Shown: positions 1 through 64,000 of the stretch, piece after piece | Numbering within the stretch: position 1 is the stretch's first letter | Layout of the letters: each line of letters opens with the position of its first letter | NCBI GenBank assembly: GCA_951406725.2 | Contig: OX597828.1 | Coordinates: 62,124,001 to 62,188,000 of the forward strand | Length of the DNA: 64,000 bases | Reading direction: 5' to 3' | Source of the DNA: Octopus vulgaris | Lineage: Eukaryota | Notes under the pieces: generated by a model | The model's database searches: none | What the model saw: only the letters and a program-made list of their open reading frames with translations | Told to the model about the DNA's origin: nothing | Position numbers and translations under genes: made by a program

Positions 1-116
1 ATATATATATATACACATATATATATGTATATATATGTATGTATATATATGCATTTATATATATGTATGTAAATATATGTATATATATGTATATATATAA
101 ATATGAATGTATATAA

Positions 117-190
<74 letters not shown>

Positions 191-196
<6 letters not shown>

Positions 197-765
197 ATAT
201 TTCGGAATGATTATTTTGCCAGATTAGCCAATAAAATCACACGCACTATATATTTGGTGTTATTTTGCTTCAGTGTTATTTATTTTTTTACATTAATCTT
301 AATCTTATTTCGGCCAGAGTTCTTTCGTCACACTCCTGTGACCGCATCAGTGGTCCTTTGTTTTCTTCTTTCTTATTTGTGTCTCTCCTTACTAACCGTC
401 AGCCATTTTGTATTTCTATTGTATGTCTTCATTTGCGCATGCTTATATCTCTATGTGCGTTTATGTTTATTTAGTGTGTGTATGTGGGGGGGATGCCTGC
501 AATATTTGTATCTTCTGTTTATATAGGTTCATGTAATTTGTTTTTGTTGTTGTTGTTTTTGTTTATTCTTATTTTGTTCATGTGTTTACATCCACTTATT
601 ATTATCATTACATATGCTTGTATGTATGTATGTATAACAACAATACTAGTAATAATAATAATAAATAAATAAAAACAACTGGCAAAATGACCATTCTGAA
701 ATATAACAATATTTGTTTCAACACACTACTTCACATAAAAAATCCTGCACAACAAATATATAAAC

Positions 766-770
<5 letters not shown>
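191..770 (-). mobile_element. Short Penelope pLTR-like unit embedded in (TA)n
   Basis: Flanked by (TA)n on both sides. Terminal ~34 bp (191-224) recurs inverted at 677-710. Carries a hammerhead-like motif at 312-356. Confidence 0.55.
312..356 (-). ncRNA. Type I hammerhead ribozyme-like motif (variant core)
   Basis: Minus strand GGACCA CTGATGC G GTCAC aggagt GTGAC GAAA GAAC TC TGGCC. 5-bp stem II, stem I CCA/TGG, CUC site. Core has C in place of A9. Confidence 0.5.
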
Positions 771-823
<53 letters not shown>

Positions 824-878
824 CGGTGGTGCCCCAGCATGGCCGCGGCCTTCGGGCGAAAATATTTTAAGGATTTAA

Positions 879-981
<103 letters not shown>

Positions 982-1213
982 TAGATGGATAGATAGATCT
1001 TTATATATTTACATACATATATACATACACATATGCATATGTATATATATGTGTGTGTGTGTGTATATACACACATACACGTATATATATACATATAACG
1101 GGAAGCTTTATGAAAATAGACAAAAGACGAAGGCAGGTGGAAAACAAACATATATATACATATATGTGTGTGTATGGATATATTTATATATTTGTGTGTG
1201 TGTGTGTGTTTGT

Positions 1214-1275
<62 letters not shown>

Positions 1276-1309
1276 CATACATACATAGAGAAAGAGAGAG
1301 AGAGAGGTC

Positions 1310-1396
<87 letters not shown>

Positions 1397-1684
1397 TCAC
1401 CTATATACACATAAACATTTGCCTTAGTAGTACATATATATTTATATACGCACACAAATACATGCAGTTTTCCAGAAACATATAAAAAGTCTAAGGCTCT
1501 TCTGAAAACAGGCGAAAGAAGATTTTGTCGTTCGATCTGCAAGAAACAATGACCAATTTCACCTCAAATGAATCCTACGTTTCTGTAGCTCAGCGAGTTA
1601 CACAGAAAGACAGAAATGGCTATATATCAAAGGATCTATTTATTATCTCTCTGTATATATATGTGTGTGTGCGTTCGTATGTAT

Positions 1685-1785
<101 letters not shown>

Positions 1786-1877
1786 TATATACATATATAT
1801 ACATATATGGTTAAATGTTGTATGCATACAAGCGCGAGCGAATGGAGGTGTATGGGTTAGAAATGAGTAATATTTAC

Positions 1878-2082
1878 CTGAATCGGTCCCGGCCGAGAGA
1901 CTTTGCTGCTTTTCTAGACACCTTTGGTTGCTGGCGGCGGTAGGGCTGCGATAGTACCGGTATTGGTGGCCGATGTGTTGGTGGTGGTGGTGGTGGTGGT
2001 GGTGGTGGCGGTGGTGGCGTCGGCGTCGGCCGGTGGGGCCGCGCTAATGGTTGTCTGATAGATGGGATGAATTTTTGGCTAG
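1878..2082 (-). CDS. Candidate host coding exon (Pro-rich), unassigned
   Basis: GC-rich island with donor CAG|GTAAAT at 1878/1877 and candidate acceptors at 2054 or 2082. One frame is open (SQKFIPSIRQPLARPHRPTPTPPPP...SLGRDRF). No recognisable domain. Confidence 0.3.
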
Positions 2083-2325
2083 CTGTGTAGATTCACAGAC
2101 GTCCTTGTTTGTCCTCTCTGTGTTTAGCCCCTTGTGGGTAGTAAAGAAATAGATTCATAAATGTCAGTGTAGGTGGATATAGACAGGTGAATGTGTGATT
2201 TATGTGTGTGTCTGTCTGTGTGTTTATGTATGTCTACACAAACATACGCACACACATGCTATTGTGTATTTGTATGTATGCATGTATGTATGTGTGTAAA
2301 CACACATGCACGCACATAATGATAT

Positions 2326-2365
<40 letters not shown>

Positions 2366-2366
2366 T

Positions 2367-2580
2367 CAAAATGTGACCGCGTGTGTACCGTTGGCGATTT
2401 TTGTTCCTCTGTCTTCCCTTCTTTGGATCTTTCCTTCTCCTATGTTTCCGACGGAGAGCTCTGCTCGAAACGTAAAATCTTCCTTCTTTCCTTCTTTCCT
2501 GAGCGTCCAATAATACTATATTTGTTCCACATCCTCATTTTGTTGTGTTTTCTCTTTGTGTTTTCATGTTTGGATTAACT
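2367..2580 (+). mobile_element. ~210-bp hammerhead-bearing short element in (TA)n, copy 1
   Basis: Aligns by eye with 58959-59176 (shared cgttggcgattt...cctgagcgtc...ccacatcctc). Motif 2444-2478: GTTT CCGACGG A GAGC tct GCTC GAAA CG TA AAAT. Confidence 0.6.
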
Positions 2581-2588
2581 ATATATAA

Positions 2589-2644
<56 letters not shown>

Positions 2645-2657
2645 ATATGTATGTATG

Positions 2658-2700
<43 letters not shown>

Positions 2701-2987
2701 TATATTCATACATATGTGTATCTATGTATATATGTATTGTGTGCATTTATATATGTGTGTGTGTGAGAGAGTGTGCACATTTATGTGTGTGTGTAAGTGT
2801 GTGTGTAAGTGTGTGTGTGTGTGTGGCTTTACTGTTTCCCTTTTTGCCTATTAATATCTGTCACAAGCTAGTCCCATCTTCATGTAAAGTAATGATAGCA
2901 ATATATAAATAAACAAATAAATATATAAAAACACGCCCAAACTACCAATAACAACAAGGCCAAGCAAAGCAGAATGACAGCAGTGTC

Positions 2988-3018
<31 letters not shown>

Positions 3019-3666
3019 TGACCAACATGACCCACAACATAAATACGAAGGACAACAATAATAGCCAGAAACTTTTGAAGAAAACGGCAAAATCAAATAC
3101 TTGATTACACATTTGGAGAGAAAAAAAAGACGATTTTTGAAAAAGAAATTCGTAAAAACAAATCTATTTTATAAAATAACACAAAATCATAAAACAAATA
3201 TGGCGTGTTGTTTCGGTGTGGCTTCCGGTTGATTCTGTGTCGTCATGACGGAAACTGGCATGTTAGTCAATATTGAAATATGGACGGCAATCCCAAGCCA
3301 ATGTGGAATGGAACGAAACAAAATATCAAAGAATTTCCTCGTGGTTTGTTTGTTTTTTTTAAAAACAAAGGAAATCGAAATTATTCATTAAGAACAGTGT
3401 GATGATGATGGTGATGATGACGATGATGATGATCGAATGGAGTTTGGAAATAATGGATGTTGATGGGGCAGAGGAAGAAGGATGAAATGAAAATAATAAT
3501 TTTAAAATACAATAAAAGAAATAAACGATGATGAATGCTATGAAGTTGTGTTTCTTGTTTCGTTTTTTTTTTTTGTTGTTTTTTTGTTCTTTTTTTTTCA
3601 TGTTTCCAAAGACTGGAATGTAAATATAGAATATGGTGTACTTAGGATTTTATTTTTTATCAATAC

Positions 3667-3711
<45 letters not shown>

Positions 3712-4072
3712 TGTACAAACACGCGCTCGCGCAAACACATACATACCCCTCCCCCATGCGCTAACATGTATAAATACATATGTATGCGTGCTTAAATATA
3801 TGTATATATATATATACATTTATATATATTACATAAGCATATTTATATATATATAGGTATATGTGTGTATGTGTGTGTCTATGTATATATACCTGTACAA
3901 GTATATGAATATATATATATGTGCGTATAAAAAATTACACACACATACATACACACACATATACATACAAATATATGTGAATATGCTTATGTTTATTGCA
4001 TTTATATATATATGCATACATGTATATACTTATGCGCGTGTGTATGTGTATGCATATGTATGTATGTATGAA

Positions 4073-4112
<40 letters not shown>

Positions 4113-4481
4113 GTATTATGTATGTATGCTTGTATGTATATATACATGTATATATTGTGTATGTAAATATAGCTACATATATGTATGTGTGTATGTGTGT
4201 GTGTGCGTGTCGGATTGCGTGTGTGTGTGTGTGTGAATGTATATATAACTTAACATTTTGTGCCGCCAAATAGGCGTTCCTTATATTGTTGTACAACATG
4301 AAGGCTTGGAAAATATAGTAACGGAATTATTATGAACCTCTAGCGCCAACAGTAACGACTACAAAGGAAAGATGTGAACACTAACAACATATATTTATAT
4401 TTATTTACTCTACTAGTTGTAATGAGTACGCTTTATTTTATTCTTATCACTCCACTCCACTCCACCACTTCTTGTATGAAT

Positions 4482-5767
4482 AATGACCTGGCCCTCATAG
4501 CAGAATCACTACCGGAACTAGGAAAGAAATTTTAGGTGTGGAAGTAAGGTTTAGAATCAAATGGCTTTAGAGTCAATGTAGCAAAGACCAAAGTTCTAGT
4601 AAGTAGGAAGGCGAACTCATCATACACACCCTCAGGTAGGTGGCCCTACTCGATCTGTAGAAAAGGTGTAGGTAGAAACTCCATAAGATGTACCCAGTGT
4701 AAGCTATGGACACATAAGAGGTGCAGCAACATCAAAAGAAAATTAACCGAGAAGATAGCTTTCGTCTGCGCCAGATGCACAGGGGCAATATACACCACAG
4801 ATACTCAGAAAACAGACTCCATCAAACTCCAGGGAGAAAAACTAGAAGTAGTTGATAGCTTCCGCTACTTAGGTGACCAAGTTAGTAGTGGGGATGGATG
4901 CTCAGAGAGTGTTACCACTAGAATAAGAATAGCTAGGGCAAAGTTTAGAAAGCTCCTACCCGTACTGGTGACAAAGGGTCTCTCGCTCAGAGTGAAAGGT
5001 AGATTGTACGACGCGTGTGTGCGAACTGCCATGCTTCACGGCAGTGAAACATGGGCTGTGACTGCGGAGGACATGCGTAGGCTTGAAGGAAATGAAGCTA
5101 GCATGATCCGCTGGTAGTGTTATGTCAGTGTGCACGCACGACAGAGTATAAGCGCCCTGAGAGAAATGTTGGCCATATGAAGCATCGGATGTGGCGTGCA
5201 GGAGAGACGTTTGCATTGGCATGGTAATGTACTACGGATGGATGAGGAGAGATGTGTGAAGAAGTGCCACTCCCAAACAGTTGAAGGAATCCGGGGTAGA
5301 GGTAGACCCTGGAAGACATGGGATGAGGTGGTCAAGCATGATCTTCGAACATTGGGCCTCACAGAGGCAATGACGAAAGTCCGAGACCTCCGGAGATATG
5401 CTGTGACTTCGAAGACCCGACAAATGAAGTGAGTTCATGGCTCGCAGGACAGCCTACTGTGCTTACCTTGGATCGTAAGGCGACCTGCTGTGCTTGAGGA
5501 GACCTATTGAGTCAAGTACATCAAGATCAAAATAAAAATCGAATGGAAATTGTAGTTGTGATACCCATGCCAGTGGCACGTAAAAAGCACCCACAACACT
5601 CACGGAGTTGTTGGCGTTAGGAAGGGCATCCAGCTGAAAAAACACTGCCAGATCAGACTGGAGCCTGGTGCAGACTCCTGGCTTCCCAGACCCCAGTCGA
5701 ACCGTGCAACCCATGCTAGCATGGACAATGGACGTTAAACGAGGATAATGATGATGATGATGATGAT
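4482..5767 (+). mobile_element. 5'-truncated RTE-clade LINE (RT C-terminal half, 3'UTR, (ATG)n tail)
   Basis: Translates as DLALIAES...NVAKTKVL...VDSFRYLG...LYDACVRTAMLHGSETW...RRLHWHGNVLRM...GRGRPWKTW, with stops. 3'UTR motif gttggcgttaggaagggcatccagc. Ends in (ATG)n. Confidence 0.9.
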
Positions 5768-5833
5768 ACATATATATATATATATATTCAGCTAGTGTAT
5801 ATATATATGTATGTGTGTATATATATATATATA

Positions 5834-5915
<82 letters not shown>

Positions 5916-5927
5916 TACATACATACA

Positions 5928-6522
5928 CTAGCTGAATAGCCCGTCGTTGCCGGGCAATCTTTACAACAGAATGTCTTATATACATTTTTGTTTATTCCAT
6001 GCCTACCATGCCTTCCCCGATAGAAAACTCTCTTGATTAGGACAGATTTGTGCAATTTTTCGCAAAAAAAACTTCGTTGAGAATTTTTCTCCTTTTTAAA
6101 TTATTTCCATGTCTGTTCGACCATTTCACGTGACTTCATTCATGTCTGTTCGACCATTTCACGTGATTTCATTCATTAAAACTTATTGAAACTTCAGAAG
6201 TTCTTACAACTTCGCTTGTCGTAAAGCTTTGCTTTTGTTTAATAAAATTTCCTCCTCGTAATGATTTTGCATTCATTTTGTGATAGACAGCTATCATGCA
6301 GTTGTCATGCAGAAAATGCCAGCTTCCAAATCCTGTTTTCTGATTAGGAAGAATTGATTAAACTTTAAACCTCAGTAACATTTTTCTGCAACTTTTCTGG
6401 AGCAACTAAATAACCAAATCGGATTTAAAGTGCAAAATTATTCCAATATACCAAATTTGAAAATAAGTGATAGCAGCAGGGAAGACCCTATGATAGTAGA
6501 GAGACAAACAGTTATAGGACGT

Positions 6523-6595
<73 letters not shown>

Positions 6596-7235
6596 CACAC
6601 GCACACACATTTACAAACAATGGTGTATAGTAGACATGTGTATGTACGTATCTATGTACGTATGTATGTGTATATATGTATGCATGTGTTTGTATTGCGT
6701 GTGTGTAAGTGTTTCTTTCCAATGGACATCAGAAAAGACACCTACACCCTCTCTTCTTAAAGCTACGTATTCCTCACACCCATCTTTCTCTCCCTTCCTC
6801 GACGTTTTAAAAGTTACTTATGTGTATGTGTGTGTGCAGTGCAGTGTGTGTGTGTGTGTCTATGTGTGTGTATTTACGAAAGTATGTATACAGCGTTGCG
6901 TATATATGACAGCTGTACTAACATTTACATCCCATTGCCATTCCATATTTGTCGCTTACACGACGTTGTTCTCCTCTTTCTTGATATCAGTCACACTTAT
7001 TTCTGCTACTACATTTCCCTCAGACTAATACTCGTTGCACCCTTCTCATTTTTCATAGAATTCGGCCATATCCCCTAGGGTGCTCATTATCGAGTTTCAT
7101 TGAAATTCAATTAGTCTATTATTGAACTGGATATTAGTTTAACTTGTATGCAAAATTTTGCGGAAATTGATTCACTGGTTTAGGCAGTAAGATGGTAACA
7201 GACAGACAGACATAAATTGCCATTTATACATATGA
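5928..7235 (-). mobile_element. Non-autonomous Helitron-like element
   Basis: Minus strand starts A|TC at 7235, followed by (CTGT)n. Ends with hairpin GCCCG-gcaacga-CGGGC (5939-5955), 7 nt, then CTAG|T at 5928. No TSD. The interior may be composite. Confidence 0.65.
6108..6173. repeat. 33-bp tandem duplication
   Basis: catgtctgttcgaccatttcacgtga(c/t)ttcatt occurs twice, head to tail. Confidence 0.9.
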
Positions 7236-7364
7236 TATATATATAAAGAACTTTGTAAAAAAAACATGTAGGTGTTTCTCTTTTGTTAGATAGGCACAAA
7301 GTGTGACAGGATTTTCGTTGCTTTGGGGATTATTGGATTTAAATCTTTTGCTTTGACAATACAA

Positions 7365-7660
7365 ATAGTAAAGGTTAAAGACGCCCTTAGGTCATGAACG
7401 ACTACGGTATTGCCCCTAGAAAGTTCACCGCTAAAGCACAAGTACAGACAAGGTTGTTTATGGAAGACCAGCAGTCGCCCATGCATACCAGCCTCCCCTC
7501 TCCACGCCAACCGTGTTATCCAAGGGAAAGGCAAAAGGGGCCGATACAGCTTGACACCAGTGACGTCGCAACTCATTTCTACAGCTGAGTGAACTGGAGC
7601 GACGGGAAATAAAGTGTCTTACTCAAGAACACCACACAGCTCGGCCTAGGAATCAAATAC
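7365..7660 (-). mobile_element. tRNA-derived SINE (family C)
   Basis: Minus strand head gtgttcttgagtaagacactttatttc...ctccagttcactcagctgt, typical of widespread metazoan SINE heads. (CTTTA)-like tail. Confidence 0.65.
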
Positions 7661-8631
7661 GATGCTAAATACAAAATGTTTTCGTGGCCCTTCTCCTTTT
7701 CTTTTTCTATTTCGTTTTTCTTTTTTTTTTATTCAGGAAAATCGAAGTAGGGCTTGGGCGGAAAAGGGCTAACGTATACCGGCTTAGTCAGAGAAAGAAG
7801 TACAATGCCTTTGATCCTTTTTAGGGTCCACAAGGCTGATGGATGAGACGAAGAGGGTTATTTTGAGACCTGAGACATGGTTTGAATGTTTTGGAACAAA
7901 GGGAATTCCTTGCTCTAGGATGGCCGGGTGGTTGTGCGTTCAACTGTTGCGGCGTATTAACGCAGCCCATCTTAAAATAGAAACGATCCAATCCGACGAG
8001 CTTCTCAGCAGTTTCCGTCCACCAAATTTCGTTCACAAAACATTTGTAAAGCCGAGGCACGGTAGAACGCACTTGCCCAATATGCTGCGCAGGGAAATCC
8101 GGAATTCAGTAATTAGGAAACGAATTTCTTAACCGCGCAGCCATGACCTGGTCCGGATAAAGAAATATCGAAAGACGACGCAATACCGCGATCAATTAGC
8201 GATCAATACATCGATCAATACGTAGTGGTGGTGGTGGTGGTGGTCGTGGTGGTGGTGGTGGTCGTCGTCATCGTCGTGGTATTTAGCCCCGAGTTGAGTT
8301 GGTCGTGATGGAGCTGTGCTATGATCAAATACATTGGAGCCACGAACGTCCTGTCTTTTTAAAGACGGTTGGATGTGATTTGAGGAGGACTTAACTACTA
8401 TCTCTATTGAGTGACAAGCTGACCTGTGATCGTATGCATCACAACCATGGCCATCCTGTCTCCTGGATCGAACCACTCCACAGGGATTTCGCTCGTCGAA
8501 ATAGGTGTTGTGTGTGTGTGTGTGTTTCTGAATATACGTGTGTGTACGTGTTCATTCATACACACATGTTTATACATGTGTGTATCGGTTTGTACATGTG
8601 AGTGTGTGTATGTTAGTCATTCGTGCATATC

Positions 8632-8671
<40 letters not shown>

Positions 8672-9140
8672 CACGCGCACACGATACCTTGCTGCATTAT
8701 TTGAAACACCACATCCATAATTCACCTGAAAAAGAAAGAAGAAAAGCACTTAATTTTGATTCTCTCACCTGACTTGTATTTTTGTGTTCATTTGGAACTG
8801 TTAAGGTGAGAGTCGTGTAAGAGTTGTCTACCTTGCACTCGACGGTCTTTGTTTTTTTTTTCTCTCTCTCTCTTTTAACTTTATTGAGTGACTTTAAATT
8901 CAATAGCACAGTTTTCGAACGTTGTCATGAAAGGGTAAAGGCGATTGAATATATTTGGAAGTGTTTATTTTCTCGTTCTAGAGAACCTTTTGCTACCAAA
9001 CCGCCCAAAACTGCCCTTGATTAAAGGTCAAATAGAACCTGGCAAGAATTTAATGTAAAGGGACATAACTGAATGCCAAATTCAATTTTGTCTTCAAACT
9101 ACGAGTTGTTTCCCCGATTTCACCGCCCCATAATAATAAT

Positions 9141-9358
9141 ATTCCTTTCTACTAAAGGCACAAGGCCTGAAATTTGTTGGGAGGGGACTGGTCGATTACA
9201 TTGACCCCAGGGTTTCACTGGTGCTTAATTTATCGACCTCCGAAAGGATGAAAAGCAAAGTCGACCTCGGTGGAATTTGAACTCAGAACGTAGTGACAGG
9301 CAAAATACCCCTAAGCTTTTCGTCCAGCGTGCTAACGACTCTGCCAGCTCGCCACCTT
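9141..9358 (-). mobile_element. tRNA-derived SINE family A, near full length
   Basis: A box TGGCAGAGTCG, B box GAGTTCAAATT, core gaggtcgactttgc...tcatcctttcgg, (ATT)n tail. More than 12 copies in the window. Confidence 0.85.
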
Positions 9359-10129
9359 CAGCTCAATAATAACTAACGATATTATAATTAGTATTAGAAG
9401 ATTGGGATTTTGCGGATTAATTCTTTGACTACCAAACTTCCTAAGACCTAAGTTCAACAAAACTAAATTCCTCCTTTACAGTAATCTAATTAAAACCATT
9501 CGTTGCAATTTCATGTTAATTTGTTTCAAACTCCAGCTTAATAATGGCAAAGTTACCTTAGTAAATTCGACATTATTTTCAAAGATACTAGAAGCAAAAG
9601 GCAGTGGATTTCGGTAGTGGGAATACAATAAGGAAAGGAAGTCCGGTAAATCCGTTTTACATGGCACAATTCCATGTTTTTAGTAAAATATTACAATTCG
9701 TTTTGTGTGAACTTGTTTCTTCGGACAATTTCACTTCTCCTTTCTGTTGTTCATTTACGTTTTCGATCGACCATTTTTTTGTATGTTTTGCCTTTAATAC
9801 AGAACCGTCCATTCTGGCATACATTATAGCGTATCTAAGACAGTGGACAGTTCCATAGTAGAAATGGCATTTGTTAAATTGTTTTTGAGTAGAGTTATTC
9901 CATTCATGAGAGATAATATTTCTTAAGACTAGCTGCTTAAGCAGCGGTTTTCACTGTGGAGTACGTGTACTTTTAAGAGTACGCTAGAAGAATTGCATGG
10001 CTACTTGAGGTTTGTAAAATCGCTGGAATTTTAAAGTGATCACAAGGAAATAAGTGCAACGCGTGTGATTAAAAAATGTATGAAGGGACATTTTGCTACT
10101 GCCAGACCAGCAACAGAAAATGCCATGTG

Positions 10130-10227
<98 letters not shown>

Positions 10228-10770
10228 CCTCTCTCTTTCTCTCTCTCTCTCTTTCTCCCCCCACCGAATTGAGTTACTTATTAAATAGAAAGAGCCTAGT
10301 TAATCCATCTCATTAAGAATATTAAATCAAATTGAAATTGGTTTCTTACATAGGCAGAATTTTAGCGGTGAAGACAGTCAAGTTAACTGATACTTGTTTT
10401 AATTGGTACTTCATTTGGTTGGTACTCAATTTTATCGTCTCAGGATGGATGGAAGATAAAATCGACTACGGTGGAATTTGAACTTGTCAAATTAAATTCA
10501 TAACAAACAATGCGTGCTTATTCTATGTTCTCTGGTGTTCAACCATTTTACACTATATTAGTCACAAGGGATACACCAATGCTGACGGACATCGCGAAGG
10601 GAAACGCTGGGGGGACAAAACCAATCGGAGAATCTCTTGTGCTGGACACAAGCTGCTAACTGATATTTATTGCCGAAGGATGACTATCAAAGTCGAACTT
10701 GGCATGATACGAGTTCAGGTCGTTAAGGGATGTAACGGAATATCCACTTGTAGTAATAATAATACTAATA

Positions 10771-10831
<61 letters not shown>

Positions 10832-10854
10832 CATTATTATTATTATTATTATTA

Positions 10855-11405
10855 TTTCAAATTTTCGCCACAAGGGCAGTTTGGGGGAGGTGGGAATGAG
10901 TCGCTTTAGTTCTCAACTGGTACTTATTTTATTGGCATCGGCGGAATTTGAACTCAGAACGTAGCGACGAGCGAAATACCGCTAAACATTTCATCCAGCG
11001 TGTTAACAATTATTATTATTATTTTCTTTATTGCCATTATTATTATTATTATTATTACAAGGGGCTTAACATTTTCGCCACAAGGGCAGTTTGGGGGAGG
11101 TGGGAATGAGTCGCTTTAGTTCTCAACTGGTACTTATTTTATTGGCATCGGCGGAATTTGAACTCAGAACGTAGCGACGAGCGAAATACCGCTAAACATT
11201 TCATCCAGCGTGTTAACAATTCTTATTTCTTTATTGCTCACAAGGGGCTTAACATAGAGGGAGCAAACAAGGACAGACAAAGGGATTAAGTCGATTACAT
11301 CGACTCCAGTGCGTAACTGGTACTTAATTTATCGACCCCGACAGGATTAAAAGCAAAGTCGACCTCAGTGGAATTTGAACTCAGAACGTAACGACAGACG
11401 AAATA
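10855..11405 (-). mobile_element. SINE A cluster containing an exact ~150-bp duplication
   Basis: 10861-11011 is identical to 11071-11221. A further copy with an L1/Tx1-like tail lies at 11222-11405. Confidence 0.85.
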
Positions 11406-11979
11406 TCGAGGTGGTGGTGGTGGTGGTAGAGGATGGGGTGGAGGAGGGGAGGGGAGGAGGGGGACGGGAGACGGGGGAGTTTTCTCTTCAAACAGACAAG
11501 AAAGTAGAAAACAATGGACCAGATATTACGATCATAGAAAAGGGAAAGTGATGCTGCTTACTTATCGACCCATCATGCCCTTTTGATTCCAGGATCGCAA
11601 AGAAAGAGGAAGAAAAAGAAAGAAAATACAATCCTTTAAAATTTGAAATATAAAAAATTTGAAATAGAAATAATTTGACATAGAAAGAGCATGCAAACAG
11701 TTAAGGTCGTTCCTATAATAATTGGTTGGTTGGAAAGAGTAAGCAAAGGCAGAGACAAATGGCTGAAGGAGATTCAAATAGAACGTCCGGTAGAGTTCCT
11801 CGTGAAATTTTGCCTCTTAGGGAGAGCAAGGATTATCAGGAGGGTCCTAAGCATTTGAAAGACTGCCGAAAACTTGTGGATATCTAAGGTTATAGGTAGT
11901 AACCCGCTACCTTCATAAACCCTACCAGGAATAAGGCCAAACCTGAGCTTTGTTTCAATATTTAATAATAATAATAATA

Positions 11980-12044
<65 letters not shown>

Positions 12045-12048
<4 letters not shown>

Positions 12049-12955
12049 CCTTAATTAACCACAGTGGTTGTTACTTCATGGGTAAAGGACGTTGCAGTGT
12101 GATATATATATATATATATATATATATAAGGAAAACGTGTGAAAATAAAAGAGAAATAATAAAAAGCAAGTTTACAGATTTTCGCCAAAATGGGACAACT
12201 CCGAGGGCTACTCATGGAAGCCCTACAAAATTACAATCACTCTCCATACTAAGGCAAATGCCTTCTCCGGGCTGTTATTCACAATCTACAGGTGCGTGCT
12301 CAGAATTGGTCCGTTTTTTTTTTATATACGTACCATATTTGCCTTTCTCCCTCACCTTGATGTCTTATGTCCTTTCAATCTCATCCCTCATAAAACCGCT
12401 TTTGTGATGGTCGCCAGACAGACGACAACTGCCTCCCCTTTAAGGGCAAAACAAGGCCGTGATGCGACCTTCACAATGGACTCGGATGATACCCGGATCC
12501 TTCTCACACGAAGCAACAGCAGTTCTACTAATCTTCATCAGTTATTTATACCCGGATACAAGAATGGTGAACTCAAAACAGCAATATTACAAGACTGTTG
12601 GAATCCGTAGATACATCAGTCTTGTTCCTTCTTCCAGAAATTAAGGTGGTAATTCTTAGTGGACCGGATTTGAACAGCACATCTGGTTGACTGCACTCGA
12701 ATGTGATAACTGCCATCGGAATTTCAGACCGTGTCCATTTGTTGTGTCATTATCGAGACCGCCGCTCCAAAGTCTTGCTGTAAAGAGGGGTCAGTGAAGA
12801 TTCAGAGAAATAATCTGGTGTGGCATATTTGCGATAGAGTGAGGGGCCGCATCAGACGGATGATGGTGAGTATATTTTCGAAAGGTTCTGGTTATGTCTT
12901 CAGGATAATTCTTGGGCCATGGTATCTCTTGGACAACCTCTCAGACCAGTTGTAG
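12045..12955 (-). mobile_element. Degraded non-LTR (L1/Tx1-like) 3' fragment
   Basis: Broken coding-like sequence ending in gtccttt...ccactgtggttaattaaggaa + (ATT)n, resembling other tails in the window. Confidence 0.35.
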
Positions 12956-13187
12956 CTTAATTGTCCTTAATCAGTTTTCGAAACAGCCACCCACACGCAT
13001 GTATGTATGTATGTATGTATGTATGTATGTATGTATGTATGTATGTATGTATGTATGTATGTATGCATACATGCATGCATGCATGTATGTATGTATGTAT
13101 GTATGTATGTATATGTGCGTATATTCTGTATATGTATGTGTATAGATAGATAGATAAATAGACAGATAGACAGACAGACAGACAGAC

Positions 13188-13264
<77 letters not shown>

Positions 13265-14067
13265 TGCATGCATGTATATATACACGCCTGCTAACATACA
13301 TACATACATACATACATACATACATACATACATACATACATACATACATACATACATACATACATACATACATACATACATACATACATACATACATACA
13401 TACATACATACATACATACATACATACATACATACATACATACATACATACATACATACATACATACATACATACATACATGCTTGCATGCTCGCATATA
13501 TACATATTTCTTCCGAGGTAAATGGTAAATTCCACCATCTCCGCCCCAAACAGTTTGGCAAACTTCCCAGAAACCCTCACACATCTACCTGGAATCGTTT
13601 AGTCTTCACCCATCATAATTTGTCAAAGACTTAACTGTAACTTTCTTGACAAATTGTGTCTCTGCAAACTGATTCATTCAAACGGTTTTCCATTCTTTAT
13701 GTCTAAGAATATGTCTTGTAATTATCAACGCCACTCTTTGAATCTTGCATCGCGTTGTACATCAAATGCAAGAAATGTTTCAACGCCATTTTCATAGCTG
13801 CTACATCAGGGCCCCATGACTTTTCCTAACGTCTCTTCTAACTTCCCTATTCGATCCCTCTCTAATCCATTATTTTCCGAAACTATGGACAATCAACATT
13901 GACTTAATACATTGTTTACGTATATTCCGAGGTAGATTTAGGCAACTCCTTGGTAGTTGTAATGATGGCGATACTTATAATGATGGGAAGGATGGTGCTG
14001 GTGGCGTTGGTAGTGGTAATTTCGTAGATGGAGGTGTTGGAGACGATTGCCGCTTCCGTATTTGTGG

Positions 14068-14769
14068 TCATGTGAAGGTGGCGGTGATGGTGATGTAAAT
14101 GATGATGATGATAGTGATGCTGGGATACTGTGCTGGAAGTGATAAGGGTGGTGGTGGTGGTGGTGGTGGTGGTGGTGGTAATGGTGGTGGTGGTGGTGGC
14201 GGTGGGTAGTTGTTCATGATATAAGTATCGATGGTGGTGGTAGTGTTGATGGGGCAGAAGGTGGTTGTTGTGGTGGTAGTGTGACAGTGTTTGGGCAGTG
14301 GATAACGACAGTGGCAATAACATAGGAAGTGGGGTTGGGGTGAGGTGGGGATGGGGGTAACCGTCGTCAACGTGGTGGTGGTGGTGGTGGTGGTGGTGGT
14401 CGGGTGATGACGGGTGTAACTGGGATGATGAGGGTGGAGATAGTGCGGCGGTAGAGCTGCGGTGTTTGTCATGGTATAGGAGGTAGTGGTATTGGATTTG
14501 TAGTGATTGCAGGTAGTGGTGGCGGTGGTGGTCAGGGTGGTGGTGGTGGTGGTGGTGGAGGTGGAGGTGATGTGGGGGGAGTAAAATGGGGGTGGGGTGG
14601 TTGTTGAGGAGAAAGAGGGAGAGGGTGAGGGGAGGAGGGAGTTTATCTGTTGCGTTGCCATTTCTTGTGTGGCAGACGAAACCGAAGCATGATAAATGGC
14701 TGCCGGTCTCAAGTTACCGGCTCTAATGTCGGTCACGTGACCTGCTACTCCTGCTGCTGCAGCTGTTAC
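14068..14769 (-). CDS. Candidate host exon, Thr/Pro/His low-complexity
   Basis: Acceptor tgtgtctcctAG|G at 14770/14769. Phase-0 frame VTAAAAGVAGHVTDIRAGNLRPAAIY... is open for 233 codons. An alternative frame stops after 15 codons. No domain recognised. Confidence 0.3.
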   Translation of the reverse strand, partial: VTAAAAGVAGHVTDIRAGNLRPAAIYHASVSSATQEMATQQINSLLPSPSPSFSSTTTPPPFYSPHITSTSTTTTTTTLTTTATTTCNHYKSNTTTSYTMTNTAALPPHYLHPHHPSYTRHHPTTTTTTTTTTLTTVTPIPTSPQPHFLCYCHCRYPLPKHCHTTTTTTTFCPINTTTTIDTYIMNNYPPPPPPPPLPPPPPPPPPPPLSLPAQYPSITIIIIIYITITATFT

Positions 14770-14843
14770 CTAGGAGACACACAGACAAGTATATACAAGA
14801 TGTATATGCATATGTGTGTGTATACACACATACACACACACAT

Positions 14844-14898
<55 letters not shown>

Positions 14899-15175
14899 CA
14901 CGTACATATACATACATATGCATACGCAAACACACACACATACATATATACATATATATATTTATTATACATATATACGTATGTAATATATGCATATGTA
15001 AGCATAAGTATATATTTGCATTATATAATACATACTTCTTTATATGTATATATATATACATATATGTGTGTGTGTGTGTGTGTGTGTATGTATACATGTA
15101 TGTATGTATGCATGCATATGTATATATACATGCTTTCGTTAATCTATAGACTTTTACATATATGTAGATATGCCA

Positions 15176-15208
<33 letters not shown>

Positions 15209-15311
15209 CATATGTGTATATTTATATATATATACATGTGTGTATATATAATATACGTATGTATGAATGTTTGTATATATGTACACATACATTTTTGCGT
15301 ATGTGTGTATG

Positions 15312-15361
<50 letters not shown>

Positions 15362-15997
15362 TACACACTCACACACCAATGTAGATAAATTTTCTTTGAA
15401 ACTAATTCCCCACCTCCCGCTCCTCCCACCACTTACCCCACCTTCCTCGCCTCCCCTTCCTCTACACCTTTGTTTGTCGAAGTATTCTGTTACTCCTAAT
15501 CCTTCCACCCGTCCACTTTATTCCCCCTCTTCATCCCCTTCCTCATCCCATTCCTCATCGCCCCTCCTACACCTTCTCAATTTACTCGTTTCTTCCTTCT
15601 TTATATTCTTTTTTTTCCCTCACTTCTCTCCCATCCGACCACAGCTATTCCAATCAACCCCCCCACACACACACACACACAAACACACAACACACATACA
15701 TACGCACCTCCCACCGCTACCATCATCATCATTATTATCATTATCAACATCTCAGCAAGTGACATTACGACCACCACAATCTCGCTCCTGTCACTATGAC
15801 AACCACTACTACCATTGCAATTAAAGTCAACATCACCACCGTCACCACCATCATCATCAACAACAACGCCACCATCATTATTTAATACCTATTACCAAAC
15901 TAGAGACACTATCAATGTATATCCAAACAACTTCAACATTTTCCAAGGTGTACAGCAAGGCTTTCTTCCGTCCCCGCCACTGTTTCATCTCTATATA

Positions 15998-16082
15998 CGA
16001 GGGTCAGCTGAAAAGTTCATAGGCTGGCCAAAAAATTCTCATCGAAGTTGAACAAATGAGGATTAATTTTCAGCGTAGTTAT

Positions 16083-16115
<33 letters not shown>

Positions 16116-17694
16116 CCCCACCCCGGCCCCTTGCAGTCCACACGCTTCTTCCATCGGTATTGCAGTGCTTGGTTCCCAATGGTGACGAAGCTTTCATCCT
16201 GTTGCTCAAAAAAGTCATTTACAGCAGATATGACGTCATCGCCATTGCCATACTGGTTCCCAGCCAAGTGTTTTTCATGTTAGTCAGAAGGGCCCAAATC
16301 AGCAGAAGAATAGGGTGGATGGGTGAACAACCAGTTCAAAGTCACAGACATGCACAGCAGCCATTGAAAGCAAGGTCTTGAGTGCTGGGGCATTGTCCTT
16401 ATGAAACAAAACCTCTTTCGTCAGTTTTCCTGGAGAACGTTTAGTCGAGATAGCTTTTCGTAACTGCCTCAGCAAGTTAGCATAGTACTCTCCATTGTTG
16501 GTGTAACTCTTTTGAAGATAGTCTCCCCCAAAACCGAGGCCATCACCTTTCTTGCAGAGGAAACGACCTCGGCCTTCTTTGGAGTAGGTGAGAAGGGGAT
16601 GTTTCCACTCCATGGATTGTCTCTTTGTCTCTGGCTCAAAGTGATGAACCCAACATTCATCTTGGCTTAGGAACCGTTCAAGGAAACCACCTGGGTCTAC
16701 CTCAAACAATGTCAGATTTTCCCGTGATGTGATCAGCCTGGTCCACGCACCGAACAGAAATCTTCATCATACCAAGTTCATTGTGCAGAATATTTCCAAC
16801 TCAATCGGGATATGCAAATAGCATTGGCAATTTGATTTATTGTCAATCGCTTGTCATCCATCACCATGTGATCAACACGATCAAGGTTTTCCTTGCTGCT
16901 GCAAGTTGCAGGACGTCCAGACTCTTGGTCCTCTTCAAGACTCTCCCTTTCTCTCCTAACTTCAGTTGCCCACTTCTGCACTGTTTATAAAACTGGAGCG
17001 TCCACTCCCTAATGTAGCAATCATGTCAGCATGAATGTCCTTGGTGGAGTTAAACAAATTTTCTGCAGCTACTTGAATAATACAATGATTGCCAAATTTT
17101 GTAGATTACCAAGAGAAACCACTTCTAGTTACTTTTGAAATCTTCTCTCGACACTCAGATGTTTACCTGGAAATAAAGAATGCAGTTATTAATCATGCAA
17201 CTCTATGCAAAAGGGCCGAAATTTTTTTCGAGGTGGGGGAGGCAGTCGATTACATCGACCCCAGTACGTAATTGGTACTTAATTTATCGATCCCGACAGG
17301 ATGAAAGGCGAAGTCTACCTCGGTGGAATTTCAACTCAGAACGTAAAAACAGACGAAATACCTATTACTACCCACAAGGGGCTAAACACAGAGAGTACAA
17401 ACATGGACAGACAAACGGATTAAGTCGATTATGTCGACCCCAATGCGTAACTGGTACTTATTTAATCGACCCCGAAAGGATGAAAGGCAAAGTCGACCTC
17501 GGCGGAATTTGAACTCAGAACGTAGCGGCAGACGAAATACCGCTAAATATTTCGCCCGGCGTGCAAGCGTTTCTGCCAGCTCGCTGCCTTAATGCAGTTC
17601 TTATGAAGAAGGGTTGGAATTAAGTCATGCAAGATGTCATAGCTCTAGCATCACTTCTTTATAGACAGCTCATGAACTTTTCAGCCCAGCCTCG
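15998..17694 (-). mobile_element. Mariner DNA transposon, decayed
   Basis: TIRs cgagggtcagctgaaaagttcat / atgaacttttcagcccagcctcg, flanked by TA. Transposase remnants SGRPAT, DECWVHHFEPETKRQSMEWK, FHKDNAPA. SINE A insertions at 17205-17590. Confidence 0.9.
17205..17590 (-). mobile_element. Two tandem SINE A copies inside the mariner
   Basis: Two gtcgacctcggcggaatttgaactcagaacgt-type cores and the head ctgccagctcgctgcctt. Confidence 0.85.
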
Positions 17695-17940
17695 TATCAA
17701 ACTCAAGCAAAGAATTTCTTTTGAAATCCTGCCATTTAAAGATAAAAATGTAACATCCATAGGTATATCTATCGATGTATCTTTCAATGCATAAATTTAA
17801 GAGATCTTCATGACATCATTTCATTATGTTAAAAATTTCGATGGTGTCTGCGATTTGAACACAGATATGTAGAATATGAACCTTCTCCTTCTCTTTCTCA
17901 CTCTCTCTCTCTCCCTATCTATCTCTTCCTATCTCTGTCA

Positions 17941-18011
<71 letters not shown>

Positions 18012-18723
18012 TCTCTGTATTTTTTCACTTATTCCACTATTTCTGTTCGTGTATTTGTCTCCCCTCCCTCCTCTGCTCTCTCAGTTTATCTTTCTCCATT
18101 CGGGTTATTACCTCCCTTGGTGTAACACACGGACAAAATAGGAAGACAACAGGAAAGAGCTTGATAATATAATAAATAACAGACGGACACCCGAGTTACG
18201 CGAAGTTAAAGGCCCGCGATTTTCAGCTGAAGGTCTTTTCACGCAGATTTTAAAATATCTCATTCAAGTTTCTTCATTTGCTTAGAACTATATCGCTTTC
18301 CATGTTTTAAAGATTCCTTACTTCCTGGTCCTTCATGAAGTGGCGCTACTCAACCTCTTTCATTGCTTCATTTCACTTAACTCCCTCATAATTCTTCATC
18401 TCCATCTCTTTCATCGTCATCGTTTTCTTCATCTTCACTTTCATTGCTTTGTTTTGCTTTTCTTTTTATCGGAATTTACAATCATTTTTCCTTTGTTTTA
18501 TCTTTCATTTGTTTCAGTTATTGGACTGCGGCCATACTGGGGCACAAAACTTGAACGGTTTAGTCGAAAAAAAAGTCGACCCTAATACTTATGCAAGGAT
18601 TTTAAGCCTGACACTTATTTTTATCAGTCCTTTTGCTGAACTGCAAGTTATAGAGACGTAAACAAACCAATATCGGTTGTTAAGCGGTGGCGGGAGACAA
18701 ACAGAAACACAAAGACATACACA

Positions 18724-18790
<67 letters not shown>

Positions 18791-18809
18791 CATATATATA
18801 TATATATAC

Positions 18810-18868
<59 letters not shown>

Positions 18869-18888
18869 AATATATATATATATATATA

Positions 18889-18930
<42 letters not shown>

Positions 18931-18933
<3 letters not shown>

Positions 18934-20532
18934 TTGCGGCCAAAATGTTCAGAACGGCATTGTTTTCGTCAGAAAAGTATGTGGTTTTATCAAAGTTGTT
19001 TTATATTCTATAATTTTCACAGACAATAAATACAATATTAATTGTTATTGTCTGAGATTTTGGTATAATTTGAAAGGAGAATACAAAAGTTATTGATGAC
19101 TTAGTGATTTACTGCAAAACCCATGGCGGCCAAAATGATCAGAACGGTTGAAAAAATAACAAAATAATCAAAAATGACAGAGAATACTGGAATTATTTAA
19201 TATTTACTGTGAAGCCCTTTAGCTTCAATCACACTCTGACATCTTCGACTGCATGAGGAAATTAAATTTTCAATTTCTTGCTGGGTGATCTTATTCCATT
19301 CTTCCTGAAGGGCATTCTATAATTGCTCAGTTGTTTTAGGACTTCTGGCTTTCGAACGTTCTCCTAGAATATTCCATACATTTTCAATAGGATTGAGATC
19401 TGGGCTCTGAGCTGGCCAATCCATAACAATAACCTTTTCAGCCTTGAGGAAGTTCATGACCACCTTAGCCTTGTGACATGGGGCATTGTCCTGCATGAAT
19501 ATGGGTGGTCGCTTAGTTGAATTTCTCAGCACAGGCAAGACATGATCTTTTACAAGTTGTTTATAAACTCCTGCATTTACCTTTCCATGTAATCGCACCA
19601 AAGGGCCCACACCATCTCCAGATATCATCCCCCAAACCATGACACTTCCTCCACCGAATTTAACACTAGTCTTAAGGCATTTAGGCGACAATTTTTCACC
19701 TACTTTTCTACGAACGTACCTTTTCCCATCTGAGCCAAATAACATAAACTTAGATTCATCACTGAAATGCACCGTTTGCCATTTTTCTTGAGACCACAAC
19801 ACATGTTCGGTTGCAAAGGTAAGACGACACTTTTTATTCCTGGAGCTGATCAGTGGCTTCACTGCAGGTGCTCTTGCTTGTAGGTCATGTTCAACTAAAC
19901 GACGAGACACAGTTTTTCGAGATAAAGTTTTCTTCAATACAATGCTCATTTTCCGAGAAACAGCAGCATCAGTTTTAAATCTCTCCTTTTTAACCAACTT
20001 TACCATAGCACGATCTTCTTTTTTGGTCGTTTTTCTTGGCCTACCTGTAAACTTTCTTGCTTCACACGAACCACAATCATCGTAGACCTTAAGAATACCG
20101 TGTACAACACTTTTTGACTTGTTAACAATCTTTGCAATGATCCAATACTTAAATTATCCTTCCTTCGAAGCTTACGAATTCTGCTGACGAATTGGTAACG
20201 GAGTAAGTGGCAAATATTCTTACTAATGTTTAGTAAACGAACCGTCACGTAAACAAATTCAAAACATTAGAGTTCGCCGGTTAAATATACTAAAACACGG
20301 AGTAAAAGCAACCGTTCTGATCATTTTGGCCGCCATGGGTTTTGCAGTAAATCACTAAATCATCCATAACATTTGTATTATCCTCTCAAATTACACCAAA
20401 ATCTCAGGCAATAACAAATAATATTGTATTTATTGCCTGTGAAAATTATAGAATATAAAACAACTTTGATAAAAAATTATAGCTACTTTTCTGACAAAAA
20501 CAATGCCGTTCTGAACATTTTGGCCGCCATTG
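18931..20532 (-). mobile_element. Full-length Tc1 transposon with ~220-bp IR/DR terminal repeats
   Basis: TIRs 18931-19150 and 20309-20532, each with two copies of gcggccaaaatg(t/a)tcagaacgg. Inserted in (TA)n. Confidence 0.95.
19197..20230 (-). pseudogene. Tc1 DD34E transposase pseudogene
   Basis: Motifs GRPR, FSDESKF, GGGSVMVWG, QDNAPCH and WPAQSPDLNPIENVW. Premature TAG at 19317 (reading continues NALQEEW...) and a frameshift near 20150. Confidence 0.93.
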
Positions 20533-20547
20533 TATATATATACTTAT

Positions 20548-20587
<40 letters not shown>

Positions 20588-20719
20588 ACATATACAGTTT
20601 CCGTCCGTCATATTCACTGACAAAAACATTGGTCGACTCGTCACTGAAGTGGAAGAGAGCCTTGAACCCGAAACCCTGTTGATTGCAACGCGAGTTTCTT
20701 AACCACATAACCATTCCTG

Positions 20720-21205
20720 CGTCGATAAGATCTCTACAATGTCTATCGATCTCTATCAATAACTGTAATCGGTTGAGTGATACAAACATCAAGGGTTTCC
20801 TTCTCCACCCATTCCATCCTAATCTCCCCATCATAATCTCTCCATTACCCATATTCCTCGCATCCAGATTCCTCAACGCATTCCACATTTTCGTGCTAGT
20901 TGAAAGGTTGGTGAATGTGACGAGGAATGGTCCAACTCTGAACATACGTTTGTAAGCCGGAGGAGTTGAGAAGAAGAAGGGCAACGACTGAGGCAACGAC
21001 TTGCGGTTGGGGTGGCCAGGATGTGCAGGGTTCCTCGGTTGTCCCTGGGTGGATTCCCTTTTCGGGGAATTTGATTGTTGATTTTGTTGCTTGTTCTTGT
21101 TTCAATTTTATACACTAAGTTTTGTGCTAAGCCCCACTTCTCCCTTGTGTAGTATTCTCTATTTTTGCTTTGAGTTAGGCCCTTGTAGCCAATAAAGAAA
21201 ACATT
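20720..21205 (+). mobile_element. L1/Tx1-like 3' end fragment
   Basis: ORF ends ...VERLVNVTRNGPTLNIRL*, followed by tail ggcccttgtagccaataaagaaa. Confidence 0.4.
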
Positions 21206-21229
21206 ATCATTACTGTTATTATTTTCTCT

Positions 21230-22190
21230 TTATCACAAATTTTATTGGAGCTCCTGGTCTCTTGCAAGCATAGTAGGCTTACTACCTGCAGCCTACGATA
21301 TCATGCTATCCATTCTTTTCAGCCGTCTAATATTTTCCTGATTATTCTGACCGTGCAAAGGAGGCAAATCTTTTGTAACAGTTCTACTGCGCACTCTATT
21401 CCAATCTCCTCTATATTTCTCTTGATGCCTTCCGATACTCTTCCCAAGAACCCAACAATATTTGGCACTATCTTCACCTTCTTCATTTTCCATAGCCGGG
21501 TTATTTCGTACTTAAGTGGGTTGTATCTATCTATCTTTTTGCCTTCCTTCTTGACTATTCGTGGATCAAAGGGGCATGCAACGTCAACTATATAGCGTAC
21601 GTGGTGCACCTTGTCCACTAACACTAGGTCCAATCTGTTATGCTCTAGCACTTGATCTGTTTGGATTTGGAAATCCCAGAGGATTTTGCTAGTCTCTGAC
21701 TCCGCCACTCTCTGTGGTTTGTGCTCACACCATGTCTTGTCTCTCTTTAGTCCCCCCCCTTACACACACACACTCTTCGCACAGTTTCGAATGTAGATCT
21801 TTCGTTACCTGATCGTGTCGCCACAACTTGTAGTGATTTGGGCAAGTCTAGGGCATTCGTTCGTGATATGTGCAATGGTTTTATCCACAGTATTACAGCT
21901 GCAACACAGCGGAGACATTTGCTCATTCTTCAGGTTGACCCACCAGTTAGTGGGCAGAGCTTGGTTCTGCCCAGCCAGTATAGTGGTCTCGGTTTCTTTT
22001 TTTAGGGTTCCTTTCATCAGCCAATCTCATCAATTTTTTCTCTGCAAATTCTGTTGATTGATTGTGCGTAATCCTTGCGTAATTCTTCTTCATGTTCTTT
22101 TTGTACTTCTTCCTTTGTTTTTCCTTTTTCCTCTGCCCTCAATACTCCCTCGTTCCTAACTGTCACTGACAAGGCTTCCTTACTTTAGGT
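21230..22190 (-). mobile_element. R4/Dong-type RLE LINE 3' fragment (family 2)
   Basis: LKKETETTILAGQNQAL, CCSC...HITNEC, KILWDFQIQTD...NRLDLV...VDVACPFD...KIDRYNPL. Confidence 0.85.
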
Positions 22191-22214
22191 TAGCTATTAC
22201 TTTTATCATTATTA

Positions 22215-22790
22215 TTATTATTCATGAAAAATCTCAGCTTTATTTTGCTGGGTAAGATGGAAAGTGTCAGCTGTCCACAGCCAGCAGACTAAGGTGACAC
22301 TTGTTTACTGACCATGCTTCAAGAACCCAGCGGAGAACTCTTGCAGTTCCAAGCAATGATAATTTTTCTAAGTGTTCAATCTTTACATTTGTACCAATCT
22401 TTTTCAGCCATGTTGGTAGTTCCAAGTGCTGATACTTCCAAGTGCACCAATCACCGTTGCTATCTCGTCCACTCTCTTCGTTGCCCACAACCTCCGTATT
22501 TCCCTCTTGAATTCATCATAGTTGTTCAGTTTTTCTTCTTTCTCTTTGATCCTGTTATCACCAGGACATGCTATGTCGAGTATTAATCCTGTTTTCCTTT
22601 TTTGCTCACCACAACAATGTCAAGTTCCCGATATCTAATCTGAAGGCCACACTGAATCAATGCATCCCACAGGATTTTGCCATCTTCATTGTCAGTAACT
22701 CCCTCTGAATTTGGTCAAACCACGTCTTTGATCTTTCTAGGCCATAATTTTCACAAAGCTCCCAGTGGATCATTCTTGCCACATTATAAT
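22215..22790 (-). mobile_element. R4/Dong-type RLE LINE 3' fragment (family 3), degraded
   Basis: HYNVARMIHWELC, KILWD, and the C-terminal LEKLSLLGTARVLR motif. Confidence 0.75.
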
Positions 22791-22820
22791 GTGTTGTCGT
22801 TATTATTATTATTATTATTA

Positions 22821-23851
22821 TTCTATGTTTGACTTTTGCTTTACATTTGTACAAGTTGGCTCCAAATCTCACCCAGAGACCTCAAGAGACAACAAAATGG
22901 AAGTTCATGCTGGTGTTATGCCTAGGGTGCCATATATTTGGCTTTGTACTTAGTGCTGTACTAGTGAATGCCTAAAAAACCATACAAAAATTATGTTTGT
23001 TTTAAACCCTGAGATTACATAGAAAGTATTTTGCGTTGGATATGAGCAGTTCCCATGAGCACTATCTTTTGATTTTCTGCCATTTTGGGGTTTCCTGGTA
23101 TCTGAATTAGGTAGCAATCAGCCCCTTTTGCTGTCATTCCCAGGGCACCTATGACAACAGGTATTGTTTTAGTCTTCAGGTTCCACATTTTGCTGATATC
23201 TATTTCCAGATCTTTATACTTGCTCAGATTTTGGTAGGTCTTGACAGATACGTTTATATCGATTGGGACAGTCATATCAATGAGGAGGCATCTTCTTTCT
23301 CTGAAGTCTTTTACTATGATGTCTGGCCTATTCGTGTCTATCTTTCTGTCAGTTTGAATGGTGAAGTTCCAGAGGAGTGAGATGTGGTCATTTTCAAGCA
23401 CTGGAGGTGGTTTGTGTTCCCACCAGTTTTTATCATGGGGCAAGTCCAGGCTTTTGCAAATTACCCAGTGAATATATTGTGCAGCTCTATCACGCCTGTT
23501 GAGATACTCTGTAGGCGCTAGAAGACTGCACTTGGAGACAACATGATCAATGGTTTCATTCTGTTGTTGACATACACGACATGTTATGCTACTGTTGTTC
23601 TTTAATATGTTGGCCTGGTAGTTCCTTGTAGGTAGGCATTGATCTTGAGCTGCTATGATAAACCCTTCTGTTTCAGATTTTAAGCCAGAGGCCATTAGCC
23701 ATTGATGGGTCAGGGCTTTGTCAACATCTGCATTATTCGCTCTCTTTGGGTATTTGCTATTGAGAGGTTTTTCTTACCATTTATCATTCAGAATATCTAA
23801 GGCAGCAGTTTTAGCACGGGTTTTCATGCGCTTAGCTTTTTCTGTGCTTGT

Positions 23852-23852
<1 letters not shown>
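22821..23852 (-). mobile_element. R4/Dong-type RLE LINE 3' end (family 1)
   Basis: LKSETEGFIIAAQDQ, CRVC..ETIDHVVSKC, NRPDII..LIDMTVP..KYKDL. Highly similar to 35130-36108 and ends in (AAT)n. Confidence 0.93.
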
Positions 23853-23897
<45 letters not shown>

Positions 23898-24002
23898 CCA
23901 TCACCATCACCATCACCACCATCACCATCACCATCACCATCAGCACCACCATCATCATCATCATCACCATCATCATCATCACCATCGCCATCATCATCAT
24001 CC

Positions 24003-24047
<45 letters not shown>

Positions 24048-24064
24048 CCATCACCATCACCATC

Positions 24065-24096
<32 letters not shown>

Positions 24097-24108
24097 CATC
24101 ACCATCAC

Positions 24109-24156
<48 letters not shown>

Positions 24157-24195
24157 TATTATTATTATTATTATTATTATCATTATTATTATTAT
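23853..24195. repeat. (CAT/CAC)n then (TAT)n trinucleotide microsatellite
   Basis: Read directly. Source of the poly-H/M/D/S ORFs. Confidence 0.95.
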
Positions 24196-24420
24196 TTGGC
24201 AAGCAGGCAGAATTGTTAATATGTTGGGCAAAACGCTTAGCAGCATTTTGTCCGTGTTCACATTGTGAGTTCAAATTCAGGTGTGGTCGACCTTATCATT
24301 CAACCTTTCGGGGGTTCGATAAAATAAGTACCAGATGAATACTTGGGTCAATGTAATCGACTTAACCCCTTCCCCCACCCTCCCAGATTGCTGACCTTGT
24401 GCCAAAATTTGAAACTAGTA
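24196..24420 (+). mobile_element. SINE A copy
   Basis: ggcagaattgttaa...gagttcaaattc...gtcgacctt...ttcgggggttcgataaaataagtaccag. Confidence 0.75.
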
Positions 24421-24510
24421 TTATGGTTATCATTATTATTATTATTTTATTATTATTATCATTATTATTATTATTATTATTATTAGTAGTAGTAGTAGTA
24501 GTAGTAGTAA

Positions 24511-24560
<50 letters not shown>

Positions 24561-25169
24561 ACAACGTCTTCCTTCGCTCTACGAAAACTTATGTCGGCCA
24601 TTCTTTAGCATTGATATTCTTCCATTATTCCAGACACTAACAACGAGTCATAGCATATCTTTCATGATGGATTCTTCAATACATATCCTTACAAGTTTGC
24701 CATCATCACTTACCTTTGACCTCTCACATATTTCATGAAAAGTGAACGAGATTTCGCTTTCCCAAAACGCGGTATTCCTTGGTCTCGATGCTGAAATATC
24801 GATCGATGTATTTCGGCGGTAAATATGTTCTGGAAAACACTAGCCTAGCTAGAGTGTTTGCCGCTTGGGCTGGCCCTTCAGTTTGCCGCCACCGGCCCCC
24901 CACAAAACGTACATGTTGTCTACAGCCACCCTCATAAAGGTGCTGCCCTCTCCACCCCACTCTAGCTATACTAACGCTGAAGATTTCGATCTTACACAGG
25001 GATTCTCTTCCGAGATGAACGGAACAGTTTCTCAGAATAAGGAGCATTTTCCAGTTTGTGGGGCAGGCATACAGATGTCTCTCTCTCCAATTTCTTCTCC
25101 TCGGTTTCTAAGTTCGAATCCTAAACCAGAGTTAAATTTTATTGTCTATGCCACGCCCCCCACCCCATG

Positions 25170-25400
25170 ACCACCACCACAAGTTGATACTGGTAAGTCT
25201 ATTTGGTTATACGACCGTTACAAGAAATAGCAGCTCAGTTTCTCTCAAATCACCTTTTACTATTTTTAAAAAGTGATTGTGGTACATAGGATAAAACAGC
25301 CATAGAGAAACGGTCTAAATAAGAGACAGTTATAGACAGTCATAGTTGGAACGCTTTTCGTTATGGGTCTGCTCACTGACACCTGACCTGCAACTGAACA
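25170..25400 (+). repeat. Dispersed repeat family D (SINE-like), degraded
   Basis: Motif agaaatagcagc...tctctcaaatcac recurs near 54225 and 54600. Related pieces lie at 8285-8470 and 33040-33190. Confidence 0.5.
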
Positions 25401-25487
25401 ATCACAACAGCAACAAGTATCACTCATGTACTGGGATGAAAAGGATCAATAAAAGCTTCTATGAGATGCACCCAACGCCGTAGACAA

Positions 25488-25535
<48 letters not shown>

Positions 25536-25726
25536 CTTTACTGAACTTGTGGCCTTGTGCCAAGCCGAATTCTTCGTGATAAGTAAGCAGAGTTATTCAC
25601 CTTTGGTTTATGCTAGGTAGAGGGCGCGCGAGTCGTCAGTGCTGCTGGTATAACTGTATATGGCGGCCGTAAAGTTGTACTAACAAGTTGCTGGAGATAT
25701 CTCTCTTATTGTGTGTCAGTCAGAGA

Positions 25727-25758
<32 letters not shown>

Positions 25759-26310
25759 CTATGTGTATGCGCATGTAAGAGAAAAACAGTGTGTATGTGT
25801 GTGAAAGAGAGAGAGATTGTATATGTGTATTTAACAGAGAAAAAGTGTATTTGTGTATATGTCTGCATGCGTGTATGTGTGTGTGAGAGAGAGAGAGAAA
25901 GAGAGTGTGTGTGTCAGAAGTAGAAAAAGAGTGAGAGTGCATGCATGTGTGTTTGTGTACGTATGTGTGTATAAAAGAAACAGTGTATGCGTGTATGTGT
26001 GTGTGTGTGTGTGAATGTGATAGACAGACAGACAGACAAATAGATAGAGACACACAGAGGGAGAGTAAGAGAGAATGAGTGAAGGAGAAAGAAAGAAAAA
26101 GGGAGAGAGAAGTGGTGAAATAAAGAGAGAGGGAGAGTGGGGGAGAGAGAGTCTGCTGGTGTGATATAAAATATAGAATTTCACCAAACTATTCCAGATA
26201 TTCCATGTTCTTGTTTTGAAATTCAAGAAACCAATATCTTTTTTCTTTTATTCGCTTTTATTGTCTTCATACAGTTTTATCTTCTTTGCATTTTCGCACC
26301 ATTTCCTCAT

Positions 26311-26356
<46 letters not shown>

Positions 26357-26619
26357 CATTATTATTATTATTATTATTATCGTTATTAATATTATTTGTT
26401 CACACGTGTTTACGTCGCTCCGAAATGTTGGTCAATTCTTGCTTGAAAAAATTGTATAGTGTTGAAGATTTTTTTTGTCCAATAGTTAATTAAGGCCACA
26501 ATTATAATTGTATTTTTCACCTTCGTCTAATTTATGTCGTTCTAAATTATGGTGGCATTAATGGCCACAAACTGCTTCAATGAGAAGCGGTCAGCGGGCG
26601 TCGCGTTGCTACGAGCTTC

Positions 26620-28100
26620 ATTAGAGAGAGAGAACCACGATACTAATCAACAACAACAACAATAACAATATTAACGAAAACAACATAAGCCACGGCAATG
26701 CTTGCGAAAGGAAGGAACAGAAACTGCTATGACTGGAGTTCAAAGATTAACCACTGACAAATGAAAACAGCAGCAGCAACCATGGCAGCAACGATAGCAA
26801 CAATAACATCAATGGCAGCAGCAGCAGCAGCAACAACAACAACATAACGAAAAAGACAGGTTGTGGAGACAACCCCATGAGCAGACAATCTTTTGCTGGG
26901 GCAGCAGAAAAATCAACGCAGTTCTTTAACCTCGCATTAAGTGATAAGGAGACAAGACTAAACGACTTATGAAATTGAATGGGAGATTAAAAGCCAGCGC
27001 TTGGAATCGGCAACACAAGACTCGGTTGAAAGAGCCCTAAAAGAAATATGGGTAGACATAGTTCAAGTGTCAAGGTCGAGGCAGTTCAGCAGTATGATGG
27101 TCCTTTTCAAGAGCAGGCACACGCAGGGAAGCATATCTCTCATACATGACAGGTATTTCAGTCTCTGCCCAACCTAATCGGGGAGAACCTCTCGCGTTAA
27201 GATAGAAAGAACTCCACCAGGGTTGAACATCTGGTGGTTGCTAGGATGTGTTCTTCTGGAAGGCAGTGAAACTCTACTCGAAGTGAAGTGAATGGAGAAG
27301 GAGTTTTAGACTGGACCGTTTTAAACCAAACCGGAAGCGGAGGAACGATCACAGACATAATCCAAAAGAGTGAAGCTCGAATTGCGGTTGAATGAAGAAA
27401 ACAAAGATTCCACTTATGTGGTGCGGAAGGCCACTCAACATTTTCTGCTTTCAACAAAAAACAGGAGAGAGGAGACCCCGCCCCCAAGCGATACAACAGC
27501 CCCAATAAAAGCAGCAGCGTACAGATGAAGCATCAACAACAGTAACAGCAATGGGAACGAGAACAACAGCAGCAGTGACAACACCAACAATAGTAGCAAC
27601 AGCAACAACACAGACAACGGAAATAGCACCACAACCCAGGACAATATCTAGCCCATCTTTCCATTACACTTCATCAACCCCATCCTCTTTCAAACACACA
27701 CACACACACACACACACATACATACATACAGGGAAGCATACCTCCTCCCCACCTCCACCCTCATCAGACCCTTCCCACGTGGAAGCATCTTGTGAAGAGG
27801 AAGCAAAATCTAACAAATAACAAAAAACTCGCTGTAAAACGACATCAAATAATCACAACCGCAGCACCGAAGCCACAACATCAAACATAAATCCAGCAAA
27901 ACAACTATACCACCACAAGTACCATCACCGCCACCACCACCCCCACCACAAACATCAGCATCACCACCACTACCATCACCATCACCACTACCACTACAAC
28001 CACTATCACCACCACCACTACCAACAGCAATTCAACCTCTACAAAAAGAAAACATATTCACCCCAAACTTCCCACTAAGTACAAACACACACAAAAAACT
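26620..28100 (+). mobile_element. Degraded L1/Tx1-type ORF1 relic
   Basis: SFAGAA N-terminal motif and a decayed knuckle (HLCGAEGH) near 27415, with many stops. Layout parallels 48399-50300. Confidence 0.4.
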
Positions 28101-28553
28101 GATGTCCTTCATCGAAGAAAAGAACATTCAATGAAAGGAAGAAGTCTTCTGGTCTGAAAGTACAAACTGTTCACATCAAGAACTACCAACTTACCGTCCG
28201 GCTTTCCAGCCCACCCACCCCTTATTTGCTAACATATTGACCAAAATTTTCAATTCTACATTTAACAATGTTATGGACAGTGATATGAATTTGTTAAAAT
28301 CACCTCCCCCCCCCCCAGCACCAATTCAGTTGGGTGGAGCGCTGGTTTTAACAAATTTGTGATCAGTCGAACTAGATAAGATGCATAGGCAGAGATCCGG
28401 TTACCGAAATATGAACATGACCTTACCGCCGCTCCAAGCTTACAGAAACCGATTTAGAGAACATACATACATACACTTACGTACATACATACAAACATAC
28501 ATGCATGCATACATACATACATACATACATACATACATACATACATACATACA

Positions 28554-28584
<31 letters not shown>

Positions 28585-29019
28585 CCATTGAATCTCCATT
28601 TCTATATGATTGGTAACTTTCCCCTTTCATAGACTTCTTCAAACAACATTGTCTTAAATAGTTTCTAAGTTTGTTTTCTGCTTTGATTCATTTGACTCCA
28701 CTCAGAGTCTATCCTTAATACAAGGAAACCTCGTCCAATATCCACTAACTTTACCAAGTCAGAGTCTGCCCTAGATAGAAGGAAAGTTCTTCTAATACCC
28801 ATTAACTTTGCCAATTTTTCATTCTAAAGAGCAAACACCGCCATTTACGTAAACTTTGAAATAGTTTTAGATTCAATTTTTTTCTTACACAGAAAATTTT
28901 AAATCATTTAATTGACTAATCACTGTTGGCGGTGCTCCAGCATGGCCACAGCCTTAGGGCTGGAACATGAAGAAGAACAAAACAAAAAAGATATCAGCTA
29001 TAAAATCCTGATATTAAAG

Positions 29020-30360
<1,341 letters not shown>

Positions 30361-30916
30361 GGGACATCTCACCATGTGTGTGTGTGGGGGGTGCTAACAA
30401 TAAATTTATATTCCTAAATTTATATTCTTTTGCTTGTTTCAGTCATTAACCTGTGGCCATGTTGGAGCACCGCCTAGAAGAATTTTAGTTGCACGAATCA
30501 ACCATAACACTTAATTTTTTTCTCGAAAGCCTGGTACTTACTCTATCAGATGTTTTTGCTGAACCGCTAAGTTACGAGAACATAAACACACCAGCCCCGG
30601 TTAATAGTTGCTAGGAAACAAATGCATACACAAAAATTCACACACACATATATACATACATATGTGTGTGTGCTTGTGTATGTGTATGTGTGTGCATGTG
30701 TGCATATGTGTGTATGCTTGTGTGTGTGTATGTGTGTGCATGTGTGTGCATGTGTGTGTATGTGTGCGTTTTTATGCGTATGAGTATGTATGTGTGTATG
30801 TGTATATATATATGTGCTCTGGTTTCTATAGCGATTGCTATTACATATGTGTGTATGTTTATATTTATGCGGGTGTGTACGTAGGTATATGTGCATGACT
30901 AAGTATATATATGTGT

Positions 30917-30955
<39 letters not shown>

Positions 30956-31550
30956 TGCGCGTGCGCCTGTGCGTTTGTGAATGCGCACATATGCGTGTTT
31001 GCCAATTTGTGCATGCGTGTGATTCGGTTTGCCAGCTCCCGCCACCTCCCTTTGCTTCACTTGCATTTCCCCTAGTTGGGCTCAACAGGGACCACCAGGC
31101 TTAGGGGCGACTTCTGCTGCTGGTGGTGGTAGGGGCATCATATACATTACTGGACTGGCATTCAAGCACACGCACACATGCATAAATACATATATGCAAA
31201 CATACACATATGCACACATATACGCACCGACACATATTACATACACACATACATATACTAAATACATATGCATACATGCTTATACGCACGCACACAAGCA
31301 CGCACGCACACACGTATTCACTAGCTAGTGCATACAAACATACATGTATACACATATAGATCTACACATGTATACATACACAGACATACAGAAACATACA
31401 TGAACACTTGCATACATACATATACACACACATACATATATACATATAAACAGATACATACACACACACACACATACATACATACATACAAACATACATA
31501 CATATACACAAACACATACACATGATAATCAAACTACAGACAACTGTTGA

Positions 31551-31584
<34 letters not shown>

Positions 31585-31889
31585 GGTGGCGGCGGCGGCA
31601 GTGGAGGAGGGGGAGAGAAAGAGGTGCAGAATGAAGTAAAAGAAGGTGGAGGTGGAGGATGGTGGGGGGAATGGTGGCGGAGGAGTGTGGGGTGGCGGCG
31701 GAATGAAGAAAACATTCCTGTCAGGCAATCCAGTAAAAAGTTAGAAAGATAATTCTAGAAGTTATAAGGGGGAGGAGGAGGAGGAGGAGGAGGGGGAAGA
31801 GGAAGTAAGAAGACGGGTGTCACTTTACCAACGTACCCGGGGTGACTAAGGCGTATGTCAATAGCTATGTTTAGACTCACTACTGTTAC

Positions 31890-32900
31890 TCTGCCACCAC
31901 CACCGCCACAACAACAACAACAACAACAACCACCAGCCATCGTCTGCACAACTACCATCACAATCATAATCACCACCATCACGATCACGACGACGACCTC
32001 CACCACCATCACCACATCTTCACCACCACTACCATCACCACCACAATCACCACCACCACCATCACTACCACCACCACCGCCGCCATCACTGCCTCCATTA
32101 CCACCACCACAACCACTAGCACTACAACTACCACCACCACCACCATCACCATCACCACCAACATCACCACCATATCACCATTACCACCACCATCACCACC
32201 ATCACCACCACCATCACCACCACCACCACCACCACCACCACCACCACCATCACCCCACCTCCACCACTATCACTACCACCACCACCACCATCACCATCAC
32301 CACCAACATCACCACCACATCACCATTACCACCACCACCACCATCACCACAATCACCACCACCATCACCATCACCACCACCACCACCACCACAATCACCA
32401 CCACCACCACCATCACCATCATCACCCCCATCACCACCACCCCCACCATCACTACCACCACCACCGCCGCCATCACTGCCTCCATTACCACCACCACAAC
32501 CACTAGCACTACAACTACCACCACCACCACCATCACCATCACCACCAACATCACCACCATATCACCATTACCACCACCACCACCATCACCACCATCACCA
32601 CCACCACCACCACCATCACCACCATCACCACCACCACCACCCACCACCACCACCACCATCACCCCACCCCCACCACCATCACTACCACCACCACCACCAT
32701 CACCATCACCACCACCACCACCACCATCACCACCCATCACCATACCACCACCATCACCACAATCACCACCACCATCACCATCACCACCACCATCACCACC
32801 ACCACCATCACTATCATCGCCGCCGCTGCCATCGCTGTCATCACGACCATCACCACCAATATTATTGAATCCTAATTCTCCACCACCACCACCACCCCTA
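31890..32900. repeat. (CAC/CAT)n compound microsatellite with an internal ~140-bp duplication
   Basis: Block ...ccgccgccatcactgcctccattaccaccaccacaaccactagcactacaact... at ~32055-32190 and ~32445-32580. Confidence 0.9.
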
Positions 32901-33407
32901 TCTCATCTACCAGCCACTAACCACCCTACCTGTACCTATACCTCAAACACCAGACATTCAAACGTCACTACCACCAACCACCCTCCACACAATGATGCCA
33001 TAAAACATCTCCAGACTGGATTCTATGGAGCTGGAAAAAGAAAGGGTGGTCACAGCTGGATTGCCATTGATCATTGGTCTTCTCGATCAGACTTCGTCTG
33101 AATCTATACAACAACATTGTATTTTTTACAAGCCAGCTAGGATGTCTCTATCTGGTCACTTAAGCTACAAGAAATAACAGCCAAATCTCCTTATACTTGT
33201 TCACTCAGAGCACCTTCAATGGCGGTTTTTCTGCATCTGCAGGGTCGACGCGCCAAGCTCGCCTTCCAAGAGGGGCTACCAAAGATGGACCGCATGACCA
33301 GTAGAACGCGTCTTTCCTACAGAACAAATAATAATGATAACAAAAACAACAACAATAATATTAATGATAATAATAATGATAATAATAATACTCTTTTTTA
33401 CTCTTTT

Positions 33408-33806
33408 TACTCTTTTTACTTGTTTCAGTCATTTGACTGCGGCCATGCTGGAGCACCGCCTTTAGTCGAGCAACTCGACCCCGGGACTTATTCTTTGTAA
33501 GCCCAGTACTTATTCTATCGGTCTCTTTTGCCGAACCGCTAAGTGACGGGGACGTAAACACACCAGCATCAGTTGTCAAGCAATGCTAGGGGAACAAACA
33601 CAGACACACAAACATATTCACACACACTTATATGTATATACATATATACGACAGTCTTCTTTCAGTTTCCGTCTACCAAATCCACTCACAAGGCATTGGT
33701 CGGCCCGGGACTATAGCAGAAGACACTTGCCCAAGATGCCACGCAGTGGGACTGAACCCGGAACCATGTGGTTGGTTAGCAAGCTACTTACCAAACAGCC
33801 ACTCCT
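33408..33806 (-). mobile_element. tRNA-derived SINE family B, full length
   Basis: Minus head ggagtggctgtttggtaag...ggttcagtccc (A/B boxes), internal (TG)n, tail ggtgctccagcatggccgcagtc. Other copies at 8008-8125, 18500-18712, 20594-20720, 30425-30610, 38245-38464 and 52450-52842. Confidence 0.85.
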
Positions 33807-34064
33807 AATAATAATAACAACAACAACAACAATAATAATAATAACAACAACAACAATAATAATAATAATAATAACAGCAACAACAACAATAATAACAATA
33901 GCAATAATAACAATAACAATAATAATAACAATAATAACAATAATAATAATAATGATAATAATAACAACAACAATAATAATAACAGTAACAACAATAATAA
34001 TAATAATAACAACAACAACAATAACAACAATAACAATAATAATAACAACAACAACAACAATAAC

Positions 34065-34125
<61 letters not shown>

Positions 34126-34128
<3 letters not shown>

Positions 34129-36110
34129 TTCCTGCTTCCAAAAAGTGAAGAAACAAATGAACCAAAAAACTATAGACCCATAACCTGCTTAACAACTGTC
34201 CTGACGGAATATACCTATAGTTTTTTAACAGACAGCAGCATATTCCCTAATGAACAGAAAGGATGTAAACGTGGATCCTATAGTTGTAAAGATGATCTTA
34301 GAAGATTGTCACAAACGACACAAAAACTTGTCAATAGCCTGGATAGACTATAAAAAGGCTTTTGATAGCCTACCACATAGCTGGATAAAGAAATGCCTAG
34401 AAATGTACAAAATAGCGCCTACTCTGAGAAACTTCTTGTCTGTAAGTATGAGATCATGGAGAACCACGCTAACTTTGAACAGTGACAATGAATCTCTAAA
34501 TGCTGGTGATGTAAAAATTTCATGTGTCATTTTCCAGCTACCTTTATCAAAGGAAAAATGACAGAAACATCTAACGTTAACCTTGACCAGCAGAATGTCA
34601 TAAAAGAATTAGACCCAGCGGAGAGCTACAAGTACCTAGGGGTAATTGAAGGGGACGGAATAAGGCATTCAGTGATGAAGGAAAGGATCAGGAGAGAATG
34701 TTATCGCAGAGTAAGAGCAATACTCAAGACAGAGCTGAATGCGAAAAACAGAATCGAAACGATCAATGCTTTAGCCATACCAGTTGTGACTTACAGTTTC
34801 AATATCGTTAACTGGTCAATTACTGAAATATGTAATCTTGACAGAAAAATACGAAAACTGTTGACAATGCATAGAATGCACCACCCTAAGGCAGATACAG
34901 AACGACTTTATCTGCCAAGAAAAGAGGGAGGCCGTGGACTTTTACAACTGGCAATAACAATGAAAATTGCTACAATTGGCCTAGACACCTACCTGAAAAA
35001 CTCTGAGGACTGGATGTTAAAACTTGTCTCAAAACATGAAAACAAGAAAGCATCATACTCAGTAACAAAACAGGCAAAGGAATATCTAAGTGAATTCCGT
35101 ATACAACAAATTTCGGAATTAGACATACAAGAAACACGCACAAAAAAAAGCTAAGCGCATGAAAACCCGTGCTAAAACTGCTGCCTTAGATATTCTGAAT
35201 GATAAATGGCAAGAAAAACCCCTCTATGGCAAATACCCAAAGAGAGCGAATAATGTAGATGTTGACAAAACCCTGACCCATCAATGGCTAATGGCCTCTG
35301 GCTTAAAATCTGAAACAGAAGGGTTTATCATAGCAGCTCAAGATCAATGCCTACCTACAAGAAACTACCAGACCAACATATTAAAGAACGGTAGTAGCCC
35401 AACATGTCGTGTATGTCAACAGCAAAATGAAACCATTGACCATGTTTCTCCAAGTGCAGTCTTCTAGCGCCTACAGAGTATCTCAACAGGCATGATAGAG
35501 CTGCACAATATATTCACTGGGTAATTTGCCCCATGATAAAAACTGGTGGGAACACAAACCACCTCCAATACTTGAAAATTACCACATCTCACTCCTAGAT
35601 GCAAATAGGCCTGACATCATATTGAAAGACTTCAGAGAAAGAACATGCCTCCTCATTGATATGACTGTCCCAATCGATATAAACGTATCTGTCAAGACCT
35701 ACCAAAAACTGAGCAAATATAAAGATCTGGAAATAGAAATCAGCAAAATGTGGAACCTGAAAACTAAAACAATACCTGTTGTCATAGGTGCCCTGGGAAT
35801 GACAGCGAAAGGGGCTGATTGCTACCTAAATCAGATACCAGGAAAGTCAAAAATGGCAGAAATTCAAAAGATAGTGCTCATGGGAACTGCTTACATCCTA
35901 CGCAAAATACTTTCTATGTAATCTCAGGGTTTAAAACAAACATAATTTTAGGGTTTTTTTCTAGACATCCACCAGTACAACGCAAAAAAAACCCCAAATA
36001 TATTGCACACTAGGCATAACTACATGAACTTCCAACCTGTTGTCTCTTGAGGTCTCTGGGTGAGACTTGGAGCCAACTTGTACAGACATAAAGCAAAAGT
36101 CAAACATAGA
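34126..36110 (+). mobile_element. R4/Dong-type RLE LINE (family 1), 5'-truncated and internally deleted
   Basis: NYRPITCL, EQKGC, AWIDYKKAFDSLPH, YKYLG, RLYLPRKEGGRGL, CCHC and RPDII..D..P endonuclease. The catalytic YxDD region is deleted near 34535. Flanked by (AAT/AAC)n on both sides. Confidence 0.95.
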
Positions 36111-36130
36111 ATAATAATAATAACAATAGC

Positions 36131-36194
<64 letters not shown>

Positions 36195-36334
36195 GCAACA
36201 ACAATAACAATAATAATAATATTAACAACAACAGCAACAACAATAATAATAACAACAATAACAACAATAACAATAATAATAATAACAACAACAGCAATAA
36301 TAATAACAACAACAATAACAATAATAATAACAAC

Positions 36335-36366
<32 letters not shown>

Positions 36367-36472
36367 CAACAATAACAACAATAACAATAATAATAATAAC
36401 AACAACAACAATAACAATAATAATAATAATAATAATAATAACAATAATAACAACAATAATAATAATAATAGC

Positions 36473-36507
<35 letters not shown>

Positions 36508-36616
36508 TAATAATAACAACAACAACAATAATAATAATAATAACAACAACAACAACAACAACAGCAACAACAACAACAACAACAACAATAATAATAATAA
36601 TAATAATAATAATAGC

Positions 36617-36651
<35 letters not shown>

Positions 36652-36709
36652 TAATAATAACAACAACAACAATAATAATAATAATAACAACAACAACAAC
36701 AACAACAGC

Positions 36710-36798
<89 letters not shown>

Positions 36799-36822
36799 TG
36801 ATGATGATGATGATGATGATAA
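36111..36822. repeat. (AAT/AAC)n compound microsatellite
   Basis: Read directly. Source of the poly-I/T/L ORFs. Confidence 0.95.
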
Positions 36823-37129
36823 TTATAAAGATTTCAAATTTCGGCAAAGGCCGGCAATTTTTAGGGGGCAGGTAATTCGATTACACCACCACCATCACCG
36901 CCACCATCACCATCATCACCACCACCATCATCAGCGCAACCACCACTACAACCACCACAACAACCATCACCACCACCATCACCATCACTGGTTCAACTGG
37001 TACTTATTTAAGGTGGGGATTACATCGACCCCAAGGTTCAACTGGTACTTATTTTATCGACCCCGAAAGGATGAAAGGCAAAGTCAACTTCGGCGGAATT
37101 TGAACTCAGGACGGACGAAATGTCGCTAA

Positions 37130-37430
37130 TAATAATGAAGAGCAGAGTCGATGCCAAAGATTCTGAAGACAATTGAGAAGCATCAGGCTGTAGTCAGAGA
37201 ACTGAGAAGTCTGAGAGGCTGGCGCCACAATTGTTTTTATGGTAATTGGTGCACTTGGCACAACGGTCAAAATGCTAAGAGATTGGAATTGGCACTCGCA
37301 ATTGTCCATATGCAGAAAAGTGCCGTCCTATATTCTGCAAGAATCCCAAAGAAGGTTCTTGAGAATTGAGGAGTCTTTGTTGTTACCAAACACCAAAATA
37401 AAATACCTATTAAATAAAACAGCAGGGACT
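37130..37430 (+). mobile_element. R4/Dong-type 3' end fragment (family 4)
   Basis: VIGALGT and MQKSAVLYSARIPKKVL C-terminal motifs. Confidence 0.6.
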
Positions 37431-37445
37431 AGCGTAACAACAACA

Positions 37446-37489
<44 letters not shown>

Positions 37490-37492
<3 letters not shown>

Positions 37493-37669
37493 AGAGGGGA
37501 CTAATCGATTACATCGACCTCAGTACGCAACTTCTACTTAATTTATCGACCCTGAAAGGATGAAAAGCAAAGTCGACGTCGGCGGAATTTGAACTCAGAA
37601 CGTAAGACGAGCGAAATACCGCTAAGCGTTCCGTCCGGCGTGCTAACAACGCTGTCAGCTCACCGCCTT
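37490..37669 (-). mobile_element. SINE A copy
   Basis: gtcgacgtcggcggaatttgaactcagaacgt...cagctcaccgcctt. A further partial copy lies at 36830-37128. Confidence 0.85.
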
Positions 37670-38589
37670 TTAATAATGATAAAATTAGAGACTGGTGATT
37701 TCTTTATTAATCACAAAGGGTTTACAATAAGAAAAACATTATGAGCAGTAGAAGACAAACCGTTGCAAGTGTGTGTGTATGTGTGTGTGTGAGAGAGAGA
37801 TAAAGTGTGTGTGCGCGCGCGTGCATGTCTTGTGAGGATTTTGCGTGTAAACAGGTTAACTGAAAAAAGATGCAATAACATTTTCACTATGTGTAGTCCT
37901 CAATAGGGAGGAGACGTTCGAAGGCTGCTCATGGAAAAACTCCATAAAAACACAGATACCCTCAGTGACTTCTGGAGTTGGTACCTTTTCTCATTTCCTC
38001 TTCTCCTATGACAGACGGACGCTCAGAACAGACCCGTGAGAAAGGAGAATCTGAGAGAAAAGTAACGAAAGTTTTCGTCATTCACATGTAAGTGAATGCA
38101 GTAAACTAGCAAGAAAAGAGTATAAGCGTAGGTATTACCGTGTAAATAATGTTTGACATATAAACGATTCGAACACGAACCAGAGCCTGTGATAAAGAAT
38201 ATGAATTACAAGATTTTATGGGATTTCGCCCTAAAAACTGGCCATGTAGGTGCGGGTTTGGTTGTTTGGTAAGAAAATTGCTTCCCAACCACACAGTACT
38301 GAGTTCAATCCTCCTGTGTGGCACCTTGCACAAGTGTCTTTTACTTTAGCCTCTGAGCCGATCAAAGCTTTGTCGGTGGATTTTGATTGACGGAAATTGA
38401 AAGACAATCGTCGTGGCTACAGTCAAATGGCTGGAACAAGTGAAAGAATTAAAGAATAAAAGAATATGTGTGTGTATGTATGTATGTATGTATGTATGTA
38501 TGTATGTATGTATGTATGTATGTATGTATGTATGTATGTATGTATGTATGTATGTATGTATGTATGTATGTATGTATGTATATATATAT

Positions 38590-38731
<142 letters not shown>

Positions 38732-39085
38732 TTAGATAGATATAGATATAGACGTATGTATGTATCAAATTAAATACACAACCGAAAGAGCTGTCAATAG
38801 TTTCATGCTATTATGATACTTGGACAGGCATATTTATAAAATACGCCATGTATCTTAAAGTAATCTTTCAGGCTCAGTTTATGTGTTGTGTGTGTGTGTT
38901 TATGTATGTATATATGTGTTTATGTATTTATGTGCTTGTATATGTATATATGAAAGTATATATTTATTTATGTATGTATCCATGTATGCATGTATGTGTG
39001 TGTTTGTCTGAGTCTGTGTTTGTCCCACACCACCGCTTGACAACCGGTGTTAGTGTGTTTACGTCCTGGTAACTTTGCAGTTTTA

Positions 39086-39135
39086 CCATATATTTCTATA
39101 TTTCGAGGCTATGACCCCTTCTTCAGGACATGTGG
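39086..39135 (-). ncRNA. Type I hammerhead ribozyme motif
   Basis: CCACATGTC CTGAAGA A GGGG tcatag CCTC GAAA TA TA GAAATATATGG. Confidence 0.65.
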
Positions 39136-39534
39136 AAAAGCGAAGGATGAAAAAGGTCGTTGCTCAGATGTCTGAAGGGGGAAGAAGGAGTAAGAAGAAA
39201 GGTGACATGCTTAGACTGGTGTTACCATGGTAACCAGTCTGCTCCATGTAGTCTTTTCCAAAGCTGCTTCGTGTGTATGAGTCTTTTTATGTTGTGCTTC
39301 CATTTTTTATGGTTCCTATAGAAACCCACCGGTTCCGCTGCTGATATGATGAATCCAATATTCACCGACTGGTGGGGAAATTGATATTTCTCCTCTAATG
39401 GTGATACTCTGTCTTCTGTATTAACTCATTTCCTCCATGTCGCTATGTTGCTTTCATTACGTCTGTGTTTGTCCCACACCACCGCTTGACAACCGATGTT
39501 GGTGTCTTTATGTCCTGGTAACTTTGCAGTCATA

Positions 39535-39584
39535 CCACATATTTCTATATTTCGAGGCTATGACCCCTTCTTCAGAACATGTGG
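39535..39584 (-). ncRNA. Type I hammerhead ribozyme motif
   Basis: CCACATGTT CTGAAGA A GGGG tcatag CCTC GAAA TA TA GAAATATGTGG. Long stem I with an AA bulge. Confidence 0.7.
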
Positions 39585-40503
39585 AAAAGCGAAGGGTGCA
39601 AAAGGTCACTGCTCAGATGTGTGAGGAGGGAAACAGGAGTAAGAAGAAAGGTGCTAGCATCGTTGTCCCTAGCGTTGAACAACCACATCCAGTGTCAAAA
39701 TGGTGGAACCACTAATGGTTTGACATATTAAACTAATATTTTAGCGATATTATTGAACTTCAAACGCTAGATTTCATTCTCTGGTTCGTGCTGATCTTGC
39801 CAGTCTTCTTGTTTCCAAACAATAGAAAAGTCTATGTCCACCTGACTGTTCTGTTGTTCATTCAAGGTCTTCGGTAACGGAAGTGTTTATTTGAATGGTA
39901 CCATTTTTGATTTGGCGGGCAACTATCGATCTTTTAGCTTCACAGCTGATCCGTCAGTGTCAACGTTGGTGCCATGGTACCATTGTTGAGTTGTAGGCAC
40001 CATCCGTCTTTTAGTGGCCCCGACGTTGATCTGATGACGTCAATGTAAATCCAATGGCTCCAGCATTCAGCTTCAAGACGTTTAGTGGATGCTGCTTATG
40101 ATAAGATGTGCAAATATAGGGTTAAGTCTTGGCGCCAGATGAATGTCTCTGTTTGGGGAACCGCTTCGGATAATGGTGATAAATACTTTGTGCATTTGTG
40201 TGTGTATGCATGCGTGTGTATATACATCTTCGTACATGTGTGTGTGTGTGTGTATTATACACGTTTATGAATATGTAAAAGTTTTTGTATAAACATACAC
40301 ACACACGCACATACACATACATATACATATACAAACAGGCAAACACATGCAGATACATTAATATGAATAAATTTTCTTAAGAATATGTCTATAGTTGTGT
40401 GAATATGTATATACACAAATACACACCCACCCACACATATGTGTATGTGTATTCATTACTCCGTTTCTCTTTGTGTAAGTGTATATACACACTGTATGTG
40501 TGC

Positions 40504-40549
<46 letters not shown>

Positions 40550-40626
40550 ACATGTGTGTTTGTGTGTATATATATATATATACACACACACATACATACA
40601 TACATATATACATACATATATGTACT

Positions 40627-40662
<36 letters not shown>

Positions 40663-40842
40663 CATATACATACATATACATATATATATACACATATATA
40701 TATATATGTATATATATTATACACATACATATATACATATATATACTTACATATATGTACACATATCAATATATGTGTATATACATATACATATATATGT
40801 ATATATATATACATACATATGTGTATGTATACACACAAATTT

Positions 40843-40887
<45 letters not shown>

Positions 40888-41222
40888 GTGTATATATTTT
40901 TTCTGTAAGTGTCCATGTAATCTAAGCTAAATATATTAGATTCTAAGCCAGTATCAAGTGAAGTCTCATTGTTGTTGTTGTTGTTGTTGTTGCGGTGGTG
41001 GGGGAGGGGGCTGGTGGTGGTTTTGGTGGTGGTGGTGGTGGTGGTACATGAAGTTGTTGTAATGGTTATGGAGGGAGTAGTCATTATTGTAGTAGTTGTT
41101 ATGATGTGGGGTGGCTGTGGTGATTGTAATAGTAGTTAGTGTGGTTTGCAGCTATTGTTGTTGCTGTTGTTGCAGTCGTAGTGGTGATTGTTGTAGCTGC
41201 CTTAGGTTTCTGATGGTTATTA

Positions 41223-41319
<97 letters not shown>

Positions 41320-41858
41320 TGCTGCTAATTTCTTGTAACAATTGTGTTGTCATGATTGTTACAGAAGAGCTTCTTCTTGTTGTTGTTGTTCTTCTTCTTG
41401 TTGTTCTTCTTATTCTTCTTTTTCTTCTTCTTGAGCTCCAAATCCATTGTTGTACTGTAGAGATATGTGTACAGAATCTGGGGTGACCTGTGACAAAACG
41501 AAATACATTCTAAGAACATTCCAATAATGACCACCTCATCTGATTTCCACCCAGTGTAAATACCTTCAACTGCACTCTCCAGTGTGGTCCTTCTTTTTGT
41601 TAGATGGTAGGGCGTCGCTAGAGGAAAATTCGGCTGCCATGTCTTACAGGCCAGTGACCACGTACAGACACTCTCCGTGGACACAGAACGCTTGTGTCAC
41701 GTAGCCAACTGGAAACGGTGTTTCTTGGGGCTATTTAGCAGCAGCATATTCTTCCCTTTCCTGGGCCTGCCACATTAAGTTGGCAACAAGCCATCACTCC
41801 ATATATATGCATATATATATATGTATATCTTTATATATATATATACACATACATATAT

Positions 41859-41931
<73 letters not shown>

Positions 41932-41959
41932 AGAAAAAAGCAACTAGAATGAATTAGTT

Positions 41960-42051
41960 GTTCAGTACAATTGTTTCATACGAAGAACAGCTTTATTAAA
42001 AGCTGCAAATATTGCAGCAAATACAAGTGTCCCGTATTCATCAGCCAAAAC
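41960..42051 (-). ncRNA. Type I hammerhead ribozyme with extended stem II
   Basis: GTTTTGG CTGATGA ATACG [50 nt] CGTAT GAAA CAATTG TA CTGAAC. Lies in a ~700-bp (TA)n-flanked unit, 41930-42630. Confidence 0.75.
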
Positions 42052-42906
42052 ACATATGAGTTTTCCAAACATCCTAGGGTGTGAGGCTACACTCATGAAG
42101 TATCGAAGAGAGTTCTATAAAAAGCAAATTTAGATTGTAAGCAGACTTCCAAAGTTCTCTAATGATTCACAGTTTTATAAAAGGTTTTTAAAAAAACTTG
42201 TTAGCTTCACAGAAAAAGTAAATCCATAATGTAGGTGTAATTTCCGGAGATATGAGGAGATATTTCATACTCAGAGACGATGAATTTATCCATAATAAAG
42301 TAGGTATAATTTCCTGATATATGAGAAGATGCTGATCACATTTCTGTTCATTTCACAAAACTACTATGTTGGAATTATATTGGCTAAAAGAAGTTAGTGG
42401 AGCAGAAGAACCGCCCAAATAGGGCATTATGGGACAACTGAGAGGAAAGGGGTGTAAGTATACAACCTACACAGGATAGTCTATTTCTGTGGTGACAGAA
42501 AGTCTAGGTTAGAGTTGCAGGAATCTGAGATTTATAAAAGAGAACATTACTTTTGACCAGCATACAGCCGTTAACTGCCAATCCTACAGAGTTAAAGCAG
42601 ATATAAGAATATAAAGAGAACAAGAGAAAGTATATATATATATATATATATATAAAACTCTGAGTTTCAGATGCCGAAGTGGAAATCCACAACACCATCT
42701 CTTCGGTTATCTGGCTATTTGAAAACGCTATGAAAAAATAGCGTTATACAAAGGGAAATTACTGTGTTATAACTCTGCTTGCCTGCATACTTATACAACG
42801 ATCGCATTTTTCGTCATAAAAATTATATAAAAATACATAAAAAAATATATTAAAAATATATAAAAATATATAAAATCTTCTTGGGACATAACATAGAAAG
42901 CATGTT

Positions 42907-43980
42907 CTATCTGTTTTCTTTAGGGGACCAAAAACGTAACAGAAATTTAGTCACATGTGGGCATGATCCGAAAAGTTCTGTCCTTGTATTAAGACATGTA
43001 GTAGGGTCTAAGCTGCTTTTCCAGATAAGCCATCTCTCCATGTCGCATAGACCGCACCTTCCGCTGCCGTTGGTATAGGGCTTACATCTGGCCAAAATCT
43101 TCCAATGTATGTTATAATCGACACCTTTATCTCTTAAAGACCGAATATGATTAGATAATTGTGTCGCTTTTCTTTTGTTTCAGTGCCTAAAGCTCAAAGT
43201 GTGGTTATTGAACCTGGCCTTGAAGTTACCCTCTGTAAGGCCCACGTATTTCTTCATCGAAACGGTGTCTTTAGTGGTTATAGAGTTTACGGTAGCTTCA
43301 TATATGATGGTCTTGGACATGCAAGCTCCATTTAGCGGGCACAATTCTTTATTCCTGCATGAACAGCTGTTTTCTTGTGTTTTTTGTATGTTATGTTTGA
43401 TTATGTTTTTAAAATTGGTAGTGGAAATAAAACTAATTTTTAAATTGTGTCTATTGAAGAGTTTCCTATAAGTATGGTTAACTAGAAAATGTCTATCTAT
43501 CAGTGCTAGGAAATATTTACCTATATTGAAGGCCACCTCGGGTGAGTAAGGGGGCGTAAACCAGATGACCTTCCTATTTCTATTATTCCTTTTCCTTACT
43601 GTTGGGCTAGTAATGGGTGTATATTTTATTTTTTCGCAAAAACCACTATCTTTTAAAGCCTTATTATAAACTGGGGCAACGCTATTGAAGATGTCCTTAT
43701 CAGAGGAGAGGCTAGAAATCCTCTTACTAATATTTTTAACTAAATTTTTGAATACTATAGGGGGATGGCATGAACCTACATTAATATAACTTAGTCTATC
43801 ATTGGGCTTCCTATAAGGCTTATAAATATTCTTATTAAGATCTAAGGAAACGTCTAAGAAATTGACAACCGTCAGGTTAGTATCTATAGTTATACTAAGT
43901 CCGAAGTATTTCATTAACTGGATAATATCCTTCCTAAAACGATCTTGTGCTGGTCCATTTGTATTAGCTGTTAAGGCGAG
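42907..43980 (-). pseudogene. Penelope-like RT/GIY-YIG endonuclease ORF, C-terminal part
   Basis: VNFLDV, YRKP, SCHPP, WFTPPYS, CSCR..CPLNGAC, IIYEATV..YVGLTE..FKARFNNH, CGLC. One continuous frame broken only by a TGA at 43180-43182. Confidence 0.9.
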
Positions 43981-43982
43981 GC

Positions 43983-44100
<118 letters not shown>

Positions 44101-44145
44101 TAATTTCCCTTTGTATAACGGTATTTTTTCATAGCGTTTTCAAAT

Positions 44146-44218
44146 AGCCAGATAACCGAAGAGATGGTGTTGTGGATTTCCACTTCGGCATCTGAAATTC
44201 AGAGTTTTATCTTGACTA
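44146..44218 (+). ncRNA. Hammerhead-like motif with CCGAAGA core (also at 42651-42716 minus)
   Basis: AGATAA CCGAAGA GATG...CATC T GAAA (T/C)TC A GAG TT TTATCT. 6-bp stem I, GUU site. Confidence 0.55.
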
Positions 44219-44310
44219 TCGAGTAATGTAACATATTATTGTATAGATAAATTTCCTCTATTTACATAATATTGAGGTCTCTTTCTTTCTTTTGTTATCT
44301 TACCGTTTTC

Positions 44311-44370
<60 letters not shown>

Positions 44371-44424
44371 TATACATATACACACATATATATATACACA
44401 TATACATATACACACACACACACA

Positions 44425-44668
44425 GAGGGTGTTCAAAAAGTCTCTCCGCAGTAAGTGTTTAATTGCAAATTAAATATTTATAAAATGGTATAAGACTACA
44501 AAAGAATAAATCAGACTTTACAAGACTTTAAAAAACGTTATAAGAGATGTTGAAAGTGTTGTCCTTCATTTTCAATACATAAGTTGACTCTTCTACACAT
44601 ATTTTGAAATACATCTTGGATAGTCAGGATGAAAAAATTCACTGCAGAGAAACTTTTTGAACACCCTG
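44425..44668. mobile_element. Tc1/mariner-derived MITE (244 bp)
   Basis: TIRs gagggtgttcaaaaagtctctccgcagt / actgcagagaaactttttgaacaccctg, with TA on the right. Confidence 0.8.
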
Positions 44669-44680
44669 TATGTGTATATA

Positions 44681-44812
<132 letters not shown>

Positions 44813-44836
44813 CAGATAGGGAGAGAGAGAGAGAGG

Positions 44837-45002
<166 letters not shown>

Positions 45003-46107
45003 TAGATAGATAGATATAACAGTGGTGACGACGATTTAAACAACTCACGAGAAGTCAACAAATTCACAAAGTTTTGTTGTCTGAATTTTGCGAAAAAGAA
45101 AAATCGTAAAAAATTATGGAAAATTTGTTGGCCAGTTTGCTCGAGTTGCAAAAACAGGAATTACAACAACTGAAAGAACAACAACAATTACTATGACAAC
45201 AACAAATGCTGCAATTAATGAAGTCGTCAGAAAATTCAGAAAAAATCTTCTTGCCAGACAATGTCGCGAACTCGATAAGAGAGTACAAATACGAACCTGA
45301 CGAAGGAGTTACCTTCGAAGCATGCTACTGAAGATCTGAGCAAATCTTCGAGAAAGAATGTAAAGATTGGGACGACAAGATGAAAACACGCTTAATCTTG
45401 AGAGAACTGGTGACAATAAAGTAATTATGTACTCACAAGAAAACCTTCGAACATAAACTTTAATAACACAATAGATATATTGCGAAAGATTTCCAGTAAA
45501 GAAAGCTCATTGTTCAACATACGTTGGAAGTGTCTGAACATAGAGAAAACAACGACGAGAATTCCATCACATAGGCTGGTAGAGTAAACAAGGAATGGAA
45601 GAAGTTTAAGCTGGACGAATTAACGCCGGATATGTTCAAATGCCTGGTTTTTAAACAGGGACTTACTGCCGAAAAGGACGCAGAAGTTAGAACTAGAATT
45701 CTCGCAAAGCTGGAACAAAACCATGATGTAACCCTGCAGCAAGTGTCAGAAGAATGTGAAAGTATAGTCAAATTAAGACACGACACAGAGAAATTTGAAC
45801 GTAAAGATTGTTTCTATGTAAAGCAAGTGCAAAATAATCAGAATAGAGACATGTGGAGGTATACACCTGAGGAAAAATTGTCCATTTAAGAAAGCGGAAG
45901 TGCATATAAAGACGCACTGTAGAACGAAGATGACAAGACATCAGAACTAGGAAAAAGAATAAATAGTTTCTCATCAGAAGAAATTAGTAATATAACGATG
46001 AGGAAATTCGTGAAGGTGAAAATCAGAAATACAAGTGTTAAAATGTCGTTGGAAACTGGTAGTGATATCACCATTATAAACGAAAAAAACTTGGAAATAT
46101 GTCGGTA

Positions 46108-46256
46108 CATTGTTTGCATTATTTACATTATTTACATTTTACGGATATTTGCCTCATCTTATGTATTGTTAACACAACGTTTCGGCTGATATACTCTTCA
46201 GCCTTCGTCAGGTGTCTTGGGGAAATTTCGAACCTGGGTTCTAAATATAGAACTGT
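46108..46256 (-). mobile_element. 149-bp hammerhead-carrying retroposed insertion
   Basis: 12-bp TSD aatatgtcggta at 46096-46107 and 46257-46268. Removing the insert restores protease TWKYVGKP. Confidence 0.9.
46171..46216 (-). ncRNA. Type I hammerhead ribozyme, canonical core
   Basis: GACAC CTGACGA A GGCTGA agagtata TCAGCC GAAA CG TT GTGTT. 5-bp stem I, 6-bp stem II, palindromic AACGTT, GUU site. Confidence 0.88.
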
Positions 46257-46888
46257 AATATGTCGGTAAACCGTAATTAATTAAATTGAAAAAGGTAGCA
46301 GATGGTGTTGCGGGGAAAATATTCTATTTTTTCGGTGAATTCGCATGTAATGTAACATTTCGAGGTCAAACGAAAAAGGCAAAGATATATGTATTAAAAG
46401 ATTCACTTAATTTATTCGGCACAGAGTGGATGGAACTATTCAAATTGTAGGATACACCCATAAGTGTTCTATGTGGAAATATAGTTGAGTCAGTCAAAGG
46501 TTCAAATGAGGCCGAAGGACTGAAACAAAAAATAAAATTATTTCCAGATTTTCTTTGGAAGAACTGGATTTTGGTACAAAAAACAAAACCCTAATTGCTG
46601 TAAAATAAAGTGCAACACTGGTCTTTAGAGAAAGAAATGAAAAATTTGCCCACTATAAAAAGTAAACATTGTTCAAAAGTAGATGTTCTGTGGTCGAGAA
46701 TACGCATCGATGTTGCTGGTCTTTTAAACGTTTATTACTACTTAGAGGTAGTCGACAGTTCTTCGAAATGACCTGAAATTTGTAAGTGTAAAAAACCAAC
46801 CTCCTCAACTGTGATAAATTTTTGACACGAATTGTTTGCGCGGTTTGGCATCCCAGACAAGATAGTGTCTGACAATGGAACGCAATTT

Positions 46889-47539
46889 GGATCTTTTCGC
46901 TTTGAACGGCAGTTTTTAACATAATTTCTAGGTAACTAAAAAATTTTTAACTTCGTATACTGGTAGAATGTGTTTATAAAACATCTTTTTCTCTTGGCTT
47001 TCTTGAGAAAATTATGTAGTTTGTAACATATTTCGTCTTTAATTTCTTGCATTTCGGCAATTTCAACCAATCAATTACGTCCATTGATGAAACAACATTC
47101 TGTGCATAATGAATATGTCCCTCCTTTAAGAAACAGATTGGGTTTATTTACATTTGTGAAAAAAAAAAAAAGATACCCTTCCCCCACCCCTAACCCTAAC
47201 CCTAACTCTAACTAACCCTAACTAGCCCTAAATCTAAATTAGATTGAAATGCAATAGATCGATACTAGGGTCATAATTATGGGTGATAATTTCATATGAC
47301 ACCGCTAGAAAAAACTGCCATTTTCTCTAGCGGTGTCATATTAAATTGTCACCCATAATTATGACCCTAGTATCGATCTACTGCATTTCAATCTAATTTA
47401 GATTTAGGGCTAGTTAGGGTTAGTTAGGGTTAGGGTTAGGGTTAGGGATGGGGGAAGGGTATCTTTTTTTTTTCTTCACAAATGTAAATAAACCTAATCT
47501 GTTTCTTAAACGAGGGACATATTCATACGGCACAGATCC
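46889..47539. mobile_element. Non-autonomous DNA transposon (GG..CC ends, 8-bp TSD; Merlin- or hAT-like) with internal palindrome
   Basis: TSD cgcaattt at 46881-46888 and 47540-47547. Termini GGATCT/AGATCC. Interrupts integrase SDNGTQF|VS. Contains (CCCTAA)n and (TTAGGG)n. Confidence 0.88.
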
Positions 47540-48398
47540 CGCAATTTGTGTCAAGCGAATTTTGGAAATTTTGTGAAACGCTTGCAGTAGAACATATAAT
47601 TACGGCGCCATACCATCCCAGATCTAACGGGAAGGCAGAACGCTTTGTCGACATCTTCAATATACTCCTTAGAAAATCGAATAAGGAAGTCACGGATGAG
47701 GTAGCTCTAAAACAATTTTCGAGAATGTACCGTGTGACATCAAATCCGAATACACCAGCAGGTAAATCACCAGCGGAGCTGATGTTTGAAAGGAAAGTAG
47801 AATCAGTCTTTGATAAATTGCTACCTGGCAAGAAAAGAAAAGAGCCAAGGAAGACATAGCAAGATTCTTTAAAACTGATGAAAAGGTGTATATAAGGGCA
47901 TACAAGAATTTGAAAGCAGAACTGGGAAGAAGGCAAAATTACCAAATGCATAGGTAAAATAATGAAAATGATGTATTGGGTAAAAAGTAGAAAAGGTGTA
48001 CAAAAGAGACACAGGAACCAACTGTAAAAGAGATTCGTGGAAAGCGAATCAAAGAAGTTGGGGAACCGTTGGAATGGTTGTGCGATACGTTCCAAGTACC
48101 AACGCCACAGCAGGTGATTGAACCCAGGCGTACAAGTGAAAGGAAAAGAAAACATACAGAGTTCCTGAAAATAGATGCCAAGCGCAGAAAATATTAAATT
48201 GTACCCAAAAAAGCTCAAAAAAGGGAGGTGGGTGTGAATAAAAAACAGTATTGCTAAATAAAATGACCTTTCGTAAGAAAAACTTAAAAGGAGAGATGTA
48301 GGAAATTAGTAATAATGGTACACCCCTCCCGTGTGATGAATGGAATAACCTAGACACTATAAATAAAGAGAAGTACTTGAAGTACCGGAGTACGTAGT

Positions 48399-50300
48399 TG
48401 GCGATTTTGTAGTTGACAGGTGTTATTTTTGAAGTGGACTTATTGAAGTCGGAGTGTTATTGTGAGTAGTGCGTAAATTAATTGTTGAATATTGCTGTTT
48501 GTTATTATTGTGAATTTTTTGTTGCGAAATTTTGTTGTGTTAATTTTTCCCGTTGAGGAAAATGGAGACGGCGCCAGCGGGCGGCCATAGTTATGCTGCC
48601 GCAACTGGAAAAAGAACAGAAGAGAAGACGTTAGAGACCTACGACATCAAGGTTGAACCAAGAAAGATGAAAACATGCGAAAAGCTGCTAGAGAAGGAGG
48701 GCCAGACGTTGAAGTTGACGCCTCCGGCTGAGCTGACAAACGGCATAGTAAAGAGAACTGTCACCTACAAGACAACGAGAATCGCGACAAGAAAAATAGA
48801 GGTTGCATCTGTGGAGGAAATAGAAAAAGTATTGGAGAACATGAAAAAGCTGATAGTCTTCAGAACGAGAGGAAGAAAGTATGCCACGGTGGATGTGCGC
48901 TTCACGTCGGAAGAGGAGGCAATTAAGCATGCAACGGAGGCAATACGCCCAGAGGAATGGATACTTTTGCCGTCGTACTGTGGCAAACGCGTGGCTAGAG
49001 TACGAGTAGGACAAGTATCCCTGAACTGGAAGAGGCATGGCTCATGACAGCCATAATGTATAACATGCAGGACGGGGCCAAGATATTAAAGGCCACAAGG
49101 ACCAATAAACTTGACCACTGGGGCTATGGGATAGAACTTACTATCCAAGCAACTGTGGGCGATCTAAATAGGATTGTGGAAGAAATAGTGATGCCTGACG
49201 GCTTTGCACTGAGAAAGGCAGGCCGCCTGTATGCTTTGGATGTGGAGAGAAAGTCCACATGAAGGCGAGGTGCCCACAGAGAGAGCGGAAAGAGACACAA
49301 GAAGGTGTGGAACAGGCAGTACAGGTAGAAAATGAAGAGAAAGCAGCGGATGAGGGATTCACGCTGGTTGAAAGAAAAAGAAGGAGAAGCGGAAGAGTAA
49401 GCCCGCCACCGGCTAGCCAGAAAAAGAAGAAAGAAGAGGCGGAAAAGAAAGGTGAGATGAGAAGGAAAGCTGACAAAAGTATGGTGGAGAAAGAAAGTGG
49501 GAAAATAATTAGTAAGGTGTGCGAGAACGAATTACAGGAGGAAACAAGGTTGAAGACGTCAGTGGATTTGGCGAAGGAGAAAGATACTGGAGCGCAACTA
49601 CACGATGGTGAGATGGAAAAATTGTTCACAGTAGAGACAGAGAAGGAGACGATGTCAAAACCGGAGGGAGAGAGTACTCAGGAGATATATTCAATAAGAG
49701 AGATGGGAAATACAGAAAAGAGGGAAGAACAGGTGGAATTTCGTAACGTGTGCCAAAAACAAGGAAGTTGGAAAGAGAATTGTAAAATTTAAACATATCA
49801 TAAGAGTAAAATTACCCAGCGACACATACTCAGAAAACGTCAAGGCCATTGTGGTCGATAAAGAGACTTATAAGAGACTCGTAGAAATGTGAGGAAGTAG
49901 GATTGACCCAGCAAGAGTATTGGTGGAGTTCGACCAACTACCACCAGTAATCGAACTTACAGATCTGGAGCCTTATATGAGGCATTAAAAGGAGGGGAAA
50001 AAAGAGTAAGTAAAGTTACTTTGTTTAAAAAAAGAAGGGAAAAAGTGCTTCGAAGGAAAAAGAGAAAAAAAACGACAATTAAGAAAAAAACAACAGACAA
50101 TATAACATGATTGTAAGAACAGTTTGTACTAATGTTTAAATGGTACTGTATGAGGAGTGGGGCCCATGCAGCCATTCATCTTACATTTTTATATAATTCA
50201 TATTCATTTGTTATATGTTTATTGTCCCCACTGTGGTGTTGTGTCTGTCCTTGTAGTGTCCTCTCTGTGTTAAGTGGCCTGAGTGCCAAAATAAAGAATC
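48399..50300 (+). mobile_element. ORF1-only L1/Tx1-like retroelement inserted in the Gypsy 3' LTR
   Basis: TSD agtacgtagt at 48389-48398 and 50301-50310. ORF1 has SYAAA, an RRM-like segment, knuckle CFGCGEKVHMKARC and GFTLVERKRRR. No ORF2. Ends aataaagaatc. Confidence 0.8.
48562..49792 (+). pseudogene. Gag-like/ORF1 nucleic-acid-binding protein, frameshifted
   Basis: Three consecutive ORF pieces (48553-49047, 49044-49262, 49259-49792). CX2CX4HX4C at ~49232-49273. Confidence 0.75.
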
Positions 50301-51050
50301 AGTACGTAGTAGGCGGTCAGAGATAATCGTGTCTTTACTGGTTTTACTGAGTATAATGTACACCAAAGTGGGCGTTATAACAATCCAACATTGTTATAAC
50401 TGCATGTATGTATGTATGTATGTATGTATGTATGTATGTATGTATGTATGTATGTATGTATGTATTTATGTATGTATGTATGTATGTATGTATGTATGTA
50501 TGTATGTGTGTATGTATGCATGTTTGTATGTATGTATGTATTTATGTATGTATGTATGTATGTATTATGTATGTATGCATGTATGCATGTTTGTATGTAT
50601 GTATGTATGTATATGTGTATGTATGTATGTATGTATGTATGTATGTGTGCATGTATGCATGTATGTATGTATGTATGTATGTATGTGTGCATGCATGTAT
50701 GTATGTATGTATGTATGTATGTGTGCATGTATGCATGTTTGTAGGTATGTATGTGTGTGTATGTATGCAAGTGTGTATGTATATATGTATGTATGTGTGT
50801 GTATGTGTTTATGTGTGTATGAATGTATGTATACTGAGTTAAAAATAATGATTCATTGAAATACATCTGTTTGGGTTGTGTTGAATCGAAAATTCCCTGA
50901 TTCAGTAACACCAAGCATAAAATTCAGGAAGTAAATACGTGTAACCAGCACAAAAGAGCAAGAAAAATTGGGGAAATGCAGTTTTAACAAATAAAGAATA
51001 AATTCAAGAAAAGATTTGACTGATCTGATCTTCTTTTGCAGGAAATGGAT

Positions 51051-51100
51051 AACTATGCCTACGCGTTTCGGTCTTTTCATTGACCTCGTCAGTATAATTC
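51051..51100 (-). ncRNA. Type I hammerhead ribozyme motif
   Basis: AATTATA CTGACGA GGTC aatgaaaa GACC GAAA CGCG TA ggcATAGTT. Stem I is imperfect next to the core. Lies in a ~315-bp unit between microsatellites. Confidence 0.7.
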
Positions 51101-51467
51101 AGTCTTAACTTGCCCGATTATCAGTTTTAGATATGTACAATACATATATTAGGAGGTCTGTGTGTGTGTGTGTTTGTGTCTCTGTGTGTGCGCGCGCGCA
51201 CGTCTGTGCGTGTGCGTCTGTGTGCGTGTGCGCGTGTGTGCGTATGTGTGTGTGTACATGCATACATTTACGCAAACAGGTTGCGTGACATATGCAGTCA
51301 TACATAAACACAGGCACATGCAGCCAGTTAGACATACACACACACAGACAGGCTGGCCGACAGGCAGACAGGCGAATAGAGAAACAAATAGACTGACGGG
51401 CGAACAGAAAGACAGACATGCAGATAGATATATCAGTCAAACAGACAGACTGACAGACAGACAGACT

Positions 51468-51499
<32 letters not shown>

Positions 51500-51532
51500 C
51501 AGATAGATAGATAGATAGATAGATAGATGGAT

Positions 51533-51582
<50 letters not shown>

Positions 51583-51939
51583 GCTGTTAACATCGGGTCC
51601 AGCAGCACCATTACTGACCATCATCATCATCGTCATTGTTATCATCATCATCGTCATCATCACCATCGTCAACAGCAGCAGCAGCAGCATTAGTCCACAG
51701 TGTTGACAGCCAGTGAAGAATAGATAGATATTTAATCCGTCCTGATACGTGAGACGTGTTCTCATTACTCTGTTACTTGCCGGACATATCCGACTTTTGG
51801 TAAACCGAGTAGATAACATGGCGCCTTTCTTACTGGATACATAACGCCATCCCTAACACACACACACACACACACACACGTCTGTGCTATATATGTGTAT
51901 ATGTTTGTGTGAGTGTGTCTGTATGTATGTGTGTGTGTG

Positions 51940-51983
<44 letters not shown>

Positions 51984-52095
51984 AACATCTGTACATTTAT
52001 TCGCGTATATGCGTGCGTGAATAAGTAAATAAATATATATATGTATGTATATTCTATATACATATATATACACACACCTATTCAGTGTATTCACT

Positions 52096-52148
<53 letters not shown>

Positions 52149-52449
52149 TGTAGCAGTAGCAGTAGCAGTCTGGCAAGTCGGCGTTAGTCGTCTGGTAACA
52201 GACGAATTTCAGCAGTTGCTCCCAGAGGAAAGAAGTTTCTTAAAGGAATGAGATAAACGGAGGAAAGAGTTGGAGAGGGATTAGAGAAGGAAGGATAAAG
52301 AGAAGGAAAGATAGAAAGTGATAGTGAGGGGTGGAATAGGGGAGGCATACAGAGGGGAAGAGGGGACAGGAAAATGAAAGGAATAAGAAAGGGAGTAGGG
52401 GAGAAAAAGGATGGAAAAGACACTGTAGAAATGTCGGCACATATGTTTT

Positions 52450-52842
52450 TTTATTCTTTCATTTGTTTCAGTCATTTGACTGCGGCCATGCTGGAGCACC
52501 ACCTTTAGTCAAACAAATCGACCCCAGGGTCGATTTGTAAGCCTAGTACTTGTTCTATCGGTCACTTTTGCCGAACCACTAAGTTACAGGGTCATAAACA
52601 CACCAACATCGGTTGTCAAGCGATGGAGAGGCAAACACAGACTCATAAACACACACATACACACACACACATACGCACACATATATACATATATATATAC
52701 GACGGACTACCAAATCCACTCACAAGGCTTTGGTCGGCCCGTGGCTATAGTAGAAGACACTTGCCGAAGGTGCCAAACAGTAGGACTGAACCCAGAATCA
52801 TGCGGTTGGTAAGCAAGCTACTTACCGCACAGCCACTCCTGC
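52450..52842 (-). mobile_element. SINE family B, full length
   Basis: Colinear with 33408-33806. Confidence 0.85.
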
Positions 52843-52869
52843 GCCGCGTATATGTTAGTGTGTGTGTGT

Positions 52870-53950
52870 ACAATCTTATATTTCCACATGCATCCCCAGA
52901 AACAACGAAGAATATAACACCATTATCCAAAGCTTTCCAATATTACATAAGGACTCCAAGCTGTACGAAATTCTATGCTCCCATAAAATCATTAAAAGCA
53001 ACAAACAGCCAAAACCACTAAAGCGGATACACACAAATGCAAAACTACACTCAAAAATAATGGAAACAAGAGTTAAAAAATGTAGACAACCGAACTGTGG
53101 AACATGTCAACCGTGGAACATGTAGACAACCGAACTGTGGAACGTAATGGAAGGCTCCGAATTCCATTTTAAACAAGGACTAAAATTTAAAATTAAAACT
53201 GACTTCACTTGTGCCTCTGAAAATCTCATCTACGTCATAACATGTTCCGATTGCAGTAGAAACTATATAGGTTCAGCAGAAATGTCTGTAAGACGTAGAT
53301 CTACACTAGACAGACAACAAATTTACCAACCCCAATAATGTCAAATACCATTCAGTGGTCACATAAACAGATGTACTATGGAACGCCAACCACAGTTCAC
53401 AATATTTCCACTATACCAATGTACGGAAAGGACCTCAACTCAACAACGACTAAATAAAGAGGATACATTTATTGAAAACTACAAGCCAGAAATTAACATG
53501 AATATATAATGGACTTCACACAAAAAAACAACCAAAGAAAGGAAAAAAGATTTACCTCCTCTTAGCTAAGAAATATGATATCCACTGATTATCCTTTTAG
53601 CTAAAAAAAACAACATTATATTCACTCATTATCCCCTTTGAGCTATACTCTCCTGTATAACCGCTGCTTCTACGCAAGATTAAATCAAAATCTTATTATG
53701 ATTTCATAATACTGAGTCATGATTACCGAAGCGAAACCGGTCGACTCTGTACATATTGTAATGGATTAAATAATCTTTATCTACACAAAAAAGATTCCTG
53801 TGCTTTTCACCTTAAATCTTATTTTAAATCTACTACTTTGTGGAATCTCCCTCCGAATTTTTCATTATTTAGAAATGGGTTTCAAGTCCTTAACCCAGGG
53901 TAGCCCCATAGACCAGCCACAACTACCTTTATCTAAATATTCTACTGCTC
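52870..53950 (+). mobile_element. Penelope-like element 3' end (Neptune-type GIY-YIG) with pLTR
   Basis: KQPKPLKR, CRQPNCGTC, FTCASENLIYVITCSDCSRNYIGS. Stops present. Hammerhead-like motif downstream. Confidence 0.85.
53710..53751 (+). ncRNA. Degenerate minimal hammerhead motif
   Basis: TACtGAGTC ATGATTA ccgaagc GAAA CCGG TC GACTCtGTA. 8-bp stem I, palindromic ACCGGT, GUC site. Core has two changes from CTGATGA. Confidence 0.55.
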
Positions 53951-55013
53951 TATAACTTAGATGGTGCTTCTTTTTCGGACTTATGATTTACTGATGATAT
54001 CATACATATAATTGATGAAGGAAACGGAAAATTGATTTGATATGAATCTTTATTCAACACGACGATCGTTTCGACCCATCCTGCAACCTTCCCTTACGGG
54101 TAGGATACTGTGCATCTAGTTGTTTAAGTCCAGTTTTCAAGAATATAGGTTTATCTTTGAAATCGGCCTTTATTTTCCGAACAACCTAATATATTCAGCA
54201 TTGAGTTTATGGGCCCACTCTACCTGCTAGAAATAGCAGCTAAATTGTCCCCAAGCAACACTCTCATTGTCTTAAATACAGACACAATTTATATAATGCA
54301 ATCACGATATACGGCTTGAACATTTATGAGCATTGGCTTACTGTACAATCGATTGACTTGGCCATCAGGGGATATTAGTGTCCGTGATTAAAAGTTGATA
54401 ATCCAACACAGGAGCGGAAGGAACGGAACATGAGCCTATTATTACCAGAGAGGGGGATTTACAGTAAAGATGGGTTCGTCACCTAGATTAGTGGGGTCTG
54501 TAGCAAAAGTAACTGGGAAATCAACTCAGCAATCATACAAGGCAGAGTAGTAGAAAAAGTATCAAGACAGATTTCCTTGAGGTGATTAAATCTGATTGCT
54601 AGAAAAAGAAGCAAAAACTTCCCAAAAATCACAGCTTATATGTCTGCAAGAGGAAAGAGTAGATACTAGATAAAGTAATCTTAGATAAGCCATCTCTGAA
54701 GAAAAGTGAGATTTGTTATAGCTGGAAAGGTTTAAATATTGAACTTAAGTCCCAGTAAACATTGACAATAGAAGGTAGGTGATATGCTGGGCTTCGTCCA
54801 CAAACAGAGTTTTACGACTTGTTGATATTAATTCTAGAAGAACTTAATAACCGTTCGTTGCAAATCTATTCTACATATATTTCATAAACTTCATACTATA
54901 TATAAATAAGTGTACTGCATCCAGTCAGTTCAGTAAATGGCAAAAACACACTCACACACACATGAATAAACACAAACGTACGCACATGAACACTGACGTA
55001 TATTCTCATATTC

Positions 55014-55048
<35 letters not shown>

Positions 55049-55530
55049 TATACATATATATATACATATATATATATACACATGGTGTGTGTGTGTATGT
55101 GTGTGTGTGTCTAGTATGTATGAATGAATATGTGTGTGTAAATGCCACTGTTTAATTTTATTACCAGATGTATATTGCATATGTGTAATTACACACACAC
55201 ACACACTGTAAATAGATACTGCGCTATGCTTAAGTACACGTTAAGAATATATTTGAATGTTATTTCCATCAAATGAACCGTGTATGTGTATACATGTGTA
55301 CACCTATATTTATATGTGTATATAGGTACATGTGCACAAAGTGGCACATGCACGCACACACGTATACATATGCATACACACGGATGTGCATGTGTGTATT
55401 TATAAAAATATAAAAGCAAATCGCATGATGTATGATATGCACAACAAAGGGTTTTTTTAAAGGGTCAGTGTAAAAGAAACCCTGTGTGTGTGTGTGAGTG
55501 TATGTGTGTGTGTATATGTGTGTGTCTGTG

Positions 55531-55591
<61 letters not shown>

Positions 55592-56463
55592 AAATGCTAT
55601 CTTTCGTACGTTCTCGAACGCATTCACAAACACCAAAACGATGATTGCCGTTACATTTGCTGCTGCCTCCGCATCTACTTCAGCTGTTTACAGAGAAGAT
55701 GATGATGATGATGATGGTAGTGGTGGTGCTGCTGCTGGTGGTGGTGGTGGTGGTGGTGGTGGTGGTGGTGACGACAACGACGACATTAACAATGATGATG
55801 ATGACGACGGCGTCGATGACACTGATAGTGATGATGATGAAGGTGGTGATGGTGGTGGTGTTGTTGTTGTTGGTGGTGGTGGTGATGATGGTGGTGGTGG
55901 TGGTGGTGGTGGTGGTGTTTGTGCTGGTGGCAGTAATGCTGCTGCTGCTGCTGCTGATTATGATGATGATGATGATGATGATGATTATGTTGATGATGAT
56001 CATGAAAATGGCGACAGCGTCGGTGATGACATGTCGTAAATAAAGAGACGTACGAAGCTCAAATGTGTATTTAATATTTAAGCCGTTCTTCCGACAACAT
56101 ATTTCTACCATCTGGGGGCCGATGGAATGAGAAACCTCGCTAAGTCTTAATAAACAGTTTCAGTCTGTTAAAAAACAATCCCAGAATACTCAGCGAGTTG
56201 TTGAATGAAGTGTCGGGTGACACCTGGCGGTTGGTAAGGTCATCTCATTCATGTTGCCGAATTACAACACATCACCCTATACGTAATTAAATATGTTATG
56301 ATACACACACACACACACACACATGCATACATGCACTCTTACTCATTGTATATTATATGCATTCATACATATAAGTGTATGTATATTGTGATTCTATACA
56401 TGTATGTTTGCAAGTATATATATATATATATATATATATATACGTACGTATACACACACACAC

Positions 56464-56513
<50 letters not shown>

Positions 56514-57042
56514 TATATGTGTGTATACGTACGAAAGTATGTATGTACATATATATACACAAACACATATATATGTATATGTGCATGAACATATATATAC
56601 ATGCCGTACGTACATACATATGGTTCCGTCATTATATATTCATAAACATATTTAGTTTCTTTTCGTTTGTGAGTGTGTGTATGTGTGTGCACATATATAC
56701 AGACACATATGCACTAGCATATATGTATAAACATAAATATACATATATACATGCATAAATATGATATATATGTACACACAAATTCTCATAAATGAGCGTA
56801 TATACATATATATATATATACATGTACAGATAAACATCTACTTGCATATGCAATACGTATGTATGTGCTGTCTTCTACACATGTATATAACATATGTACA
56901 ATAGATAGCCTATAATTATATTTCCATACGCATAAACATACACACATACATAGTTTAAGCAACGCACACACACACACACACACACATGTATATGATTGTG
57001 TGTCTGTATACATATATATACTGTATATTTTTATATGCGTGT

Positions 57043-57085
<43 letters not shown>

Positions 57086-57184
57086 TATAAACATATACAC
57101 AACGTCTTCCTTTAATTAATAACCGGAAATATTTAATGAACAAGAAAAAAGATTGTGTGAGCTATTTCATAATAACAATAACGG

Positions 57185-57420
57185 TTTCAAATTTTAGGCG
57201 ACGGGGAAGGGACGATTACATCGACCCCCAGTGTACCCCTCGAATAGATGAAATGCAAAGTCAACCTCGGCGGAATTTGAACTCAGAACGTAAAGACAGC
57301 CGAAATAACGCTAAGCATTTTGCCCGGCAAGCTAACGATTCTGCCAGCTCTCCCTTTCATAATAATAAAGATGATGATAATAATAATGATAACAATAATA
57401 ATAATAATGATGATGATGAT

Positions 57421-57495
<75 letters not shown>

Positions 57496-57609
57496 CCTCT
57501 CTACAATAGGCACAAAGCCTGAAATTTGGGGGAGAGAACAGTCGATTACATCGAGCCCAATAGTCAACTGGTACTTATTATATCGAACCTAAAAGATGAA
57601 AGGCAAAGT
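57185..57609 (-). mobile_element. Two SINE A copies split by (AAT)n
   Basis: Family A core and tail motifs. Confidence 0.8.
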
Positions 57610-57874
57610 GTGTGTGTGTGTGTATGTGTGTGTGTAACAAGTTAAATGAATGGTCATCACACATTTTTCCTTTATTGGAGCAAATTTGGCTTACAGCTGT
57701 TTCCAGTCGTCGTTTTAGGTATGTTATTGTCATAAGATTACCTGGAATTCTTCACTAATCTAACTAAATATTGTTAGCCAGGTGTCCCCAACAGAGAGCG
57801 TCATAAGAAGCATTTTGCTCAGATTGATAATCACTCACTATTATGTGTATATATATATATATATATAATAGTGA

Positions 57875-57943
<69 letters not shown>

Positions 57944-58098
57944 TAACCCACGCTGGTGGAAAGGGGAGAGCAGAAATTCTTCGCTTGCATATTTTGAATT
58001 TGTTAGCACTGTCAGTTCGAGCGGATCTCAGGAGGTGATAAGAAGCCAAAAGGGTATGCTCCCACTTTCAGTGTTCCCAAATCCGAATCAAGGAGTTC

Positions 58099-58150
58099 TG
58101 AGCTGACGAAAGAAATGTCGATTTGACTAATCTAGAAACGTACGTTCTCA
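58099..58150 (+). ncRNA. Type I hammerhead ribozyme motif
   Basis: TGAG CTGACGA aAGA aatGTCgattTGACtaa TCTa GAAA CGTACG TT CTCA. Lies in a ~500-bp (TA)n-flanked unit, 57939-58437. Confidence 0.7.
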
Positions 58151-58433
58151 AATAACCTTTGCACTTGTGATTTTTTTAATGCTTTTACCCCCATACCTTC
58201 GTGAGTTGGTTTGAGCAAACACTATCTGAGAGAGATTTTCTTTAAGTATTAGAAATAGCTGAAAAAAATTTTTTTTAGCTGCTATTTCTAATGAGTTCAG
58301 TATGTGGCAAAGTAATTTATTTTACTAAGCCCTTTTATATAATGTAATATTTTGAATTCGCCTTAAATGGTCCCTTTACATACTGAATACTTGGTGAAAT
58401 TGATTAATAATTAATTAATTTTACCCTCAATTG

Positions 58434-58486
<53 letters not shown>

Positions 58487-58490
58487 TATG

Positions 58491-58523
<33 letters not shown>

Positions 58524-58871
58524 ATGCGAGTGTGTACATATATACATGCATGTATGTATGCATGTATATATGCATATATAAATGATATATATATATACAC
58601 ACATTTATATATAATATACATGTCTGCGTACGTGTAGATGTGTGGGGGCGGCGGCGGCCTGTAGTGCAGCATCGCCAGGAAACTTGCTTCACAACGGCGA
58701 GACCTCAAGTTGATGGCATCTTAGGTGAATATAACTTTGCATAGTCTCAGGTCGACCCAGACCTTGTGAAGGAAACAGGGAGAACGGTTTGGAAGCCCGT
58801 TAGGTGGGTTTACGTGCAAGTAAATAGTCTTGCTTTGTCGCTCAATACACCACACTTAAATTACCTATCGA

Positions 58872-58928
<57 letters not shown>

Positions 58929-58958
58929 CTATCTGTCTGTCTGTCTATTTATCTATCT

Positions 58959-59176
58959 AAATGTAATCACATGTGAATCGTTGGCGATTTTATTCCTCCG
59001 TCTTCCTTTCTATTGGACGTTCCTCTGTTTCTGAAGAAGAGTGTTGCTCGAAATGTTAAATCCTCTTTCTTTCCTTCCCTGAGCGTCAGCTAATATTTTA
59101 CAAGTACCACATCCTCGCGTTGTTTCTTTTTGTTTTGTGTTTGTCCCTCCTTTTATTTTTAGTGGGGGATTTACTA
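58959..59176 (+). mobile_element. ~210-bp hammerhead-bearing short element, copy 2
   Basis: Motif 59027-59061: GTTT CTGAAGA A GAGT gtt GCTC GAAA TG TT AAAT. Homologous to 2367-2580. Confidence 0.65.
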
Positions 59177-59623
59177 TAGATAGATATATATATATATATA
59201 TATACATACCATGTTTATATTGGCTATGTACCTATTTCTATCTCTCTATATCTCTATGTATGTATGTATATTATGTAGGAAAGATCCAACGACGTAATTA
59301 CAAAGTAGCCAAATGTCAATAAAGTGTCCCAGGAATCGATGATCACGCTTGTGTAGGAGTTAATCACGGTGAGAAATGAGACGTATTTAGGAGAACATAG
59401 GAAAAATTGAAAATGGGGACAAACGCTCAAGATGTTGTTAAATCATTTATATCTTCATATCATCGACATATGTTTCGATGGTTGCATTCAAAATACATCC
59501 GACAGGATGAATAATGTGGAGCAATGCATCAATCTCATCGGGGAGGGTACAAACAACAGTGTGCATCAATTAGACATTTTAACAGATGTAAGAAAATCCA
59601 ATATTGGTTCTTCTCTAATTCAT

Positions 59624-59681
<58 letters not shown>

Positions 59682-59686
<5 letters not shown>

Positions 59687-60372
59687 TAATATAGGATAAA
59701 ATTTTTCGAAAAAAATTTTATCAATGGCCAGCATATTAAAAAATACCTTTAAAGGTTAAATTTAGAAACAACTTATAAACAAGGGCAAAAGAAAGAATTT
59801 CTAATGCCAAGTATGCCGAAACTAGACACATCGTCCATAACCACGTAATTCATCACTATAAGCACGTGTCTCGAAGAAAGATGACAGAAATTTCTAAAAC
59901 AATCCGTTATTACCATATCGGACCCGATTTCAGAGTTAATTCATAAGAACCTTCTCTTCGTCAGTGATAAATGCGGCAAAGAAATAAATGAAATACTTAC
60001 TTATACCCATGGAAGAAGCAAACACTAACTCATGAGCACAATTAAGTACCCCAAATGCATCCAAAACAGAAATTCTCCTGCCCATTCGAGACACGTGCGA
60101 TTCGAACTGAAAAACTCTCATAGAGTGAGAGAGTCCGAAAGTGAACACTATTAAATTTACATCTAATATAGGATAAAAATTTTTGAAAAGAATTCTTATG
60201 AATTAACTCTGAAATTGGGTCCGATATGGTAATAACGGAATTTTTTAGAAATTTCTGTCAGCTTTCTTCGAAACACGTGCTTATAATGATGAATTATATG
60301 ATTATGGACGATGTGTCTAGTTTCGGCATACTTGGCAGTAGAATTTTTTCTTTTGCCCTTGTTTATAAGTTG
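59682..60372 (-). mobile_element. Solo Penelope-type pLTR with partial tandem and inverted copies
   Basis: Direct repeat 59682-59716 / 60160-60195. ~180-bp inverted repeat 59768-59949 / 60193-60372. TA-rich flanks. Confidence 0.75.
59916..59969 (-). ncRNA. Type I hammerhead ribozyme motif
   Basis: TATCa CTGACGA AGAG [18 nt] CTCT GAAA TCGGG TC cGATA. Confidence 0.7.
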
Positions 60373-60528
60373 TATATATATACACACATGGAAAAGTAAT
60401 TAGACACCATTATAATCATCAATATTTATTTAAATCTGAAATTATAAATTCAAATTATTTATTAATTGTTATAATGTGAATATTTAATATTTAGTAGATA
60501 TGCTCTTTGCATTTTTCAATGCAATGAT

Positions 60529-60567
<39 letters not shown>

Positions 60568-60572
<5 letters not shown>

Positions 60573-61192
60573 CCGGTGAATAAACTGAAAATAACACTGA
60601 CATCTCATTTCAACAGATATATTACCAAAATTACATAAAAATATCTTGAAATACTAAAGAGTAAATTTATTCAATAAAATCGCCATTGGCTGCAACCACA
60701 GCCTCCAGACAACTTCGGAATTTCCTGCAACTCTTGTTGCTAGACAGGGTTTTCCAGCAGCCACTCTCTTGACCCAGGGCAGTACTACCGCCTTTAGGCA
60801 CTTGATGTAGGCCTCCGTGTTGAGTCTGAGGCCGTGTGGGAAGATGAATTAAGGTTTAACATCGCCACCACGATCGATCACTCAAAACACCATAATGTGA
60901 CTGGATGTTTAATTTTTGTCACTCTCAGTACATGTTTTGAGGATAGGGCAAGCCAACGGTTGTTCTGTGTTTTTACCATATGTTCGTATTGGGGCGCTCG
61001 GAACGAATGCCAAGCAATACAGTATGTCATTTCTAAATTTCTGGCAGAGTGAATTGCATTATGGTACTGTTTTTCTCACAGACGGTGCCCAACTGACCTT
61101 ACTATATTGTGTATTCGACAAAATCAAGAACACGCAATACGCATATGTGAAACTAAAAATATAAAATGGCGACAATTTACTCATCACACCCT
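60568..61192 (-). mobile_element. Internally deleted Tc1/mariner-superfamily element
   Basis: Imperfect TIRs agggtccggtgaataaactg / caatttactcatcacaccctg. Minus-strand remnant FIFPHGLRLNTEAYIK. Confidence 0.5.
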
Positions 61193-62496
61193 GTGTATAT
61201 ATATATATATACATATACACACACACACATATATTTGTATGTATATGTATGTTGTATGTATGTATGTATGTACGTACGTATGTATGTATGTACATATGTA
61301 TGCATGTATGTACATATATGTATAACCTAAATAATGATATTTTGAAAGTATTTAAGGCGTACGTTTCAGATCATTACATGACATATAATAGGAAATGCGT
61401 TCTTTTAACCGAAGAAGGTTTTGCGTAGGGGGGGGGGGGGCTGTTTCCTATTTTATATCTTTTATAATATTTTATTTTACATAATGGTGTGAAATGTACA
61501 TATTAAATGCTTTCCATATACATATCATTTTGGCCAGCTATATGACCAGCTAATAGCCTCTCCTGACACCAGTTACACGGATTAGGAGTAGTTCGTTGTA
61601 TTTAGCTGGGGTCGAAAATCCTGATGCCTCGCATTGTTTCAAAGCTAAACACAAAATAAATATTTTTTTATTAATTCCAGTCAACGTCTAGCAGAGTCAG
61701 AAGGGAGAAAAAAAAACAAAGGCAAAAGGCAGAGACAGGCGAGGGAGCAATAAACACGATGTATTAGTTTGACACTCAGGAAAAATGGAAGAGTCTTTGA
61801 CGTTTCGTTCATTTGCGTTTCTAGTGAAAGGAATGAGAAGAAGAAAAAAAATCAGGTGAAGAGGGAGGACAAAATGGTAAGCGGAAAAATACAGGCTTGG
61901 GTTAACGGTTACACATGTTGAAGAAAAATAGAGGAGATATCTATGTATTTGACTTTGACAAACTGTCACGAACACCTTAACAATATTTCACACAGCCATT
62001 TTAGATTCATAGTCTTTTGGCTTCTACGCTTCATTATAGATAAGATTGCCAATCGCTAAAGTCTTACAAACAAATTAAAGAAGCTTGTTTGCACAAACTT
62101 GTCAAATCAGATAACGCTACACATATGCAGATGTTGAAACTACATTTTAGTGCTCCCACCGCCGAATTTCTTTCCATATAACTTGTAAAATAATGCATAT
62201 TTCTAATGATTGTTTTTTTTTCTTCAGAGATACATTTTCTAAGATGTAGATACGACTACGAAACCCACCCCCTTATTTTTTTAGGGAAGGAGAGGGAGTT
62301 CTTCGTTTCTTTCTTTCTTCATATTTGCAATGAATTTCTTGTCTTTCAAATAATTTCCTCCTGATATTGGCATGCAGATATTCTTGAAAAAGAAAACCTA
62401 AATTAATTTTAAGAAAATATATTCTACACACTTGGCATCGAGAAATCCGGATAACTCCGCATGTTGGTGCGAGTGTATATATATATATACATACAC

Positions 62497-62544
<48 letters not shown>

Positions 62545-62861
62545 GGGGAGGGGGTTATGAATAAATAAAGTAGTTATTTATATTCATATATACATACATT
62601 AAATATATGTATCTATATTTATATGTATGCGTATGTATAGATATATATGTGCATGTGTCTGTGTGTATATATATATGTGCGTATGTGTATGTGTATGTAT
62701 ATATATGTCTATATATATATATATACATGTATTTATCTGTGTATGCACATACATACATACACACACACATAAATACATATAGATACGTAATCTCACAAAG
62801 TGTATATAGATAGATATATACATACATACATACATACATATAGAGAGAGAGAGAGAGAGAG

Positions 62862-62926
<65 letters not shown>

Positions 62927-63314
62927 TGTACATTCATATATGCATGTATGCATATATGTATGTATATGTATGTTTGTAGATTTGTATGTATGTACGTATG
63001 TACGTGTGTGTATGTTTGTATGTTTATAGATATATCCCTGCATGTTACTAGAGTGTCACCTTGAAGTGAGAGAGTACAATACCCCGGTATTGCTACCCGA
63101 CTCTAACACAACCAGAAATCCATCCTAATGGTCCATCTGTGAAAAGCATCTCGTTAGGCCTGATGTGACCACCCTGGTGGAAGGTTCTAGAATGATCCAG
63201 TGGGTGCGATATATGATATATAGTAAACCGTGTATGAAAGAGGAGACATCAACGATATCACTTACATAGGGGTCGCTGCTGTTTGGAGTTCGGTAACAGG
63301 AGAGGTGACCTACT

Positions 63315-63347
<33 letters not shown>

Positions 63348-63894
63348 CGCGCATGCATATTTATGTGCATGCTTGAGTGTGTATATACAAGTATGCATGC
63401 ATGAGTGTGTTTTTGTGTGTGTGTTTGTATCATTATATGGATGTATGTATGTGTGCGTGAGTGTTTTTGTGTGCGTATATGTGTGTGTATGTGAGTATGT
63501 GTGTGTTTGTGCGTGTCTCTTATGTGTGTGTGCGTGAATGTCTCTTTTGTACGTATGTGTTTATAAGTGTCTCAGAGCGTCTGTATGTGTGTACGTTTGC
63601 GTGTGTTTCTACGTGTGTGTACGTGAGTCTGTGTGTCTGTGTGAGTATTTATGCACATGTTTGTGTATGTTTGTGCGTAAGGAAGGGGAGAAGAGAGTGC
63701 ATACGCGTGTGTGTGTATATGTGTGCGTGTGTGCGTGTGTATGTGTGTGTGTATGTGTGTGTATATGCGCTTGAAGCATGGCAACTGTCGTGTAAGGGAC
63801 AGACAGACAGACAGACAGACATAGAGAGACAGACAGACAGACTGACAGACAAACAGACAGGCAGACAGACAGACAGATAGACAGACAGACAGAC

Positions 63895-63964
<70 letters not shown>

Positions 63965-64000
63965 CTTTTTTATTGTGGCCACACAGGGCTAAACACAGAA

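Follow-up and report, generated by a model that had tools for sequence, protein, structure and literature searches.

Can a unit that is little more than a hammerhead ribozyme transpose by itself? The question is raised by a decayed Gypsy-type element in a 64,000-nucleotide stretch of the Octopus vulgaris genome (contig OX597828.1, positions 62,124,001 to 62,188,000; hereafter the window). The element is interrupted by 149 bp that carry a hammerhead motif between two copies of a 12-mer, and the original prediction took this as direct evidence for the solo mobility of a tiny ribozyme unit. Our analysis, which rests on comparison of genomic copies, points elsewhere: with a probability of roughly 85%, the insert is one heavily 5'-truncated and 5'-inverted copy of a high-copy Penelope-like retrotransposon. 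The features of the locus, in window coordinates, are as follows.

45575..46768, plus strand: recognised part of a decayed Gypsy-type LTR element with gag-like, aspartic protease and integrase-like pieces, stops and frameshifts, assigned from the domains of its paralog L036
46096..46107, plus strand: target-site duplication, left copy, present once in nine of the 11 Gypsy paralogs fetched
46108..46242, minus strand: forward arm, 135 nt of a Penelope terminal repeat, assigned by identity and frame continuity with other loci
46108..46139, minus strand: (AAATAATGT)-like repeats, codons N-N-V at the ORF start, where tail-less (site 1) ends fall
46171..46216, minus strand: minimal type I hammerhead, assigned by motif, folding and an architecture as in PMC4209133
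46243..46256, plus strand: inverted arm, made up of the terminal 14 nt of the 34-nt tail (site 2), with the element sense on the plus strand
46257..46268, plus strand: target-site duplication, right copy, identical to the left 12-mer

A true insertion into a decayed Gypsy-type element

The 12-mer AATATGTCGGTA lies at 46096-46107 and again at 46257-46268, with 149 bp in between; a 12-mer would recur by chance at two such fixed places with a probability of ~2e-7. The 2.8-Gb genome was searched for copies and paralogs, and 11 paralogous Gypsy loci were fetched out of 39 non-self matches listed. The 12-mer is present in one copy in nine of the 11 (four exact, five with one or two differences) and the other two are uninformative; none of the 11 carries the insert at the homologous site. 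Because the 12-mer is single in nine paralogs, its doubling in the window is a true target duplication. The claim of a 149-bp retrotransposition product with a 12-bp duplication is thus borne out, the empty site being preserved in the Gypsy paralogs.

It had also been claimed that removal of the insert rejoins the Gypsy protease frame. The flanks are indeed in frame across the insertion site, as they are in paralog L036, but the window copy was broken independently, with a frameshift immediately to the left of the insertion and a stop immediately to its right, and no intact frame is recovered. The domain assignment comes from L036, which matches RVP with an E value of 4e-4 (over the cut-off) and rve_3 with an E value of 0.013 (under the cut-off). 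Both the host element (window 45575-46768) and L036 (757-2473) pass from the protease almost straight into the integrase-like piece, without room for RT-RNase H; the host belongs to a family with an internal deletion, for which 339 search candidates were obtained.

The insert is part of a Penelope-like terminal repeat

A genome search with the insert gave 1,838 candidates, 40 of which were scored, and 29 other loci were fetched. All 29 match the insert solely from position 13-15 onward, with 91-94% identity over the forward arm, which is ~6% diverged from the column majority of the family. Many copies have a 34-nt extension beyond the AAATAATGT repeats, and the insert begins with the reverse complement of the last 14 nt of this extension. 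The 24-mer spanning this junction has one exact occurrence genome-wide, and the sole match with one mismatch (L032) runs on into a tRNA-like head instead. The 5' fold-back that had been pointed out is present, with the loop TATT on the minus strand, but it is a by-product of the inversion junction, at which 14 nt of the 34-nt tail are inverted.

The forward arm starts 3 nt past the parent's first in-frame ATG, from which the body reads as an open frame, and ends at the reverse-transcription start site that we call site 1. Frame continuity of the body is seen in L203 and 29 further loci, where the tail leads into the N-terminal part of the ORF; in the copy that was translated, it does so in frame. 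The AAATAATGT-like unit of 9 nt encodes N-N-V, and what had been read as the 3' tail of a retroposon is therefore coding sequence of the parent, the codons at its ORF start.

The hammerhead 23-mer of the family has at least 4,481 exact matches in the genome. Fixed-position samples (four arms in 600 kb) lead to an estimate of ~19,000 arms, with a range of 5,000-48,000, and a second estimate, from the exact presence of the 23-mer in 8 of 85 arms not selected for it, is ~48,000; the size of the family is thus put at roughly 20,000-50,000 copies.

The parent is linked to a reverse transcriptase ORF

The terminal repeat of the parent consists, in order, of the ORF stop codon, 25 nt, a tRNA-derived segment with A and B boxes (the head), (AAT)n, an ATG, the hammerhead, site 1 and the tail. 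Among 30 loci fetched from 80 exact matches to the head, the ORF end clearly precedes 11 and its last 8 nt precede one more. In two sets of loci selected for the ORF, the head comes immediately after it in 10 of 11 and in 19 of 20. This bears out the expectation that a Penelope partner exists, and the suggestion of a solo Penelope terminal repeat (pLTR) came close; the insert does not constitute a family of its own.

The best ORF, a 569-aa open frame with RT motifs in L202, is the longest frame of the parent family among 150 scored matches, none of which holds an intact full-length ORF. It matches RVT_1 with an E value of 2.7e-6 and 27.7 bits, just under the cut-off, and its neighbours in the Atlas at 0.96-0.97 carry RVT_1, one cluster having GIY-YIG in 47% of its members. 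A PDB sequence search gave weak RT matches only. Pfam gave no match to the GIY-YIG part of the ORF, and a degenerate GIY-YIG-like motif was found at the L202 ORF end by inspection. The parent encodes an RT and a putative GIY-YIG-type endonuclease, the latter called from the motif and the Atlas clusters. No zinc-finger linker motif between RT and EN was seen in L202, and one is present in the control families. Domain order, together with motifs that we take to be those of the Penelope/Poseidon clade, makes the parent a putative member of that clade. The Penelope-type features found are a terminal repeat with the ORF start and a minimal hammerhead, a 34-nt tail at one end only, an inverted 5' copy and a target duplication.

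Other Penelope-like families reside in the same genome. An ORF upstream of L005 was considered as the partner and rejected, as it belongs to a different family with the repeat in 0 of 24 of its other loci. The L005-type family, which has many near-identical copies with long frames, serves as a control family in later comparisons. Another family (L319, L324, G000:C16) has a zinc-finger linker, many copies with a 781-aa open frame and a 3' region with ~70-nt tandem repeats, and was probably active recently, judging from these frames.

The hammerhead is carried as a passenger

A canonical hammerhead on the minus strand had been predicted. The 5-bp stem I, the 6-bp stem II and the GUU are all there, but the motif is the minimal, dimer-type hammerhead of Penelope repeats. 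Its layout is a 5-bp stem I, CUGACGA, one unpaired A, a 6-bp stem II and GAAAC-GUU without loop 3, which agrees with the minimal type I form in its conserved core, helix I of 4-5 bp, long helix II with an unpaired 5' base and palindromic helix III. The fold has a z of -4.89 and none of 200 shuffles was as stable. Cleavage is predicted between 46176 and 46175, and the palindromic AACGTT at 46176-46181 would be expected to allow cleavage as a dimer; minimal hammerheads of Penelope repeats are described as cleaving weakly in vitro, as dimers (PMC4209133). Rfam gave no match to the hammerhead of the insert, and its scan of the whole window gave mostly microsatellite matches.

Of 83 arms that had not been chosen for their core, just 30 have it intact, and the 5' ends of the mapped arms show no peak at the cleavage site (body position 90). 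The hammerhead is a passenger in the insertion and the ribozyme does not define the mobile unit.

A second hammerhead-like motif lies elsewhere in the window (51053-51097, minus strand), with CUGACGA, a 4-bp helix II, GAAA-CGCG-UA and a weak helix I. A genome search with 171 bp around it matched only itself, and it could be a decayed ribozyme or one retained in a single copy.

Ends, lengths and the origin of the insert

Working in chromosome order from the start of the 23-mer list, we took 90 loci, dropped five that overlapped with neighbours and mapped 85 insertions. An inverted arm is present in 46 of them. A tail-less end falls at body 140-160 (site 1) and a tailed end at site 2, and the 46 inverted pairs comprise 40 with one end of each type, six with two site-1 ends and none with two site-2 ends (P 1.8e-7 against independent pairing). 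Inspection of the six site-1/site-1 pairs revealed two with a tailed end further out and one palindrome that includes flanking sequence. Across all loci in hand, an 11-18-bp duplication flanks 42 of 82 inverted-tail insertions and none in a shifted control, with a mode of 12 bp (19 of 42); the other 40 had no duplication by the search used, through decay, nested insertions or true absence. The inverted-arm end of the window copy recurs in all 42, the window copy being one of them.

The duplication-flanked insertions form a continuum from 109 to 2,456 bp, the longest containing the ORF. Three short look-alikes have junctions of their own (L114, 152 bp; L121, 109 bp; L185, 111 bp), and two of these, L121 and L185, lack the CUGANGA core. 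The 149-bp form occurs only once, among insertions with the same two ends but varying lengths. Family membership, both ends, the duplication, the length continuum and the ORF-linked parent are established for the insert. The alternative entertained in the original prediction, that the copies are 5'-truncated ends of one Penelope, largely describes what was found, except that the 5' ends are not random and pile up at the tRNA-like head; the window copy itself is cut off below the head.

The insertion may be pictured by analogy with Anolis, where the Penelope protein is reported to cut and extend both target strands, the tail lying between two neighbouring internal start sites, and where hammerhead cleavage is dispensable for insertion (PMC11167929). 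The two-primer chemistry and the identity of the template RNA are what we infer from that system for the octopus element. The element's enzyme probably made cuts in the two target strands, offset by 12 nt, and reverse transcription would have been primed from each. One end would prime within the AAATAATGT repeats at site 1 and copy 135 nt, passing the hammerhead; the first three bases of the duplication, on the minus strand, match the next three of the RNA beyond site 1. The other end would prime at the end of the 34-nt tail, at site 2, and copy 14-15 nt. Both cDNAs would abort early and join via 1-3 nt of microhomology, and gap filling would leave the 12-bp duplication. There is about an even chance that the template of most short copies was a ~300-nt RNA polymerase III transcript starting at the tRNA-like segment. 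The inverted 5' copy and the 30-40-nt tail are known from Penelope elements (PMC8557442, PMC3846280), as is the inclusion of the ORF start and tail in their repeats (PMC3846280, PMC11167929).

It is conceivable, but improbable, that a longer inverted pair was inserted and later collapsed to 149 bp by a microhomology deletion; the junction sequence by itself fits either course equally well. Palindromes are prone to deletion, inverted pairs are common in the sample and many copies have internal deletions; against this, asymmetric arms of all lengths occur, among them the 17-29-nt inverted tails of L114, L121 and L185, as truncation at insertion predicts. A minimal ribozyme unit or retrozyme moving as its own family, possibly via circular RNA, is far less probable still: the window copy does have an intact core and a duplication, and non-autonomous hammerhead elements derived from Penelope repeats are known (bioRxiv 10.64898/2026.07.22.740005; PMC7229834), but this is a single, non-tandem copy with a unique junction and ends away from the cleavage site, its look-alikes can lack the core, most unselected arms have lost it, and none of the RNA joints listed suggests a circle.

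Adjacent direct repeats of the body occur in 2 of the 85 sampled insertions, and the window copy is single. L151 is a palindrome in which ~45 nt of flanking DNA are inverted and duplicated on both sides of two tail-less arms, either through a fold-back event or as an assembly artefact. At ~1540-1900 in element orientation in L345, L348, L349 and L356, and also in L350, L354, L355 and L368, the tail with 200-290 nt of the ORF start runs straight into another copy of the repeat. L345 and L349 have one junction in common; this set, biased by query length, may stem from template jumping, with a third internal site as the target, or form a small non-autonomous subfamily with two hammerheads.

A tRNA-like head in the terminal repeat

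A tRNA-related head with A and B boxes is found in the parent and in head-bearing copies, and is absent from the window copy. Its 74 nt, between the stop codon and the microsatellite, align end to end with the tRNA-Ile(AAT) of the genome (46 of 75 columns, z 6.7), head position 7 corresponding to tRNA +1; tRNA-Tyr, the only other type compared, gave a z under 2. The commonest A-box and B-box variants, in 49 and 52 of 110 arms, respectively, fit the Pol III consensus. ARAGORN called no tRNA in 10 family loci or in three more head loci, and Rfam gave no tRNA match for the head. A first tRNA motif search of the genome was empty and a looser one led to the tRNA-Ile genes. Clusters of tRNA-Ile(AAT) genes were observed at G000:C4:51.99-52.04 Mb and C8:22.98-23.07 Mb, the C4 cluster being interspersed with intron-containing tRNA-Tyr genes.

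Truncation points pile up at the head. Of 133 distinct arms, 32 end within head positions 1-14, with position 7 accounting for 10 of them, and only 10 arms continue into the ORF. The stop rate per nucleotide is 0.070 at the head start, 0.0039 further inside the head (~18-fold lower) and 0.0019 in the ORF. The sense strand is also devoid of TTTT, with none in the 2,469 nt of L203, where shuffling of the bases gives a mean of 5.2 (P 0.006), or in the column majority. The other Penelope-like families of this genome that served as controls have 3-4 per 1.3-1.8 kb, or 6-7 over such a length in one matched for base composition, which amounts to 2-5 per kb; against the controls, the absence has a Poisson P of 6e-5 to 4e-3. 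Stricter nulls are borderline, with one test family (dinucleotide shuffle P 0.07, own-codon P 0.055, control-codon P 0.028).

Taken together, the tRNA-derived segment with its A and B boxes, the clustering of 5' ends where it starts and the lack of sense-strand TTTT suggest that this segment is a Pol III promoter, and thus Pol III transcription from a SINE built into the Penelope. This would be an addition to, not a replacement of, the truncated-Penelope explanation of the insert.

The pile-up may also have arisen without a promoter, and this we regard as somewhat short of an even chance. Reverse transcription on a long Pol II RNA would stop or fold back at the small GCCC-AC-GGGC hairpin at the head start, or RNase P would cut the tRNA-like 5' end. 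Symmetric fold-backs at the hairpin are seen in L148, L151, L168, L184 and L192, palindromic junctions and self-priming have been described for Penelope (PMC3846280), and variants are common to short and ORF-linked copies. Head-starting arms, however, often join unrelated positions in the other arm or the flank (for example L105, L109, L119, L154, L156 and L188), and the cloverleaf has decayed whereas the A and B boxes have been retained; the lack of TTTT is left unaccounted for.

More doubtful is the fullest form of the Pol III reading, in which the whole family, ORF included, is transcribed from the A and B boxes, the upstream repeat giving full-length RNA and head-keeping repeats giving short SINE-like RNA. 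Besides the full-length tRNA-Ile alignment, the clustered ends and the absence of TTTT, it would fit the head lying upstream of the ATG and ORF start in five partial tandems (L353, L357, L358, L364 and L370). It is weakened by the stricter TTTT nulls, by a TTTT near the ORF start common to 5 of 32 copies, by the hairpin, which may itself produce fold-back junctions, and by the lack of tRNA calls. No variant separates 39 ORF-linked from 71 head-starting arms, and the family therefore has no SINE lineage of independent standing.

RNA-seq from a related species (three runs) gives equal depth in both directions on L202, strandedness not being on record, and an increase in depth where the head begins, which mirrors the genomic step; no pile-up of read ends and no discrete ends were seen in these libraries, whose type is ill-suited, and the absence of common start or end points weighs against the Pol III reading. 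The search for sequencing runs returned 20 rows from seven organisms, containing 59-81% of the query words; among the runs listed as containing the sequence, none was recorded as RNA.

Should the full Pol III reading hold, a protein-coding Penelope would be run by Pol III from a captured tRNA-derived promoter, with a terminator-free 2.5-kb transcript, and each 3' repeat, equipped with promoter, hammerhead and the two priming sites, would form a ready-made SINE; this we consider possible but rather unlikely.

Implications

The 149-bp insert is ordinary Penelope debris, and it is the parent that is probably a new variant. PMC8557442 and PMC11167929 treat the way in which Penelope elements acquire their tail and inverted ends as an unsolved question. 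Tens of thousands of short copies, the 12-bp duplications and the one-tail rule (40 of 46 pairs, none two-tailed) provide a direct genomic test of the two-primer model. If the tRNA-like segment is a promoter, a SINE has arisen inside its own motor element, with an ORF on a Pol III transcript, and part of the annotated tRNA-SINEs in such genomes would be Penelope terminal repeat. A Pol III promoter in the repeat would account for thousands of short, SINE-like copies, and the octopus would then have a retrotransposon with its own SINE, a tRNA SINE mobilised by Penelope.

The family may already be named, or catalogued under a SINE name. Three octopus tRNA-SINEs were reportedly described by Ohshima and Okada in 1994. 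In the literature covered, a scope without Repbase, Dfam and most subscription papers, neither a tRNA-derived head in a Penelope repeat nor a Penelope-mobilised SINE was found, and a word search of the PMC13282606 supplement gave neither "hammerhead" nor "ribozyme". Further related literature includes PMC8967140.

Comparison with known systems

The closest relatives are the EN+ Penelope-like elements, such as Anolis Poseidon (PMC11167929) and Adineta Pen2 (PMC3846280). As described there, they are alike in having an RT followed by a GIY-YIG-type domain, which is putative in the octopus parent, a terminal repeat that takes in the ORF start and a minimal hammerhead, a tail of 30-40 nt at one end only, an inverted 5' copy, a target duplication and heavy 5' truncation. 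In the octopus element, site 1 is ~120-140 nt from the beginning of the ORF, compared with 111-118 nt in Anolis Poseidon. Unlike the EN+ Penelopes in the parts of those descriptions that were covered, the octopus parent has a full-length tRNA-derived segment with A and B boxes in its repeat, a strong pile-up of 5' ends at that segment and no sense-strand TTTT.

The SM-alpha and Sj-alpha elements of Schistosoma (PMC6765202) are short dispersed repeats that similarly place a Pol III-type promoter ahead of a type I hammerhead. According to what is described there, they are tandem units freed by the ribozyme, and a partner is not named in the part of the account covered; here, in contrast, the head and hammerhead together make up a terminal repeat belonging to a protein-coding Penelope, and the ends are set by reverse transcription rather than by cleavage. 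The animal non-LTR retrozymes (PMC7229834; bioRxiv 10.64898/2026.07.22.740005) are likewise non-coding, with a type I hammerhead and kinship to Penelope repeats. They are described as tandem, with a hammerhead per unit and circles of 170-400 nt, whereas the window copy is single, with inverted ends and a duplication; a retrozyme-like origin, which had been raised for it, does not fit such a copy or the distribution of 5' ends.

Helenus, Ajax and Cassandra (PMC10886601) resemble the octopus element in carrying small RNA-derived sequence within a retroelement terminal repeat. These are described as non-autonomous LTR elements, and the parent of the octopus insert is a protein-coding, Penelope-like one.
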